Source: Candidatus Marinacidobacterales bacterium (GTDB lineage Bacteria; Acidobacteriota; Vicinamibacteria; Marinacidobacterales; DATDRI01). From it: a stretch of 64,000 bases of DNA. The position numbers and the translations under genes were made by a program. Shown here piece by piece: positions 1 through 64,000 of the stretch (positions are counted from its first letter, which is position 1; every line of letters starts with the position of its first letter). Below the pieces are notes generated by a model that saw nothing but the letters and a program-made list of their open reading frames with translations, searched no databases and was not told the origin of the DNA. The stretch is from positions 5,504,001-5,568,000 of the forward strand of contig CBDCNP010000002.1 in NCBI GenBank assembly GCA_965219415.1, read 5' to 3'.

Positions 1-1
1 G

Positions 2-304
2 GCGCTGATCCGCCGCGTCTGCGGCATTGATGCGAAGATCTCGCCCTATTTAGAAACCGTGCGGCGCAACTTCCAGAACTGGATCATGACTCACCACAGC
101 GGCGGAGGACAGAAATTCAATGAGGAGCAGATGGAATGGCTGCGCATGATTCGCGACCACATCATCAGCTCCTTTCACCTAGACCGAGACGACCTCGACA
201 TGGCTCCGTTCGATGCCAAGGGCGGCATGGGGCAGATGTACAAGCTCTTCGGCGACGAGATGGAGAGCGTGATTGATGAATTGAATGAAGCGTTGGCAGG
301 ATAA
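2..304 (+). CDS. hsdR: Type I restriction enzyme R subunit, C-terminal part (gene starts upstream of window)
   Basis: Open frame from position 2; EcoEI-R-like C-terminus (FNEEQMEWLRMIRDHI...PFDAKGG...ELNEAL); stop abuts hsdS ATG. Confidence 0.85.
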   Translation, partial: ALIRRVCGIDAKISPYLETVRRNFQNWIMTHHSGGGQKFNEEQMEWLRMIRDHIISSFHLDRDDLDMAPFDAKGGMGQMYKLFGDEMESVIDELNEALAG

Positions 305-1852
305 ATGACAACCGATTGTGAAAGGAGGGCGATCCCCTACGGATGGCAACGATGTGTCCTGCCCGACTTCACGTGCATCGTAATGGGACAGTCGCCGTCC
401 TCGAATACCTATAACCATAGTGGCGACGGCCTTCCCTTCTTCCAGGGAAAGGCGGAGTTTGGTGACCTATACCCAACGATCAACATGTACTGCTCACAGC
501 CCAACAAGATTGCCAAGCAGGGTGCAACTCTCCTGTCGGTTAGAGCCCCAGTCGGACCGACCAATCTCGCACAACACGAGTGTTGTATTGGTCGTGGTCT
601 GGCAGCTCTTCATCCTTGCGGGGGGATAGAGCCGAAGTTCCTCTTGTATCTCTTCAGAAGCATGGAACCCGTGCTATCGGGCAAGGGGACAGGTTCGACA
701 TTCAAAGCCATTACCAAGGCGTTCGTTGCAGGTCTTGAATTCAACCTGCCGCCGCCTCTCGAGCAGCGACGCATCGTCGCCAAGATCGAGCAACTGTTTT
801 CCGAACTGGACAAGGGCATCGAGAGCCTGAAGACGGCGCGCACACAACTGGCAACCTACCGCCAAGCTGTGCTCAAACACGCCTTCGAAGGCAAGCTAAC
901 GGCGCAATGGCGCGAAGAGAACAAAGACAAGCTTGAGAAACCCGAGCAATTGCTCGCTCGCATCAAGCGAGAGCGGGCGGCGCGCTACGAGCGGCAACTC
1001 CAGGAGTGGAAGACCGCTGTCAAAATGTGGGAGGAGAGCGGTAAGGCTGGCAAGAAGCCTCCGAGGCCGAAGAAGCCGCTAGAAATAGCTGATGTTCCCC
1101 ACGATGTGATCGCGAAACTACCGCAGTTGCCAGAATCGTGGGTATGGCGAAAGCTTGGGTCGCTGACTTGCGGAGTGAAATACGGGACAGCTGCAAAGTC
1201 TGCGAAGGCGGGCACAGCACCAGTACTTCGCATGGGAAATATCCAGAATGCGAAGTTTGATTGGGCGGACCTTGTCTATACCTCAGACGATGATGAGATC
1301 TCGGAATATCTGCTTCACGATGGCGACGTCCTCTTCAACCGTACTAACAGTCCTGAACTAGTTGGCAAAACTGCCATTTACAGGGGCGAACGCCGAGCGA
1401 TCTTCGCAGGATACCTCATTCGTGTGAACCACATCCGTTCGGTTGCTGACAGCCAATACGTAAACCTGTTTCTCAACTCGCACGTTGCCCGGAAGTACGG
1501 CAACAGTGTCAAAACTGACGGAGTCAACCAGTCAAACATCAACGGCACCAAACTCTCAAACTACCCATTTCCGTGCTGTTCGATTGAAGAACAGCGCGAA
1601 GTCGCCAGCATTCTTGAGAAGACGCTGTCGCTCGTTGATGAAACGGAAGCGGGTATCAGTCAGGAACTGCAGAAGGCAGATGCACTTCGCCAATCGGTTC
1701 TGAAGAAAGCCTTCGCCGGTCAACTCGTCGCGCAGGACCCCAGCGACGAGCCTGCGTCGGTTCTTCTGGACAGGGTCAAGGTGGTTAAGGATCAGGCCAG
1801 AAAGAACGGTGAGACCACCGAGAAAACCAGAAAAATGAGGACCGTCGTATGA
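305..1852 (+). CDS. hsdS: Type I RM specificity subunit
   Basis: Two TRDs separated by conserved PPLEQRRIV and CSIEEQREV helices; LRQSVLKKAFAGQLV..QDPSDEPAS C-terminus. Confidence 0.95.
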   Translation: MTTDCERRAIPYGWQRCVLPDFTCIVMGQSPSSNTYNHSGDGLPFFQGKAEFGDLYPTINMYCSQPNKIAKQGATLLSVRAPVGPTNLAQHECCIGRGLAALHPCGGIEPKFLLYLFRSMEPVLSGKGTGSTFKAITKAFVAGLEFNLPPPLEQRRIVAKIEQLFSELDKGIESLKTARTQLATYRQAVLKHAFEGKLTAQWREENKDKLEKPEQLLARIKRERAARYERQLQEWKTAVKMWEESGKAGKKPPRPKKPLEIADVPHDVIAKLPQLPESWVWRKLGSLTCGVKYGTAAKSAKAGTAPVLRMGNIQNAKFDWADLVYTSDDDEISEYLLHDGDVLFNRTNSPELVGKTAIYRGERRAIFAGYLIRVNHIRSVADSQYVNLFLNSHVARKYGNSVKTDGVNQSNINGTKLSNYPFPCCSIEEQREVASILEKTLSLVDETEAGISQELQKADALRQSVLKKAFAGQLVAQDPSDEPASVLLDRVKVVKDQARKNGETTEKTRKMRTVV

Positions 1853-3375
1853 ACACCGCCCCCATCGTTTCCAAAGTCTGGAGCTTCTGTACCACCCTGC
1901 GCGATGACGGGGTCGGCTATGGCGACTACCTGGAGCAGCTCACCTATCTGATCTTCCTCAAGATGGCCGACGAGTATGCCAAACCGCCTTACAATCGCAA
2001 TGTCGGCATCCCCGCCGAATACAACTGGCAAAGCCTGAAATCGAAGAGGGGCTCAGAACTCGAAGGCCACTACATCGCTCTGCTTCACGAGCTCGGCACC
2101 AAGACGGGCATGCTGGGGCAGATCTTCACCAAGGCTCAAAACAAGATCCAGGACCCGGCTAAGCTCTATCGTTTGATCGACATGATCGACGATACCGAGT
2201 GGGTGACCATGGGTGCCGACATCAAGGGCGACATCTATGAGAACCTGCTGGAGAGGAATGCCGAAGACACCAAGTCGGGCGCGGGCCAGTATTTCACGCC
2301 GAGAGCCCTCGTCCGTGCCATGGTCGAATGTGTACAGCCCGAACCGGGCATGCTCATCGCCGACCCTGCCTGTGGCACGGGCGGTTTCTTCCTGGCCGCC
2401 TACGACTTCATTACCAATTCGGACAACTTCAAGCTCGACAAGAAACAGAAGGCGTTCCTGAAGCACGAGGCGTTTCACGGCAACGAGATCGTCGCCAACA
2501 CGCGCCGCCTGTGCCTGATGAACATGTTCTTGCACAACATCGGTGAGATCGAGGGAGGCGCGCCCATATCGCCGAATGACTCGCTTGTGGCCGATGCTGG
2601 CAAGCGCTTTGACTATGTGCTCGCGAACCCGCCTTTCGGCAAGAAGAGTTCCATGAGCTTCACGAACGAAGAAGGCGAACAGGAAAAGGACGACCTGACC
2701 TACAACCGGCAGGACTTCTGGGCGACCACCTCGAACAAACAGCTCAATTTCGTGCAGCACATTCGCACGATGCTCAAGACCACGGGCCGCGCTGCCATAG
2801 TAGTGCCAGACAACGTGCTGTTTGAAGGCGGCGCCGGAGAGACGATCCGCAAGAAGTTGCTGGACAACACCGACCTGCACACCATCCTGCGCCTTCCGAC
2901 CGGCGTGTTCTACTCGCAGGGGGTCAAGGCCAATGTGATTTTCTTCGATAACCGCGAAGCCAGCCCTAATCCCTGGACGAAGCAAGTTTGGTACTACGAC
3001 TACCGTACCAACATCCACCACACGCTAAAGAAGAAGCCCATGCGCCTTGACGATCTCGCGGACTTCGTCCACTGCTACAACCCGCAGAACCGGCACAAGC
3101 GCAAGGCGACCTGGGACGAAAAGGACGCACCGGAAGGCCGTTGGCGCAGCTACAGCTACGAGGAGCTCAGAGCGCGCGACAAGACCAGTCTCGACATCTT
3201 CTGGCTCAAGGACAAAAGCCTGACGGACCTGGACAACCTTCCGGAGCCCGACGACCTCGCCGAGGAGATCATCGAAACCCTTGCGGCTGGCTTGAATAGT
3301 TTTCGCGAGGTGCTCGCCAGTTTGCGCCAGGGTTCACAGGGGAACGAGCGACGCTCCGGACCGCGCCCGCGATGA
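1849..3375 (+). CDS. hsdM: Type I RM N6-adenine methyltransferase subunit
   Basis: GQYFTPR, DPACGTGGF (motif I), NPPF (motif IV); ATGA overlap with hsdS. Confidence 0.96.
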   Translation: MNTAPIVSKVWSFCTTLRDDGVGYGDYLEQLTYLIFLKMADEYAKPPYNRNVGIPAEYNWQSLKSKRGSELEGHYIALLHELGTKTGMLGQIFTKAQNKIQDPAKLYRLIDMIDDTEWVTMGADIKGDIYENLLERNAEDTKSGAGQYFTPRALVRAMVECVQPEPGMLIADPACGTGGFFLAAYDFITNSDNFKLDKKQKAFLKHEAFHGNEIVANTRRLCLMNMFLHNIGEIEGGAPISPNDSLVADAGKRFDYVLANPPFGKKSSMSFTNEEGEQEKDDLTYNRQDFWATTSNKQLNFVQHIRTMLKTTGRAAIVVPDNVLFEGGAGETIRKKLLDNTDLHTILRLPTGVFYSQGVKANVIFFDNREASPNPWTKQVWYYDYRTNIHHTLKKKPMRLDDLADFVHCYNPQNRHKRKATWDEKDAPEGRWRSYSYEELRARDKTSLDIFWLKDKSLTDLDNLPEPDDLAEEIIETLAAGLNSFREVLASLRQGSQGNERRSGPRPR

Positions 3376-3403
3376 GCGCCGCGACGGGAACGGGCCAGCG
3401 AGG

Positions 3404-3567
3404 TTGCGGGAGGGCGCGATCGAGGAGGGCCAAGTCACCGTGTTCGCCGCGGTCGATCATTGCACTGCGGAGTGTGTCGGCATCCATGCGGTCAAACGGG
3501 CGACTCGTTTTCAGGCCCTGGACCCGATCCGGCAAGGCGTTAACGAGCACTTCGGCGGCTTTCACGC
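3404..3567 (+). pseudogene. IS3-family integrase-domain fragment
   Basis: GQVTVFAAVDHCTAECVGIHA..RATRF; cut by IS5 terminus at 3568. Confidence 0.6.
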
Positions 3568-4654
3568 TGCCTTGGTGCACAACTCGCGATCTCGGTCCAC
3601 AATTGTCCTGTACTCGCGGATACGAGGTTCCCCATGAGCATTTTCAAACGCACTCAGCGGAAGTATGTGAAGAAGGCCTATCGCGTGAGGAATTGGCGTG
3701 AATATGAGGCGGGTCTACGCAACCGCGGGAGCCTGACCGTCTGGATCTCGCTCACCGCCGGCAAGCTTGTGAACTGGGACGCGCCCCGGCCAAGGAGGAG
3801 GAAACCGGGCCGTCAACGCAAGTACTCGAACCACGCCATCGAGACGGCTGTCACCCTGGGCATGGTGTTTCATCTGTCATCTAGGCAGAGCGAGGGATTG
3901 CTGCGGTCGTTGTTCGCTCTGATGAAGCTAGACAATGATGTGCCCGATCACACCACGATCTCGAGGCGCAAGCCGAAGCTGGGTAAGGTCCCCTTCTACC
4001 CAGTCAAGCAGAAGACGCCGTTGCACATCTTGTTCGACAGCAGCGGTCTCGCTGTCCACGCCGGCCAGCTGCGCAGAGCACAAAAGAGCAGGGACTATCG
4101 CAAGCTCCATCTGTGTGTCGACGAGCAGAGTGGCGAAGTCGTCGCCGGCGAGCTGACGAGCAAAAGAGCCCGTGATTCATCGCGGGTTGCATCGCTTGTC
4201 GGACAGATCGACAGTCCCATCTCATCGGCCAGAGCTGACACCGCATACGACGCCGGCGGCGTCTATGAGGCAATCGAGAATCACAGCGCTCATCGCTCGC
4301 CGAGGGTGCTGATACCGCCGCGCAAGGGCGCCCTGCTCGCATCGGGGCCGGCGAGCAGCCGACAGCGCAATCGCAACATTGCAGCACAAGCTCGGCTCGG
4401 CAAACGAAAGTGGCACACAGAATCGGGCTACAGCAAACGGAGCAAAGTCGAGACAACGTTCCATCGCTACAAGGCTATCGTGGGCTCAGCGATGCGAGCG
4501 AGAGGGTTGGCGGCACAGAGAGGTGAGGCAAGGATCGGGTGCAAGATTCTCAACACCATGACGGCGCTCGGGATGCCTGATAGCGAGATGATCGGATGAT
4601 GGGAGTCGGGGCCAAGCGAGCTCTCGGCCTCTATCGGAGTTGTGCACCAAGGCA
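3568..4654 (+). mobile_element. IS5 family (IS903-like) element, copy 1, 1087 bp
   Basis: 18-bp TIR TGCCTTGGTGCACAACTC / GAGTTGTGCACCAAGGCA; no TSD. Confidence 0.92.
3634..4599 (+). CDS. IS5-family (IS903-like) transposase
   Basis: NWREYEAGLRNRGSLTVW, DSSG, ADTAYD, YSKRSKVETTF motifs. Confidence 0.93.
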   Translation: MSIFKRTQRKYVKKAYRVRNWREYEAGLRNRGSLTVWISLTAGKLVNWDAPRPRRRKPGRQRKYSNHAIETAVTLGMVFHLSSRQSEGLLRSLFALMKLDNDVPDHTTISRRKPKLGKVPFYPVKQKTPLHILFDSSGLAVHAGQLRRAQKSRDYRKLHLCVDEQSGEVVAGELTSKRARDSSRVASLVGQIDSPISSARADTAYDAGGVYEAIENHSAHRSPRVLIPPRKGALLASGPASSRQRNRNIAAQARLGKRKWHTESGYSKRSKVETTFHRYKAIVGSAMRARGLAAQRGEARIGCKILNTMTALGMPDSEMIG

Positions 4655-5459
4655 TCGAGCGGGTAGGAGATTCCGATCGACCTGCATCATGAACGCGCCG
4701 TCCGGCCTGGGAGTGATTCCGGCAATGTGTACTTTTCGCGAAGGCAGCTCGATGACGACGAGCACATAGTAGCTCACGAGCCTGCGAACCGTGGCGACCT
4801 CGACGGTGAAGAAGTCGGTCGCAGCAACGGTTTCCCAATGGGCGGCGAGGAACGGCGCCACGGCGTCCGCTCACCTCGCTCCGGCGCGGGCTCGATGCCG
4901 TGTTCCCGCAGAATATTTGCGATGGTGCTCCTGGCTACGGTATGGCCGAGATTCGTGAGGGCGCCGCGAATTCGTGTATATCCCCACTTCGGATTCGAAT
5001 GCGCCATCCCCACGATGAGCTCGCTAATCTCGGCCATGACCCGGGGCCGTCCGAGCTGTTGCCGCCGCGCGCTGCAGTCCCACTTCCGCGCAATGAGCCT
5101 TCGGTGCCAAGCCAGCAGGGTTTCCGGTGTGACGATGCCGGCGACTTCTGCCAAGAGTTTCCGGCCAAGCGCCTTGCCCTTTACCGCGAGCCGACGTCGC
5201 TCGTCGTCCGTGAGACGAAGCTGCCTCCCGCAAAGCCGAGCTTTAAGGACTCTGTTCTCCTCCAGCAAGTAAACGATAGCCGCCTGTTGGTCACGCTGTA
5301 TCCAACCAGCGATGGCAACGACCAATAATGTCAAGAGCTGGATCGGCATCCTCATGACCGAGGATTCTAGCTCCCATTGGCCAACCAAGTCTAGACACCT
5401 CTAATCCGAAACGGCCCGGCACGCGGATCTCGAGTTCGTTTGTGTTTTTGGACAGGACG
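4655..5459 (-). mobile_element. rve/DDE integrase element, B subfamily, frameshifted and 3'-truncated by IS5
   Basis: Gene starts at 5355 ([41 protein letters not shown]); B-type terminus TTTTTGGACAGGACG at 5445-5459. Confidence 0.85.
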
Positions 5460-5547
5460 GCATTAGAATAGCGCCGTTTGAGTATCGCTCGAAGCTCAAC
5501 CACCTAATACGTCGAGTTAGCTGCAAACGAAAAAGGAGACTTGAGAA

Positions 5548-5865
5548 ATGGCGAAAAAAACCATGACCCAAACCCAAATCGTGGCTCAGATGTCGGAAAC
5601 GATGCAGGTTCCGAAGAAGCAGGCCGCTGCATGGTTCAAGTCGATTGCCGATCTCGCGGTAAAAGAAACGAAGCGAACGGGCCAGTTCGTCATTCCCGGA
5701 ATCGGAAAACTCGTGAAAGCGAAACGAAAGGCTCGCAAGGGACGCAACCCCCGGACCGGCGAACAGATTCGAATCCCGAAAAAGACGGTGGTCAAGTTTC
5801 GAGTAGCGAAAGCTTGCCAAGACGCCGTCGTCCCACTGAAGAAGAAGCTCACAAGCGACGCCTGA
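5548..5865 (+). CDS. hup: HU-family DNA-binding protein
   Basis: PGIGKL..KRKARKGRNPRTGEQIRIPKKTVVKF; AGGAG RBS. Confidence 0.93.
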   Translation: MAKKTMTQTQIVAQMSETMQVPKKQAAAWFKSIADLAVKETKRTGQFVIPGIGKLVKAKRKARKGRNPRTGEQIRIPKKTVVKFRVAKACQDAVVPLKKKLTSDA

Positions 5866-6030
5866 GAATGTTCTACTGATCGACGGATGCACGCCGATGA
5901 TCTATGCGTAAAAAGCGCACGAGGGATCGGGCAAAGGCGGACACTGAGAAGCCGATGGAAACCAAACCATTGCAGGTTCCAGAGACCCCACCAATCCGGC
6001 CGGAGGTGCCAACGGAGGAGGAAAATGTTG

Positions 6031-6195
6031 GGTGCTTCCGCCATTAAGTGTTGGTGAGATGACGCTAAGACTTTACGGTGCATTAAATTACAGCCAAAAT
6101 AGCGCTCGTGACCTTCGCTGCGCGCTAAAGGAGGGTAAGCGCCTTTTTTGCAATGGGATGCGTACACATCACCAACAGCAAACAGCGCAAGCACC
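6031..6195. repeat. MITE 'E' (~165 bp)
   Basis: TIR GGTGCTT(C/G)CGC; near-identical copies at 37411-37576 and 56475-56640. Confidence 0.85.
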
Positions 6196-6434
6196 CGAGC
6201 GATGTCCGTCGGCGAGAAGTACAGCGAGTACACGCCATGGGGCTTCAACGGCGCCCTATTACTACGTGCGGCTCGGGTACGGATGGGGCAGTTAATCAAC
6301 GGCTTCAGTCCGCTCGACCGATTCTCAAGGCACTGTCAAGATAAAGAATTCTGGTTCGCCGATCGGTTATGCCAAGCGGTGAAGCGCCTAGGGGTTGAAT
6401 CGTGCAATAGCGCCAATCAGAACGCGTAACGCAG

Positions 6435-6715
6435 GGAACTGTCGGGCGTGACAAGGGCTACGACGTGGCGCGCTTCGTTCGACCGGCTTCGCGCGCTCGA
6501 GGTGACCCCCACATCGCGCAAGAGGGTACAAGCGCCATCGACGGCTGGACCACCCAGCATCCTGGCTACCAGGTCAGTCAGCGGAAAGCGGAAGCTGGTC
6601 GAGCAGGTCTTTGGCTGGCTCAAAACCGTCGGCGACCTGCGGAAGCTACGCCACCGGGGAGGGGCAACTGGTCGACTGAATCGTCACCCTCGCGGCGGCC
6701 GCGTACAACTTGGTG
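6435..6715 (+). pseudogene. IS5-type transposase 3' fragment
   Basis: DKGYD..PHIAQ..SAIDG.TT.HPGYQVSQRKRKLVEQVFGWLKT read across frameshifts. Confidence 0.7.
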
Positions 6716-7034
6716 CGAAGCATGCGCGAGCGCCACAACTGGAACCCGTGGCACTCAGGCATTCCTGACAAGTAAGATGGCAGATCAATGGCAAGGAACA
6801 AACAAAAGCACGAGGAAACCGAAGGCTCAGACCAGCACTCCTCCGCGCCAGATGAACGCCCCAGAACCGACCTCACAATCGCAAAGAAACTCGTCAGGGA
6901 GGACGAGAGCTTCCCCTTGCCAGTTTGGCCATGGTCGTCCTTGTTGGAATCCTGTCCCTTCCATAAAATCGAGCTGTATGAGATTGGCGAACTGCCTACA
7001 ACCAGGATGCTTTGGTCGTCTTCATGTAGGACGT

Positions 7035-7168
7035 TTTGAGAGCCGGCGCCGGCTCTACTCAGGGGTAGAGGTGTAAGCTGGTGCGAAGTCCGGCAGCCGT
7101 TCCGAGCGGATCGGCTCAAGCAGCGCGTCGAGTGTAACAATGATGGAGACCACCCACCTTTGGAATGG
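7035..7168 (-). mobile_element. 3' tail of an rve element (..HYTRRAA* plus downstream non-coding DNA)
   Basis: Matches 54305-54450; related piece at about 40115-40175. Confidence 0.6.
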
Positions 7169-7316
7169 CTGTGCCTTCTATTTATTCATCCGCCAGCCCA
7201 TGGGTCGGAAGTCAGCCCTGCGGCGCGAAATACCCTGGATTCTGCGCGGATTCCAAGGGCGTCTAAGCTGCTGATTTGTGGTCTATTTCAAAAGGGCCGA
7301 GTTTTGGCACAGGACG
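7169..7316. repeat. Chimeric D-F-A MITE (~150 bp)
   Basis: CTGTGCCTTCTATTTATTC...GAGTTTTGGCACAGGACG; copies at 17761-17910 and 25235-25382. Confidence 0.85.
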
Positions 7317-7383
7317 CGGTCTTGGAAGAACACTTTCAGCTCGCCTTCTAGCGTTTCCCGGCCGTGCTTTCTCGTAGGCTCTC

Positions 7384-8470
7384 TGCCTTGGTGCACAACT
7401 CCGATAGAGGCCGAGAGCTCGCTTGGCCCCGACTCCCATCATCCGATCATCTCGCTATCAGGCATCCCGAGCGCCGTCATGGTGTTGAGAATCTTGCACC
7501 CGATCCTTGCCTCACCTCTCTGTGCCGCCAACCCTCTCGCTCGCATCGCTGAGCCCACGATAGCCTTGTAGCGATGGAACGTTGTCTCGACTTTGCTCCG
7601 TTTGCTGTAGCCCGATTCTGTGTGCCACTTTCGTTTGCCGAGCCGAGCTTGTGCTGCAATGTTGCGATTGCGCTGTCGGCTGCTCGCCGGCCCCGATGCG
7701 AGCAGGGCGCCCTTGCGCGGCGGTATCAGCACCCTCGGCGAGCGATGAGCGCTGTGATTCTCGATTGCCTCATAGACGCCGCCGGCGTCGTATGCGGTGT
7801 CAGCTCTGGCCGATGAGATGGGACTGTCGATCTGTCCGACAAGCGATGCAACCCGCAATGAATCACGGGCTCTTTTGCTCGTCAGCTCGCCGGCGACGAC
7901 TTCGCCACTCTGCTCGTCGACACACAGATGGAGCTTGCGATAGTCCCTGCTCTTTTGTGCTCTGCGCAGCTGGCCGGCGTGGACAGCGAGACCGCTGCTG
8001 TCGAACAAGATGTGCAACGGCGTCTTCTGCTTGACTGGGTAGAAGGGGACCTTACCCAGCTTCGGCTTGCGCCTCGAGATCGTGGTGTGATCGGGCACAT
8101 CATTGTCTAGCTTCATCAGAGCGAACAACGACCGCAGCAATCCCTCGCTCTGCCTAGATGACAGATGAAACACCATGCCCAGGGTGACAGCCGTCTCGAT
8201 GGCGTGGTTCGAGTACTTGCGTTGACGGCCCGGTTTCCTCCTCCTTGGCCGGGGCGCGTCCCAGTTCACAAGCTTGCCGGCGGTGAGCGAGATCCAGACG
8301 GTCAGGCTCCCGCGGTTGCGTAGACCCGCCTCATATTCACGCCAATTCCTCACGCGATAGGCCTTCTTCACATACTTCCGCTGAGTGCGTTTGAAAATGC
8401 TCATGGGGAACCTCGTATCCGCGAGTACAGGACAATTGTGGACCGAGATCGCTAGTTGTGCACCAAGGCA
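7384..8470 (-). mobile_element. IS903-like IS5 element, copy 2
   Basis: Same TIRs as copy 1, near-identical sequence, inverted orientation. Confidence 0.92.
7439..8404 (-). CDS. IS5-family transposase (intact)
   Basis: 321 aa, differs from 3634-4599 by one residue (S>L). Confidence 0.93.
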   Translation of the reverse strand: MSIFKRTQRKYVKKAYRVRNWREYEAGLRNRGSLTVWISLTAGKLVNWDAPRPRRRKPGRQRKYSNHAIETAVTLGMVFHLSSRQSEGLLRSLFALMKLDNDVPDHTTISRRKPKLGKVPFYPVKQKTPLHILFDSSGLAVHAGQLRRAQKSRDYRKLHLCVDEQSGEVVAGELTSKRARDSLRVASLVGQIDSPISSARADTAYDAGGVYEAIENHSAHRSPRVLIPPRKGALLASGPASSRQRNRNIAAQARLGKRKWHTESGYSKRSKVETTFHRYKAIVGSAMRARGLAAQRGEARIGCKILNTMTALGMPDSEMIG

Positions 8471-8542
8471 GGGTCGTGACCGTGCTTGCCAAGAGGGCGC
8501 TCAAGCTCGTCAAGGGTTGAAATCTTGTTTCCAGGAGCTAAG

Positions 8543-8830
8543 GGCCCGGTCGCAAACACAGACACCAAGCTGCTGATTTATAGGCTATTTCAAAAAGCCC
8601 GAGTTTTGGCACAGGACGGGGTATACACGCATTCGCGGCGCCCTCTCGAATCTCGGCCATACCGTAGCCAGGAGCACCATCGCCAATATTCTGCGAGAAC
8701 ATGGCATCGAGCCCGCGCCGGAGCGAGGTGAGCGAACGCCGTGGCGCACGTTTCTCGCCGCCCGTTGGGAAACCGTTGCTGCGACCGACTTCTTCACCGT
8801 CGAGGTCGCCACGGTTCGCAGGCTCGTGAC
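8543..8830 (+). mobile_element. A-type terminus followed by internal fragment of a B-subfamily rve gene
   Basis: A end finishes at 8618, then [30 protein letters not shown]. Confidence 0.7.
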
Positions 8831-8850
8831 CTCGTCGTGTCCAAAAACAC

Positions 8851-10108
8851 TGAAGTGACCCCGCTTTCGTGGACAGGTTAAGAGTTAGGGATCAAGCGTC
8901 GCGATAGTACCTCCTTTCGAATTGGATAGGCGAGCAATAGTCGATGGCGGAGTGTCGTCGTCGCGGGTTGTACCAGCCTTCGATGAAATCGAAGGTCGCC
9001 ATGCGCGCCTCAGCGTGGTAGCGAAACGACCGGCGCTCGATCAGCTCGCACTCGAGCGTCGCGAAGAAGCTCTCGCACATCGCATTGTCGTAACAGTCCC
9101 CGACCGAACCCATCGACGGTCGCGCCCCGGCCTCCCGGCATCGCTGGCCGAACGCTAGTGACGTGTACTGCGTGCCCTGGTCCGAGTGATGGATGACGTC
9201 GCCGGGCTTGCGTTGGAACAGCGCCATGTCGAGGGCGCTCAAGACGAGCGACGTCCGCAGGTGGGTAGCCATTGCCCATCCGACGATGCGTCGGCTGAAG
9301 GCGTCCAGCACGACGGCGAGGAACAAGAAGCCCGACCACGTGGGCACGTAGGTGATATCGGCGACCCACAGGCGGTCGGGCCGGTCCACCTCGAAATTCC
9401 TGTCGACGAGATCGGGGGCGGGACGGGCGTCGTCACAGCGAATCGTAGTGTGCGCCCTCTTGCGCCGGTGAACACCTTGAATGCCAGCCTCGCGCATCAG
9501 CCGCGCTACACGCTTGCGTGAGACGTGGAGCTCGTGTGTCTCTCGTAGCTCGTGGAGGATCCTCGGCGCGCCGTACGTGCTCCGCGACGCGGTGTGAATC
9601 GCCCGGATCTTCTCAAGCAACTCCGCATCCGACACCGCGCGGGCCGACGGGGCACGCTCAAGCCACGCATAGTAGCCGCTGGCGGAGACGTCCAGCAGTC
9701 GGCACATCGTGGCAACCGGTAGTGAATCCTGGTTCGCCCTCACGAATCGGAAGGCTTCGGTGGTACCGACTCGGTCTCCCGAGCGAACCAGGCCGCGGCT
9801 TTTGAGAGGATCTCCCGCTCCAACCGTAGTTGACGGTTCTCCCGTCGCAGGCGGCGGAGCTCCGCACGCTCCTCACTCGTCAGACCGTCCTGCCTGCGAC
9901 CCTCGTCGAGATCCGCCTGGTTCACCCAGTTCCGGATCGTCTGGCCCGAGGGCTCAAACTCTCGCGCCAGCTCTTCGGAGCCGCGGCCAGCTCGCACCAG
10001 CTCTACCATTTGGCGCCGGAACTCGGCCGCGTATCTGTTTCCCTGCTTTGACATCGTGGACTCCTGTCTCCCAAAGGATTAGGTGTCCACGAAAGCGGGT
10101 CAAGTCCA
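8851..10108 (-). mobile_element. IS3-family element type 1, copy 1 (orfA 9740-10054, orfB 8892-9743)
   Basis: TG..CA TIRs (TGAAGTGACCCCGCTTTCGTGGACA); 4-bp TSD ACAC; orfB WVADITY, HSDQG, DNAMCESFF. Confidence 0.95.
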
Positions 10109-10177
10109 ACACAAACGAACTCAAGATCCTTGCGCCGCCTTGGCCCGGTCGCAAACACAGACACTAAACTGCTGATT

Positions 10178-11440
10178 TGACCTTGCCCAGGAAAAGTGGA
10201 CGGGTTGATTATCTCGCATGAGCAGTTTTGAGATCATGAATCCGTTCGAACACCATTGGGCTGTTGTAATCGAGTGACGAGTGGAGTCGATATGGATTGT
10301 AGAACCCCTCGATGTAGCTCGCGACCGCGTCTTTGGCCATACGTCGTGTTGGCCAACTACGTCGGTGGAGGAGTTCGGTCTTGAGTGTGCCGAAGAAGCT
10401 CTCGGTCACGGCGTTGTCCCAGCAATCACCCTTGCGGCTCATCGAGCACACGATGCCGTACTCATCGAGCACGGCCTGGTAGGTCGCAGCCGCGTATTGA
10501 GTACCACGGTCTGAATGATGCACCAAGCCACTTTCCGGCAGGCGGCGCCCCAAGGCTATGTGAAGCGCCTCGAGAGCAAGCTCCGCGCGCAGGTGGGGCT
10601 GCATCGCCCAGCCGACGACACGACGCGAGAACAGATCGAGGATGACCGCCAAGTAGAGCCAGCCTTCCCAAGTCCGGATGAAGGTTATGTCCGTCACCCA
10701 GAACTGGTTCGGTCGTTCGGCTTCGAAGTTCCGACCGAGCACGTTGGGTGCGACAGGACGATCGTGCTTGCTGTCGGTCGTGCGGCGAAAACGCTTGCTG
10801 GGCAGGCCCTGCAGACCCATCTCACGCATCAGCCGTGCCACTCGCTGCTTGCCCACCTCGACGTTCTCCCCGTCAAGCTGGCGACGTACACGCTCCCTGC
10901 CGTAGGTACCACGGCTATGGGCGTGGATCGCTTGGATGCGCAGCTTCAGCTTCCCATCCTCACACTGTCGCTTGCTGGGCGCGCGCTTCATCTGAGCGTA
11001 GTAGCCGCTGGTCGATACCCTCAGGACTCGGCACATCACCCGCACCGGGTAGTTGGCCCGCTCCGCGTGAATGAAATTGAATCTCATTCGCTTTCTTTCG
11101 CGAAGAAGGCCGCCGCCTTTTTTAATATTTCTCGCTCTTGCTCCAACGTGCGCACTCGACGTCGTAGCGAACCCAGCTCATCACGTTCCGCCGTCGTCAG
11201 AGCCTCGCGTGGACCTTCACCGTGATCAACTTTGTATTGTTTCACCCAGTTTCGAAGGGATGATTCCGTCAGGTCCAGTTCCTTAGCGACCTGGCCGATG
11301 CTGCGCTCGCCTTCCCTGAACAACCGGACCGCTTCCTTCTTGAACTCCCCCGTGAACTTCCTGCGTCGTCGTTTTCCCATGGACGCCTCCAGGCGCATTG
11401 TCGCGCCTCGGTTGGTGTCCACAAAACCCGGGCAGGGCCA
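10178..11440 (-). mobile_element. IS3-family element type 2, copy 1 (orfA ending 11084, orfB 10209-11087)
   Basis: TIR TGACCTTGCCCAGG / CCCGGGCAGGGCCA; WVTDITF, HSDRG, DNAVTESFF; A6G run near orfA end. Confidence 0.95.
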
Positions 11441-11711
11441 CTAAACTGCTGATTTGTGGTCATTTCAAAAGAGCCGAGTTTTGGCACAGGACGGGGAACC
11501 CACGCAGGAAGCCGTTCCACTAGGCGGATTCTCGTAGCGGGCAGGTCACTTTCACCTCTACGGTGTTACGACCTGTGATGACATCTGCTACATCATACGC
11601 CAACCTTACCAACCTCTTGCCACTACGAGCAGCGCCATAACCGTCGGCGTCCACGCATTCCGCGTGAAGTCGTCGTGGGGGAGAACGGTGTGGCCGGGGA
11701 CGCTGGAGCGA

Positions 11712-12431
11712 TCAATCGGAATGAGTCGAAATTCCATCTTTGGTACCGTTCGAACCATGCAGCCTGGACAGTATTTGACCCATCAGATTGTTGATCGTCT
11801 GATACCTTTCGACCGGTGCCGCAAGAATTTCCTCTTCGGACTGAACGTACTTTGACGGCAGCAGCTCTCCCCGACATTGCTCGACAAGCTGACGGGCCGA
11901 TTCGGGGGTAGTTTCCAGATGAAACTGAAGCCCCAGCACACGGTTTCCAAACTGGAACGCTTGGTTTTCACAGGCTTCGCTCCTGGCCAGCAATCGCGCA
12001 CCATGCGGCAAATCGAAGGTCTCGCCGTGCCAGTGGAACACATCCATAGAGGACGGCAAGCTGAACTCGTTCTCCGCAGACGCCGCGTAGACGGGGAACC
12101 AGCCGATCTCCTTCGCGGGGTTCGGATAGACCTTTGCACCCATAGCGCTGGCAATCAGCTGGGCCCCGAGACACACGCCCAGAACCGGCTTCCCCGTCTG
12201 GATGCAATCGCGAATAAAACGTTTTTCGTCCACCAGCCAGGGATGCTTGGTCTCATCGTTCACGCTCATAAGGCCGCCCATCACGATCACGAAGTCGACA
12301 TCCCGGGCGGCAGGCAGATCGGTTGATTCGAAGAACGGCGTGTGTGTTAGCTCATATCGGGCTGACCGGAGCCATGACTCGATGCTGCCGAGTCCTTCGA
12401 ATGGAACGTGCTGCAAGTAATGAGCTCTCAT
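11712..12431 (-). CDS. Class I glutamine amidotransferase (GMP-synthase-like)
   Basis: Likely start MRAHYLQHVPFEG at 12431; GVCLGAQ nucleophile elbow, HWHGETF, QFHLE. Confidence 0.9.
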   Translation of the reverse strand: MRAHYLQHVPFEGLGSIESWLRSARYELTHTPFFESTDLPAARDVDFVIVMGGLMSVNDETKHPWLVDEKRFIRDCIQTGKPVLGVCLGAQLIASAMGAKVYPNPAKEIGWFPVYAASAENEFSLPSSMDVFHWHGETFDLPHGARLLARSEACENQAFQFGNRVLGLQFHLETTPESARQLVEQCRGELLPSKYVQSEEEILAAPVERYQTINNLMGQILSRLHGSNGTKDGISTHSD

Positions 12432-12479
12432 TGAGTCACATCCAGCCGACTGGTGCCTTGTTCCCCCGAACCGTACCGG

Positions 12480-12650
12480 CACTTCCGCTTCTTCCGTCGG
12501 TACGCCCAAGATCGTAGGGAATCGTTCCTCGTCGACACGGCAGCCCGAAAGGATGCCGGCCTTTTCCAGCCAAAGCCGCATGATGCTCGCATGCTTTCCG
12601 CCGCGAGGAAAGTGGATACCACATTCGCCGAGCCAAGTCCGCAGTTTCAC
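12480..12650 (-). pseudogene. Gene fragment, possibly from a restriction endonuclease
   Basis: LRTWL..GIHFPRGGKH.SIMRLWLEKAG; recalled resemblance only; fused in frame to the GATase ORF. Confidence 0.3.
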
Positions 12651-12669
12651 GAGATTGACGGTCTCACCG

Positions 12670-12892
12670 GTGGGCCCGCATGCCGCGAGCGACTCGGTGG
12701 CCTACTTCGTTATTACTATCGTGCGGCTGCCTGAGTAGATACGTTCGAGTGCCGTCCAAGCCGCCCCGTGGGTTTCGTATCGTCGTGGCGTTGACCTCGG
12801 CTGGCGGCCCATCGAATCCTCGCTTCGCGCAGATCCGGTCATCGACCCTCCACAGGCCGACGTCGAGCTCGACGTACTATTTGCACCATACG
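12670..12892 (+). mobile_element. 3' end of an rve element (RERLGGLLRYYYRAAA*) with terminus TTTGCACCATACG
   Basis: Conserved rve C-terminus; same terminus at about 52427-52458. Confidence 0.7.
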
Positions 12893-13025
12893 CGATTTTC
12901 GTCCCGTCGGACAGGCCCCCAACGGCAACCAGTACCGCCGCCTTGTCCTTCTCGAGGCCAGCCTTCACGTACACGCCATCTACCCACAGGTACACCAGCT
13001 CGAGTTCGTCCAGTGGGCGAGACAT
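12893..13025 (-). pseudogene. IS256 transposase fragment
   Basis: RPL..VYLWVDGVYVKAGLEKDKAAVLV.VG. Confidence 0.7.
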
Positions 13026-13229
13026 TCGTCGCTACTACTCGAACATGGATGTCTACGATCGTCTGGTGCCGGAGGACCTTATGGCGGTGCCGTGCCCGAT
13101 TCCAACGTTTGAATCCGACATGTCGAACAGCTAGAATTTGGCTAGAAGGGGTAGACCTTATCTCAGCCGATCGAATCCAAGCACAGTGATACGCTACGGT
13201 CGAGACGGAGGAAGCTTCGGAGGCAAGTC

Positions 13230-13390
13230 CATAGCGATAAGACGAATCTGGCACGGATGGACCACTCCGGAGAATGCGGATGCACACCAAGGCCTTACAA
13301 TGAGATCTTCCCGGGCAATAGACGCGAAGAACATCCGCAGCTATCGAGGGGTCGAGTTACTACGCCGCGAACGTGAGGACGAGGTCGAGC
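13230..13390 (+). pseudogene. Antibiotic-biosynthesis-monooxygenase-like fragment
   Basis: IRRIWHGWTTPENADA..KNI.SYRGVELLRRE..DEVE; lacks proper start and end. Confidence 0.5.
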
Positions 13391-13493
13391 CTATGTGCTC
13401 GAGTCTGCCCAAAAGGTCCTGAAACGCTGGGGCCAGGTTTCTGCACACTACGAGGTCGTGGAAACTCGTTCAGCGAACTGAAATCATCCGGCG

Positions 13494-14915
13494 ATGACTC
13501 TGCGTTCATCCGTGCCGATGAGTTTTCCTCCGGTTCCGGCAGACCTACGCACGAAGAACCCTTTTCGCTACCTCAAATTTTACGGCCCCGGTGCGATCAT
13601 AGCATCCGTTTCAATCGGGGGCGGGGAGACGATCGTCGCTTCTCGCGGGGGAGCCATCTTTGGTTTCGCGCTCATCTGGTGCATCCTGCTGGTCGCGATC
13701 TTGAAGGCGATGCAGGTTTACTCTGGGATGCGGGTGATGACACTGACCGGAAACCACCCGACGCACTATTGGGCCCAGATGAAAGGACCCCGGGCCTGGT
13801 TTCCGATTCTCCTGAGCCTCGTGGCGTTCATCATCATCGCCGCGACGTTCTCCGCTCTGCCCAAAGCGCTTGCCACGCTCTTGATGCAGTTACTGGGACG
13901 CGGTCCCGATTCGACCGCCTATGGGATGAACCTCAATGTGCTCTCGAGCGTAGTTCTCGTCGTCTGTGGCCTGGGTGCACTTAGAAGCAGCTACCGAACC
14001 CTCGAGCTCGCTCAGACGGTCATAGTCCTTCTCTTTCTCGCTCTTATTGTTGCTTCGTTCCTCGCGCTGAGGCCCGATCTGTGGATCGTTCTGAAGAACG
14101 TGCTCGTAATCTCGATCCCCGAGTACCCCGATTGGGTTCAAGAGAAGTATCCGACGATCGTGGCCCGCCCCAACTGGGTCGAAGTCATGACTTTCGTCGG
14201 ACTCATCGGCGGAAACAGCGGCGACTACATCGCGTATCTGAGCTTCTTGAGGAACAAGAAGTGGGGTCTTGCCGGAAGTATTGATGATGGAGCCCCGTCC
14301 GTCGACACGGAGGACGAGAGCAAGAAGGGCAAACTGTGGCTTCGTGCTCCCCTGACCGACATGCTCCTATCTTTCAGCTTGGTTGCCGTGCTCTCCGTCA
14401 TCTTTCTGGTTCTCGGGGCCATGGTCCTTTCTCCCGCGCGTCTCGTGCCCGACGCCTCGGAGCTCTTGAGTGTTCAAGCCAGATTCCTCACCGAGTTACA
14501 CCCGAGGCTGGCGCCCCTATACGTTGTTGGAATCGTCACCGTTTTCTTGGGTACGATCTACGGGACCTTCGAGCTCCAGACCCGTGCGCTCTTCGAATGT
14601 GGACGGGTTACCTCGGAGCGGCTGAGACGGACTTCGATCGACAGCGTGAGAAGTTTCGTCATCATCTACGGTACGGTGAGCGGACTCCTTCTGATTTGGA
14701 CGGGATGGGACCCGGTGGCGATCGTAACCCCCGGCGTTTTGGTCAGCGTTTTGGCATCGGGTCTGTGGTGTTTCGTGATTCTATGGGTGGATCGCCGCTT
14801 TCTCCCGAAATACTTTCAGATGCCTGTTGGGTTGGCCGTGGGGCTTGTGCTGGCGGGGATCATTCTCGTGGGCTTCGGTCTTCGTTCTACCTATGACTAC
14901 CTGGCGCAATTCTGA
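13494..14915 (+). CDS. Nramp-family (YcsG-like) membrane transporter
   Basis: YGPGAIIASVSIGGGE..SRGGAIFG motif; about 11 hydrophobic segments; start may be 13518. Confidence 0.75.
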   Translation: MTLRSSVPMSFPPVPADLRTKNPFRYLKFYGPGAIIASVSIGGGETIVASRGGAIFGFALIWCILLVAILKAMQVYSGMRVMTLTGNHPTHYWAQMKGPRAWFPILLSLVAFIIIAATFSALPKALATLLMQLLGRGPDSTAYGMNLNVLSSVVLVVCGLGALRSSYRTLELAQTVIVLLFLALIVASFLALRPDLWIVLKNVLVISIPEYPDWVQEKYPTIVARPNWVEVMTFVGLIGGNSGDYIAYLSFLRNKKWGLAGSIDDGAPSVDTEDESKKGKLWLRAPLTDMLLSFSLVAVLSVIFLVLGAMVLSPARLVPDASELLSVQARFLTELHPRLAPLYVVGIVTVFLGTIYGTFELQTRALFECGRVTSERLRRTSIDSVRSFVIIYGTVSGLLLIWTGWDPVAIVTPGVLVSVLASGLWCFVILWVDRRFLPKYFQMPVGLAVGLVLAGIILVGFGLRSTYDYLAQF

Positions 14916-14943
14916 GGGCGACCCGAGGTAGTACAATCAGCCT

Positions 14944-16875
14944 ATGAAAGTCGTGCGCACGACCTGCATTCTCGATTGCATGGACACCTGCTCGGTGCTT
15001 GCGCACATCGATGGAGATCGGCTCGTTCGTTTGCAGGGGGATTCGGACCATCCCATTACCCAAGGTTTCCTCTGTCACAAGGTCTCGAAGTATCCGGAGC
15101 GGGTCTATCACCCGGATCGTCTCCTCTATCCTCTGCGGCGTTCCGGCAACGGCTTCGAGCGCGTTTCATGGGACGAAGCGATCGACTACGCCGGTACCGA
15201 GCTTTCACGCCTCCGGAAAGAGCACGGTCCTTGGACGCTCTTTACCCTCAAAGGGCACGCGTCGATGGGCGCGCTCAAGCGTCTCTACGATCGGTTCATC
15301 AGGCTTTGGGGTGGGGCGTCCCGTGCTCACGGAAACTACTGTGCAGGGGAAGCCTTCCTCGCTTTTTCTCGGTCCTTCGGCAAGATCCTCTGTCACGACC
15401 CAAGGGATGTTCTGAATAGCCGCACGATCGTGCTCTGGGGAAGAAATCCCGCCGCGGCTCAAATTCACCTTGTTCCTTGGTTTCGGAAGGCCAAAGAGCA
15501 AGGCGCACGCATCATCCTTGTAGATCCCGTGGTCACCGAAAGCTCGGCCCTCGCCAACCTGCAAATCAAACCGAGGCCCGGCACCGATCACGATCTGGCC
15601 CAGGCAGTCGCCCGGGTCGTTCTGGACAAAGGATGGATGGACGACGATTTCGTTTCCGGCCATGCCGAAGGCTTCGCCGCCTATCGCCAGGGCGTTATCT
15701 CGGTCGATGTGGAGGAGCGCGCACGCCGCGCCGACGTCGCTCTCGGAGAGGTACTTGCGCTCGCGCAAGCGATAGCTCGTGAGCGGCCCGCAACGATCTT
15801 CCCGGGAATCGGGCTACAGCAGTACTCCCATGGTGCCGAGATCGTCGCACACGTCGCCTCGCTTGCGGTCCTGACCGGCAACATCGGCGTACCAGGAGGT
15901 GGCGTCAACTTCGGCCGCTGGCCTTGGGGAGAACTCGATGGATCGATTACCGGGAGTGACCTCGGTGCCGAACACAGAAACGTCCCGGTTGGTCACATCG
16001 CGGAAAGCCTCGATACGTTCGATGATCCGCCCATCACCGCCACTTTCATCACCGGGGCGAATCCAGTGGCCCAGCAGGCGCGGCCGGAGACCGTTCGCGA
16101 AGCTCTCCTGAATCGGGAGTTCAATCTGGTGGTGGAACAATTCATGACCGATACGGCCGAGTGCGCGCACCTTGTCCTTCCGGTAACGACGTTTCTCGAG
16201 GATGAAGATCTTGCGTTCAGTGGATCCCATTTCACCGCGAGTGTCACCGAGCCCGTCATTCCACGACCGGGTGAGGTGAAGTCGGATCTCAATATCTATC
16301 AGTTGTTGGCGGACCACCTCGGTTTCGGCGAGGGAATGGCCGGCACGACCGCCGAATGGATCGATCGCGCCGTCCGGCCATGGGAAGGGGAGGGATGGAG
16401 CTACCGAATGCTGAAGGCGAGCCCGCAAGCTTTTCCCGAAGCGGAGCTTATACCGTTCGAAGGAGGAGAATTTCACACACCATCGAAGCGCTTTGTCTTC
16501 CCGACTGAGAAAGCCGAGACACCTTCGATCGAGGACGAGTTTCCGCTGCGTCTCATCTCGGGTGCGACCAGAAAGGGCACCAACACGCAGCTGGTCAACA
16601 TGAAGCCTGCCGGGCTTCCGAGCGTCAAAGTACATCCCGAAACCGCGAAGCGTTTTGGCGTGGCAGATGGTGGAAGGGTACAACTCCGTTCCGCGGTTGG
16701 GACGGTCGAGGTGACGCTGGAGCTAGATGCGCGCCAACGACAAGATCTGGTTGTGTGTCGAAAGGGCGGCTGGTGGAAGACAGGCCACTCTATGAGTCCG
16801 TTGCTCGATAATCGATTCACACCCGGTGGGGGAGTCGCCTACAACGAAACCGCGGTCCGTTTGGAAAAAGCCTAG
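14944..16875 (+). CDS. Molybdopterin-dependent oxidoreductase (DMSO reductase superfamily)
   Basis: CxxDCxxxC..C [4Fe-4S] motif, RLLYPLRR, SWDEA, RPGTD, QFMTDTA..AHLVLP, C-terminal dinucleotide-binding domain. Confidence 0.9.
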   Translation: MKVVRTTCILDCMDTCSVLAHIDGDRLVRLQGDSDHPITQGFLCHKVSKYPERVYHPDRLLYPLRRSGNGFERVSWDEAIDYAGTELSRLRKEHGPWTLFTLKGHASMGALKRLYDRFIRLWGGASRAHGNYCAGEAFLAFSRSFGKILCHDPRDVLNSRTIVLWGRNPAAAQIHLVPWFRKAKEQGARIILVDPVVTESSALANLQIKPRPGTDHDLAQAVARVVLDKGWMDDDFVSGHAEGFAAYRQGVISVDVEERARRADVALGEVLALAQAIARERPATIFPGIGLQQYSHGAEIVAHVASLAVLTGNIGVPGGGVNFGRWPWGELDGSITGSDLGAEHRNVPVGHIAESLDTFDDPPITATFITGANPVAQQARPETVREALLNREFNLVVEQFMTDTAECAHLVLPVTTFLEDEDLAFSGSHFTASVTEPVIPRPGEVKSDLNIYQLLADHLGFGEGMAGTTAEWIDRAVRPWEGEGWSYRMLKASPQAFPEAELIPFEGGEFHTPSKRFVFPTEKAETPSIEDEFPLRLISGATRKGTNTQLVNMKPAGLPSVKVHPETAKRFGVADGGRVQLRSAVGTVEVTLELDARQRQDLVVCRKGGWWKTGHSMSPLLDNRFTPGGGVAYNETAVRLEKA

Positions 16876-16890
16876 GGGCGCTGCCGCGTG

Positions 16891-17760
16891 CCCGTCGTGT
16901 CCAAAAATACAAACGAACTCAAGACCCCGCGCGCCGGGGCGTTTCGGATTAGAGGCGCCTAGGCTTGGTTCGCCAATGGAAGCTAGAATCCCCGGTTATG
17001 AGGACGCCGATCCAGCCCTTGACACTGTTGCTAGTCGCCATCGCTGGTTGGCTCCAGCGTGACCAACAGGCGGCTATCGTCTACTTGCTCGAAGAGAACA
17101 GAGTCCTCAAGGCTCGGCTTTGCGGGAGGAAGCTTCGTCTGACGGATGACGAGCGATGTCGGCTCGCGGTAAAGGGTAAGGCGCTTGGCCGGAAACTTCT
17201 GACAGAAGTCGCCGGTATCGTCACACCGGAAACCCTGCTGGCTTGGCACCGAAGGCTCATTGCGCGGAAGTGGGACTACAGCGCGCGGCGGAAACAGCTT
17301 CGGACGGCCTCGGGTCATGGCGGAGATCAGCGAGCTCGTCGTGGAGATGGCGAAGTCGAATCGGGTATACACGCATTCGCGGTGCCCTATCGAATCTCGG
17401 GCATACCGTAGCCAGGAGCACCATCACCAATATTTTGCGGGAACACGGCATCGAGCCCGCGCCGGAGAGAGGTAAGCGGACGCCGTGGCGCACGTTTCTC
17501 ACCGCCCATTGGGAAACCGTTGCTGCGACCGACTTCTTCACCGTCGAGGTCGCCACGGTCCGCAGGCTTGTGACCTACTATGTGCTCGTCGTGATTGAGC
17601 TGTCATCGCGAAAAGTGCAGATTGCTGGAATCACTCCCAGGCCGGACGGCGGATTCATGATGCAAGTCGGTCGGAATCTCACCGACCCACTCGACGGCTT
17701 TCTGCGCGGCAAGCGATTCCTCATCCTGGACCGCGACCAGAAGTTCACCATGGAGTTTCG
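16891..17760 (+). mobile_element. rve element, B subfamily, frameshifted and truncated by a MITE
   Basis: B terminus CCCGTCGTGTCCAAAAA; [11 protein letters not shown]..; [10 protein letters not shown] cut at 17761. Confidence 0.85.
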
Positions 17761-17910
17761 CCTGTGCCTTCTATTTATTCATCCGCCAGCCCCATGGGTC
17801 GGAAGTCAGCCCTGCGGCGCGAAATACCCTGGATTCTGCGCGGATTCCAAGGGCGTCTAAGCTGCTGATTTGTGGTCCATTTCAAAAGGGCCGAGTTTTG
17901 GCACAGGACG
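17761..17910. repeat. D-F-A MITE
   Basis: Near-identical to 7169-7316. Confidence 0.85.
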
Positions 17911-18001
17911 GGGTCGGTCAGCTAGTTTTTCGTCAACTTGACAGTACCCTGTAGGGCGTCGCTGTCTGATGGCGGCTCAGACATCGGGGCAGGCGCATCG
18001 G

Positions 18002-19273
18002 TCACTGTTCCCGGCTCCCACTCGCTCTGGCGAGATGCTGGGCCTCGGCGGTCTGCTCAGGGGTTATCCTCTCCTTCACAAGATCGCGAGCTTTTCTCGC
18101 ATCTTCATCTCCTCTAGCCCCTGCAAGGTTGAACCACATATGGGCTTGGATATCGTTTTGCGGCACGCCTTCGCCGTTCGCATACAGGTAGCCGAGGTTG
18201 TTCTGCGCTAAGGCGTATCCCTGCTCGGCGGCCAGCCGGTACCACTTAACCGCTTCGGCATCGTCGTGCGGCACGAGCACGCCGTAGCGATACATGAACC
18301 CGAGGCTGTTCTGCGCTGAGGCGTCCCCCTGCTCGGCGGCTAGCCGGTACCACTTGACCGCCTCGGCATCGTCTTGCGGCACGCCTTCGCCGTTCGCATA
18401 CAGGTAGCCGAGGTTGTTCTGCGCTGAGGCGTATCCCTGCTCGGCGGCCAGCCGGTACCACTTGACCGCTTCGGCGTCGTCTTGCAGCACGCCTCGACCG
18501 GACGCATACATGTAGCCGAGATTGAACTGCGCTGAGGCGTATCCCTTCTCGGCGACCAGCTGGTACCACTTCACTGCCTCGCCATCGTCTTGCGGCACAC
18601 CTCGACCGGACGCATACATGTAGCCGAGGTTGTCCTGCGCTAAGGTGTGCCCCTGCTCGGCGGCCAGCCGGTACCACTTGACCACTTCGACGTCGTCCTG
18701 CAGTACGCCCCGACCGGACGCATACATGATGCCGAGGCTGAACTGTGCTGAGGCGTATCCCTGCTCGCCGGCCAGACGGTACCACTTGACTGCTTCGGCG
18801 TCGTCTTGCGGCACGCCTCGACCGGACGCATACATGTAGCCGAGATTGAACTGCGCTGAGGCGTATCCCTTCTCGGCGATCAGCCGGTACCACTTCACTG
18901 CCTCGCCATCGTCTTGCGGCACGCCTCGACCGGACACATACATGTAGCCGAGGTTGTCCTGCGCTAAGGTGTGCCCCTGCTTGGCGGCCAGACGGTACCA
19001 CTTGACTGCTTCGGCGTCGTTCTGCAGCACGCCCTCGCCGTTGTAATACATGCCGCCGAGGTTGAATTGCGTTGAGACGTTTCTCTGCTCGGCGGCGGTG
19101 CGGCAGGCTTCGACTCGTACGACAGGCTCGCGCTCGCTATTCAGGCAGATACCGAGGGCCGCTTCATCCTGGGCCAAAGGCGGATTGGCATCCGCGAGAA
19201 ACCATGTCAGGAGACCGTATGTGACCGCAAGTAGGAGTGCGGTTCCTTGGAGCGTTCCTTTCATCCTCTTCAT
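18002..19273 (-). CDS. Secreted or membrane-anchored Sel1-repeat protein (9 x 36 aa)
   Basis: AQFNLGYMY..GRGVPQDDAEAVKWYRLAAEQG repeats; N-terminal hydrophobic signal. Confidence 0.95.
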   Translation of the reverse strand: MKRMKGTLQGTALLLAVTYGLLTWFLADANPPLAQDEAALGICLNSEREPVVRVEACRTAAEQRNVSTQFNLGGMYYNGEGVLQNDAEAVKWYRLAAKQGHTLAQDNLGYMYVSGRGVPQDDGEAVKWYRLIAEKGYASAQFNLGYMYASGRGVPQDDAEAVKWYRLAGEQGYASAQFSLGIMYASGRGVLQDDVEVVKWYRLAAEQGHTLAQDNLGYMYASGRGVPQDDGEAVKWYQLVAEKGYASAQFNLGYMYASGRGVLQDDAEAVKWYRLAAEQGYASAQNNLGYLYANGEGVPQDDAEAVKWYRLAAEQGDASAQNSLGFMYRYGVLVPHDDAEAVKWYRLAAEQGYALAQNNLGYLYANGEGVPQNDIQAHMWFNLAGARGDEDARKARDLVKERITPEQTAEAQHLARASGSREQ

Positions 19274-19472
19274 ATCCGCACAACGCCCGCGTAGGGGTGC
19301 TTGCTCCGTTTACTGTTGCCGGCTCGTCTACGTCGTCGTGCGAGGACGGCAACTTATGCACAGTTTGGCGCAAGCTAAAGTCCGGTAACGTGAAAATCTG
19401 ATGTAACCTATTGTACTACAAAGTTCTTCTCCTCTCTCACAATAACAATTCGCTCGCGTCGCGAATGGGGGT

Positions 19473-19528
19473 TGTGCTCCGCAAAAAGTCGATCCAGCGG
19501 TACGCGATCTTCTTTTTTGCGGATCACA
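19473..19528. repeat. 56-bp minimal TIR element (C type)
   Basis: TGTGCTCCGCAAAAA ... TTTTTTGCGGATCACA. Confidence 0.7.
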
Positions 19529-19539
19529 TGTCGGCTTTC

Positions 19540-19872
19540 TGTCCTCGAGCCGATACCTCATTCACGACCGGGACTCGAAGTTTTGCGAGTCGTTCCACCG
19601 GACCATCGAGGCGGTTGGCGTCGCGCCCGTCAAGCTGCCCGCCACGGAGCCCGGATTTGAACTCGTTCGCGGAGCGCTGGGTGAAGTCAGTCAAAGAGGA
19701 ATGTCTCTCGAAGCTCATCCTGTTCGGCGAGAAGTCGCTCCGTCATGCGCTTAGGGAGTACGTCGTCTACCATCACCACGAGAGAATCATCAAGGCAAGG
19801 AGGAATCTGCTGCTGTTCCTAGCCAACGACCAGTTACCTCAGTCCGAGCGCAAGGTGCCGTCCCGTGAACGG
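19540..19872 (+). pseudogene. rve integrase C-terminal fragment (further subfamily)
   Basis: PPRSPDLNSFAERWVKSVKEECLSKLILFGEKSLR..RERLG. Confidence 0.7.
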
Positions 19873-19874
19873 CT

Positions 19875-20178
19875 TGGGTCTCCAGGGCGCGGTCCGTGGA
19901 CGTCGATTCAAGACGACGAAGCCGGATTCGAGCGGCGCTCGCCCGATGGACCTCGTGGAGCGCGACTTCAACGCCACACGCCCGAACGAGCTCTGGGTCT
20001 CGGACCTGACCTACATTGCCACGTGGCGCGGCTTCGTGTATGTCGCCTTCGTCATCGACGTCTTCGCTCGACTCATCGTCGGCTGGCGAGCGACGACATC
20101 GTTGACTGCCGGCATCGCTCTCGATGCGTTGGAGCAGGCGCTGCACGAGCGCCGACTAGACCCAGAACATCCATTGGT
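19875..20178 (+). pseudogene. IS3 type 3 orfB fragment
   Basis: Near-identical to 36624-36926 ([20 protein letters not shown]). Confidence 0.8.
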
Positions 20179-20291
20179 TGTGCCTTCTATTTATTCATCC
20201 GCGCGCACCGAACTTGATTAATCTCCGGTCTGCCAGCACCATGCCGACATGATTTCGTCGTTGGTTCCCGTCCTGTGCCAAAACTCGGCCC
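20179..20291. repeat. D-type terminus stub joined to an inverted A terminus
   Basis: TGTGCCTTCTATTTATTCATCCG..GGTTCC|CGTCCTGTGCCAAAACTCGG. Confidence 0.7.
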
Positions 20292-20465
20292 AGCCGGCAT
20301 TGACGAAAGAACTGCGCCTCTTGAAATCAGGCTAAAACTCTAGCACGCGAACAGGTTACGCGGCGGCCGCCAACACTTGACTGCGGAAGCACCGTCTACA
20401 CCCATGATCAGATCCACGCCAAGCTACCATGGCTACGGCTTGTCTTCCGCGTCGTGTCTTAAAAG

Positions 20466-22940
20466 TTACCGTGCCGCACCCTCGGCCAAGCCTTCGAGAA
20501 ACTTGCGAGCGTCGCGAAAACGCGCTTTCAGTCGCGGGATCGGCGTCGAACCATACCCCTCATCGAGCCGGCGCTCCGCGACATCGAGCGCCGCGAGAAG
20601 CTCCGCGGCCGACCGACGCGCCGCGGAGGGGTCGGTGCTTCCCCGCTCGCCGATCCAGATCGGAGAGCTGTGGGCGAACGGGTAGCCGTTCATCCCCGGC
20701 CATTGCTCCTCGCCTCCATGAACACGGATCGCGATCCAGCCACCGGAAGGTATCGGCACGGTTCCAGAGTAGCGCTTTTCACCAGGTGTTTCGGGCCCGG
20801 CTTCGGCATGAACCACCTTGCCGTTCACGATGAGTTCGATCTTCTCGACGGGCATGGGCGTCGAAAGTCGCAAGCTCCAGGACCCCAAGCCGCCGTCACC
20901 GTCGATCACGTCGCCAGGCGCACTTTCGCCGACGCGAAAGTCCACGAGCGGACCGGTGCTGACGAAGCTTCGTCCCTGCTTGAGCGCGTGTAGGTAGCGC
21001 TCGAACGTCATCGGCTCATCGACCCGTACGTACACTCGCGTCGCGCCTACGGTCATGGTTCGGTAGTAGTCCGCCATGATGTCCGTGCCTGCGGAAGCAG
21101 CGACAGGAGCACCCACGTTGAGGAAGCGGTACCAGACGTCGTGGGTTCCCAGCTCGCTGATCCAGAGACATGCCAGCTCAAGGGTATCGAGATCGCCGAG
21201 AACCGCGTCCGGAATCAAGTTGATGGGAATCGCTCTCATCGCCTCCTCGTCATGGAACGGTTCGGAGCGCGAAACGGGATGCATGTAGCTGGTGACACCT
21301 CCCTGTTTTCGAGCGAAACGAAGCACGTCATGGTTGGGTCGATCGTCCTGTCCGTAGACCGGGTAGTCCGGGCCCCAGTACCAGGGCCAGTGGGGCTCTA
21401 CGATGCCGATGAGCCCGAGATGTCCGAGCAGGTGAGAGCGCACTTCCTGCCCGAAAGTCAGGAAGGGGAGCACTTCGATTCGGCGATACTCGAAGTGTTC
21501 GAGATCATTAAAGCGGTGGTGGAGATTCGCCATGAGCGGCGTCCCGACGTCGACGTCCTCGGCTTGGAGAGGAAGCAGGAGGTCCTCGGGCGCCAAGCGG
21601 TATGGCCCCCCGTAGTTCATATGGTAGTGGTGGTCTGCGGAGTACCAGCCGTCCTGGCGCGGTTCCCACAGAAACTCGAACGGTAAATCCACCGGTGCCA
21701 TCGAGCCCGGCTCGACCTGTACCGTCCGTGTGATGGTCTTTGCCGAAAAACCGTGGCTTGCCTCGATACGCACCTCGCCCGCCGGTACTTCGACGCTGAC
21801 GACGCCGGGCGAGTAGAAGTATACCTTGCCGTGTACACCATCGAAGTGAGGCATGCTCGAGCTGGCCGGAAGCGCGGGGTGACCGTTGGCGTCCGCGACA
21901 TGAAGGCGCGCCGGCAACGGGGACGCGCTTTCCGCACGCGTCGTTCGGATGACGACGCGCCCAGTGGGCACGCCCCAGTCCCACGACCGAATCGGAACTC
22001 GCTTCGCCTTCCCCCCCGTGGCCGGAACGGCGAATAGCTCGAACTCGAGCTCATCGTTCGCTTCCACGAAGTACACCGTTTTACCGTCGTGGCTGAACGC
22101 CGGGGAGATCGGAAGACCCGAGCGTGCGTTGAGACGAATGGCGTCATCGTCGTTCCAGTCGACGAGGTAGAGGTCGTAGCCGTCAGGGCTCGGCCAGTTC
22201 ACCGCAAGTGTCTTCCCGTCGGGGCTCAGGCCCGGGTGGGTCTGGGACATGATCGACTGTGTTCGGAGCGTGCGCTCCAAGCCTGTCTCTCGATTGGAGT
22301 AGACGAGCCGGTCCGGTCCCCCCCGACCCTTGGAGAGGAACACCAGTGACTGCCCATCTAGCGGCAGCGGGCGAATCTCGATGCCGCGATGGGACGTCAC
22401 CGGCATCCGCTCGGCGGTGGCGAGCTGAAACCGCCAAATATCGAGGGTCCCCGCTTGGCCGGAGCTGTAGTAGAGGAACTCTCCGTCGGACGAGTAGATC
22501 GGGTCGAGCTCGATCGCGTCCGTCTCCACGATCGGTTGCACGTCACCGGTCTCGATATCCAGAACCCAAATGTCCAGGTCCGAGCTGTCGTCGCGTAGAA
22601 ACGCGATGCGGCTGCCGTCCACCGACCACGTCGGGCGGGAATCCATCGCACCCCCTTTCGTGAGTCGACGGGCGGCCCCCGACTCAAGGTCGACGAGCCA
22701 CAACCATCCGCGCGACGCAATCGCGATGCTCTTTCCATCGGGCGACGGTGCCGGGTCGGTCGGCCCGGCAGCAAGGATCGGCAGCTCGAATCCCTCGAGG
22801 TAGACGTGGTGACGATAGCCCTCGATTTTGGGATAGCGGTTGGTCCATTGGGATCGTGCCCACGAAGGAGCGACGAGGAGCCCGACCGATAAGGCGAGCG
22901 CAACGAAAGTAGAGCCGGTAACGGAAGCGGCGGTTTTCAT
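20466..22940 (-). CDS. Exported CehA/McbA-family PHP-like metallohydrolase with N-terminal TolB-like propeller
   Basis: Signal peptide; repeated P..SPDG motifs; WYSADHHYH, GHLGL, SYMHP, SAGTD metal-binding motifs. Confidence 0.8.
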   Translation of the reverse strand: MKTAASVTGSTFVALALSVGLLVAPSWARSQWTNRYPKIEGYRHHVYLEGFELPILAAGPTDPAPSPDGKSIAIASRGWLWLVDLESGAARRLTKGGAMDSRPTWSVDGSRIAFLRDDSSDLDIWVLDIETGDVQPIVETDAIELDPIYSSDGEFLYYSSGQAGTLDIWRFQLATAERMPVTSHRGIEIRPLPLDGQSLVFLSKGRGGPDRLVYSNRETGLERTLRTQSIMSQTHPGLSPDGKTLAVNWPSPDGYDLYLVDWNDDDAIRLNARSGLPISPAFSHDGKTVYFVEANDELEFELFAVPATGGKAKRVPIRSWDWGVPTGRVVIRTTRAESASPLPARLHVADANGHPALPASSSMPHFDGVHGKVYFYSPGVVSVEVPAGEVRIEASHGFSAKTITRTVQVEPGSMAPVDLPFEFLWEPRQDGWYSADHHYHMNYGGPYRLAPEDLLLPLQAEDVDVGTPLMANLHHRFNDLEHFEYRRIEVLPFLTFGQEVRSHLLGHLGLIGIVEPHWPWYWGPDYPVYGQDDRPNHDVLRFARKQGGVTSYMHPVSRSEPFHDEEAMRAIPINLIPDAVLGDLDTLELACLWISELGTHDVWYRFLNVGAPVAASAGTDIMADYYRTMTVGATRVYVRVDEPMTFERYLHALKQGRSFVSTGPLVDFRVGESAPGDVIDGDGGLGSWSLRLSTPMPVEKIELIVNGKVVHAEAGPETPGEKRYSGTVPIPSGGWIAIRVHGGEEQWPGMNGYPFAHSSPIWIGERGSTDPSAARRSAAELLAALDVAERRLDEGYGSTPIPRLKARFRDARKFLEGLAEGAAR

Positions 22941-23074
22941 GGTGACCTCGGGTCGACTCGCAACCGGGCGCAATCCCTATCAGCCGCGCGGGTGCGATTC
23001 TTGGGCGTGCATTATAATCCCTGTATGTCCAGGGACCGGACGTGTCGCATCAAGCAATATCCGCTCGAGTTGGA

Positions 23075-23196
23075 AGCCATCGATCGGAAACATCCCACCG
23101 GTCGAGTACGAGATGAACTACTATCGATCCAAGGAAGGCTCGCTAGAGATGGCGAGACTCAACTAATACAGTCTCCGGAAAACCTGGGGCGGTTCA
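23075..23196 (+). mobile_element. Solo right end of IS3 type 3
   Basis: IGNIPPVEYE..* then GTCTCCGGAAAACCTGGGGCGGTTCA, the inverse of the left end at 33315. Confidence 0.75.
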
Positions 23197-23293
23197 CCCT
23201 TTTCGTTTGTGATTTCTCCTTTGGGTTCCTGGATGTGTCCCGAGGTCCGTGGAAAAAGAACGGTGCCCTCCACTCCGTCATCAGAGTATCATA

Positions 23294-24122
23294 TCAGGCG
23301 GCAACCTCCGCGTGTTCGAGAACCTCGCTCAGACGTTGGTAGCCGTCGATGCGTCGTAGTTGAATCTGGCCAGAGGCGATAAGCCCAAACAGCAAAGCGA
23401 CCGCAGACTCCTCGCTGGAGAACGACGCTTGGGTTTTCGTCCGGCGTCGAAACTCGCGGTTGAGATTCTCCAGAGCTTTGGTCGTTCGAAACGATTTCCA
23501 CATGGCACGAGGGAATTCGTAGAAGGTCAGCAGCTGATTACCGGCCTCCTCTAGGCTTCGGACGACGGCCGGCGCGAGAGGCGTCCACTTGGCGACGAGC
23601 TCGTCATAGGCTTTGCGAGCATCGAACCCGTTCTTGGCGTAGACGATCCGGTTGTAGTCACGCCGGAGCTCACGGCGTGCGTGCGCCGGGCAATGTTGGA
23701 GCAAGTTGGCGCGCTTGTGCTCGGTACATCGCTGCAACCGGCACCCCGGCCACTTCTCCAGCGCTTTCGTCAGCCCCTTGTGGCCGTCGCTGATCACTAG
23801 CTTGGGAGCCTGGAGTCCCTCCAGCACGGAGCCCCAATGCGTCGAGGCTTCGCTCACCGCCAGACGCAATGACAACAGACGTTTGTGCCCGTCTGGCGCG
23901 ACCCCGAGCGCGGCCAGTACGGGTACGCTGATCACACGTTTCGCCATCCGCACTTTCAGGTGGAAGCCGTCCAGGTAAACGATCGCGTAGACCTCCTCGC
24001 TGAGAGCACGGTTCTGCCATTCCTCGAAGCGCTCCTTCAGCCGGCTAACCACGCGAGACACCGCGCTCTTCGATAGGTGCTCCTCACCGAGCAGTGGTTT
24101 CAGCGCTTTGCGGATCCGGCGG
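23294..24122 (-). pseudogene. IS256 transposase, 5'-truncated by IS5
   Basis: VYLDG, ISDGHKGL, QRCTEHK, RTTKALENLNREFRRR. Confidence 0.85.
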
Positions 24123-25210
24123 TGCCTTGGTGCACAACTCCGATAGAGGCCGAGAGCTCGCTTGGCCCCGACTCCCATCATCCGATCATCTCGCTATCAG
24201 GCATCCCGAGCGCCGTCATGGTGTTGAGAATCTTGCACCCGATCCTTGCCTCACCTCTCTGTGCCGCCAACCCTCTCGCTCGCATCGCTGAGCCCACGAT
24301 AGCCTTGTAGCGATGGAACGTTGTCTCGACTTTGCTCCGTTTGCTGTAGCCCGATTCTGTGTGCCACTTTCGTTTGCCGAGCCGAGCTTGTGCTGCAATG
24401 TTTGCGATTGCGCTGTCGGCTGCTCGCCGGCCCCGATGCGAGCAGGGCGCCCTTGCGCGGCGGTATCAGCACCCTCGGCGAGCGATGAGCGCTGTGATTC
24501 TCGATTGCCTCATAGACGCCGCCGGCGTCGTATGCGGTGTCAGCTCTGGCCGATGAGATGGGACTGTCGATCTGTCCGACAAGCGATGCAACCCGCGATG
24601 AATCGCGGGCTCTTTTGCTCGTCAGCTCGCCGGCGACGACTTCGCCACTCTGCTCGTCGACACACAGATGGAGCTTGCGATAGTCCCTGCTCTTTTGTGC
24701 TCTGCGCAGCTGGCCGGCGTGGACAGCGAGACCGCTGCTGTCGAACAAGATGTGCAACGGCGTCTTCTGCTTGACTGGGTAGAAGGGGACCTTACCCAGC
24801 TTCGGCTTGCGCCTCGAGATCGTGGTGTGATCGGGCACATCACTGTCTAGCTTCATCAGAGCGAACAACGACCGCAGCAATCCCTCGCTCTGCCTAGATG
24901 ACAGATGAAACACCATGCCCAGGGTGACAGCCGTCTCGATGGCGTGGTTCGAGTACTTGCGTTGACGGCCCGGTTTCCTCCTCCTTGGCCGGGGCGCGTC
25001 CCAGTTCACAAGCTTGCCGGCGGTGAGCGAGATCCAGACGGTCAGGCTCCCGCGGTTGCGTAGACCCGCCTCATATTCACGCCAATTCCTCACGCGATAG
25101 GCCTTCTTCACATACTTCCGCTGAGTGCGTTTGAAAATGCTCATGGGGAACCTCGTATCCGCGAGTACAGGACAATTGTGGACCGAGATCGAGAGTTGTG
25201 CACCAAGGCA
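24123..25210 (-). mobile_element. IS903-like IS5 element, copy 3 (+1 frameshift near 24402)
   Basis: TIRs present; extra T relative to copies 1 and 2. Confidence 0.92.
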
Positions 25211-25234
25211 GACTATTGGCGGGAAGGCGGAGGG

Positions 25235-25382
25235 TGTGCCTTCTATTTATTTATCCGCCAGCCCCATGGGTCGGAAGTCAGCCCTGCGGCGCGAAATACC
25301 CTGGATTCTGCGCGGATTCCAACGGCGTCTAAGCTGCTGATTTGTGGTCTATTTCAAAAGGGCCGAGTTTTGGCACAGGACG
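25235..25382. repeat. D-F-A MITE
   Basis: Third copy of 7169-7316. Confidence 0.85.
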
Positions 25383-25467
25383 GGGAACCCGAATAGTTGG
25401 CCGCAACGTCGCCCTCCCACGGCATTGGTGTCACCTCGTTCGAATAGACGAGGATCTCCACGACCGC

Positions 25468-25633
25468 CTAGGGTCCAGAACAATAGGCCGGATATTCGGA
25501 AACAGTCGCATGAACGAGCCTCTCCACGTTCATAAGACGCCAGTGGCATCGTCGGGTCGACCGGTATGGAGTAGCCGATCGTGGCAGGTCTAAACCGCGC
25601 AATCAATGCCGGATCGACTTTTTGCGGAGTGTG
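25468..25633 (-). repeat. C-type ~165-bp repeat
   Basis: Homologous to 30848-31017, 38820-38984 and 56196-56360. Confidence 0.75.
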
Positions 25634-26018
25634 CAATTTTCGTCCGCCACAAATGTGCAATTTACAGCCGCCGCTAACATCATCCATTTGAGCCGACACC
25701 CTGGGCATCAGCGGGGGAACCGTCCGGCGCAGCAGCAGGCTTCTGGTCAGGATCCATTGTCGTCCTCTTGGTCGTGACTCGGCCCAGGGCGCTCCGCGAT
25801 AGGCGGGCGTGCCACTGCTCCCGATGCTCCTAGGTGTGGTAAACAGGTACCATGGGGCGTTCCAGTCCTCCCGAGACGCGTGATTTCGCCTGGAAAAAGG
25901 GACGGGGCGAGCTTAGGACCGAGCGGGAGATTCAAGGCGTGCCTCTGCTCGTTCAGCTTGACTTGCAAAAGATCTTCGAGGAGGCCCAGAGTCCAGTGAT
26001 GCATCGGGAGGGTGAGAA

Positions 26019-29000
26019 TTGACTGACGGTTTCCAGAGAACGCTGGACCACATACGGTCCATCGCCGATTCCGAAGCTGAAAAGGGGCGCCTCTTCGAGC
26101 GGCTGATGAAGACGTACTTCGTCAAGGATCCCCTCTACAAGGAACGGTTCTCCAAAGTCTGGCTGTGGTCCGAATGGGCGAACCTGAAGCAGGGATTCGA
26201 TGGCGCCGATACCGGTATCGACCTGGTCGCCGAGGAGCGTGAGGGCGGTTACTGTGCCATTCAGTGCAAGTGCTACGCGCCTGGCACCCAGATTTCGAAG
26301 CCTCATCTCGATTCGTTCATCTCCGCATCGGCCCGTGACCCCTTCACCACCCGTATCGTGGTCGATACCGGCGACGGATGGGGGCCGAACGCGGTCAAGA
26401 CCATTACTCCACTGAAGCCCGCATGCACCGTGCTGCGGTTCGGCGATCTCGCGAGTCGGCCGTTCGACTGGCCAGACCTGATCCACGATGAACCGGAAGA
26501 CCTTTCCTTTAGGCACGAGCCGTTCAGCCTGCGCCCCCATCAGAAGCTCGCGTTCGACGACGTGACCGGCGGATTCAATGATCACGATCGCGGCAAGCTG
26601 ATCATGGCGTGCGGCACGGGCAAGACCTTTGCAGCGCTGCGCATAGCGGAAGCCGTTGCGGGTATCGGGGGGCGGGTGCTCTATCTGGTGCCGTCGATAT
26701 CGCTGTTCCAGCAATCGATGCGGGAATGGGCAACGCAACGGTCGATCCCGCATCGGTATATCGGGATCTGCTCCGATACACGCGCCGGACGAAACGACGA
26801 GGACGCGTCGCTCCAGGAGCTTGAAATCCCGGTCACCACGGACCCCAAGGCGATCTCCCAGGTACTCAGAGAAGCGCGGCCAGACGCGATGACGGTAGTC
26901 TATTGCACCTACCACTCGCTTGGCATCGTGGAAAATGCACAAGACGACGGAGCGCCGGCATTCGACATTGTTCTCTGTGACGAAGCGCACAGAACGACCG
27001 GCGTGGAGCGTCCCGGCGACAAGACGTCACCGTTCGTGCTCGTGCACGATGAGCAAAGAATTCGGGCTGCGAAGCGCCTCTACATGACCGCCACCCCGCG
27101 TCTCTATACGGAAGGCGCGAAGGCGAAAGCAGCAAGCCACGATGTCGAAGTGTTCTCCATGGACGATCCGGCGACCTATGGGCCGGAGCTTCACCGTCTT
27201 CCCTTTTCCAGGGCGGTCGAGCAGGACCTGTTATCCGACTACAAGGTTGTAGTCCTCGCCATGTCCGAGCAACACGTCGATTCCGCGTTGCAGGCGCATC
27301 TGGCGTCGGGCGACAGCGAGATCAACATCACCGACGCGGCGAAGATCGTCGGTTGCTGGCGCGCGTTGCAGAACCCGGAGAACAAGCGTCTCAGCGACGC
27401 ATCTATCCAGCACCTAACCCGCGCGATCGCGTTCACCAACACCATTGTTTCCTCGAAGCGGCTGGAAGCGCATTGGGACGGTATCGTCGGGCACGCCATC
27501 GATTTGTTGCACGAGGCGGAGCGGCCGGACGCGTTCCGCTGCAAAACGCGCCACGTCGATGGACAGCATCACGCGCTTGAGCGTAAGGCCCGTATCGAAT
27601 GGCTCAAGGCCGATTCCGAGGGAACCTGCCGCATTCTCTCGAACGCCCGGTGCCTATCCGAGGGCATCGACGTGCCGGCGCTCGACGCCGTGCTCTTCAT
27701 GAACCCGAAAAACTCGCAGGTCGACATCGTGCAGGCCGTCGGCCGCGTCATGCGTAAGGCCGAGGGCAAGCAGTACGGCTACATCGTGCTTCCGGTCGCC
27801 GTGCCGGCGGGCGTCGACCCGGCCGCGGCTCTCGACGACAACGAACGGTTCGCCGTGGTCTGGAGCGTCTTGCGGGCGCTGCGCTCGCACGATGACAGGT
27901 TCGATGCCGAGATCAACAAGATCGACCTCAATGACACGCCGACCGATCGGATCATCTTCAGCGGTGATGGGCTCGATGGACAGGGCACCCCCGAACTGCC
28001 CTTTCCGCCGCTCGACCTGCCACCCGGCGCGATATTCTCCAAGGTTGTCGAGAGATGCGGAGACCGGAAATACTGGGAGACCTGGGCCAGGGACGTTGCA
28101 GATATCTTCTCGCGGCTCGTCCACCGGATCGAGGCTCTTCTGGCCAGTCCCGATAACGAAACCCTGCGCGACTGGTTCGACGCTTTCCACGAGGAGCTCA
28201 AGGTCTCGATCAACGCCTCGATCAGCCGGGATAGCGCCATCGAAATGATGGCGCAGCATACCTTGACGCGGCCGGTCTTCGAGGCACTGTTCGAGCACTA
28301 CGATTTCGCCGCCGGCAACCCGGTGGCGCAGGCGCTGGACTCCCTGGGGCGGGATTTCGGAGAGTTCGGCCTCGAGAACGAAACCCGAGATCTGGAACGC
28401 TTCTACGAAAGCGTCCGCATGCGCGCCCGCGGCCTCGACAACAGCGAAGCGCGGCAGCACGTGCTGATGGAACTCTACGAAAAGTTCTTCTCCACGGCCC
28501 TCAAGAAGGACGCAGACCGTCTCGGCATCGTCTACACACCGGTAGAAGTCGTGGATTTCATCGTGAACAGCGCCGACCACGTGGTGCGCCAAGAGTTCGG
28601 CCGCAGCTTGAGCGACGAAGGCGTTCATCTCCTCGACCCGTTCACCGGCACCGGCATCTTCCTCGTCCGGCTGCTTCAGTCCGCGCTGATCCGTGATACC
28701 GATCTCAAGCGGAAATACCACGGAGAGCTTCACGCCAACGAGCTCGTCCTACTGGCCTATTACATTGCGGCCATTCACATCGAGGAAGCATTCCACGGCC
28801 GTCGCGGGCCAGACAGCGCTTATGCGCCCTTCGACGGCATCGTACTGACCGATACGTTCAATCTATACACGGATAGGACCGGCTTTCCGAAGGCATGGCT
28901 TCCGGACAACAGCGAGCGTGCGGAGCGCCAGCAGGATCTGCCGATCCAGGTCATCGTCGGCAATCCGCCGTGGTCGGCAGGCCAGAGGAGCTCGGCGGAC

Positions 29001-30749
29001 AACAACCCCAACGTCGACTATCCCGAGCTTCAGAAGCGCGTCGGCGAAACCTATGCCGCACGGTCTGGCGCCGCGAACAAGAACAGCCTCTACGATACCT
29101 ACAAGATGGCGATCCGCTGGGCGTCGGACCGGATCGGCGACCAGGGCGTCGTTGCCTTGGTCACCAACGGCTCCTGGATAGACGGCAACGTGGATTCGGG
29201 CGTTCGCGCCTGTCTGGCCGAGGAGTTTAGTTCGATTTATGTACTAAACCTGCGGGGGAATGCGAGGACGTCTGGGAAGTTGCGCCGTGAGGAGGGTGAC
29301 AACGTATTCGGCCAGGGCTCCCGGGCACCGGTTGCAATCACAATCCTGGTCCGCAACCCGGATGCCACTCACAGCGGCTGTCACATCCGCTACCGCGATG
29401 TCGGCGACTATCTGAAGCGCGAGGAGAAACTGGCGATCCTGCGCAAGGCGGGCTCTATCACAGGTATTGAGGACTGGCGGACGATTGAGCCAGACCGGCA
29501 TCACGACTGGATCGGCCAGCGCAGCGATGCGTTCCAAAGGCTCTATCCGATGGGGTCGAAGGGCGCGAAGGCCGGCAAGGCGGGCGATGCGATCTTCAAG
29601 CTGTACAGCAATGGTTATTACACTGGTAAGGATCCTTACATTTACAATTTCTCGCGCGCCGCCTGTGTGGCGAATGCCCGCGCGATGGTGGGCGATTATC
29701 AGGACGCCATGGAAGTTCGGAAAGAACATCAGGAGTACACAATTAACGACGTAACAAAAATTCATTCAGAAAATGCCAAATGGGACCAAACTCTCAAAGC
29801 CAGATTCCAAGCTGGGCGGCAAGCAAAATTTTCATCAGATCATATTCGACGAGTTGCATATCGCCCCTTTGTTGCAACGCACTGCTATGCGGATGACCTA
29901 TTTTCCAAGAGGCCGGGGATAAGGGGCACTATGTTTCCCGATGCCGCGCACGACAACCGCGCGATCTGCGTTCCGGGTGTCGGCTCGACTAAACCTTTCT
30001 CAGCCCTCATGGTCGACACGATGCCAGATCTACACTTCGTCGCCTTCGGCCAATGCTTCCCGCGCTACCGTTTCCAGGAACCGACGGATGCGCAGGGCGC
30101 GCTGCCGGGTATCGGACCGAAGTTGGAACGGATCGACAACATCACGGAAACCGCACTACGTACCTTTCGCGTTCGCTATGACGACAACACGATCACGAAG
30201 GACCTGACCTTCGATTACGTCTACGGCGTGCTCCATGCGCCGGGCTACCGCGAACGCTTTGCCAACGACTTGGCGAAAGAACTGCCGCGTATCCCCTTGG
30301 CGGACGATTTCCATTCGTTCGCGAGGGCGGGACGTGAACTGACGGAGCTTCATTTGGGGTATGAAACCTGCGAGGAATATCCGCTCGAATGCGTGCTCGC
30401 ACATGAAGGGAAAGCACGGCCCGAGGATTTCCGCATTGGCGAGCGGGCGATGCGATATTCCGATGACGACAGGACAGTCCTCATCGTCGACGACCATCTC
30501 CGGCTCGGCAGGATCCCGCCAGAGGCGCACCAGTACCAGGTCAACGGGCGGACACCGCTAGAATGGTTCATTGACCGCTACCGAATCACTCGGGACAAGG
30601 AAAGCGGTATCGTCAACGACCCCAATGCTTGGTTCGACGATCCACGCGAACTGATCGCGGTGATCTGCCGCATCATCCATGTCAGCGTGGAATCAACGCG
30701 CATCGTCGAGAGATTGCCCGAACCGATCTTGGAGCCGAAGCACTTGTAG
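26019..30749 (+). CDS. Type ISP restriction-modification enzyme (LlaBIII/LlaGI-like: Mrr nuclease, SF2 helicase, N6-MTase, TRD)
   Basis: DTGIDLVA..AIQCKCY; MACGTGKT, DEAH, MTATP, QAVGRVMR; LDPFTGTG, NPPW; C-terminal YQVNGRTPLEWFIDRY. Confidence 0.95.
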   Translation: MTDGFQRTLDHIRSIADSEAEKGRLFERLMKTYFVKDPLYKERFSKVWLWSEWANLKQGFDGADTGIDLVAEEREGGYCAIQCKCYAPGTQISKPHLDSFISASARDPFTTRIVVDTGDGWGPNAVKTITPLKPACTVLRFGDLASRPFDWPDLIHDEPEDLSFRHEPFSLRPHQKLAFDDVTGGFNDHDRGKLIMACGTGKTFAALRIAEAVAGIGGRVLYLVPSISLFQQSMREWATQRSIPHRYIGICSDTRAGRNDEDASLQELEIPVTTDPKAISQVLREARPDAMTVVYCTYHSLGIVENAQDDGAPAFDIVLCDEAHRTTGVERPGDKTSPFVLVHDEQRIRAAKRLYMTATPRLYTEGAKAKAASHDVEVFSMDDPATYGPELHRLPFSRAVEQDLLSDYKVVVLAMSEQHVDSALQAHLASGDSEINITDAAKIVGCWRALQNPENKRLSDASIQHLTRAIAFTNTIVSSKRLEAHWDGIVGHAIDLLHEAERPDAFRCKTRHVDGQHHALERKARIEWLKADSEGTCRILSNARCLSEGIDVPALDAVLFMNPKNSQVDIVQAVGRVMRKAEGKQYGYIVLPVAVPAGVDPAAALDDNERFAVVWSVLRALRSHDDRFDAEINKIDLNDTPTDRIIFSGDGLDGQGTPELPFPPLDLPPGAIFSKVVERCGDRKYWETWARDVADIFSRLVHRIEALLASPDNETLRDWFDAFHEELKVSINASISRDSAIEMMAQHTLTRPVFEALFEHYDFAAGNPVAQALDSLGRDFGEFGLENETRDLERFYESVRMRARGLDNSEARQHVLMELYEKFFSTALKKDADRLGIVYTPVEVVDFIVNSADHVVRQEFGRSLSDEGVHLLDPFTGTGIFLVRLLQSALIRDTDLKRKYHGELHANELVLLAYYIAAIHIEEAFHGRRGPDSAYAPFDGIVLTDTFNLYTDRTGFPKAWLPDNSERAERQQDLPIQVIVGNPPWSAGQRSSADNNPNVDYPELQKRVGETYAARSGAANKNSLYDTYKMAIRWASDRIGDQGVVALVTNGSWIDGNVDSGVRACLAEEFSSIYVLNLRGNARTSGKLRREEGDNVFGQGSRAPVAITILVRNPDATHSGCHIRYRDVGDYLKREEKLAILRKAGSITGIEDWRTIEPDRHHDWIGQRSDAFQRLYPMGSKGAKAGKAGDAIFKLYSNGYYTGKDPYIYNFSRAACVANARAMVGDYQDAMEVRKEHQEYTINDVTKIHSENAKWDQTLKARFQAGRQAKFSSDHIRRVAYRPFVATHCYADDLFSKRPGIRGTMFPDAAHDNRAICVPGVGSTKPFSALMVDTMPDLHFVAFGQCFPRYRFQEPTDAQGALPGIGPKLERIDNITETALRTFRVRYDDNTITKDLTFDYVYGVLHAPGYRERFANDLAKELPRIPLADDFHSFARAGRELTELHLGYETCEEYPLECVLAHEGKARPEDFRIGERAMRYSDDDRTVLIVDDHLRLGRIPPEAHQYQVNGRTPLEWFIDRYRITRDKESGIVNDPNAWFDDPRELIAVICRIIHVSVESTRIVERLPEPILEPKHL

Positions 30750-30847
30750 AGCATGGGAGTCGGCCGCACAGATGCGACCAGCGTAACAATCCCGAATCGG
30801 ATGGGTCGCATGAGTCGGCAGAAGCAAGGGCGTAGGACGGAGGCCCG

Positions 30848-31017
30848 TGTGCTCCGCAAAACGTCGATCCGGCGTTGATTGAGCGGTTTAGAGCTGCCAT
30901 GCTCGGTTGCTTCGTGCTGTTCGACCCGACGATTTCACCGGCGTCTTATGAACGTGGGGCGGCTCGCTCTTGCGACTGTTTTCCGAATATCCGGTCTATT
31001 GTTCTGGACGCTAGGAC
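30848..31017 (+). repeat. C-type ~165-bp repeat
   Basis: TGTGCTCCGCAAAA..GATCCGGCGTTGATTG..CGAATATCCGGTCTATTG. Confidence 0.75.
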
Positions 31018-31039
31018 TGACCTGTGCCTTCTATTTATT

Positions 31040-31267
31040 GGGTTTACGCGGATTCGTGTGGGTAAGTTCTGACGGAAAAACAGTGTAACTCATTGTGTGG
31101 AAAAGGTATCGAGTACTTTCATCAGGTGCTGAAAAGTGGTCCATTTTTAGGATAGGCTAACCGAGTGAAAAATTCCCAGTCGATTCGCTCGCTGTTTGCG
31201 CTGCCAGGTTTCGTGGTTGGTGCCGGATTGAAGGGTCTATTCGGTGACCGATACGCCCGCGTCATCC
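31040..31267 (+). mobile_element. Truncated ISL3 left end
   Basis: Matches 34985-35211; cut by an A terminus at 31268. Confidence 0.85.
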
Positions 31268-31585
31268 CGTCCTGTGCCCAAACTCGGCCCTTTTGAAAGA
31301 CCATGGCTGTAATTTAATGCACTGTAAAGTCTTAGCGTCATTTTACCAACACTGAATGGCGGAAGCACCCATGAGGTCTGTGTGAGCGGCAGGGCTGCCC
31401 GATCGAACAACGGTTGCCTGACCAACAGTAGGAATTGCACATGGTACGTCATGATGGGATCCGAAGATAACACCCTCGGGCCAGACGATTGTAAAGCCCA
31501 CGGCCCTTGGCACCATCGCAATACACAGACGCTAAGCTGCTGATTTATCGGCTATTTCAAGAGGGCCGAGTTTTGGCACAGGACG
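31268..31585. repeat. Mosaic: inverted A end, part of MITE E, and 5' stub of an A-subfamily rve element with its A end
   Basis: CGTCCTGTGCC.. at 31268; E piece 31304-31370; [11 protein letters not shown] start on minus strand; A end at 31585. Confidence 0.7.
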
Positions 31586-31837
31586 GGGTACGCCACCGCG
31601 CGTGTCGAGAGACCAGATGCGGGTCGAAAGAGGCAGAGAGATTCTCTGCGTTCTTCGCGGGGGAGACGGGAGCGGGTTGTGCGATCCGGTTCTTCCCCGA
31701 GCACCAGACCAGTAGGGTCTGACCGGGAGCCAGGGTTGTATCCGGGAAAACCCACTTCTTGGGCTGCCCCACGTCGTCGCTGAGACCGAAACCGCCGAGA
31801 TTGAGCGGGCGGCTTCCTATGTTTACCAGCTCGACCC
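31586..31837 (-). pseudogene. Lamin-tail-domain internal fragment
   Basis: VELVN.G..P.NLGGFGLSDD...KKWVFPDTTLAPGQ.LLVWCSG; bounded by two A termini. Confidence 0.7.
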
Positions 31838-31985
31838 CGTCCTGTGCCAAAACTCAGCCCTTTTGAAATAGACCACAAATCAGCAGCTTAGACGCCCTTG
31901 GAATCCGCGCAGAATCGAGGGTATTTCGCGCCCGTTGTGTCAAAAACACAAACGCACTCAAGACCCACGCGCCGGGACGTTCTGG
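31838..31985. repeat. Inverted A-F module followed by a B terminus
   Basis: Sequence match to the other A, F and B modules. Confidence 0.7.
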
Positions 31986-32102
31986 GATGATTTTGCCGGG
32001 GGTGCGCACGGCTGGCCTGATGGGTGGTGGGGCGCGCCACGGGCGGGGAACGGCCGCCGAGGGCGAGACGGGACTGGACTTTGCCGGGGAGAAGAGCGCC
32101 TG

Positions 32103-32624
32103 CTAGTGGTTTGAGAGGGGATCGAACAGCGGCACCGAGGAGCCACACTGCCGGGCGTGCACCACCTTCTCGTACTCTTCTCTGAGGACGGACGGTCCCT
32201 GTCGAGAGCAGTACTTGTCGAAAGCCTCGGTCAGGTTCTGCGCCACCATCTCGTCGTTCATCATCTCTATATGCCGTCGCTCAAGCATGTGCACGAGCTC
32301 GCCGTCTTTGAAAAGGGCCACCGAAGGTGAGCTCGGAGCAACGCCGACCATGTGCTCTCTGGCGCGCTCCGTGGCCTCACGGTCCACGCCGGCGAAGACC
32401 GTCGTGAGGTGATCGGGAATTGTGCTGTGTTGCAGGGCGCGAGTCACACCCGGGCGCGCCGAGCCGGCAGCACATCCACAAACCGAGTTCACCACCACGA
32501 GCGTTGTCCCAGGCCTCTTCAAGGCCTCGTCGACGTTCTCTCTTGTTTGCACGGGCTCCACCCCGCATTGGGCAAGCTCCTCCCACATGGGCCGAACACC
32601 CTCGGGATCGTAAAGTGGCTGCAT
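32103..32624 (-). CDS. BrxA/BrxB-family bacilliredoxin
   Basis: VVNSVCGCAAGSARPG, TVFAGVD.EAT..AR, PSSPSVALFKDG; GGAGAGGAG RBS. Confidence 0.92.
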   Translation of the reverse strand: MQPLYDPEGVRPMWEELAQCGVEPVQTRENVDEALKRPGTTLVVVNSVCGCAAGSARPGVTRALQHSTIPDHLTTVFAGVDREATERAREHMVGVAPSSPSVALFKDGELVHMLERRHIEMMNDEMVAQNLTEAFDKYCSRQGPSVLREEYEKVVHARQCGSSVPLFDPLSNH

Positions 32625-32724
32625 TTGTCTCTCCTCTCCTCGCTGTCTGTTTAGAGATTACGCTAGCCTGCAATCCCGGAGAAATCAACCCGGTCATTCA
32701 AGTGCTGCGAACCAAGCGTAGACA

Positions 32725-32788
32725 CGTCTATTCCGAAACGTCCCGGCACGCCGGTCTTGAGTTCGTTTGTATTTTTGGACACGATGCG
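32725..32788 (-). repeat. B-type terminus
   Basis: CTTGAGTTCGTTTGTATTTTTGGACACGATG. Confidence 0.7.
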
Positions 32789-33086
32789 CATGAGTATTTT
32801 GACCTCACGGGGTTTGACCGACTTAGGGTCCTAGGCGAATCGCTTTCCATCTTCTGCAGCGTACGTCGCCACCTTGCCGTCCGCCACGCAAGTGGAATCG
32901 AGCGCCTCGATGACGTCGCCCAGCTTGGAGGCCGGGATCGCGCACGTCACTTCGCTGGGTGACATCCCTGTACGGACCCGGCTTAGCATGCACTCGACAC
33001 TGGCCGCGATTTCACCTTACTCCTTGGCGATGGCGACGATGTGACACTGGGGTTTTCCCTCGAAGCGAAGACCGGGGATTGCGTCA

Positions 33087-33314
33087 TGAAGGACCATAAG
33101 TTGCCGGAACAGATCCGCGCGTTCCGGGACACTTGGGAGCTCGGCATCCATTCGTACCTGACTTATCTGCGCGATCGACTGCTGTTGGCGCGGGAACTGC
33201 TACATGAGAGCGGCAGTGTCTTCGTCCAGATCGGTGACGAAAATGTCCATCGTGTCGGACTAGTGATGGACGAGATATTTGGTGCGGAAAATAGGATGGC
33301 AACGATTTCTTATG
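33087..33314 (+). pseudogene. Site-specific DNA methyltransferase (type III Mod-like) fragment
   Basis: [41 protein letters not shown]; cut by IS3 at 33315. Confidence 0.75.
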
Positions 33315-33456
33315 TGAACCGCCCCGGGTTTCCCGGAGACTCCACCTCTTGAGAGGATGGAGTCATGACAAGACGAAGGAGGTATTCACCGGAGGTAAAA
33401 GAGCGCGCAGTGGGGATGGTTATCGACCAGCAGGCTGAGCAGGAATCTCAGTGGTC

Positions 33457-34719
33457 TGACCTTGCCCAGGAAAAGTGGACGGGTTGATTATCTCGCATGA
33501 GCAGTTTTGAGATCATGAATCCGTTCGAACACCATTGGGCTGTTGTAATCGAGTGACGAGTGGAGTCGATATGGATTGTAGAACCCCTCGATGTAGCTCG
33601 CGACCGCGTCTTTGGCCATACGTCGTGTTGGCCAACTACGTCGGTGGAGGAGTTCGGTCTTGAGTGTGCCGAAGAAGCTCTCGGTCACGGCGTTGTCCCA
33701 GCAATCACCCTTGCGGCTCATCGAGCACACGATGCCGTACTCATCGAGCACGGCCTGGTAGGTCGCAGCCGCGTATTGAGTACCACGGTCTGAATGATGC
33801 ACCAAGCCACTTTCCGGCAGGCGGCGCCCCAAGGCTATGTGAAGCGCCTCGAGAGCAAGCTCCGCGCGCAGGTGGGGCTGCATCGCCCAGCCGACGACAC
33901 GACGCGAGAACAGATCGAGGATGACCGCCAAGTAGAGCCAGCCTTCCCAAGTCCGGATGAAGGTTATGTCCGTCACCCAGAACTGGTTCGGTCGTTCGGC
34001 TTCGAAGTTCCGACCGAGCACGTTGGGTGCGACAGGACGATCGTGCTTGCTGTCGGTCGTGCGGCGAAAACGCTTGCTGGGCAGGCCCTGCAGACCCATC
34101 TCACGCATCAGCCGTGCCACTCGCTGCTTGCCCACCTCGACGTTCTCCCCGTCAAGCTGGCGACGTACACGCTCCCTGCCGTAGGTACCACGGCTATGGG
34201 CGTGGATCGCTTGGATGCGCAGCTTCAGCTTCCCATCCTCACACTGTCGCTTGCTGGGCGCGCGCTTCATCTGAGCGTAGTAGCCGCTGGTCGATACCCT
34301 CAGGACTCGGCACATCACCCGCACCGGGTAGTTGGCCCGCTCCGCGTGAATGAAATTGAATCTCATTCGCTTTCTTTCGCGAAGAAGGCCGCCGCCTTTT
34401 TTAATATTTCTCGCTCTTGCTCCAACGTGCGCACTCGACGTCGTAGCGAACCCAGCTCATCACGTTCCGCCGTCGTCAGAGCCTCGCGTGGACCTTCACC
34501 GTGATCAACTTTGTATTGTTTCACCCAGTTTCGAAGGGATGATTCCGTCAGGTCCAGTTCCTTAGCGACCTGGCCGATGCTGCGCTCGCCTTCCCTGAAC
34601 AACCGGACCGCTTCCTTCTTGAACTCCCCCGTGAACTTCCTGCGTCGTCGTTTTCCCATGGACGCCTCCAGGCGCATTGTCGCGCCTCGGTTGGTGTCCA
34701 CAAAACCCGGGCAGGGCCA
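33457..34719 (-). mobile_element. IS3 type 2, copy 2
   Basis: Same length and ORFs as 10178-11440; 3-bp TSD GTC. Confidence 0.95.
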
Positions 34720-34984
34720 GTCAGCGATCTCATCGATTGCGTCGAAGATTGACTGTACGCGGGAAACGCTACGCACGTGGGTGCGTCGAGCAGAGCGTGA
34801 TGCTGGGAAACGAGCGGGACCGACGACGGACGAGGGTCAGCCGCTGAAGGAGCTTGAGCGAGAGAACCGTGAGCTAAAGGGGGCGAACGAGATCCTTCTC
34901 AAGGCGTCGACGTTTTTCGCCCAGGCGGAGCTCGACCGCCGACCGAGGTGAATGTGTTGTTCGTGGACGCGAACCGTGAAAATT

Positions 34985-36368
34985 GGGTTTACGCGGATTC
35001 GTGTGGGTAAGTTCTGACAGAAAAACAGTGTAACTCATTGTGTGGAAAAGGTATCGAGTACTTCATCAGGTGCTGAAAAGTGGTCCATTTTTAGGATAGG
35101 CTAACCGAGTGAAAAATTCCCAGTCGATCCGCTCGCTGTTTGCGCTGCCAGGTTTCGTGGTTGGTGCCGGATTGAAGGGTCTATTCGGTGACCGATACGC
35201 CCGTGTCATCCAGCTCAAGAGGCGAAAAAAACAGCTGTGTGCTCTTACTGTGGGCAACGGTGCCGGGGGCGCTATGACAAGCAAGTGTGCCGGGTCCGCG
35301 ACCTGTCGTTGGCAGGCTGGCGGATCTATCTGGAATACGAGCGTTGGCGCGTCAACTGTTCTGGGTGCGGCGGTGTGCATGTAGAACACCTAGACTGGCT
35401 GGCGAACAACTCGCGCTACACCCAGCGTTTTGCGACGCATGTGGGCAAGCTGTGCCGGGATATGTCGAACAAGGCGGTGGCCGAGATGGAACGTCTGCAC
35501 CACGGTACGGTGAAGGCTCTGGATACGCTCTACATGCAAGAGCAGGTCGACCGGGCGGGGCTACCGGCGCCTCGGGCCATCGGTGTCGATGAGATCTCCA
35601 TCCGCAAGGGACATAACTATCGCGTCATTGTCAGCGACCTGGAGCGGGCGCGTCCCATCTGGGTGGGCGGTGAGGGTCGCAAAGAAACCGACATCGATTT
35701 GTTCTTCAAGGCGCTGGGCGGAAAGAAAAGCGCCCGTATCAAGCTGGCCGCCATGGATATGTGGAAGCCCTTCCGGAACTCGGTGATTCACAACGCGCCT
35801 AATGCGCGGATCATCTTCGACAAGTTTCATATCATGCGTCATCTGTCAAAGGCCCTCGATGAGGTCCGGCGCGGTGAGTACAAACGCCTCAGCGGCAAGG
35901 ACCGGTCGTACATCAAGGGGCAGCGTTACACTTTGCTTTCCCGGCGGGAGAACCTGAGCCTAGACGGTCGCCGCGCACTCAAAAAGTTGCTCCAGGCCAA
36001 CCGGCGCCTGAACACCGCCTATATTTTGAAGGAGGCCTTCGGGCAACTCTGGGATTACCGCACCGAACGCGGCGCTCGCGCCTTTTTCACCCGTTGGAAA
36101 GACAGCCTCAAATGGCAACGCCTGCATCCGTACCAGAAGTTCGCCGGTATGATTGAGTCCCATTGGGATGGTATCGCCTCCTACTGTCATCCGGAGAACA
36201 AAGTCAGTCTCGGCCTAGTTGAAGGGGTCAACAACAAAATCCGTGTTCTGCAACGACGCGCCTACGGCTATCGCGACGAGGAATATCTCAAGCTGAAGAT
36301 CGTGGCGGCTTTCCTTCCGCTATTACCCAGAAATGCAGTTTTCAACCCACACGAATCCGCGTAGACCC
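34985..36368 (+). mobile_element. ISL3-family element (transposase about 35109-36364, frame change at an A7 run)
   Basis: TIR GGGTTTACGCGGATTCGTGTGGG / CCCACACGAATCCGCGTAGACCC; 8-bp TSD TGAAAATT; IGVDE, AMDMWKPF, FDKFH, VEGVNNKI. Confidence 0.95.
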
Positions 36369-36378
36369 TGAAAATTAG

Positions 36379-37074
<696 letters not shown>

Positions 37075-37410
37075 TGATCCGTCGACGTGGGCCCTGGCAT
37101 GGTCTCGAAGACGTTGAGTTCGCCACCCTCGAGTGGGTCCATTGGTACAACACGCAACGACTCTTGGAGCCGATCGGAAATGTCTCCCCCGTCGAGTACG
37201 AGATGAACTACTCCCGATAGACAAGCCACTGTCATATTCTACAAACTGGATAAAAATGGACGTGTATGCGACTTGGTGCTCCCCTCCAATCCTCACTTTA
37301 GTAGCGAAATGCTGAAAGCACCCGATGTTCTGCGGAGAATTCAGAAGGCGCTATTGGCGGCGGGTCATCCAGTAGACGAGTTTGGGTATCCGCGTCCGAC
37401 TGCATAGAGT

Positions 37411-37576
37411 GGTGCTTGCGCTATTTACTATTGGTGATGTGTGCGCATCCCTTTGTAAAAGAGGCGCTTACGCTCCATTTAGCGCGCAGCGAAGGTCACG
37501 AGCGCTATTTTGGCTGTAATTTAATGCACCGTAAAGTCTTAGCGTCATCTCACCAACACTTAATGGCGGAAGCACC
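37411..37576. repeat. MITE E (inverted copy)
   Basis: Reverse complement of 6031-6195. Confidence 0.85.
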
Positions 37577-37596
37577 CGTTGATGGCCTGTTTTGTT

Positions 37597-38568
37597 CTAC
37601 CCTTGATGGTTGCGCTCTCCGTGATAATGATGGATGAACTCAGCGACGGCACGGCGCAGCGATTGCTCACTGAAGAAGATCATCCGATCCAGGCACTCGC
37701 TCTTGATCGACAAAACAAACCTTTCGACGTAAGCGTTCAGATTCTGCGAACGGTGCGGCAGCCGCAAGACGTCAGTTCCGGCGTGCTCGAGCAAGTCGCG
37801 AAACTCTGTGGTGAACTTCTTGTCGCGGTCCAGGATGAGCAATCGCTTGCCGCGCAGAAAGCCGTCGAGCGGGTCGGTGAGATTCCGACCGACCTGCATC
37901 ATGAACGCGTCGTCCGGCCCAGGAGTGATTCCAGCAATGTGCACTTTTCGCGAAGAGAGTTCGATGACAACGAGCACATAGTAGGTCACGAGCCTGCGAA
38001 CCGTGGCGACCTCGACGGTGAAGAAGTCAGTCGCAGCGACGGTTTCCCAATGGGCGGCGAGAAACGTGCGCCATGGCGTCCGCTCACCTCTCTCCGGCGC
38101 AGGCTCGATGCCATGCTCTCGCAGAATATTGGCGATGGTGCTCCTAGCTAGGGTATGGCCGAGATTCGAGAGGGCACCGCGAATTCGTGTATACCCCCAC
38201 CTCGGATTCGACTTCGCCATCCCCACAACGAGCTCGCTAATCTCGGCCATGACCTGAGGCCGTCCGAGCTGTTTCCGCCGCGCGGTGTAGTCCCACCTCC
38301 GCGCAATGAGCCTTCGGTGCCAAGCCAGCAGGGTTTCCGGTGTGACGATACCGGCGACTTCTGACAAGAGTTTCCGGCCAAGGGCCTTACCCTTTACCGC
38401 GAGACGACGTCGCTCGTCGTCCGTGAGGCGAAGCTTCCTCCCGCGAAGCCGAGCTTTGAGGACTCTGTTTTCCTCGAGCAAGTAGACGATAGCAGCCTGT
38501 TGGTCACGCTGGACCCAACCAGCGATGGCGACCACCAACAACGTCAAGGGCTGGATCGGCGTCCTCAT
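37597..38568 (-). CDS. rve/DDE integrase, B subfamily, lacking its last ~30 residues
   Basis: HTH N-terminus; AATDFF / LDRD / YVERFV DDE triad; ends at ERNHQG*. Confidence 0.8.
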
Positions 38569-38819
38569 GACCGAGGATTCTGGGAAGCCAGCCCTGCAGC
38601 GCGATATACCCTGGATTCTGCAAGGATTCCAGAGCGTCTAGGGCTGGGGGCGCTATCTCTTCAGTGTCAACTTCTGCTTCTTCTTCGCCCTCGCCTTGGC
38701 CCTCTGTCTTGGCCAAGATCCGGCGAGCGGCCGCATTGGTCTCCTCTGTCTATCCGGTCTCGGCTGGAAACCATTAAAAACAGAGAATTAACAGAGATTA
38801 TGGACACAAACTGACCCCC

Positions 38820-38984
38820 GAGCGCCAAAAACCATAGACCGGATATTCGAGAACAGTCGTACGAGCGAGCCTCTCCACGTTTCTAAGATGCCGGTGGTGT
38901 CATCGGGTTGACCAGCACGAAGCAACCGAGCATGACAACTCTAAACCGCTAAATCAACGCCGGATCGACTTTTTGCGGAGCACA
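38820..38984 (-). repeat. C-type repeat
   Basis: Homologous to 30848-31017. Confidence 0.75.
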
Positions 38985-39015
38985 ACCATTACAGCGACCA
39001 AGCACACTGGGGACG

Positions 39016-39999
39016 CTATTGTCTCCAATCGTCGGCGTCCAGTTCCTTAACACGTCGAGCAAAGACACCGTGAAACTCTTTCAGCCGTTTGGCGAGCCAT
39101 TCATGTTGCTGTGGCCAGTCCGAGCAGTCCTCCAGGTTCACGTTATCTTGGTAATACGCTATCCGGCTGTCTTGGCGAGCCGGTAACTCTTCCCATCCCA
39201 AGGAGTACTGTAGCTCTTGCTCAATTGCGTCTTTCTGCTCTCTCAGAAGGCCGAAAAACGCCTTCGCGTTGTCTCCTCGGAGATACAATTCCACCCGGAT
39301 TCGGTTTTTCGGAAGTATCATGACCGTAGCCAAAATAAAGCCGGTGCGTCCTATGGGGAATGTCAACCATGCTCGCGTTGCCGGCTTGCGGTTTTTATCG
39401 AAAGGCCAGCTGTCCATGCCGAGAACTTGGTTCAAAAAAGCGGTCCAGTAGGCTTTCTGCTTTTTCCTCGTTTCCGATAGGTCGGTATCATCATCGATCA
39501 CCCGAGCGGCCTTCGCGACTGACAGCGACCAGTCATTCAGCTTTGATACGACATTAAACTTTGGTGCCGCAAGGGAATTTCCGATGCGCCACAGTTCAAC
39601 CTCCAACCCGAAAAACCGGAAACTCTCATCCGTGATCTTGTTCAGCCAGTCGAGAGTGGCACGGTGTTCATCCGTGAAAGACGCAGCGATCCAAACAATG
39701 GTGACGGCTTGAAGGCCCGCCGCGTAGGTCAGTAATTGGCCAAGATGGTTGTGGTTGGTCCGCTCTAATTGGTTCTCGACTAGCACCCAAGCGTTAGTCC
39801 CGTCCCTGCAAATGATGTCGGCACGAAAGGGACCTACCGGCTTCTCCGCCGCCTCCAACTCCAAGTCCACCCCAAGCGTCTCCGCCAACACTTCAAGGTT
39901 TTCGGGACGGGCGAGCCAAGGGGTGAAGTCACCCGCCTCGGTGGTCCAGACGGTTCGAAGATCGACGCGCTCCAAGCGTCCGACCGGCTGATCATTCAT
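39016..39999 (-). CDS. DUF4268 domain protein with N-terminal NucS-like PD-(D/E)xK region
   Basis: LRTVW..EAGDFTPWLA, ADI...VLVENQL..TNHNHLGQLLTYAAG; likely start MNDQPVG at 39999. Confidence 0.8.
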   Translation of the reverse strand: MNDQPVGRLERVDLRTVWTTEAGDFTPWLARPENLEVLAETLGVDLELEAAEKPVGPFRADIICRDGTNAWVLVENQLERTNHNHLGQLLTYAAGLQAVTIVWIAASFTDEHRATLDWLNKITDESFRFFGLEVELWRIGNSLAAPKFNVVSKLNDWSLSVAKAARVIDDDTDLSETRKKQKAYWTAFLNQVLGMDSWPFDKNRKPATRAWLTFPIGRTGFILATVMILPKNRIRVELYLRGDNAKAFFGLLREQKDAIEQELQYSLGWEELPARQDSRIAYYQDNVNLEDCSDWPQQHEWLAKRLKEFHGVFARRVKELDADDWRQ

Positions 40000-40287
40000 T
40001 CCGTTAGCCCTCCAGGATTCTGATCGTTGCTGATCAGTTGATCGACGTATGATACCAGTCCTTGTAAACGTGTCGGCAGTCCGGACAGGTAACTGACCTG
40101 ATCCCACGGTTAGTACCTCGACGCGCTGCTTGAGTCCGACCCGCTCGGAACGGCTGCGGGACTTCGCACCAGGTTACGCGACGCGGTTCGGGAGCAATCG
40201 GGCAGGCGACGGCTCGATTGACGCCCACCTGATCACCTTGCAGCCTTACGTCTACCTCTCGCGTGTCACGGATTCGAGCATGCGCGG

Positions 40288-40563
40288 TTAGCGCACCACC
40301 CGCTTGGCGATCTCGGCACCACGCTCCCGTTCGACCAGCGCGATGTCATACTGACTCTGGAGATCAAGCCAGAACTGCGGGTTGTTGCCGAAATAGCAGC
40401 CCAGGCGAACCGCCGTGTCGGCGGTGATCGAGCGCCGACCGTTCAGGATGTCTGTGATGCGGCCTGAGGGAACGCCTATGTTGAGGGCCAGCCTGTTGGC
40501 GCTCAGGTTGCGTGCGGTAAGCTCGCGTTTCAGAAACCGGCCTGGATGCGAAGTTGGGTGCAT
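40288..40563 (-). CDS. higA: HigA antitoxin (XRE HTH)
   Basis: HPGRFLKREL..LSANRLA..RRSITADTAVRL..F..FWLDLQ..YD. Confidence 0.92.
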   Translation of the reverse strand: MHPTSHPGRFLKRELTARNLSANRLALNIGVPSGRITDILNGRRSITADTAVRLGCYFGNNPQFWLDLQSQYDIALVERERGAEIAKRVVR

Positions 40564-40567
40564 AGTC

Positions 40568-40855
40568 TTATCCCCTGTGGTAATCAATGATTTCCACGTT
40601 GTGAGCGTTGCCTTTGCGAAACTCGAAACAGATCCGCCAGGGTCCGTTCACGGTCATCGCCCATTGGCGCTTGCGCTCCCCTTTGAGCTTGTGCAACCCG
40701 ACACTCTTGAGGGGGCTCAGGTCCTGAAGCGTCTTGGCAACGTTCAGGGCCAGTAACAGATCGACGGCGGCAGCGAAGTCTAAACCGCGGAAACGGTTCG
40801 GACGCTCGCCATTCCAGATTTTTTGGCTCGCCACGTTGCCCCATGAGTAGATCAA
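40568..40855 (-). CDS. higB: HigB RelE-type toxin
   Basis: LHKLKGERK.QWAMTVNGPWRICFEF..VEIIDYH; toxin-first gene order. Confidence 0.9.
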   Translation of the reverse strand: MIYSWGNVASQKIWNGERPNRFRGLDFAAAVDLLLALNVAKTLQDLSPLKSVGLHKLKGERKRQWAMTVNGPWRICFEFRKGNAHNVEIIDYHRG

Positions 40856-40861
40856 GTCAAA

Positions 40862-40890
40862 AATATACTACGCGGCACGGTTAAAGTGAA
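40862..40890 (-). promoter_or_regulatory. sigma70-type promoter of higBA (probably leaderless)
   Basis: TTCACT-17 bp-TATATT, with the -10 box 6 nt upstream of the TTG start. Confidence 0.6.
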
Positions 40891-40995
40891 ACAACGCCGA
40901 CATCCGCTTTGTATGCGGGCGCTTGCAGGTGGATCAAGGAGGTGACCTGACGTTGATCCGCATAAAGGAGATCGCGCATTTGACGGGCAGACAGC

Positions 40996-43494
40996 TGCCT
41001 TGGTGGCACAACTCCGATAGAGGCCGAGAGCCCGCTTGGCCCCGACTCCCATCATCCGATCATCTCGCTATCAGGCATCCCGAGCGCCGTCATGGTGTTG
41101 AGAATCTTGCACCCGATCCTTGCCTCACCTCTCTGTGCCGCCAACCCTCTCGCTCGCATCGCTGAGCCCACGATAGCCTTGTAGCGATGGAACGTTGTCT
41201 CGACTTTGCTCCGTTTGCTGTAGCCCGATTCTGTGTGCCACTTTCGTTTGCCGAGCCGAGCTTGTGCTGCAATGTTGCGATTGCGCTGTCGGCTGCTCGC
41301 CGGCCCCGATGCGAGCAGGGCGCCCTTGCGCGGCGGTATCAGCACCCTCGGCGAGCGATGAGCGCTGTGATTCTCGATTGCCTCATAGACGCCGCCGGCG
41401 TCGTATGCGGTGTCAGCTCTGGCCGATGAGATGGGACTGTCGATCTGTCCGACAAGCGATGCAACCCGCGATGAATCGCGGGCGAGTTATAACCAGAAGT
41501 TGTGGATCGCCTGAATGAGAAAGGCGGCGTATCCTTCCATGTAAGACAAAGGCCAAACCGGTTTTAGCGAACCGGAGGAAGGAAACGCCACCGATGCTGA
41601 GGATACAAGATCCACCGAAGGAAACGAAACATGAGGAAGTCGGGACTGCGCTCGATGAGCTGGCTCGTGAGGGGGCGCGTCGAATGTTGATGACGGCGCT
41701 GGAGGAGGAAGTCGGAGACTACATCGAAAGCCACTCTCCGGAACGAGACGAGAACGGACACGCGAGCGTAGTCCGCAACGGTCGAGCTCGAGCCCGCAAA
41801 GTGACGATGGGCTGCGGAACGATGGAAGTCGAGGCGCCGCGAGTCAACGACAAGCGGGTGATCGATGGAGAACGTCAGCGCTTCACGAGCAGCATCTTAC
41901 CTCCGTATATGCGTCGCTCCCCGAAGGTGAGTGAGGTTTTGCCGTTGCTGTACTTGCGCGGATTGTCGACGAACGATTTCGGGCCTGCGCTGAAGGAGCT
42001 GCTGGGCGAGGAGGCTTCGGGGCTTTCGTCGACGGCGATCACGAGGCTGACGGCGAAATGGCAGTCGGAGTACGAAGAGTTTCGGAAACGAGACTTGAGC
42101 CGCGAGGATTACGCGTACATCTGGGTCGACGGCGTTCACTTCAATGTTCGTCTCGAAGACGACAGGCTTTGCACCCTTGTCGTTCTTGGTGTTCGGGCGG
42201 ATGGGACGAAGGAGCTGCTCGCGGTGGAGGACGGTTATCGAGAGAGCGAGGAGAGCTGGGCGTACGTGCTGAGGGAACTAGATCGCCGCGGGATGAAACC
42301 TCCTCTTCTCGCCATCGGAGACGGCGCCTTGGGATTCTGGGCTGCGGTTCGAAACGTATGGCCGGAAACCCGTCACCAGTTGTGCTGCGTTCACAAGACA
42401 AAAAACGTCCTCGACAAGCTACCGAGGCGTCTTCATGGCCGTGTGAAGAGCGCCCTGAACGAGATCGTCAAGGCTGAGACCAGGGAGCAGGCGGAAGAAG
42501 CTCTTGAGCGGTTCGAATCGGACTACGGGGCCAAGTACCCCAAGGCTGTCGCATCCCTGACCAAGCACCAGGACAAACTCCTGACGTTCTACGATTTCCC
42601 CGCCGAGCACTGGGAGCACATCCGAACCGCCAACCCCATCGAGTCGGCGTTCGCCACGGTGCGACTCCGGCAGAGAGTTACCAAGGGAGCAGGCTCCCGT
42701 TCGAAAACCCTCCTCATGGCCTACAAGTTACTCGACATGGCGAGCCAACGATGGCGCCGGGTGAACGCCCCCGCACTTGTCGCTCGGATACTTGAGGGAG
42801 AGAAGTTCGTCGACGGATTAAACGAAGAAGCGAGGAACGCCGCTTGACTCAGAAAGTTGATCCACAACTCTTGACAATATCTCATCGCGGGCTCTTTTGC
42901 TCGTCAGCTCGCCGGCGACGACTTCGCCACTCTGCTCGTCGACACACAGATGGAGCTTGCGATAGTCCCTGCTCTTTTGTGCTCTGCGCAGCTGGCCGGC
43001 GTGGACAGCGAGACCGCTGCTGTCGAACAAGATGTGCAACGGCGTCTTCTGCTTGACTGGGTAGAAGGGGACCTTACCCAGCTTCGGCTTGCGCCTCGAG
43101 ATCGTGGTGTGATCGGGCACATCATTGTCTAGCTTCATCAGAGCGAACAACGACCGCAGCAATCCCTCGCTCTGCCTAGATGACAGATGAAACACCATGC
43201 CCAGGGTGACAGCCGTCTCGGATGGCGTGGTTCGAGTACTTGCGTTGACGGCCCGGTTTCCTCCTCCTTGGCCGGGGCGCGTCCCAGTTCACAAGCTTGC
43301 CGGCGGTGAGCGAGATCCAGACGGTCAGGCTCCCGCGGTTGCGTAGACCCGCCTCATATTCACGCCAATTCCTCACGCGATAGGCCTTCTTCACATACTT
43401 CCGCTGAGTGCGTTTGAAAATGCTCATGGGGAACCTCGTATCCGCGAGTACAGGACAATTGTGGACCGAGATCGCGAGTTTGTGCACCAAGGCA
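40996..43494 (-). mobile_element. IS903-like IS5 element, copy 4, disrupted by IS256
   Basis: Both TIRs present (each with a +1 base); transposase split at 41483/42884. Confidence 0.9.
41484..42883 (+). mobile_element. IS256-family element with intact transposase (41594-42847)
   Basis: Imperfect 25-bp TIR GAGTTATAACCAGAAGTTGTGGATC; 9-bp TSD ATCGCGGGC; YIWVDG, IGDGALGF, RTANPIES. Confidence 0.95.
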
Positions 43495-43624
43495 GGGGAA
43501 ACTTGTCCTCGCCGGGGATGGCTTCGCCGGCCGGGGGTCCATCCCCGCGTATGCGGGGGAAACGACCTTGCTCTCCTCTTCGATCTGGCGCAACACGGTC
43601 CATCCCCGCGCATGCGGGGGAAAC
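43495..43624 (-). CRISPR. Orphan type I-E-like CRISPR remnant: 2 full repeats, 1 partial repeat, 2 spacers
   Basis: 29-bp repeats at 43535-43563 and 43596-43624 (minus strand GTTTCCCCCGCATGCGCGGGGATGGACCG); 8-bp repeat end at 43495-43502; two 32-bp spacers; exact 61-bp period. Confidence 0.85.
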
Positions 43625-43761
43625 CCGTCGTGTCCAAAAACACAAACGAACTCAAGACCCTTGCACCTGTGCTCCGCAAAAAATCGATCCGGCGTTGATT
43701 GCGCGTTTTAGACCTGCTATGTTCGGCTGCTTGTGGCCGATCTTCTTTTTTGCGGATCACA
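43625..43761. repeat. B terminus stub plus 94-bp C-type TIR element (43668-43761)
   Basis: TGTGCTCCGCAAAAAA..TTTTTTGCGGATCACA. Confidence 0.75.
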
Positions 43762-43909
43762 GGGGTCGGTCAGCTGGCTTTTCGTCAACTTGACTTGGCA
43801 GTACCCGTTGCGCCGCCCGTGCCTTCTTCTTCGTCGTCTCCGGAGCGTTCTCGGAGTAGCTGCGACCCAGCGCCTCCGTCAACTACTGCCAGGATACTTC
43901 CCAGTTGTA

Positions 43910-43988
43910 GAGCTGCGCGCCAATGGAGCGTAAGCGCTTTTTTCAAAGGGATGCGTACACATCACCAACAGTAAACAGCGCAAGCACT
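43910..43988. repeat. Partial MITE E
   Basis: Matches the right half of 6031-6195. Confidence 0.7.
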
Positions 43989-44145
43989 GCGGCCGGGCTG
44001 GATCCGGCGATCCGGGCAACCGACGCGTTCCCTTGCCTTGCTTCGACCTGAGTCGTATCCTCGTCACGGGTCGCAATCCAACGACGACGACGGACACCAT
44101 GCATAAAGCACTCGATCCTCTTTTCCCGGCTGCGGAGAGACCCCA

Positions 44146-46131
44146 GTGCCCGAGCGCGTTCTCGTTCTAGTCGGAAGCGAGCATCTTGGCAAGGATGAGC
44201 TCTCGTTTCTGGGTCGATGTGCGTCCCGCGGAGCCCGGGTGGTGGCTTGGCAACACCCTATCGTCGGACAGGATCGATTCCCGAGCCCTGACATCGCAAG
44301 GTACCTTCAGGCTTTGGGCATCGAGGCGACTCCACTGCCGGTTGCGCTGGGCGAGCCTGTCAACACGGAAGTAGAGGAAGCGGTCATCGCATGGATGAAG
44401 CGCCTCGGACGCACCCCACTCGGTCCTTCAGGCAGCTTTCGAAGCACCTTCCGGTATGGGGAACGCTCGCTCTGGTGGTGGGTGGAACTCTGGTTGTACT
44501 ACGACACCGAGCTTCGGCTCCACGTGAGGGACATCGAGGCTCTCGCTCGCCTTCTGGAACACGAGACTCCGGATCGCGTGGTGGTCGTGGGAGATGTCCG
44601 GCAGCTCGCTAAAGTGGTCCGCGATCTCGCAAAGAAAAGTGAGGTTCAATCCGCCGTACGGGCACTAGGACCGAGTCGGCCTCGCCCCAGCTTCAGCTTC
44701 TTGTCGGAACTCGCCAAACTGATCGGCGCGGGCGGGACGTCGTTGCTCTGTAAGCGCTCGGCGCCCACCGAGTCGAAGGGGCTCCGTGTCCTCTGTCTGA
44801 CGCACGCCTCGATGTGGCGGGAGAGGCGGGATCCAGAGACCAAAGCAACGGAAGCGGTCGAGATGTACTTCGACCAAATCATCCCGAGCCTCAGAGCGGA
44901 AGGTAACGCCTTGCGCATCGTCGGCGTGGGGCCGCCCGTACCGCTCAAGCACCGTACGTTTTCACGGAAACTTCGCGAGCTGGCGAAGCTCGACACGCGT
45001 GGTCTCCCCTACATCCCACTCGGGACCTACCTCACACCCAGAGTGGCTTTGAAAGCGGCGCAAGCTTACTTCCACTCCTGGAGGTGCCTGCGTCGTTTCG
45101 AGCGCCTGCCCGATCTCAAGAACGCTTTCTCTCATCGCGGAATCGAGCTGACGAGCGTTGGAAGCGCGGCAATGCGTGACGCCTTCTTGCGCCTCGTGCC
45201 GTGGGCGTTGCGTTCCTTCGAGCAGGTCCGGGCTATGCTGGAGGTCGAGAGACCGAACATCATCGTCCTTTACGCCGAGTCGACCGCCCTTGGACGGGCG
45301 GTGGTGGCCGCCGCTTCCGATGCAGGTGTTCCATCCCTTGCTATTCAGCACGGCATCATGTATCCGCGCTACTACTCCCACGAGCACGCTTCTGACGAAG
45401 TAAGGGCGTCGTATGGCGGGACCGACTCTGTACCATTGCCGGATCGTACGGCCGTCTTCGGTCGCATGGCCCGAGACGTGCTGATCGAGCGGGGGCACTA
45501 TCCGCCAGAAAAGATCGTCATCACCGGAAGTCCGAAGTTCGACGTTCTGCTCCGAGCCGGGCGCACTTTGAGGCGTGAGGAAGTCCGCGCACGACTGGGG
45601 CTCGACGCCACCGCGAAAATGCTCATCGTCGCATCCCGTTTTTCATCGATCGGACCCGTGTTCGGAGATCTCCTCAGGGCGGCGAAAGGGGTGCCCGGAC
45701 TCTGGCTGCTGGTGAAACCTCATCAAGCGGAAGGCAGGGAGTCCTATCGGAAGATCGCGGAGCAGGAGGCCTCGTCTCGGGTCCGCGTTCTCTCCTCCTC
45801 CGCGAACCTCCTAGAGCTCATCGTGGCATCGGATGGGCTGATTACCGTGGACTCTTTTGCTTCCTCCGAAGCACTCATCCTTGGCCGGCCGGTTCTCATC
45901 GTCAACCTACCCAACAACCTCGAGATGCTCGTGGACAAAGAGCTGGCCAAAGGCGTTTACCGGGGCCAGGACATGACCACACCCATCCGCCAGCTTCTAG
46001 ACCCAAACGAGCTCGCGAAACTGAAGGTGAGGCTCGGTCGGCTTCGGGATGAGTTTGCTTACGGAGCGGATGGCGGCTCGACAGAGAGAATCCTCCAGGC
46101 GGTCTATGCGGTAGCGAGTCGAAAGCGTTAA
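44146..46131 (+). CDS. GT-B fold surface polysaccharide protein (CDP-glycerol glycerophosphotransferase / epimerase-like C-terminus)
   Basis: AIQHG, ITGSPKFD, VKPHQAE, SDGLITVDS..SEALILGRPV motifs. Confidence 0.6.
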   Translation: MPERVLVLVGSEHLGKDELSFLGRCASRGARVVAWQHPIVGQDRFPSPDIARYLQALGIEATPLPVALGEPVNTEVEEAVIAWMKRLGRTPLGPSGSFRSTFRYGERSLWWWVELWLYYDTELRLHVRDIEALARLLEHETPDRVVVVGDVRQLAKVVRDLAKKSEVQSAVRALGPSRPRPSFSFLSELAKLIGAGGTSLLCKRSAPTESKGLRVLCLTHASMWRERRDPETKATEAVEMYFDQIIPSLRAEGNALRIVGVGPPVPLKHRTFSRKLRELAKLDTRGLPYIPLGTYLTPRVALKAAQAYFHSWRCLRRFERLPDLKNAFSHRGIELTSVGSAAMRDAFLRLVPWALRSFEQVRAMLEVERPNIIVLYAESTALGRAVVAAASDAGVPSLAIQHGIMYPRYYSHEHASDEVRASYGGTDSVPLPDRTAVFGRMARDVLIERGHYPPEKIVITGSPKFDVLLRAGRTLRREEVRARLGLDATAKMLIVASRFSSIGPVFGDLLRAAKGVPGLWLLVKPHQAEGRESYRKIAEQEASSRVRVLSSSANLLELIVASDGLITVDSFASSEALILGRPVLIVNLPNNLEMLVDKELAKGVYRGQDMTTPIRQLLDPNELAKLKVRLGRLRDEFAYGADGGSTERILQAVYAVASRKR

Positions 46132-46140
46132 TAAAGCACC

Positions 46141-47568
46141 CGTCCTGTGCCAAAACTCGGCCCTTTTGAAATAGGCCATAAATCAGCAACTTAGTGTCTG
46201 TGTTTGCGACCGGGCCAAGGGCCGTGGGCTTTACAATCGTCTTGGGCGGGCGGGTCGTCACCATGCAGATGACCTCCTAGTCGAGAGCGAATATCGAAGC
46301 GTGTTCCTGAAGCGGTTTCCACGCTACGCCGGTCGAGCCCGCCGAGGGGCTACCGTCGCCGGCGACCATCTACGCGGCACGGCAGTAGTAGTTGAGAATG
46401 CCCCCAAGTCGCTCTCGCGACACGATGGGGCTAGTGTCATTCGCGCTTGCCGGCAGAGGTGTGAGGAGCTCGTTGCCGAGACCTTGGTGGTTCCGTTCTG
46501 TGTGATAGTGCACTACGTATTCGGTTACCGCTGTGCGCAGGTATCGCTCACTGAGAGGTACGAAGCGGTCGAGACACTCTCGACGTATGGAGAGAACGAA
46601 TCTTTCCGCATATGCGTTCAGATTCGGACTATTAGCGGGAAGGCGAAGGGGCTTCACGCCTGAATCTCTCAACAGCCCACGTACCGCCTCGGTGAATAGC
46701 GGGTCCCGGTCGTGGATGAGGTATCGCTTGCCAAGGAGGAAACCATCCCACAGGTCAGTGAGGTTTCTTGCCACCTGCTTCATCCACTCCCCGTTTGGGT
46801 CCGACGTTATCCCACCGATGCACACGCAGCGAGTGGCGATATCGATGACAAACAGGACATGGTAGCGGACGAGCCCGAACGGGTTCACCACCTCGACGGG
46901 GAACAGGTCTGTCGCAGCGATGGCGCCCCAATGAGCCTTGATGAAGGTGCTCCACGACATGCTCCTGCCCCGCTCCGGCGCAGGAGCGATACCGTGGTCG
47001 GCGAGGATCCTCTTGATAGTGTTGCGTCCGAGTTCATGTCCTAGGTTCTTGAGTGCGCCTCGCAGGCGCGTATATCCCCACGTCGGGTTCTCCTGCGCCA
47101 CGCGCACAATGAGCTCACGGATGTCCTTCGCCGTCGGAGGTCGGCCTGGACTCCGGTTCTTGCTGCCATCGTACTTGGCTGCGATGAGGTGACGGTACCA
47201 GCGCACAAGCGTAGCGGGTGTGGCAACGGACGCAATCTGGGCCAGCGCCTCGCGGCCCAAAGCCTGGGCCTTGACCGCGAGCCTGCGCCGCTCGTCGTCC
47301 GAGAGACTGAGACGCTTGCCCCGAAGCCCGGCTCGGAGCACACGGTTCTCCTCTTGCAGGTAGTCGATCACATCCTGCTGCTGGCGGTTGACCCCGCCAG
47401 CTAGAACGAGCAGTAGGAATTGCACGTGGTACGTCATCATGGATCTGAAGATAACACCCTCGGGCCAGACGATTGTAAAGCCTACGGCCCTTGGCCCCGG
47501 CGCAAACACAGACACTAAGCTGCTGATTTATGGCCTATTTCAAAAGGGCCGAGTTTTGGCACAGGACG
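46141..47568 (-). mobile_element. Apparently complete rve element, A subfamily, with ~100-bp inverted repeats
   Basis: 46141-46241 is the imperfect reverse complement of 47468-47568; no TSD. Confidence 0.8.
46370..47440 (-). CDS. HTH plus rve/DDE integrase (intact)
   Basis: MMTYHVQ start; AATDLF / IHDRD / YAERFV; C-terminus [15 protein letters not shown]. Confidence 0.88.
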
Positions 47569-47657
47569 GGGACAGCACGAGCGTCGTTACTTTCGACACC
47601 CTGAAAGCCAGCCGAAAACTCAAGGCTCGCTCGTCGTCCGTGAGACAAAGCTTCCTC

Positions 47658-48916
47658 TGGGCTTGATCCAGTTTCGTGGACACTTTCTGAAAGGCGGATA
47701 CGATGTCCACAATGGCAAAGACAACGCAGCCCCGGCGACCCCGCCGGGAGTTTGATGACGAGTTTAAGGCAGGCGCGGTCCGGCTGGTGCTTGATGAGGG
47801 CCAGAGCGTGGGTCGGGTGGCCCGGGAGCTTGACCTCACCGAATCGGCGTTTCGCAACTGGGTCCGTCAGGCCCGGGCCGATCGGACGAAGGGCCGGACG
47901 GGCTTGACGGGCGTGGAACGCGAGGAGCTTCGGCGGCTCCGCAAAGAGAATCGGCGGTTGCGGGTGGAGCGCGACGTTTTAAAAAAAGCCGCGGCCTTCT
48001 TCGCGAAGGAGAGCGAGTAAGATTCGCGTTCATCCAGGCGGAGAAGGCCACCGTACCGGTCGTTCACCTGTGTCAGATTCTCAACGTCTCTCGGAGTGGC
48101 TTTTATGCCTGGGTACGTCGGCCGCCGTCGGCCCACGCGCGCCGGGACCGCCAGTTGCGCGTGTTGATTCGTGCCTCCCATGAGGCGAGTCGCCGCACCT
48201 ATGGGAGTCCGCGGATTTATCACGACCTGCACGAGCAGGGGTATCGAGTGAGTCGGGAAGCGGGTGATTCGGTTGAAACAGGCAGAAGGCCTCATTGCTC
48301 GAGTACGCAAACGCCTTCAAGCGCACGACGGTAAGCGGTCATGGCCAGCCCGTCGCGGCCAATGTGCTCGGGCAAGACTTCGTCGCCGATGCGCCGAACC
48401 AACGGTGGGTCGGGGACACGACCGAGTTCGTGATCGGCAGCGGCGGGAAGCTTTATCTCGCGGCGCTCCTCGACCTCTACTCGCGATTCCTCGTTGGGTG
48501 GGCCGTAAGTGCTATTAACGACCGTCACCTGGTTATCAAGGCGTTGCGGATGGCACTGAAACGTCGCCAACCGGCCGCGGGGCTCTTGCATCACTCCGAT
48601 CAGGGCAGTCCGTATGCCAGCAAAGACTACCAACGTCTCCTTGAGACGCATGGCATGACCGGGAGCATGAGCCGACGGGGCAACTGCTACGACAACGCCG
48701 TCATCGAGAGCTGGTTCTCCACGGTCAAGCACGAGCTTGGGGAGCATTTCCTCAGTTGCGGCGAGGCCAAGATGGCCCTCTTCGACTTCATCGAGGTATT
48801 CTACAACCAGAGACGACGACACTCGACCCTCGGCCAGGTCAGTCCGGCCGAGTTTGAACGACGGATGAGGACTTCGCCAGCTTAACTAAACCGTCTACGA
48901 AACCGGATCAAGCCCA
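47658..48916 (+). mobile_element. IS3 type 4 (orfA 47703-48020; orfB frameshifted, ends 48885)
   Basis: TIR TGGGCTTGATCCAGTTTCGTGGAC / GTCTACGAAACCGGATCAAGCCCA; HSDQG, DNAVIESWF. Confidence 0.92.
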
Positions 48917-48926
48917 GTGGTCTACC

Positions 48927-50480
48927 TTAAAGCGTTGCGATGAGGGCGCGCTGTTTCTCCCAATCGTCGGGGAGTGGATGATGCAAGAGGTAGCTCGAGG
49001 TCAGCCCAACGGGCTGGCGGCCGTCGACAATGGTGCGGACGATGTCGGGCGCCAGAAAGGCATAACGGATTGCCTTGCGCACGCGGGCCTTTGGGATGGC
49101 GTCTTCGGTGGCAATCTCCTCATAGGTTTTGCCCGCTTTGATTCGGTCGAGCCAGGAGAGGGCATTGGCGATATTGCGCAGGAGGGTGCGGTCAACGGAT
49201 TTCGTGGGGTTGCCCAGAACGAGCTTGGTCTCGACGCCGCGTCGACGCAAGCGGAACGGCGCGTGGATGCGGAGTGCGTCCTCGCGAATGCGATCTGGCT
49301 CCATAGACAGGCAAGCAGCGAACGCATCTCGGTCGAGCAGGATGGACACAGAGCCGGGGCTGATATCGACCCGCCGGATGAAACGGAGCAGGCTGGCTGC
49401 CAAGGCACTATCATCATCATCATCACTATTGCTACCTGGACACAGCCCGTCTAGAACGTGACGCACCGAGGCGAGTTCCTGTATCGTCGGAGTGTGGATC
49501 AGCGAGGCCGAGAAGGTCGGTGCCCCCACATGCTGTTGGACGAGATGTACGACGGTCCGTTCCAGCGTGGGTGCGGGCAGACGCCAACCGGAGAGGTCCT
49601 TGTTGCCACTGTGCTGGATGAGGCGCCGGGAGACGTAGTACCGGAACCGTTGCCCGCTCTTCTTTTTCGTATGGCTCGGCGTCAGCCGGTCCCTGGTCTC
49701 ATCGAAGAGCTTGCCGGCGAGAGGGGAGGGAGCTGCAAGGCCCTTGGTCGTGCGTTTCCTCGGTTTGGTAGCCCCTGTCTGCAGCTGCGTCTGGACCGCG
49801 CTCCAGAGCTCGGGAGCGATGATCGGTGGATGCTGGCCCGGGTAGACACGCCTCTGGTGCCGGATGCGGCCGGCGTAGAGCGGATTGGTCAGCAGGCAGT
49901 GGAGGTGCCCGCGGCGGAACGGTAGACCGCCTGTCCGCGTTCCATCAGCGGCAAGCCGTTGCTTGGTTCGCAGTCCCAGACGATCCGCTTCGGCCTTCAC
50001 CTGCCGGAGCGTTCCGTGCTTTCGGTACAGCGCATAGAGAGTCTGGACCGTTTCGGCCTCAGCCTCGTTGATGCGCAGCGTGCGCCCGTCCTGCTCGTAG
50101 CCGAGCGGTACATGGCCGCCCATCCATAGTCCCTTGCGCTTGGAGGCAGCAACCTTATCGCGGATCCGCTCAGCCGTTCGACGAGCTTCGCAAAGTCGGA
50201 GAGGGAACGGGTCAGCCGGTCGACCTTGTAGACCACCACCTGCTCGACGAGACCGGCATCGATGTCGGCGAGCAAGCGCTGCAGGCCCGGGCGCTCCAGG
50301 GTTCCTCCCGAGATCCCCGCGTCCTCGTAGACAGTTGGCAGCAGCACCCAGTCCTCTGCCTTGTGGCTCGCGACATATGCGGTGCAGGCCTCCCGCTGTG
50401 CATCGAGGGGAGTTGAAATCCTGTTCGAGACCCTCTTCAGCGCTCTTTCGGGTATAGATGGCGCAGCAGATTTTCGTCAT
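48927..50480 (-). pseudogene. Large serine recombinase, frameshifted and internally deleted
   Basis: CAIYTRKS, D.GISGGTLERPGLQ, YKVDRLTRS across frames; ERIRDKVAASKRKGLWMGG; recombinase domain. Confidence 0.85.
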
Positions 50481-50481
50481 G

Positions 50482-50913
50482 TCAGGCCTTGCGCTTGGGC
50501 GTCAGACCGAAAAAGCGTGGTCCTGACCAGTGTGTGCCGGTGATTCGCTTTGTGATGGTGGTGAGGGACGGGTAGGTTTTGCCGTCGAACCGATAGCCGT
50601 TATCGAGTACCTCGACCTGGTAGGTGCGGCCATTCCACTCGCGGACGAGATGGGTGCCGGGAGAAACGGACCCTGCGGAAGGGGCGGGGCTTGGTGTGCC
50701 GTTCGCCATGGCGGCCAGGGTGCGCCGGGTTGCGGCCGAATGCCCGCCATAGGTCCGGCACTGGCGTTCGTACGCAAGAACACGGCGCAGGAGAGCGCGT
50801 GAGAGCGAGCTTGGCGGAGCAGCCCCGAAGGTCTGCTCCCAGGCCCGCCGCAGGCTAGGGAGGTTCAAACCGTCCAGAACGACCCTCCGGCCAACTCTTG
50901 TATCCTTCGGCAT
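50482..50913 (-). CDS. DUF2924 domain protein
   Basis: PGTHLVREWNG..Y.V..GYRFDGKTY.SL..I...ITGT.WSGPRFFGL; directly upstream of the recombinase. Confidence 0.85.
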   Translation of the reverse strand: MPKDTRVGRRVVLDGLNLPSLRRAWEQTFGAAPPSSLSRALLRRVLAYERQCRTYGGHSAATRRTLAAMANGTPSPAPSAGSVSPGTHLVREWNGRTYQVEVLDNGYRFDGKTYPSLTTITKRITGTHWSGPRFFGLTPKRKA

Positions 50914-50979
50914 CACCGAACGTTCGCTCTTTCGCCAGGTAAAGTCCAGTCCAATGGGGACTTCCGGGGTGCGCAGGTC

Positions 50980-51180
50980 GCTGCCTGCAGCTCGCCCCAC
51001 AGCCGATTTGAGCCAGCCGTGCGCACCACCCCCGGTGGGCCTGTCGCCCGCCACCCGCAGCCCAGGGGTCGGAAGCCAGCCCTGCGGCTCGAAATACCCC
51101 GGATTCTTCGCGGATTCCAAGGGCGTCTAAGCTGCTGATTTGTGGTCTATTTCAAAAGGGCCGAGTTTTGGCACAGGACG
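50980..51180 (+). repeat. G-F-A module (~200 bp)
   Basis: Inverted near-copy at 54012-54206. Confidence 0.75.
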
Positions 51181-51565
51181 GGGGCAACATTTCCGATCGG
51201 CTCCAAGAGTCGTTGCGTGTTGTACCAATGCACCCACTTGAGGGTGGCGAACTCGACGTCCTCAGGACCACGCCAGGGCCCGCGTCGACGGGTCACCTCT
51301 GTCTTGTAGAGGCCGATGATGGATTCAGCCAAAGCGTTATCGTAAGAGTCGCCTCGGCTGCCGACGGACGGCTCAATGCCCGCCTCGGCGAGCCGCTCGG
51401 TGTAACGGATCGAGACGTACTGCACGCCGCGATCGCTGTGATGCACCAACGAATGTTCTGGGTTTAGTCGGCGCTCGTGCAGCGCCTGCTCCAACGCATC
51501 GAGAGCGATGCCGGCAGTCAACGATGTTGTCGCTCGCCAACCGACGATGAGTCGAGCGAAGACGT
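51181..51565 (-). pseudogene. IS3 type 3 orfB fragment
   Basis: [19 protein letters not shown]. Confidence 0.8.
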
Positions 51566-51621
51566 CGAAGACGTCGAAGACGAAGGCGAGGAGGCGCGCC
51601 AGTCCGCATTCCAGGGATTGA

Positions 51622-52302
51622 CTATCCTGCTTGTGACGACAGCAGCCTCAGGGGAGCGGGATCGCATTTCACATCTCGCGTCGCGACGATCGGTCCTTGG
51701 CGACTCCATCCATTTAGTTCGATGACGATCGTGCGCCCACTCGGGTTGCTGGGACGGAGCTTCCTGGAAAGAAGGCCTCCGAAACGACCATCGTGCGTAG
51801 ACACAAAGAGCTGCCTCCGATCCTTGGTGCGCCGGAGGAGATCGACCAATCCTAGCAAATGGATGTCATCGAAGCTCTGCAACGGATCATCCAGTATCGC
51901 GGCCGACAGTGGTAACTTCGGGACTCCGATGTTCAGCGTAAGAAAGACTGAGACTGCAAGAGCATTCATTTGCGAACTGGATAAGACAGCCGCAGGAAAG
52001 TCGCACTCTTTCTCCGCAAGCGGATCTTTTACGACAGTGTGCAGCTCCCCTTTGCCTCTAACAACTTGAGAGAGTAACGTGACGAAACCAAACGACGGGT
52101 GCGGGTCGATCCTCGCGTAGATGCTTTGGAGCAATGGGCCGATTTCGCCAAGCCGCTCCTTCACGACTGCTGACGCTGCCTCGCGCAATGCCTCGATGAT
52201 ATTCTGCGCGCGCTCTCCCGTCTGATCTCGAGCTGAGATAAACTTCTCGCAGTCGGCCTTCTCGCGCCTGAGCGTCTCCGCCTCGATTCGGATTAGGAGT
52301 GT
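51622..52302 (-). pseudogene. C-terminal part of an SMC/Rad50-like ABC ATPase
   Basis: LSSSQ signature, ILDDP Walker B, STHD H-loop; no Walker A in the window. Confidence 0.75.
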
Positions 52303-52402
52303 CTACGCTTGGTTGGCAATAGGAGCTATCGCAGAGCCAGTGCCGCGTCGGCTGGTCTCTGCAAATTTCGAGAACGCCTCCAGGATTCGAGCTTTCGGGC
52401 TC

Positions 52403-52547
52403 CGTTCGTGTTTTTGGACACGACGGCGTCGAACTCGACGTACTATTTGCACCATACGAGCTTTGCACCTCGGTCTAGCTCACCGGCGTACACTTAAGCT
52501 GTTGATTTATGGTCCATTTCAAAAGCGCCGAGTTTTGGCACAGGACG
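52403..52547. repeat. Cluster of B, CATACG-type and A termini
   Basis: TTTTTGGACACGACG; TTTGCACCATACG; TTTTGGCACAGGACG. Confidence 0.7.
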
Positions 52548-52695
52548 CCATCATAGGCAGATCTCGCGCTCAACCAAGAGCGGTGCAACAACGCCGCTCC
52601 CTGGAAAGGATGCCGATGCTCGTTTGTCGGGCCCGTTTCGACCGGAATATTCCGGACTCGCGACGATCTCGGAGCGGCCGTACTATAAAGGCAGG

Positions 52696-53301
52696 ATGGC
52701 CGAGGAGCCGATGGAACGCGTCGCCCGGTTCTTGGACCGGGGACAATTCGGTGACGCGCTGCGGTCCGCGGAAGAAGCGGTCGGTAGGGTGCCGGAAAGC
52801 GCGCGGTCTCACTACGCGCTCGGCCTCGTCCTCACTCAGTTAGACCGTATTCCCGAAGCCGATCGCTCTTTTGCTCGCGCCGCTGAGCTCGACCCGGAGT
52901 ACGTCCTTCCTTGTCGCCTGGAGCGTTCAGAGTTCGAGAGTGTGGTGGAAGGGGTCTTGGCGTCGTTGCCGACCGAGTTCGCAAGCTATCTGCAGAACGT
53001 GGAGGTCGCGGTGGAGGCGGTGCCGGGTCGAGACATTCTTCAAGAGGCAGACATCGAGCACGACCTCCTCGGCTTCTATCAAGGCGAGACGATTCAGAAT
53101 AGTGAGTGGGGTCTTCCCGGCCGGATTGTCCTTTATCAGAGAAACTTGGAGAATATCTCGTCCGATCGCGTGAGCCTGATCAGAGAAGTTCGGGACACCG
53201 TCTTGCACGAGGTGGGCCACCACCTCGGGATGGAGGAGGATCAGCTCGAGGAAATCGAAAAGGAGTTCGATGAACTGGATGATAAGGGATCGAGCTCTTA
53301 A
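52696..53301 (+). CDS. TPR plus zincin-like metallopeptidase
   Basis: TPR (HYALGLVL..A..LDPE); LLGFYQG, RIVLYQRN, VLHEVGHHLG (HExxH). Confidence 0.88.
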   Translation: MAEEPMERVARFLDRGQFGDALRSAEEAVGRVPESARSHYALGLVLTQLDRIPEADRSFARAAELDPEYVLPCRLERSEFESVVEGVLASLPTEFASYLQNVEVAVEAVPGRDILQEADIEHDLLGFYQGETIQNSEWGLPGRIVLYQRNLENISSDRVSLIREVRDTVLHEVGHHLGMEEDQLEEIEKEFDELDDKGSSS

Positions 53302-53316
53302 TCACTATTGACCTCC

Positions 53317-53446
53317 CGTCGTGTCCAAAAATACAAACGACAAACGAACTCAAGACCCTTATGCCGCGTTGGCCCGGTCGCAAACACAGACACTAAGCTG
53401 CTGATTTATGGGCTATTTCAAAAGGGCTGAGTTCTGGCACACGACG
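53317..53446. repeat. Intact B-A MITE (~130 bp)
   Basis: CGTCGTGTCCAAAA ... TTCTGGCACACGACG. Confidence 0.8.
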
Positions 53447-53740
53447 GGGAACCATTTCATCGAAGTCTGCCTCGATGAATCCGACGATGTATGGTTCGTG
53501 CTGCACTCGGGCTCGCGTGGTGTGGGCAATCGCACCGGCATGCACTTCATTGAGCTGGCGCAGAAGGACATGGGCCGACACCTTCAAAACCTGCCCGACA
53601 AGGATCTCGCGTACTTCGAGGAAGGCAGCGAGCACTTCGACGACTATTGGTTCGCCGTCGATTGGGCCCAGCGCTACGCGGCGACGAATCGTCGACTGAT
53701 GATGGAGGCGGTCGTCGAGGCGGTTCACGATACCGGCCTG
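53444..53740 (+). pseudogene. rtcB: RtcB RNA ligase, middle fragment
   Basis: GNHFIEV..LHSGSRGVG..WAQ.YA..NR. Confidence 0.85.
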
Positions 53741-53744
53741 CATA

Positions 53745-53960
53745 GGCTCGTCCCTCACAATCGGCTTCGCTGTAGGCGACTCGGCTGATACCGTCCTCGG
53801 CGGTCCGGCCGAAGCGTGACAGCTCGCTGAGCCGGCGGTTCACGCGATCGCCGTTGATGTTGAGGCGAAGGCGTTCTCTGGGATGTTGGACCGGACGCGG
53901 AGAGACGGGAAGCGAAAGCGCGCAAGCTCCGAGACTCAGTAAGAACTCCCGACGCTCCAT
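53745..53960 (-). pseudogene. N-terminal fragment of a Tat-exported M20 amidohydrolase
   Basis: MERREFL Tat-like signal; INGDRV..RL.ELSRFG..GISRVAYSEAD..GR. Confidence 0.65.
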
Positions 53961-54011
53961 AGGCAGGAGTGTAGCCGAAACTTGCGCGCTGTGGTCGCTG
54001 CGAGCTGTCCC

Positions 54012-54206
54012 CGTCCTGTGCCAAAACTCGGCCCTTTTGAAATAGATCGCAAATCAGCAGCTTAGACGCCCTTGGAATCCGCGCAGAATCCAGGGTATTT
54101 CGCGCCGTAGGGCTGGCTTCCGACCCTTGGGCTGCGGGTGGCGGGCGACAGGCCCACCGGGGGTGCACACGGCTGGCTCAAATCGGCTGCGGGGCGAGCT
54201 GCAGGC
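54012..54206 (-). repeat. G-F-A module (inverted)
   Basis: Matches 50980-51180. Confidence 0.75.
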
Positions 54207-54304
54207 AACGAACTGTGCGCCCGGAAGGAATGCGTATCCGACCGCGATGCCGGATTCAAGCAGCCCTTGGAAAGGTGCAAACTGCTGACCCGCTGGGCGT
54301 TCGA

Positions 54305-54650
54305 GTATTTTGACCAGACGCCGGCGTCGGCTCTACTCAGGGGTAGTAGAGGTGTAATCTGGTGCGAAGTCCGGCAGCCGTTCCGAGCAGATCGGACTCA
54401 AGCAGCGCGTCGAGTGTAATGATAATGGAGACCACCGACCTTTGGAATGGCACTCACTTTGCCCATTGCTGGCGACTCTACGCGGCGAGGCTCGGGCGCG
54501 TCCTTCTCAAGCGACAAATGAGTCCGGCACGAATGATAGTAGTCGACGTATTTGCGTAGGATTCGCCTCAGGTGCTGCTCGTCGAGGACGATCACATGGT
54601 CAAGACACTCACGTCGAATGGAGCCGATCATCCTTTCGACTAATGGATTC
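54305..54650 (-). pseudogene. rve integrase 3' fragment
   Basis: [36 protein letters not shown]. Confidence 0.75.
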
Positions 54651-54727
54651 TGTCACGGGGAGCGCGGTGCGGTAAGGACTGCTCGTCGTGCCGAAGCGTC
54701 GGGAAGGACGGCTTGCTGTCGGAGGAA

Positions 54728-55152
54728 CTAGCCCTTCACGCAGACGGTCTGCTTGAGCCGGTGGACGATCCCTTACGAGGTCGCTCTGTGCCTCCATCAC
54801 GGCGTCGATGTCCTTATAGGCTCCGGGAGTCTCGTCGAGAACCCTCACGTCCTTGCGGCACTCGACCCCGGCTGTCGCCGCGGCGTGATCGTCTAGAGTG
54901 AAGCGCTTCTTGGCTTCGTTGCGGGACATGACGCGCCCGGCACCGTGACTGCACGACTCGAAGCTCTCACGGTTTCCTTTCCCCCGGACGATATAGGAGC
55001 GCGCCCCCATGCTTCCGGGAATGATGCCCAGGTCGCCCCGCCCAGCCCGCACCCTTCCGCGTGACGAAAACCTCCGACCCGTAGTGCTGCTCCTTCGCGA
55101 CGTAGTTGTGGTGACAATTGACGACTTCTTTCTTGGGTCGAAACGCGGGCAC
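54728..55152 (-). pseudogene. rtcB: RtcB RNA ligase, C-terminal fragment (frameshifted)
   Basis: NCHHNY, TRKGA, IIPGSMG, SCSHGAGR, DETPGAYKDID, VCVKG*. Confidence 0.88.
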
Positions 55153-55154
55153 GA

Positions 55155-55638
55155 AGGATCGCCCACGAGCTGCTCGTCAAGCTTGGCGTCCGCGTCTCGC
55201 CGCGCACCGTTCGGAAGTACATACCCATTCGAGATGATGGCAGCCCGGACCGGCGCAATGCGTCGCATCGCTGGGCGACATTCGTGCGGAATCACGCAAA
55301 AGCGGTCGTCGCTGCGTATTTTTTTAACGTAGTCACCGTCAGCTTTCGCGTGCTTTAGGTCTTCGTCATCATGGAAATCGGCACCCGCAAGATGCTTCAC
55401 TTCAACGTGACGGCGCATCCGACCGCGGAGTGGACGCTGCAACAGTTCCGGGAGGCGATTGGGTGCGAGCACGACTATCGATTCGTCATCGTGGACCGCG
55501 ATGACAAGTTCTCAGCAGACCTCCGCCGCTCCGTCCGGGGGAGGGTGTTCGGCCGTTGAGGACGCCGCGCAGAGCACCGCAGGCAAATGCCTATTGTGAG
55601 AGACTCATCGGCACCACACGCCGGGAGTGCTTGGATCA
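55155..55638 (+). pseudogene. rve integrase middle fragment
   Basis: RIAHEL..LG.RVSPRTVRKY, WATFVRNHA, NVTAHPTAEWTLQQ, DRDDKFS. Confidence 0.7.
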
Positions 55639-56172
55639 GGAAGCTCTGGCATGATCGTTCACCCAACGCCCGAGACTTCGCCAGCAGCAAAGCATGTCGT
55701 CGTAGCTGTAGTGCGCATTGCGACCACTGGGGTTCGGAAGAACGAACAACCGTGAGCCTCCCAGAATTTCGCCACGCGGTCCGCATTGGATGGTCTTCGG
55801 TACGCGACCGGCGGAGAGCTCAGGCCAGAACCCTCGAAAAACGGTGACACCGAGGAAGCCGATGGCCTTCGGACGGTAACGCATCACCTTCTCGGCGAGA
55901 AGCCTACGCCCTTTCTCGAACTCGACCCGGTCGAGTTCCGAGCTCCCACGCGACGCCCTCGCGACGATACTGGTCAAACCGATACCGAACTCGGGCAGAC
56001 GCAAGTCATCCTCGTAGGTCATGAGCCGCGGGACCAGTCCGGACTCGTGCAGCAACCTCCAGAACTTGTTTCCACGGCCGGCAAAGTGATGGCCAAGCTC
56101 ATCGGATCGCTTCCCTGGATTGATCCCGACCAGCAGGACGTCGAGGCCGTGGGAAAGGTAGTCCGGTAACAC
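55636..56172 (-). CDS. mug: G/U mismatch-specific DNA glycosylase (Mug/TDG family)
   Basis: LLVGINPG..S...GHHFA..GNKFW, GIGLT, VLPNPSGRN. Confidence 0.9.
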   Translation of the reverse strand: MLPDYLSHGLDVLLVGINPGKRSDELGHHFAGRGNKFWRLLHESGLVPRLMTYEDDLRLPEFGIGLTSIVARASRGSSELDRVEFEKGRRLLAEKVMRYRPKAIGFLGVTVFRGFWPELSAGRVPKTIQCGPRGEILGGSRLFVLPNPSGRNAHYSYDDMLCCWRSLGRWVNDHARAS

Positions 56173-56195
56173 TCGGAAAGCATAGCGCAGGGCGG

Positions 56196-56460
56196 TGTGC
56201 TCCGTAAAAAGTCGTTCCAGCGTTGATTGCGCGGTTTAGAGCTGCCATGCTCGGCTGCTTCGTGCTGGTCGACCGGACGACGCCACCGGCGTCTTAGGGA
56301 CGTGGAGAGGCTCGCGCTTGCGACTGTTTTCGAATATCCGGCCTATTCTCCTGGACGCCGTCGCGTTCGCTTGAAACGTATGCTGCTCGCGCAGCTGTGC
56401 TCCGCAAAAAATCGATCCGGCGTTGATTGCGCGTTCTAGACCTGCTATGTTCGGCTGCTT
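56196..56460 (+). repeat. Two tandem C-type repeats (56196-56360; partial 56396-56460)
   Basis: TGTGCTCCG(T/C)AAAAA starts. Confidence 0.75.
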
Positions 56461-56474
56461 CTAGCTAATCTTCT

Positions 56475-56640
56475 GGTGCTTCCGTCATTAAGTGTTGGTG
56501 AGATGACGCTAAGACTTTACGGTGTATTAAATTACAGCCAAAATAGCGCTCGTGACCTTTGCTTCGCGCTAAATGGAGCGTAAGTGCCTTTTTTGCAAAG
56601 GGATGCGTACACATCACCAACAGTAAACAGCGCAAGCACC
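56475..56640. repeat. MITE E
   Basis: GGTGCTTCCG..CGCAAGCACC. Confidence 0.85.
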
Positions 56641-56692
56641 TGATCATCTGCATGGTGACGACCCGCCCGCCCAAGACGATTGTAAAGCCCAC

Positions 56693-57951
56693 TGAAGTGA
56701 CCCCGCTTTCGTGGACAGGTTAAGAGTTAGGGATCAAGCGTCGCGATAGTACCTCCTTTCGAATTGGATAGGCGAGCAATAGTCGATGGCGGAGTGTCGT
56801 CGTCGCGGGTTGTACCAGCCTTCGATGAAATCGAAGGTCGCCATGCGCGCCTCAGCGTGGTAGCGAAACGACCGGCGCTCGATCAGCTCGCACTCGAGCG
56901 TCGCGAAGAAGCTCTCGCACATCGCATTGTCGTAACAGTCCCCGACCGAACCCATCGACGGTCGCACCCCGGCCTCCCGGCATCGCTGGCCGAACGCTAG
57001 TGACGTGTACTGCGTGCCCTGGTCCGAGTGATGGATGACGTCGCCGGGCTTGCGTTGGAACAGCGCCATGTCGAGGGCGCTCAAGACGAGCGACGTCCGC
57101 AGGTGGGTAGCCATTGCCCATCCGACGATGCGTCGGCTGAAGGCGTCCAGCACGACGGCGAGGAACAAGAAGCCCGACCACGTGGGCACGTAGGTGATAT
57201 CGGCGACCCACAGGCGGTCGGGCCGGTCCACCTCGAAATTCCTGTCGACGAGATCGGGGGCGGGACGGGCGTCGTCACAGCGAATCGTAGTGTGCGCCCT
57301 CTTGCGCCGGTGAACACCTTGAATGCCAGCCTCGCGCATCAGCCGCGCTACACGCTTGCGTGAAGACGTGGAGCTCGTGTGTCTCTCGTAGCTCGTGGAG
57401 GATCCTCGGCGCGCCGTACGTGCTCCGCGACGCGGTGTGAATCGCCCGGATCTTCTCAAGCAACTCCGCATCCGACACCGCGCGGGCCGACGGGGCACGC
57501 TCAAGCCACGCATAGTAGCCGCTGGCGGAGACGTCCAGCAGTCGGCACATCGTGGCAACCGGTAGTGAATCCTGGTTCGCCCTCACGAATCGGAAGGCTT
57601 CGGTGGTACCGACTCGGTCTCCCGAGCGAACCAGGCCGCGGCTTTTGAGAGGATCTCCCGCTCCAACCGTAGTTGACGGTTCTCCCGTCGCAGGCGGCGG
57701 AGCTCCGCACGCTCCTCACTCGTCAGACCGTCCTGCCTGCGACCCTCGTCGAGATCCGCCTGGTTCACCCAGTTCCGGATCGTCTGGCCCGAGGGCTCAA
57801 ACTCTCGCGCCAGCTCTTCGGAGCCGCGGCCCGCTCGCACCAGCTCTACCATTTGGCGCCGGAACTCGGCCGCGTATCTGTTTCCCTGCTTTGACATCGT
57901 GGACTCCTGTCTCCCAAAGGATTAGGTGTCCACGAAAGCGGGTCAAGTCCA
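56693..57951 (-). mobile_element. IS3 type 1, copy 2 (+1 frameshift in orfB), lying inside an A-type end
   Basis: Near-identical to 8851-10108; flanks 56641-56692 and 57952-58003 are the two halves of an A long IR. Confidence 0.93.
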
Positions 57952-58079
57952 GTCTGCTGATTCATGGTTTATTTTGAAAAGGGCTGAGTTTTGGCACAGG
58001 ACGGGATCCTGATCTAACCCGTGGCTTTACAATCTCTTGGCTGAAAGAGCTAGTATCGAGCTTTCCCGAGGAGAATCGT

Positions 58080-59132
58080 ATGACCAAACGAATGCTAATT
58101 CAGTCTCTTGGTGGGGTGATTCTGGCGGGGCTTGCCTTCTCACAGGAATCGGGGGCGTGGAGTGATCGGCCGTATTTCCATACGTTTTCCATTGCAGCCA
58201 TCGATCCGGAGACCGGGGAGTCCGGTGTTGCGGTCACAACGAGAGTGCCGTGCGTGGGAAACGCGGTTCCCTGGGTACGGGCCGGAGTGGGCGCGGTCGC
58301 CACCCAAGCTTTCACACGGGTCGAGTACGGCGTCGAGCTTCTCGATGCGCTTGAGGGTGGCAGGAGCGCAGAGGAAGCGTTGGCCGAGCTGGTTGCGGCG
58401 GATGACAAGGCCTCCGAACGGCAGGTCGGGGTGATTGGCCTGAAAGGCGGAAGCGCTCAACACACGGGTGACGATGCCTACGCTTGGGCGGGGCACCGAT
58501 CAGGTCCGAACTATGTTGCGCAGGGAAACTTACTGGTTGGGCCGGCAGTTCTGGAAGCGGTGGCCGCGTCGTTCGAGAGCACAAAGGGAAGCCACAGTCA
58601 TCTTGCGGATCGTTTGATCGAAGCGGTGGCCGCCGGTCAGGCCAAAGGAGGTGATGCTCGAAAGGGTCGCCTACAGTCGGCGGCCGTCGTCGTTGCCGAT
58701 CCGAGACCGGACCGTGCGCGGCGGCCCGACGGACAGACCGTCAACATTAACGTCTGCGAACATCCGGAGCCAGTTGCTGAGCTGCGCCGCATCTATGAAT
58801 CCATTTCCGGTACCCTCGGCTATCGGACTCTCCAGCAATTCTCGGGAAACGACATCTGGCAGCTCAAGCTAATCCTCCATGCCCTCGGCCACTATCGCGC
58901 CAACGAGAAAACGCTGGAACGTGGGGACGACGCCAATGTTTATACGCTTGAGGCGGTGACGGCAGTCGACGCGTTTCGCGCGTCGGAGGGACTCTCCACA
59001 CCCGCCCTCCGCTCGCCGCCCGGGCTCGTGGACCGAGAAACCGTCGAGCGACTGTGGGCAGCACTGGAACGCTCGGGTAAGGCCGAAGCGGTGCGCGCGC
59101 TGTTTCTGGAGCTAACGGGGCTCCGTCGCTAG
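58080..59132 (+). CDS. Exported DUF1028 (Ntn-hydrolase-like) protein
   Basis: Signal peptide; HTFSIAA.DP.TGE.GVAV, GVGAVATQA, AQGNLL, GGDARKGRLQSAA. Confidence 0.88.
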   Translation: MTKRMLIQSLGGVILAGLAFSQESGAWSDRPYFHTFSIAAIDPETGESGVAVTTRVPCVGNAVPWVRAGVGAVATQAFTRVEYGVELLDALEGGRSAEEALAELVAADDKASERQVGVIGLKGGSAQHTGDDAYAWAGHRSGPNYVAQGNLLVGPAVLEAVAASFESTKGSHSHLADRLIEAVAAGQAKGGDARKGRLQSAAVVVADPRPDRARRPDGQTVNINVCEHPEPVAELRRIYESISGTLGYRTLQQFSGNDIWQLKLILHALGHYRANEKTLERGDDANVYTLEAVTAVDAFRASEGLSTPALRSPPGLVDRETVERLWAALERSGKAEAVRALFLELTGLRR

Positions 59133-59133
59133 G

Positions 59134-59580
59134 TTATTTATCCGTGCGCCCCGAACTTGATTGGTCTCCGGTCTGCCGGCACCATGCCGGCATGATTTCG
59201 TCGTTGGTTCCCGCTCGCCTGACGGTCCTAGCTTCTCGCGGGGAACAACGCCTTCTTTCTCCAGCACGTTATTGCGTCGGTGGCCCTGCAGCGACAGAGT
59301 GCAGAACCTCCACCGAGGCGAACACGAGTTCGCAGGAACTCCCTCACATGGCCCCGTCAATACGCGATCTTCTTTTTTCCGTGTCACAACCTCTCAACCG
59401 GCAAGTGTTTCTCCACCGGTCGACCTGTGCCTTCTATTTATTCATCCGCGCGCACCGAACTTGATTTATCTCCGGTCTGCCAGCACCATGCCGACATAAT
59501 TTCGTCGTTGGTTCCCGCTCTCATCTCTGCCTTCAAGGCTCGTCGTGAGCTGGCTCTCGAGAATGTCGCTCTTCGGCAGC
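59134..59580 (+). repeat. Two D-type left-end stubs, the second with an rve N-terminus
   Basis: D end at 59425, then ISSLVPALISAFKARRELALENVALRQQ. Confidence 0.65.
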
Positions 59581-59645
59581 AAAGAAGGGCCGAGTGAGTT
59601 CCTCCATTCGAATTCTGAACGGCGCCGACTTAGAATCCAGTTGCC

Positions 59646-62093
59646 GTGGCCGAGAAACTCCACTCAGACGTGCTCGAACGCCTCCAGCAGGATGTCGTCC
59701 TGTCCGAGACGGCAAGAGAGCTCGTGCTCGCGGCGCTCCTCGGCGAGGTCGAGGTATGCCTCGGCGGCAAAACGCCGGCCGCGCCCGCCACCGAATCCGC
59801 TGAACCGGAAGATCCCGCTCGCGCGTACATCGACGCCGTGCGCGTTCAAGGTTTTCGCGGTATCGGACCGAGCGCTGAGCTTGCTCTCTCCCCTGGTCCA
59901 GGGCTGACGCTGGTCGTCGGACGCAACGGCTCGGGCAAATCGAGCTTCGCGGAGGCGCTCGAGCTCCTCCTTACCGGCGACAATCAGAGATGGAGCTCCA
60001 AGCGCAGTAGGGTCTGGAAGGACGGCTGGCGCAATCTCCATGAACCCGACGTAACGAAGATCGAGGCAACGCTTCTCATTGACGGCCAGGCGGGCCCCTA
60101 CGTCGCGTCACGGCAATGGAGTGCGAACGACACGCTCGAGGCTGGCGAGGCCACGATCACCCACGCCCATAAGAAAAAGACCGGTCCCCTCTCTCAGCTC
60201 GGTTGGGCAACACCGCTCGCCACTTACCGTCCTTTTCTTTCCTATAACGAGCTCGGCTCCATGCTCGAAGAGGGCCCCTCAAAGCTCTTCGATGCCCTCG
60301 CCTCGATTCTCGGGCTCGAAGAGCTCGTTGCCGCCGCCGACGCGCTCAAAGAAGCGCGCGGTTCACGAAGCAAGATCCACAAGAAGGCCAAGGACAAACT
60401 CAAAGAGCTCCGCGCCTCGCTCAAGGCGCATCCCGATGAGCGGGCGGCAAAATGCCTCGAGGCCACCAAGGGCACGAAATGGAACCTCGATGCCGTCGAA
60501 GGCCTCGTCGCGGGCGGTGCGGTCTCTGAGACAGACTCGACTGTCGCGCGGCTTCGGGAGCTCACCCAGCTTCAGGGGCCGAATCCCGAGCGCGTCTCCG
60601 AGATCGTCGCCCAGCTCCGGCAGGCGGTCCGGGATCGACAGAGTATCGCTGGAACGGATGCCGACAAAGCCCGCCGACGAGCCGAGATTCTGGACAAAGC
60701 CCTCGAGCTCCACCGCCACGACGGAGACGGCGACTGCCCCGTCTGTGGACGCTCCTCGGCACTCAACGAGGTTTGGCACTGCCAGGCCGAGGCGGAAGCC
60801 CAGGCGCTCAGAAAAGAGGCTGCCGCTGCCGAGAAAGCGCACCGCGCGCTTCGTGACGCGGAGCGGGTCGCGCAGGCGGCGGCGACACCCCTGCCTCCCT
60901 CCTTATTGATGGCCAGCGAGCTCGGCGTCGACGCCGACGCCGTCCAGCTCGCCTGGAGCGGGTGGCACCAGGCGTCGAGCTCGACGGGCGAGGAGCTCGC
61001 CAACCACCTCGAAACGCAAGCTCCCGAGCTCAATCTAGCCCTTGAGCTCTTCCGCGAGCAGGCGCAACAAAAGCTCGCCAAGCGCGAAGACCAGTGGAGA
61101 CCGATGGCCCTCTCCCTCGCCGAATGGCTTCCCGCTGCCCGCCAGATGCAGTCCGAAACCGAAACCGTCAAGCACCTGAAGGCCGCGGAAGACTGGGTCC
61201 GGACCACTACCACCGCCATCCGCAATGAGCGCTTCCAGCCCATCAAAGAGAAGGTCAAAGGTATTTGGGAGCTTTTGAGAACCCGCAGCAGCGTCGAGCT
61301 CGAAGACGTTACCTTCGAAGGCAAGGCGACGTCCCGCAAAGTGAGCCTCGACGTGACCGTCGACGGCACCGAAGGCGCCGCCCTCGGCGTCATGAGCCAG
61401 GGCGAGCTTCATTCGCTCGCGCTCGCTTTGTTTCTCCCCAGAGCGACCCTTGAGGCGAGCCCGTTCCGATTCCTCGTCATCGACGACCCGGTTCAGTCCA
61501 TGGACCCCGCTCGCGTCGACGGCCTCGCCAAAGTCCTAGGCGAGGTGGCCTTCGATCGCCAGGTCGTCGTCTTCACCCACGACGACCGCCTGCCCGATGC
61601 CGTGCGGCGCCTCGAGGTCCCCGCCACGATCGTCGAGGTCTTGCGACGAGAAGGCTCACTCGTCGAGCTCCGCAAGGTGCAAAGTCCCATGCGTCAGTAC
61701 CTGGATGACGCCTTCTCCCTCGTGAGCACCAAGGACCTGCCCAAGATCGCGCGCGAGCGCGTCGTCCCGAGCCTGTGCCGACATAGCCTCGAGGCCGCTT
61801 GTCTCGACGTCGTGCGTCGCCGTCGTCTCACGCGAGGCGACTCGCACGAATCCGTCGAGGAACTCTTCGACACCCACACGAAGCTCGTCCCGCGCCTGGC
61901 CCTCGCGCTTTTCGATGACGCGGAAAAGGCCAGCGGCGTCTACAACGGCATTAAGAACCGTTTCGGTCCGTGGCAGATCGACACCGTCAAGCTCTGCAAC
62001 GAGGGCGCCCACAAGGGCTTTCCCGGAGGCGACGCGCTTAGCTTCGTGCGCAACGTGGACAAGCTCGCAGGCAAGCTCGTGAAACTCGCATGA
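59646..62093 (+). CDS. Rad50/RloC-like ABC ATPase with zinc hook and C-terminal HEPN-like domain
   Basis: Walker A GRNGSGKS, coiled coil with CPVC, MSQGE signature, FLVIDDP, FTHD; C-terminal RHSLE..NEGAH. Confidence 0.85.
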   Translation: MAEKLHSDVLERLQQDVVLSETARELVLAALLGEVEVCLGGKTPAAPATESAEPEDPARAYIDAVRVQGFRGIGPSAELALSPGPGLTLVVGRNGSGKSSFAEALELLLTGDNQRWSSKRSRVWKDGWRNLHEPDVTKIEATLLIDGQAGPYVASRQWSANDTLEAGEATITHAHKKKTGPLSQLGWATPLATYRPFLSYNELGSMLEEGPSKLFDALASILGLEELVAAADALKEARGSRSKIHKKAKDKLKELRASLKAHPDERAAKCLEATKGTKWNLDAVEGLVAGGAVSETDSTVARLRELTQLQGPNPERVSEIVAQLRQAVRDRQSIAGTDADKARRRAEILDKALELHRHDGDGDCPVCGRSSALNEVWHCQAEAEAQALRKEAAAAEKAHRALRDAERVAQAAATPLPPSLLMASELGVDADAVQLAWSGWHQASSSTGEELANHLETQAPELNLALELFREQAQQKLAKREDQWRPMALSLAEWLPAARQMQSETETVKHLKAAEDWVRTTTTAIRNERFQPIKEKVKGIWELLRTRSSVELEDVTFEGKATSRKVSLDVTVDGTEGAALGVMSQGELHSLALALFLPRATLEASPFRFLVIDDPVQSMDPARVDGLAKVLGEVAFDRQVVVFTHDDRLPDAVRRLEVPATIVEVLRREGSLVELRKVQSPMRQYLDDAFSLVSTKDLPKIARERVVPSLCRHSLEAACLDVVRRRRLTRGDSHESVEELFDTHTKLVPRLALALFDDAEKASGVYNGIKNRFGPWQIDTVKLCNEGAHKGFPGGDALSFVRNVDKLAGKLVKLA

Positions 62094-62476
62094 TCGCCGT
62101 CACCGACTACACCCCCGAGGACCTCCTCGACGCCGCCAAAGGTCTACTTTCGCGGCCCGACGCCAACGCGAAGGGAATCTGGCCTCGTGCCGCCGCCCAT
62201 CTCTGCCGCCAGGCCCTCGAAGCCTCACTGGCGCAGTGGTGGACGAAGCGACTTCCCGGCATGGAGACCACCTCCATGCGCGCCCAGCTCGTGTGTCTTC
62301 CGACCTATCTCACGACGGACGGACTCGCCGGTCAGGTTGCCTACACCTGGTCCGGGCTGAGCAACGCGTGCCATCACCACGTCTACGAGCTGGCGCCGAG
62401 CGCCACCGAGCTAGCCGCGTGGCTGGACATTGCGACGGAGCTCGCCCATGCCGTCAAGATGTCAGAACGAGACTAG
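62090..62476 (+). CDS. Small helical HEPN-like protein coupled to the ATPase
   Basis: ATGA overlap; RQALE..NACHH motifs. Confidence 0.65.
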   Translation: MIAVTDYTPEDLLDAAKGLLSRPDANAKGIWPRAAAHLCRQALEASLAQWWTKRLPGMETTSMRAQLVCLPTYLTTDGLAGQVAYTWSGLSNACHHHVYELAPSATELAAWLDIATELAHAVKMSERD

Positions 62477-62539
62477 AGCGTTCTGGTATCGCCATCGGAA
62501 GAGAACAATCTCGACACGACGGCGTTGACGAAAGCTGAC

Positions 62540-62980
62540 ACAAAATTCGAGAGCAGACGCGAGAGCGAACCTTTCCACGTTTACAATGACGTCGGATCAC
62601 CTCATCCGTTCGTCGCGAAACGGGCAATCCTGGCGGGTCTAAACCGCGGAATCAACAACGGGTCGAATTTTTGCGGAGCACACCCCTGACTGCGGAGGCT
62701 GCGGGCAAGGGCAAGCGCGGACCCCGAACAAGAAGGGCTCGCCTTGACCGAGGATTCTAGCTTCCATTGCCAACCAAGCCTAGGCGCCTCTAATCCGCAA
62801 CGGCGCGCAGGTCATGAGTTCGTTTGTGTTTTTGGACACGACGGGCACAGCTAGCTCACGACGAGCCTTGAAGGCAGAGATGAGAGCGCGAACCAAATGA
62901 CGAAATCATGCCGGCATGGTGTCGGCAGACCGGAGACTAATCAAGTTCGGGGCGTGCGGATGAACAAATAGAAGGCACAG
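62540..62980 (-). repeat. Cluster of C, B and D termini and stubs
   Basis: TTTTTGCGGAGCACA; TTTTTGGACACGACG; GAAGGCACAG. Confidence 0.7.
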
Positions 62981-63027
62981 TCCTAATTTAGGAATGGGGA
63001 ATCTAGCAAACTAGCCAATAGCTACCC

Positions 63028-63913
63028 CGTCCTGTGCCAAAACTCAGCCCTTTTGAAATAGGCCATAAATCAGCAGCTTAGTGTCTGTGTTTGCGACCGT
63101 GCCAAGGGCCGTGGGCTTTACAATCGTCTGGCCCGAGGGTGTTATCTTCAGACCCATGATGACCTACCACGTGCAATTCCTACTGCTCGTTCTGGCTGGG
63201 TCAACCGCCAGCAGCAGGATGTGATCGACTACCAGCAAGAGGAGAACCGTGTGCTCCGAGCCGGGCTTCGGGGCAAGCGTCTCAGGCTCTCGGACGACGA
63301 CCGGCGCAGGCTCGCCGTCAAGGCCCAAGCTTTAGGCCGCGAGGCGCTGGCCCAGATTGCGTCGGTTGCCACACCCGCTACGCTCCTGCGCTGGTACCGC
63401 TGCCTCATCGCAGCCAAGTATGATGGCAGCAAGAACCGGAGCCCAGGCCGACCTCCGACGGCGAAGGACATCCGTGAGCTCATTGTGCGCGTGGCGCAGG
63501 AGAACCCGACGTGGGGATATACGCGCCTGCGGGGTGCACTCAAGAACCTCGGACATGAACTCGGACGCAACACCATCAAGAGGCTCCTCGCCGAGCACGG
63601 TATCGCGCCGGCTCCGGAGCGGGGCAAGAGCATGTTCGTGGAGCACTTTCCTCAAGGCTCATTGGGGCGCTATCGCTGCGACAGACCTGTTCACCGTCGA
63701 GGTGGTGAACCCGTTCGGGCTCGTCCGCTACCATCTCCTGTTTGTCATCGATATCGCCACTCGCTGCGTGTGCATCGGTGGGATGACCTCGGACCCAAAC
63801 GGGGAGTGGATGAAGCAGGCGGCAAGAAACCTCACGGACATGTGGGATGGTTTCCTCCTTGGCAAGCGGTACCTCATCCACGACCGGGACCCGCTATTCA
63901 CCGAGGCGGTACG
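63028..63913 (+). mobile_element. rve element, A subfamily, frameshifted and interrupted by IS3
   Basis: A end at 63028; homologous to 46680-47568. Confidence 0.85.
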
Positions 63914-64000
63914 TGGGCTTGATCCAGTTTCGTGGACACTTTCTGAAAAGGCGGATACGATGTCCACAATGGCAAAGACAACGCAGCCCCGGCGACCCCG
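63914..64000 (+). mobile_element. Left end of IS3 type 4, copy 2 (runs off window)
   Basis: Matches 47658-47743. Confidence 0.85.

Follow-up and report, generated by a model that had tools for sequence, protein, structure and literature searches.

The window analyzed, a stretch of 64,000 nucleotides from a Candidatus Marinacidobacterales contig, contains two adjoining genes that are read in the same direction. The large gene (59646..62093, + strand) is an open reading frame of 815 aa with a GTG start whose product is predicted to be an ABC ATPase of the SMC/Rad50 kind that contains a coiled-coil/zinc-hook insert and has a HEPN-fold tail at its C-terminus. The small gene (62090..62476, + strand) is an open reading frame of 128 aa with an ATG start, and its product is a predicted free-standing HEPN-fold paralogue of the tail. 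The junction reads GCATGATCG and contains an ATGA in which the ATG of the small gene overlaps the TGA of the large gene. The two genes of relatives are either joined by a start/stop overlap or separated by an intergenic gap of at most 9 nt. This gene structure is directly supported and agrees with the preliminary description, which had reported both reading frames and their ATGA overlap. Promoter and terminator scans returned nothing exceeding shuffle expectation. Metatranscriptome contigs from three runs in two studies contain parts of both genes and may be DNA carry-over; none of these contigs bridges the junction by 31 nt on both sides.

Pfam detects SMC_N, AAA_23, AAA_21, and AAA_15 in the large protein, and its amino terminus agrees with the family consensus in an alignment of 49 rows. 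The full ABC-ATPase motif set of Walker A, signature, Walker B/D-loop, and H-loop is present. Walker A is GRNGSGKS (residues 92–99; 59919..59942, + strand), with residues that are almost invariant in the 49 rows. The C-lobe of the ATPase (61392..61580, + strand) consists of a signature-like MSQGE (583–587), the Walker B/D-loop FLVIDDPVQSMD from residue 609 with FLVIDD (609–614) as Walker B, and the H-loop FTH (643–645), all of them almost invariant in the family alignment. A conserved CPVC zinc-hook motif (residues 364–367; 60735..60746, + strand) lies between the two ATPase lobes. Its first Cys, its Pro, and its second Cys are each at least 90% conserved in the 49 rows, and the match to the Pfam Rad50_zn_hook model is weak and sub-threshold (E = 0.0042, 17.3 bits against a cut-off of 24.3). 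Each part of the ABC motif set and the CPVC hook that had been claimed earlier was located and is conserved in this alignment.

The strongest sequence matches of the large protein are SMC, Rad50, and RecF heads, and a profile search of the sequences of solved structures returned only these heads and never matched the tail. NCBIfam Rad50 models score 22–34 bits on the large protein against cut-offs of 453–1087. AAA_13, which we take to be the Pfam family holding RloC and PrrC, reaches 22.1 bits against a cut-off of 36 over the P-loop only, and PF13166 has no match in the genome. The best PADLOC matches are LmuB (PDLC03859; 1.9e-23, residues 214–654) and mad3 (1.3e-22), which would fit a divergent Lamassu-type system, composed of an LmuB-like SMC ATPase and a separate effector, or a component of MADS. 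However, the LmuB models leave the tail uncovered, and the NCBIfam MAD3 score of 19.4 bits is far below its cut-off of 420.

The tail covers about 138 residues (about 678–815; 61677..62090, + strand), and its assignment to the HEPN fold draws on a predicted model, structural matches, and conservation. The tail and the small protein are both modeled as confident helical bundles (pLDDT of 88.9 and 89.3, respectively). The top 10 VIA-align matches of the tail are all HEPN-type chains (Z/rmsd/aligned of 9.0/2.9/103 for 1ufb, 8.9/3.4/109 for 2hsb, 8.4/2.9/97 for 1wol, and 8.3/3.8/116 for 4nqf), and HEPN chains also occupy the top rows for the small protein (14.2/3.0/115 for 2hsb, 11.9/2.7/116 for 3o10, 11.4/2.8/108 for 1wol, and 11.0/2.8/115 for 4nqf). 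HEPN chains leading both lists points to the helical-bundle fold of the HEPN superfamily in both proteins, as the preliminary description had proposed, although helical bundles can reach a Z of ~13–14 by common arrangement alone and the tail Z of 9 is middling on this scale. Foldseek matches the small protein to the same HEPN proteins at TM 0.6–0.7; its probabilities for the tail and small models rise to 1.00, yet the E values are 0.06 or worse and neither model has a match at E ≤ 0.001. For both the small protein and the tail, the structural matches include MtlR and nucleotidyltransferase-linked domains.

The tail carries R705, C711, R712-x3-E716, R724-R727, H734, E738, D757-D758, and C784-N785-x3-H789. 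Conservation was counted in the 49-row alignment. The Arg-Glu motif R712-x3-E716 (RHSLE; 61779..61793, + strand) has Arg in 49/49 and Glu in 47/49 rows, and C784-N-E-G-A-H789 (NEGAH 785–789; 61995..62012, + strand) has G787 in 48/49 and H789 in 47/49, so the RHSLE and NEGAH motifs first read from the single sequence hold across the family. The C784...H789 segment is located at the end of the penultimate helix in the tail model, and the spacing between Arg-Glu and His is X72. In the small protein, conservation was counted over 148 divergent members. R40-x3-E44 (RQALE; 62207..62221, + strand) is present with Arg in 147/148 and Glu in 148/148, and the segment S91-x-A-C-H95...Y99 (NACHH 92–96; 62360..62386, + strand) has Ser in 135/148, Ala in 137/148, Cys in 120/148, H95 in 148/148, and Y99 in 138/148, giving an Arg-Glu to His spacing of X50. 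The small protein had been credited with the same RxxxE and NxxxH pair as the tail. Its RxxxE holds, but its NxxxH does not: the Asn position is variable (Asn in 19/148, Arg in 67/148), and the conserved His is H95 rather than H96, which is found in only 90/148. Motifs this short are frequent by chance, and the large protein has five instances of RxxxE; the RxxxE- and NxxxH-type motifs considered here stand above chance because they are conserved in the family alignments.

The Rx4-6H motif that precedes the last core helix in HEPN proteins is found at that place in neither domain. It is absent from the small protein, and the equivalent place in the tail is C-N-x3-H, with Cys instead of the expected Arg; R727-x6-H734 fits the pattern, but it is positioned after helix 2. 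A survey of HEPN proteins describes families without Rx4-6H, some of them probably mere ligand binders, and also accepts alternative residues (PMC3710099). The absence of Rx4-6H, the MtlR and nucleotidyltransferase-linked structural matches, and the SMC, Rad50, and RecF heads at the top of the sequence matches would suit an SMC/Rad50-like DNA-maintenance or repair ATPase with no RNase or defense function, whose HEPN folds are non-catalytic nucleic-acid- or nucleotide-binding adaptors like MtlR and the nucleotidyltransferase-associated HEPN domains. Against this reading, the invariant Arg/Glu/His sets in both domains resemble a proven catalytic triad. The RloC motif is Arg-X3-Glu-X36-52-His, in which mutation of any one of the three residues kills the nuclease, and the PrrC triad is R320, E324, and H356 (PMC2610378). 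The C-terminal nuclease region of RloC is classed as HEPN (PMC3710099).

The two genes form a near-obligate pair. Seen from the small gene, the ATPase gene lies upstream in 78/80 genome loci; seen from the ATPase gene, the small gene lies downstream in 69/72 metagenome loci, which bears out in both directions the conservation of the pair. One of the 72 metagenome loci (L122) has an apparently intact ATPase-HEPN gene without the small gene. A search for fusions involving the small protein returned one 517-aa and one 485-aa protein; the latter was rejected as a designed fusion and looks like frameshift read-through from the ATPase into the small gene. The pair is present in several phyla and on Streptomyces plasmids. 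It is found in 13 of the 301 genomes of a phylum sample, and within a genus some species have it and others do not. The distribution of the pair is accessory, patchy, and mobile, and the low count in the phylum sample speaks against the maintenance ATPase. A core maintenance role is also less likely because of the plasmid copies and the IS elements flanking the pair. Housekeeping genes are frequent in the flanks and count in favor of that role, which we nevertheless regard as unlikely.

No third gene is conserved at these loci; neighbor clusters reach at most 24/80 loci, with ORF clustering being noisy in this GC-rich DNA. Pfam scans of the flanks of 14 diverse loci returned nothing recurrent, mostly transposases, housekeeping genes, or unknowns. 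The defense-island context across genomes that had been expected is not general, and flanks without a regular context of this kind at the 14 loci count against the defense reading. Restriction-modification genes are absent from the flanks of the 14 loci and from the window flanks, and an Mre11/SbcD-type gene is absent from the scanned neighbors of the 14 loci. The same data speak against the Lamassu explanation, as no conserved LmuA/LmuC-type third gene adjoins the pair, and a Lamassu or MADS assignment is judged very improbable.

In the window, the pair is surrounded by an RtcB fragment and IS3-type transposase ORFs, with short repeats of about 110–370 genome copies on both flanks. The 98% similarity shared with close relatives begins and stops almost exactly at the pair, from 59654 to about 62640–62663, and the flanks are different high-copy repeats. 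The pair was considered as the cargo of a defined transposon, and this was set aside with matching terminal repeats not established. The shredded surroundings noted in the preliminary description are real, but the intactness of the pair is not universal: close relatives carry 5′-truncated copies in which the ATPase part has decayed and the small gene is intact.

The tail and the small protein are distant paralogues, judging by several sequence comparisons. BLASTP gives E = 0.008 over the LCRxxLEA helix. Alignment by hhalign gives E = 0.0035 over 110 colinear columns with a probability of only 9.3%; it pairs small-protein H95 with tail N785 and Y99 with H789, which leaves the His-motif register uncertain. 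A search of 121 large proteins with the HMM of the small family yields 92 hits at E ≤ 10, and its 25 best rows all align HMM positions 5–79 to the same tail segment, about residues 681–757 of the full-length members. The best i-E is 7.6e-5 compared with 0.17 for reversed sequences.

Complex prediction of the tail with the small protein gave ipSAE values of 0.70, 0.72, and 0.67, and the best control gave 0.00. That ipSAE mark is reached by 116/157 solved complexes and 2/215 mismatched pairs, counts that are only rough because custom alignments were used. The runs have at least 74% of contacts in common, and the partner pLDDT is at least 82. The predicted interface comprises positions 38, 55–56, 59–60, and 63 of the tail fragment (numbered with residue 651 as 1) and residues 33–34, 37–38, 41, and 94–95, and also 97–98, of the small protein, and it uses homologous, conserved positions of the two domains. 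The control-tested prediction supports binding of the tail to the small protein and agrees with the heterodimer envisaged at the outset, the score being a model confidence and not a measurement.

The predicted interface is the face through which HEPN domains normally pair, and this would also suit a small protein that acts as a brake. It would be a HEPN mimic that occupies the dimerization face of the tail, blocks tail-tail pairing, and is released or displaced on activation, in the manner of an antitoxin or immunity subunit. In the hhalign register, the small protein has a Tyr (Y99) opposite the tail His, in addition to lacking Rx4-6H, and a gene coupled in translation 3′ of one that may be toxic is consistent with toxin-antitoxin logic. 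Retention of the small gene in the truncated relics also fits a brake; however, these relics are 5′ truncations that spare the 3′ gene regardless of its role. The apparently intact ATPase-HEPN gene at the one metagenome locus without a small gene also argues against a brake. The invariance or near-invariance of R40, E44, and H95 in 148 divergent members is a further objection, as a mere plug is not expected to keep the catalytic triad pattern of RloC and PrrC. A brake function is considered a minority possibility.

The family is large, with 1318 small-protein representatives at E ≤ 1e-3 and tail relatives in 1004 clusters at 90% identity, and none of the annotation libraries searched contains it. 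Pfam and PADLOC return no match for the tail or for the small protein, not even with a threshold of E ≤ 10, and NCBIfam has none either. Family members, including those on Streptomyces plasmids, are annotated merely as ‘AAA family ATPase’ and ‘hypothetical protein’. The ESM Atlas returned only unnamed clusters, with weak leads (0.77–0.87) to RnlA/LsoA HEPN, DUF4145, and AAA_13 clusters. A literature search found no such pairing of an ATPase-HEPN protein with a second HEPN protein, in line with the claim that no named system has this layout, and a 2020 ABC-ATPase classification (NAR) may already cover the clade. The interpretation in the preliminary description is partly supported, and none of the outcomes that it named as refuting was observed: the predicted folds, the conserved motifs, the conserved pair, and the lack of a matching described system in the libraries and literature searched stand, and the small-protein NxxxH, the defense-island context, and the universal intactness do not.

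We conclude that the pair is a genuine and widely distributed variant of the RloC type that has a second HEPN subunit of its own, and for which RNase activity, substrate, trigger, a defense role, and a co-catalytic rather than inhibitory small subunit are inferred. Its layout is so far undescribed, and it is probably a stress- or phage-triggered RNA-cutting system. The reading we favor, and hold to be somewhat likely, is a self-contained two-gene module that operates as an RloC-like gated RNase with paired HEPN domains. The first gene would supply a Rad50/SMC-like ABC ATPase with a CPxC zinc hook on a coiled coil and a PrrC/RloC-type HEPN-fold C-terminus, and the translationally coupled second gene would supply a stand-alone HEPN paralogue in which this Arg-x3-Glu...His set recurs. 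Pairing of the two domains may take place via their first two helices and bring both motif sets to one interface, forming a composite active site as in HEPN RNases. By analogy with RloC, the ATPase/hook part would hold the RNase silent until it is released by a signal connected with DNA, for example breaks, foreign DNA, or interference by phage. The RNA cut would most likely be tRNA anticodon loops, and translation would be halted as abortive infection or stress arrest. Counting against the RloC-like reading are the sub-threshold AAA_13 score, the Foldseek E values, the missing Rx4-6H, the tail spacing, and the fact that no HEPN, RloC, or PrrC model is linked by sequence family to either domain.

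A tentative extension is that the family constitutes a new heteromeric ABC-HEPN nuclease class, in which a zinc-hook sensor would carry half an RNase and a separately encoded, co-evolving HEPN paralogue would complete the site, making it an unnamed abortive-infection system with a wide distribution among soil Acidobacteriota, Actinomycetota, Dormibacterota, and others. Systems that combine an ABC ATPase and a nuclease (RloC, PrrC, OLD, Gabija, Septu, PARIS, and Lamassu) are a major theme of bacterial immunity, and the module is a simple, genetically separable case for ATPase gating of a nuclease. Because the sensor and a 128-aa partner each carry part of the putative nuclease, mutation of either half gives access to questions of activation, stoichiometry, and site composition.

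An ABC-ATPase sensor with a nuclease effector is described as the general logic of defense ABC ATPases (bioRxiv 10.1101/2024.01.29.577857), and Lamassu LmuB, Gabija GajA, Septu PtuA, and PARIS AriA share this logic and a related ATPase head and coiled coil. They differ in that the putative effector here is a HEPN pair and not Cap4, TOPRIM, or HNH, with no LmuA/LmuC beside the pair. PrrC is alike in that its ABC ATPase is fused to a nuclease at the C-terminus that has an Arg-Glu-His triad, whereas it has no coiled-coil/zinc-hook insert and sits in a silencing type I restriction-modification locus; the module has a hook, no linked restriction-modification genes at the 14 loci, and a HEPN partner. 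HepT-MntA (HEPN-MNT) toxin-antitoxin pairs and other small HEPN proteins (e.g., 5yep, 7ae2, 8xdj, and 2hsb) match the small protein in size and predicted fold, but here there is no Rx4-6H and no nucleotidyltransferase partner, the partner being an ATPase-fused HEPN paralogue. Two HEPN units are needed per active RNase site in Cas13, which has two unlike HEPN domains and one composite site, and in the HEPN dimers of Las1 and Csm6. The units of these enzymes are in one chain or are homodimers, whereas in the module one unit is fused to an ATPase and the other, its paralogue, comes from a separate gene, and control is presumably by an SMC-like sensor in place of guide RNA or cyclic oligoadenylate. 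RloC is a wobble-nucleotide-excising anticodon nuclease that cleaves tRNA anticodon loops and is zinc- and DNA-responsive. Like the large protein, with its putative coiled coil and putative nuclease region, the 804-aa RloC of Geobacillus kaustophilus is an ~800-aa single chain with ABC motifs and a coiled-coil/CXXC zinc-hook insert that ends in a helical nuclease region carrying Arg-X3-Glu and, distal to it, a His (PMC2610378). Compared through the Pfam and PADLOC models and the published description, the module differs from RloC in having no sequence-level family match, in its tail spacing of X72 as opposed to X36-52 (the small protein has X50), and in the extra conserved R724–727 run, H734, and D757-D758 of the tail. 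The main difference is that a second, near-obligate gene encodes a free HEPN paralogue, a component that does not figure in the RloC descriptions cited and that sets this module apart.

The module consists of a large gene (59646..62093, + strand, GTG start) encoding an 815-residue ATPase and a small gene (62090..62476, + strand, ATG start) encoding a 128-residue protein; the preliminary description had placed both exactly, including their ATGA overlap. By motif reading, the large protein carries a Walker A GRNGSGKS (residues 92-99), CPVC (residues 364-367), a signature-like MSQGE (residues 583-587), a Walker B FLVIDD (residues 609-614) and FTH (residues 643-645), and its C-terminal tail contains RHSLE (residues 712-716) and NEGAH (residues 785-789). 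The small protein contains RQALE (residues 40-44) and NACHH (residues 92-96). The ABC motif set, the CPVC hook and both motif pairs are all present in the proteins to which they had been assigned. Pfam matches the large protein to SMC_N, AAA_23, AAA_21 and AAA_15, with a sub-threshold match to the Rad50 zinc hook at residues 347-370 (E 0.0042), and NCBIfam returns only SMC/Rad50/RecF matches, all far below threshold. The tail has no sequence-family match in Pfam or PADLOC, and the small protein has none in Pfam, PADLOC or NCBIfam. Among the PADLOC models, the large protein comes closest to Lamassu LmuB (1.9e-23) and mad3 (1.3e-22). The first of these bears on a reading of the module as a Lamassu-type system, which we consider very improbable.

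Both the small protein and the tail belong to real and large families. A word-indexed search found 89 relatives of the small protein at E ≤ 1e-3 among 97 candidates, and 1.84 billion representatives searched exhaustively by profile yielded 1318 at E ≤ 1e-3, of which 898 reach E ≤ 1e-10, with lengths of 107-165 residues in nearly all of the 150 matches listed. A tail query (residues 640-815) recovered 1004 proteins at E ≤ 1e-3 among 3052 candidates, and nearly all of the 120 matches listed are ATPases of ~800-850 residues. Alignment A1 was built from 43 of the 89 small-protein relatives, and alignment A2 from the window's tail fragment, placed first, and 48 of the 120 listed large relatives. 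Over the 49 tail rows, C711, R712, R724 and G731 are present in all, R705, D757, D758 and G787 in 48 each, and E716, R726, R727, H734, E738 and H789 in 47 each; the RHSLE and NEGAH motifs are kept at R712, E716 and H789. Small-protein residues were counted in 148 sequences, the window protein plus 147 of the 149 profile-search matches (P0212-P0360) with lengths of 100-170 residues; the two matches beyond this range and P0029 were left out. E44 and H95 occur in 148/148, R40 in 147, P103 in 140, R33 in 139, Y99 in 138, A93 in 137, S91 in 135 and C94 in 120. The RxxxE half of the motif pair first noted in this protein therefore stands and the NxxxH half does not: position 92 is Asn in 19/148 and Arg in 67/148, H96 is variable (His in 90/148), and the invariant histidine is H95. 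By these residue counts, the tail and the small protein each retain an Arg-x3-Glu helix motif and a distal invariant His. The invariant Arg, Glu and His make a co-catalytic role for the small protein likelier than one as a pure inhibitor, a serious rival reading that we nonetheless judge unlikely.

Sequence comparisons identify the small protein as a paralogue of the tail. BLASTP aligned it with the large protein over 42 residues around LCRxxLEA (36% identity, E 0.008), and hhalign aligned the small family with the tail over 110 colinear columns spanning the whole domain (E 0.0035, probability 9.3%). Run against 121 large proteins, the small-family HMM returned 92 domain hits at E ≤ 10, and the best 25 rows all place HMM positions 5-79 on one tail segment (~residues 681-757 in full-length members), with a best i-E of 7.6e-5 versus 0.17 on reversed sequences. 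These alignments therefore pair R705/R33, C711/C39, R712/R40 and E716/E44 as homologous. The alignment register is uncertain around the His motif: hhalign sets C94-H95...Y99 opposite C784-N785...H789, and the ungapped register sets S91-x-A-C-H95 opposite N785-x-G-A-H789. In the predicted models H95 and H789 both end the helix that precedes the last helix. We infer that the ungapped register (H95 opposite H789) is favored because both histidines are near-invariant. Under either register, neither protein has an Arg at the canonical Rx4-6H Arg site, where the tail usually has Cys. A reading in which both HEPN units are non-catalytic adaptors appears improbable, and it and the Lamassu-type reading are less likely than the inhibitor reading.

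The small protein was modeled as a helical bundle (pLDDT 89.3, pTM 0.84). Foldseek against the PDB gave no row at E ≤ 0.001, and its best rows are HEPN proteins at TM 0.6-0.7 (2q00, 3o10 (sacsin HEPN), 4nqf, 1ufb and 7bxo (HepT)). VIA-align, a structure search independent of Foldseek, placed 2hsb first (Z 14.2, rmsd 3.0, 115 aligned), followed by 3mfn (Z 12.9, 3.0, 114), 3o10 (Z 11.9, 2.7, 116), 2jpu (Z 11.7, 3.6, 116), 1ufb (Z 11.4, 2.6, 110), 1wol (Z 11.4, 2.8, 108), 1wwp (Z 11.3, 3.1, 116) and 4nqf (Z 11.0, 2.8, 115), with HepT toxins, Csm6, LsoA, AbiA, Las1, AbiV and MtlR in lower rows. We take the untitled entries 1ufb, 1wwp, 2q00/2jpu and Roquin to be HEPN-type. The tail fragment (residues 651-815, pLDDT 88.9) gave weak Foldseek matches, and its VIA-align list is headed by HEPN chains shared with the small protein: 1ufb (Z 9.0, rmsd 2.9, 103 aligned), 2hsb (Z 8.9, 3.4, 109), 1wol (Z 8.4, 2.9, 97) and 4nqf (Z 8.3, 3.8, 116). 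Z values of this size can be reached by helical-bundle arrangement alone, so the case for the HEPN fold proposed for both proteins rests on the uniform HEPN top rows of two independent models, which point to that fold. The tail model has extra helices between core helices 2 and 3, the site of a variable insert described in a HEPN survey (PMC3710099).

Complex prediction used tail residues 678-815 and the small protein, each with its own alignment. The complex scored 0.70, 0.72 and 0.67, and the best of three controls scored 0.00; the verdict is that binding is supported, short of a demonstration, as is the heterodimer suggested in the preliminary description. Of 157 solved complexes 116 reach this score mark, as do 2 of 215 mismatched pairs; with user-made alignments these counts are a rough guide. 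Solved HEPN homodimers may have aided the predictor, and a pass reflects likeness to such dimers as much as binding. The runs have at least 74% of contacts in common, with partner pLDDT of at least 82. The confident interface comprises tail-fragment positions 31, 38, 41-42, 49, 51-52, 55-56, 59-60, 63 and 95 (position 1 is residue 651) and small-protein positions 7, 11-12, 15, 18-19, 30, 33-34, 37-38, 41, 62, 94-95 and 97-98. It includes or adjoins the top-conserved residues D688, R705, V706 and the flanks of R712 in the tail, and R33, A34, L38, Q41, C94 and H95 in the small protein; H789 is absent from the confident contacts. Most of these positions are homologous between the two proteins and fall on helices 1 and 2 of each. 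The predicted complex thus reads as a pseudo-symmetric heterodimer of HEPN units whose interface contains both Arg-x3-Glu motifs and, at a minimum, the His segment of the small protein.

The pair is near-obligate and, as the preliminary description proposed checking, conserved across genomes from both sides. Among the best 80 of 368 genome stretches encoding a small-protein relative, an ATPase match ends at the small-gene start in 78; one exception lacks the ATPase (L030) and the other lies at a contig edge (L064). Several of the 78 matches are partial through contig ends, frameshifted pieces or 5'-truncation (L001, L002, L004). From the ATPase side, the best 80 of 103 matched metagenome stretches include 72 loci with at least 330 bp downstream, and a small-family gene directly follows the tail on the same strand in 69; in four of the eight loci with less downstream sequence, the start of one is visible. 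The loci without the small gene are L094, L122 and L152. Two of them have a damaged tail; L122 is apparently intact, and the ORF after it is unrelated. In relatives the two genes overlap by 4-8 nt or are separated by at most 9 nt. Two database proteins, P0343 (485 residues) and P0361 (517 residues), join the C-terminal part of the ATPase to the small protein, and the former reads like a frameshift read-through from the tail into the small gene. There is no third conserved gene: neighbor clusters reach at most 24/80 loci and seem lineage-bound, and among the 76 ORFs flanking 14 diverse loci Pfam scans identified transposases, housekeeping enzymes, kinases and a PIN protein, many others being unknowns.

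By title, the records encoding a small-protein relative come from Acidobacteriota, Actinomycetota, Dormibacterota, Chloroflexia, Gemmatimonadaceae, Latescibacterota and a Saccharimonadales bin. Of 301 genomes sampled evenly across the window's phylum, 13 have the small gene (12/274 high-quality); within a genus, some species carry it and in others it was not found. In the plasmid collection the pair occurs on two Streptomyces plasmids and in one Nocardia farcinica record. On Streptomyces sp. M92 plasmid pM92 (L084, 2786-13351) the pair, annotated 'AAA family ATPase' and 'hypothetical protein', has NB-ARC and TPR genes on one side and a 1185-residue 'AAA family ATPase' on the other. The strain is in culture, and this arrangement may be a plasmid-borne defence cluster. 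The window's genome has one copy of the module. Its closest relatives (98-99% DNA identity) include full and 5'-truncated copies, and similarity spans 59654 to ~62640-62663, the pair itself. Truncated copies start at residue ~465 (L001) or ~692 (L002 and L004, an identical breakpoint in different assemblies), and the small gene is intact in all three; the L004 tail remnant is additionally interrupted by a stop. Short repeats flank the pair at 59100-59590 (~110-145 copies in the 8.05-Mb genome) and 62700-63150 (up to 370 copies). In a DNA run the repeat unit 59426-59581 reaches very high depth, and RNA-library contigs also contain it; relative L005 has a 95.5% repeat copy directly downstream of its pair. 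Transposase pieces lie at 56734-57897 (- strand) and 63221-63998 (+ strand) and 54398-54631 (- strand); these are IS3-type ORFs (HTH_Tnp_1, rve), another transposase N-terminal piece and an rve_3 fragment. Upstream of the pair, beyond the repeats, is an intact 350-residue DUF1028 gene (58080-59132, + strand, E 6.5e-65). The ORF at 54609-55472 (- strand) matches only the C-terminal part of the tRNA ligase RtcB (residues 143-233 to profile 316-413 of 426, E 3.4e-35); RtcB is a tRNA-repair enzyme, and the fragment lies 4 kb from the putative tRNA nuclease, beside IS pieces, possibly by coincidence. Three metatranscriptome libraries (X18, X19, X20), from two studies, gave contigs that cover parts of the large gene within 59644-62624, and those of X19 also reach the small-gene 3' end with few differences; no contig crosses the gene junction with 31 nt on each side, and carried-over DNA is a possible source.

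The reading we consider rather likely is an RloC-like sensor-nuclease whose nuclease is a heterodimer of the ATPase's HEPN tail and the free paralogue. A DNA-linked signal would be sensed by the ABC heads and zinc hook and would switch the HEPN pair to an active state that would cut RNA, probably tRNA anticodon loops, leading to translation arrest. The full-text literature searched holds no description of such a pair, and an earlier one is possible since newer defence-system catalogues fall outside that literature. The portion of the HEPN survey consulted covers the ABC-HEPN fusions PrrC/RloC/APECO1_4465 and ERFG_01251 and mentions no such partner there (PMC3710099). RloC/PrrC sequence-family tests fail (AAA_13, 22.1 versus 36 bits for the large protein). 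According to the RloC report, RloC is defined by Arg-X3-Glu-X36-52-His, mutation of any of R692, E696 and H737 in Geobacillus kaustophilus RloC abolishes the nuclease, and the PrrC triad is R320, E324 and H356 (PMC2610378). The module has the ABC motifs, the hook and the Arg-Glu-His pattern, with a Glu-to-His spacing of X50 in the small protein and X72 in the tail compared with the X36-52 given for RloC. It would by analogy work like RloC, a likeness of architecture rather than established family membership, and it differs from RloC in having a dedicated HEPN partner gene.
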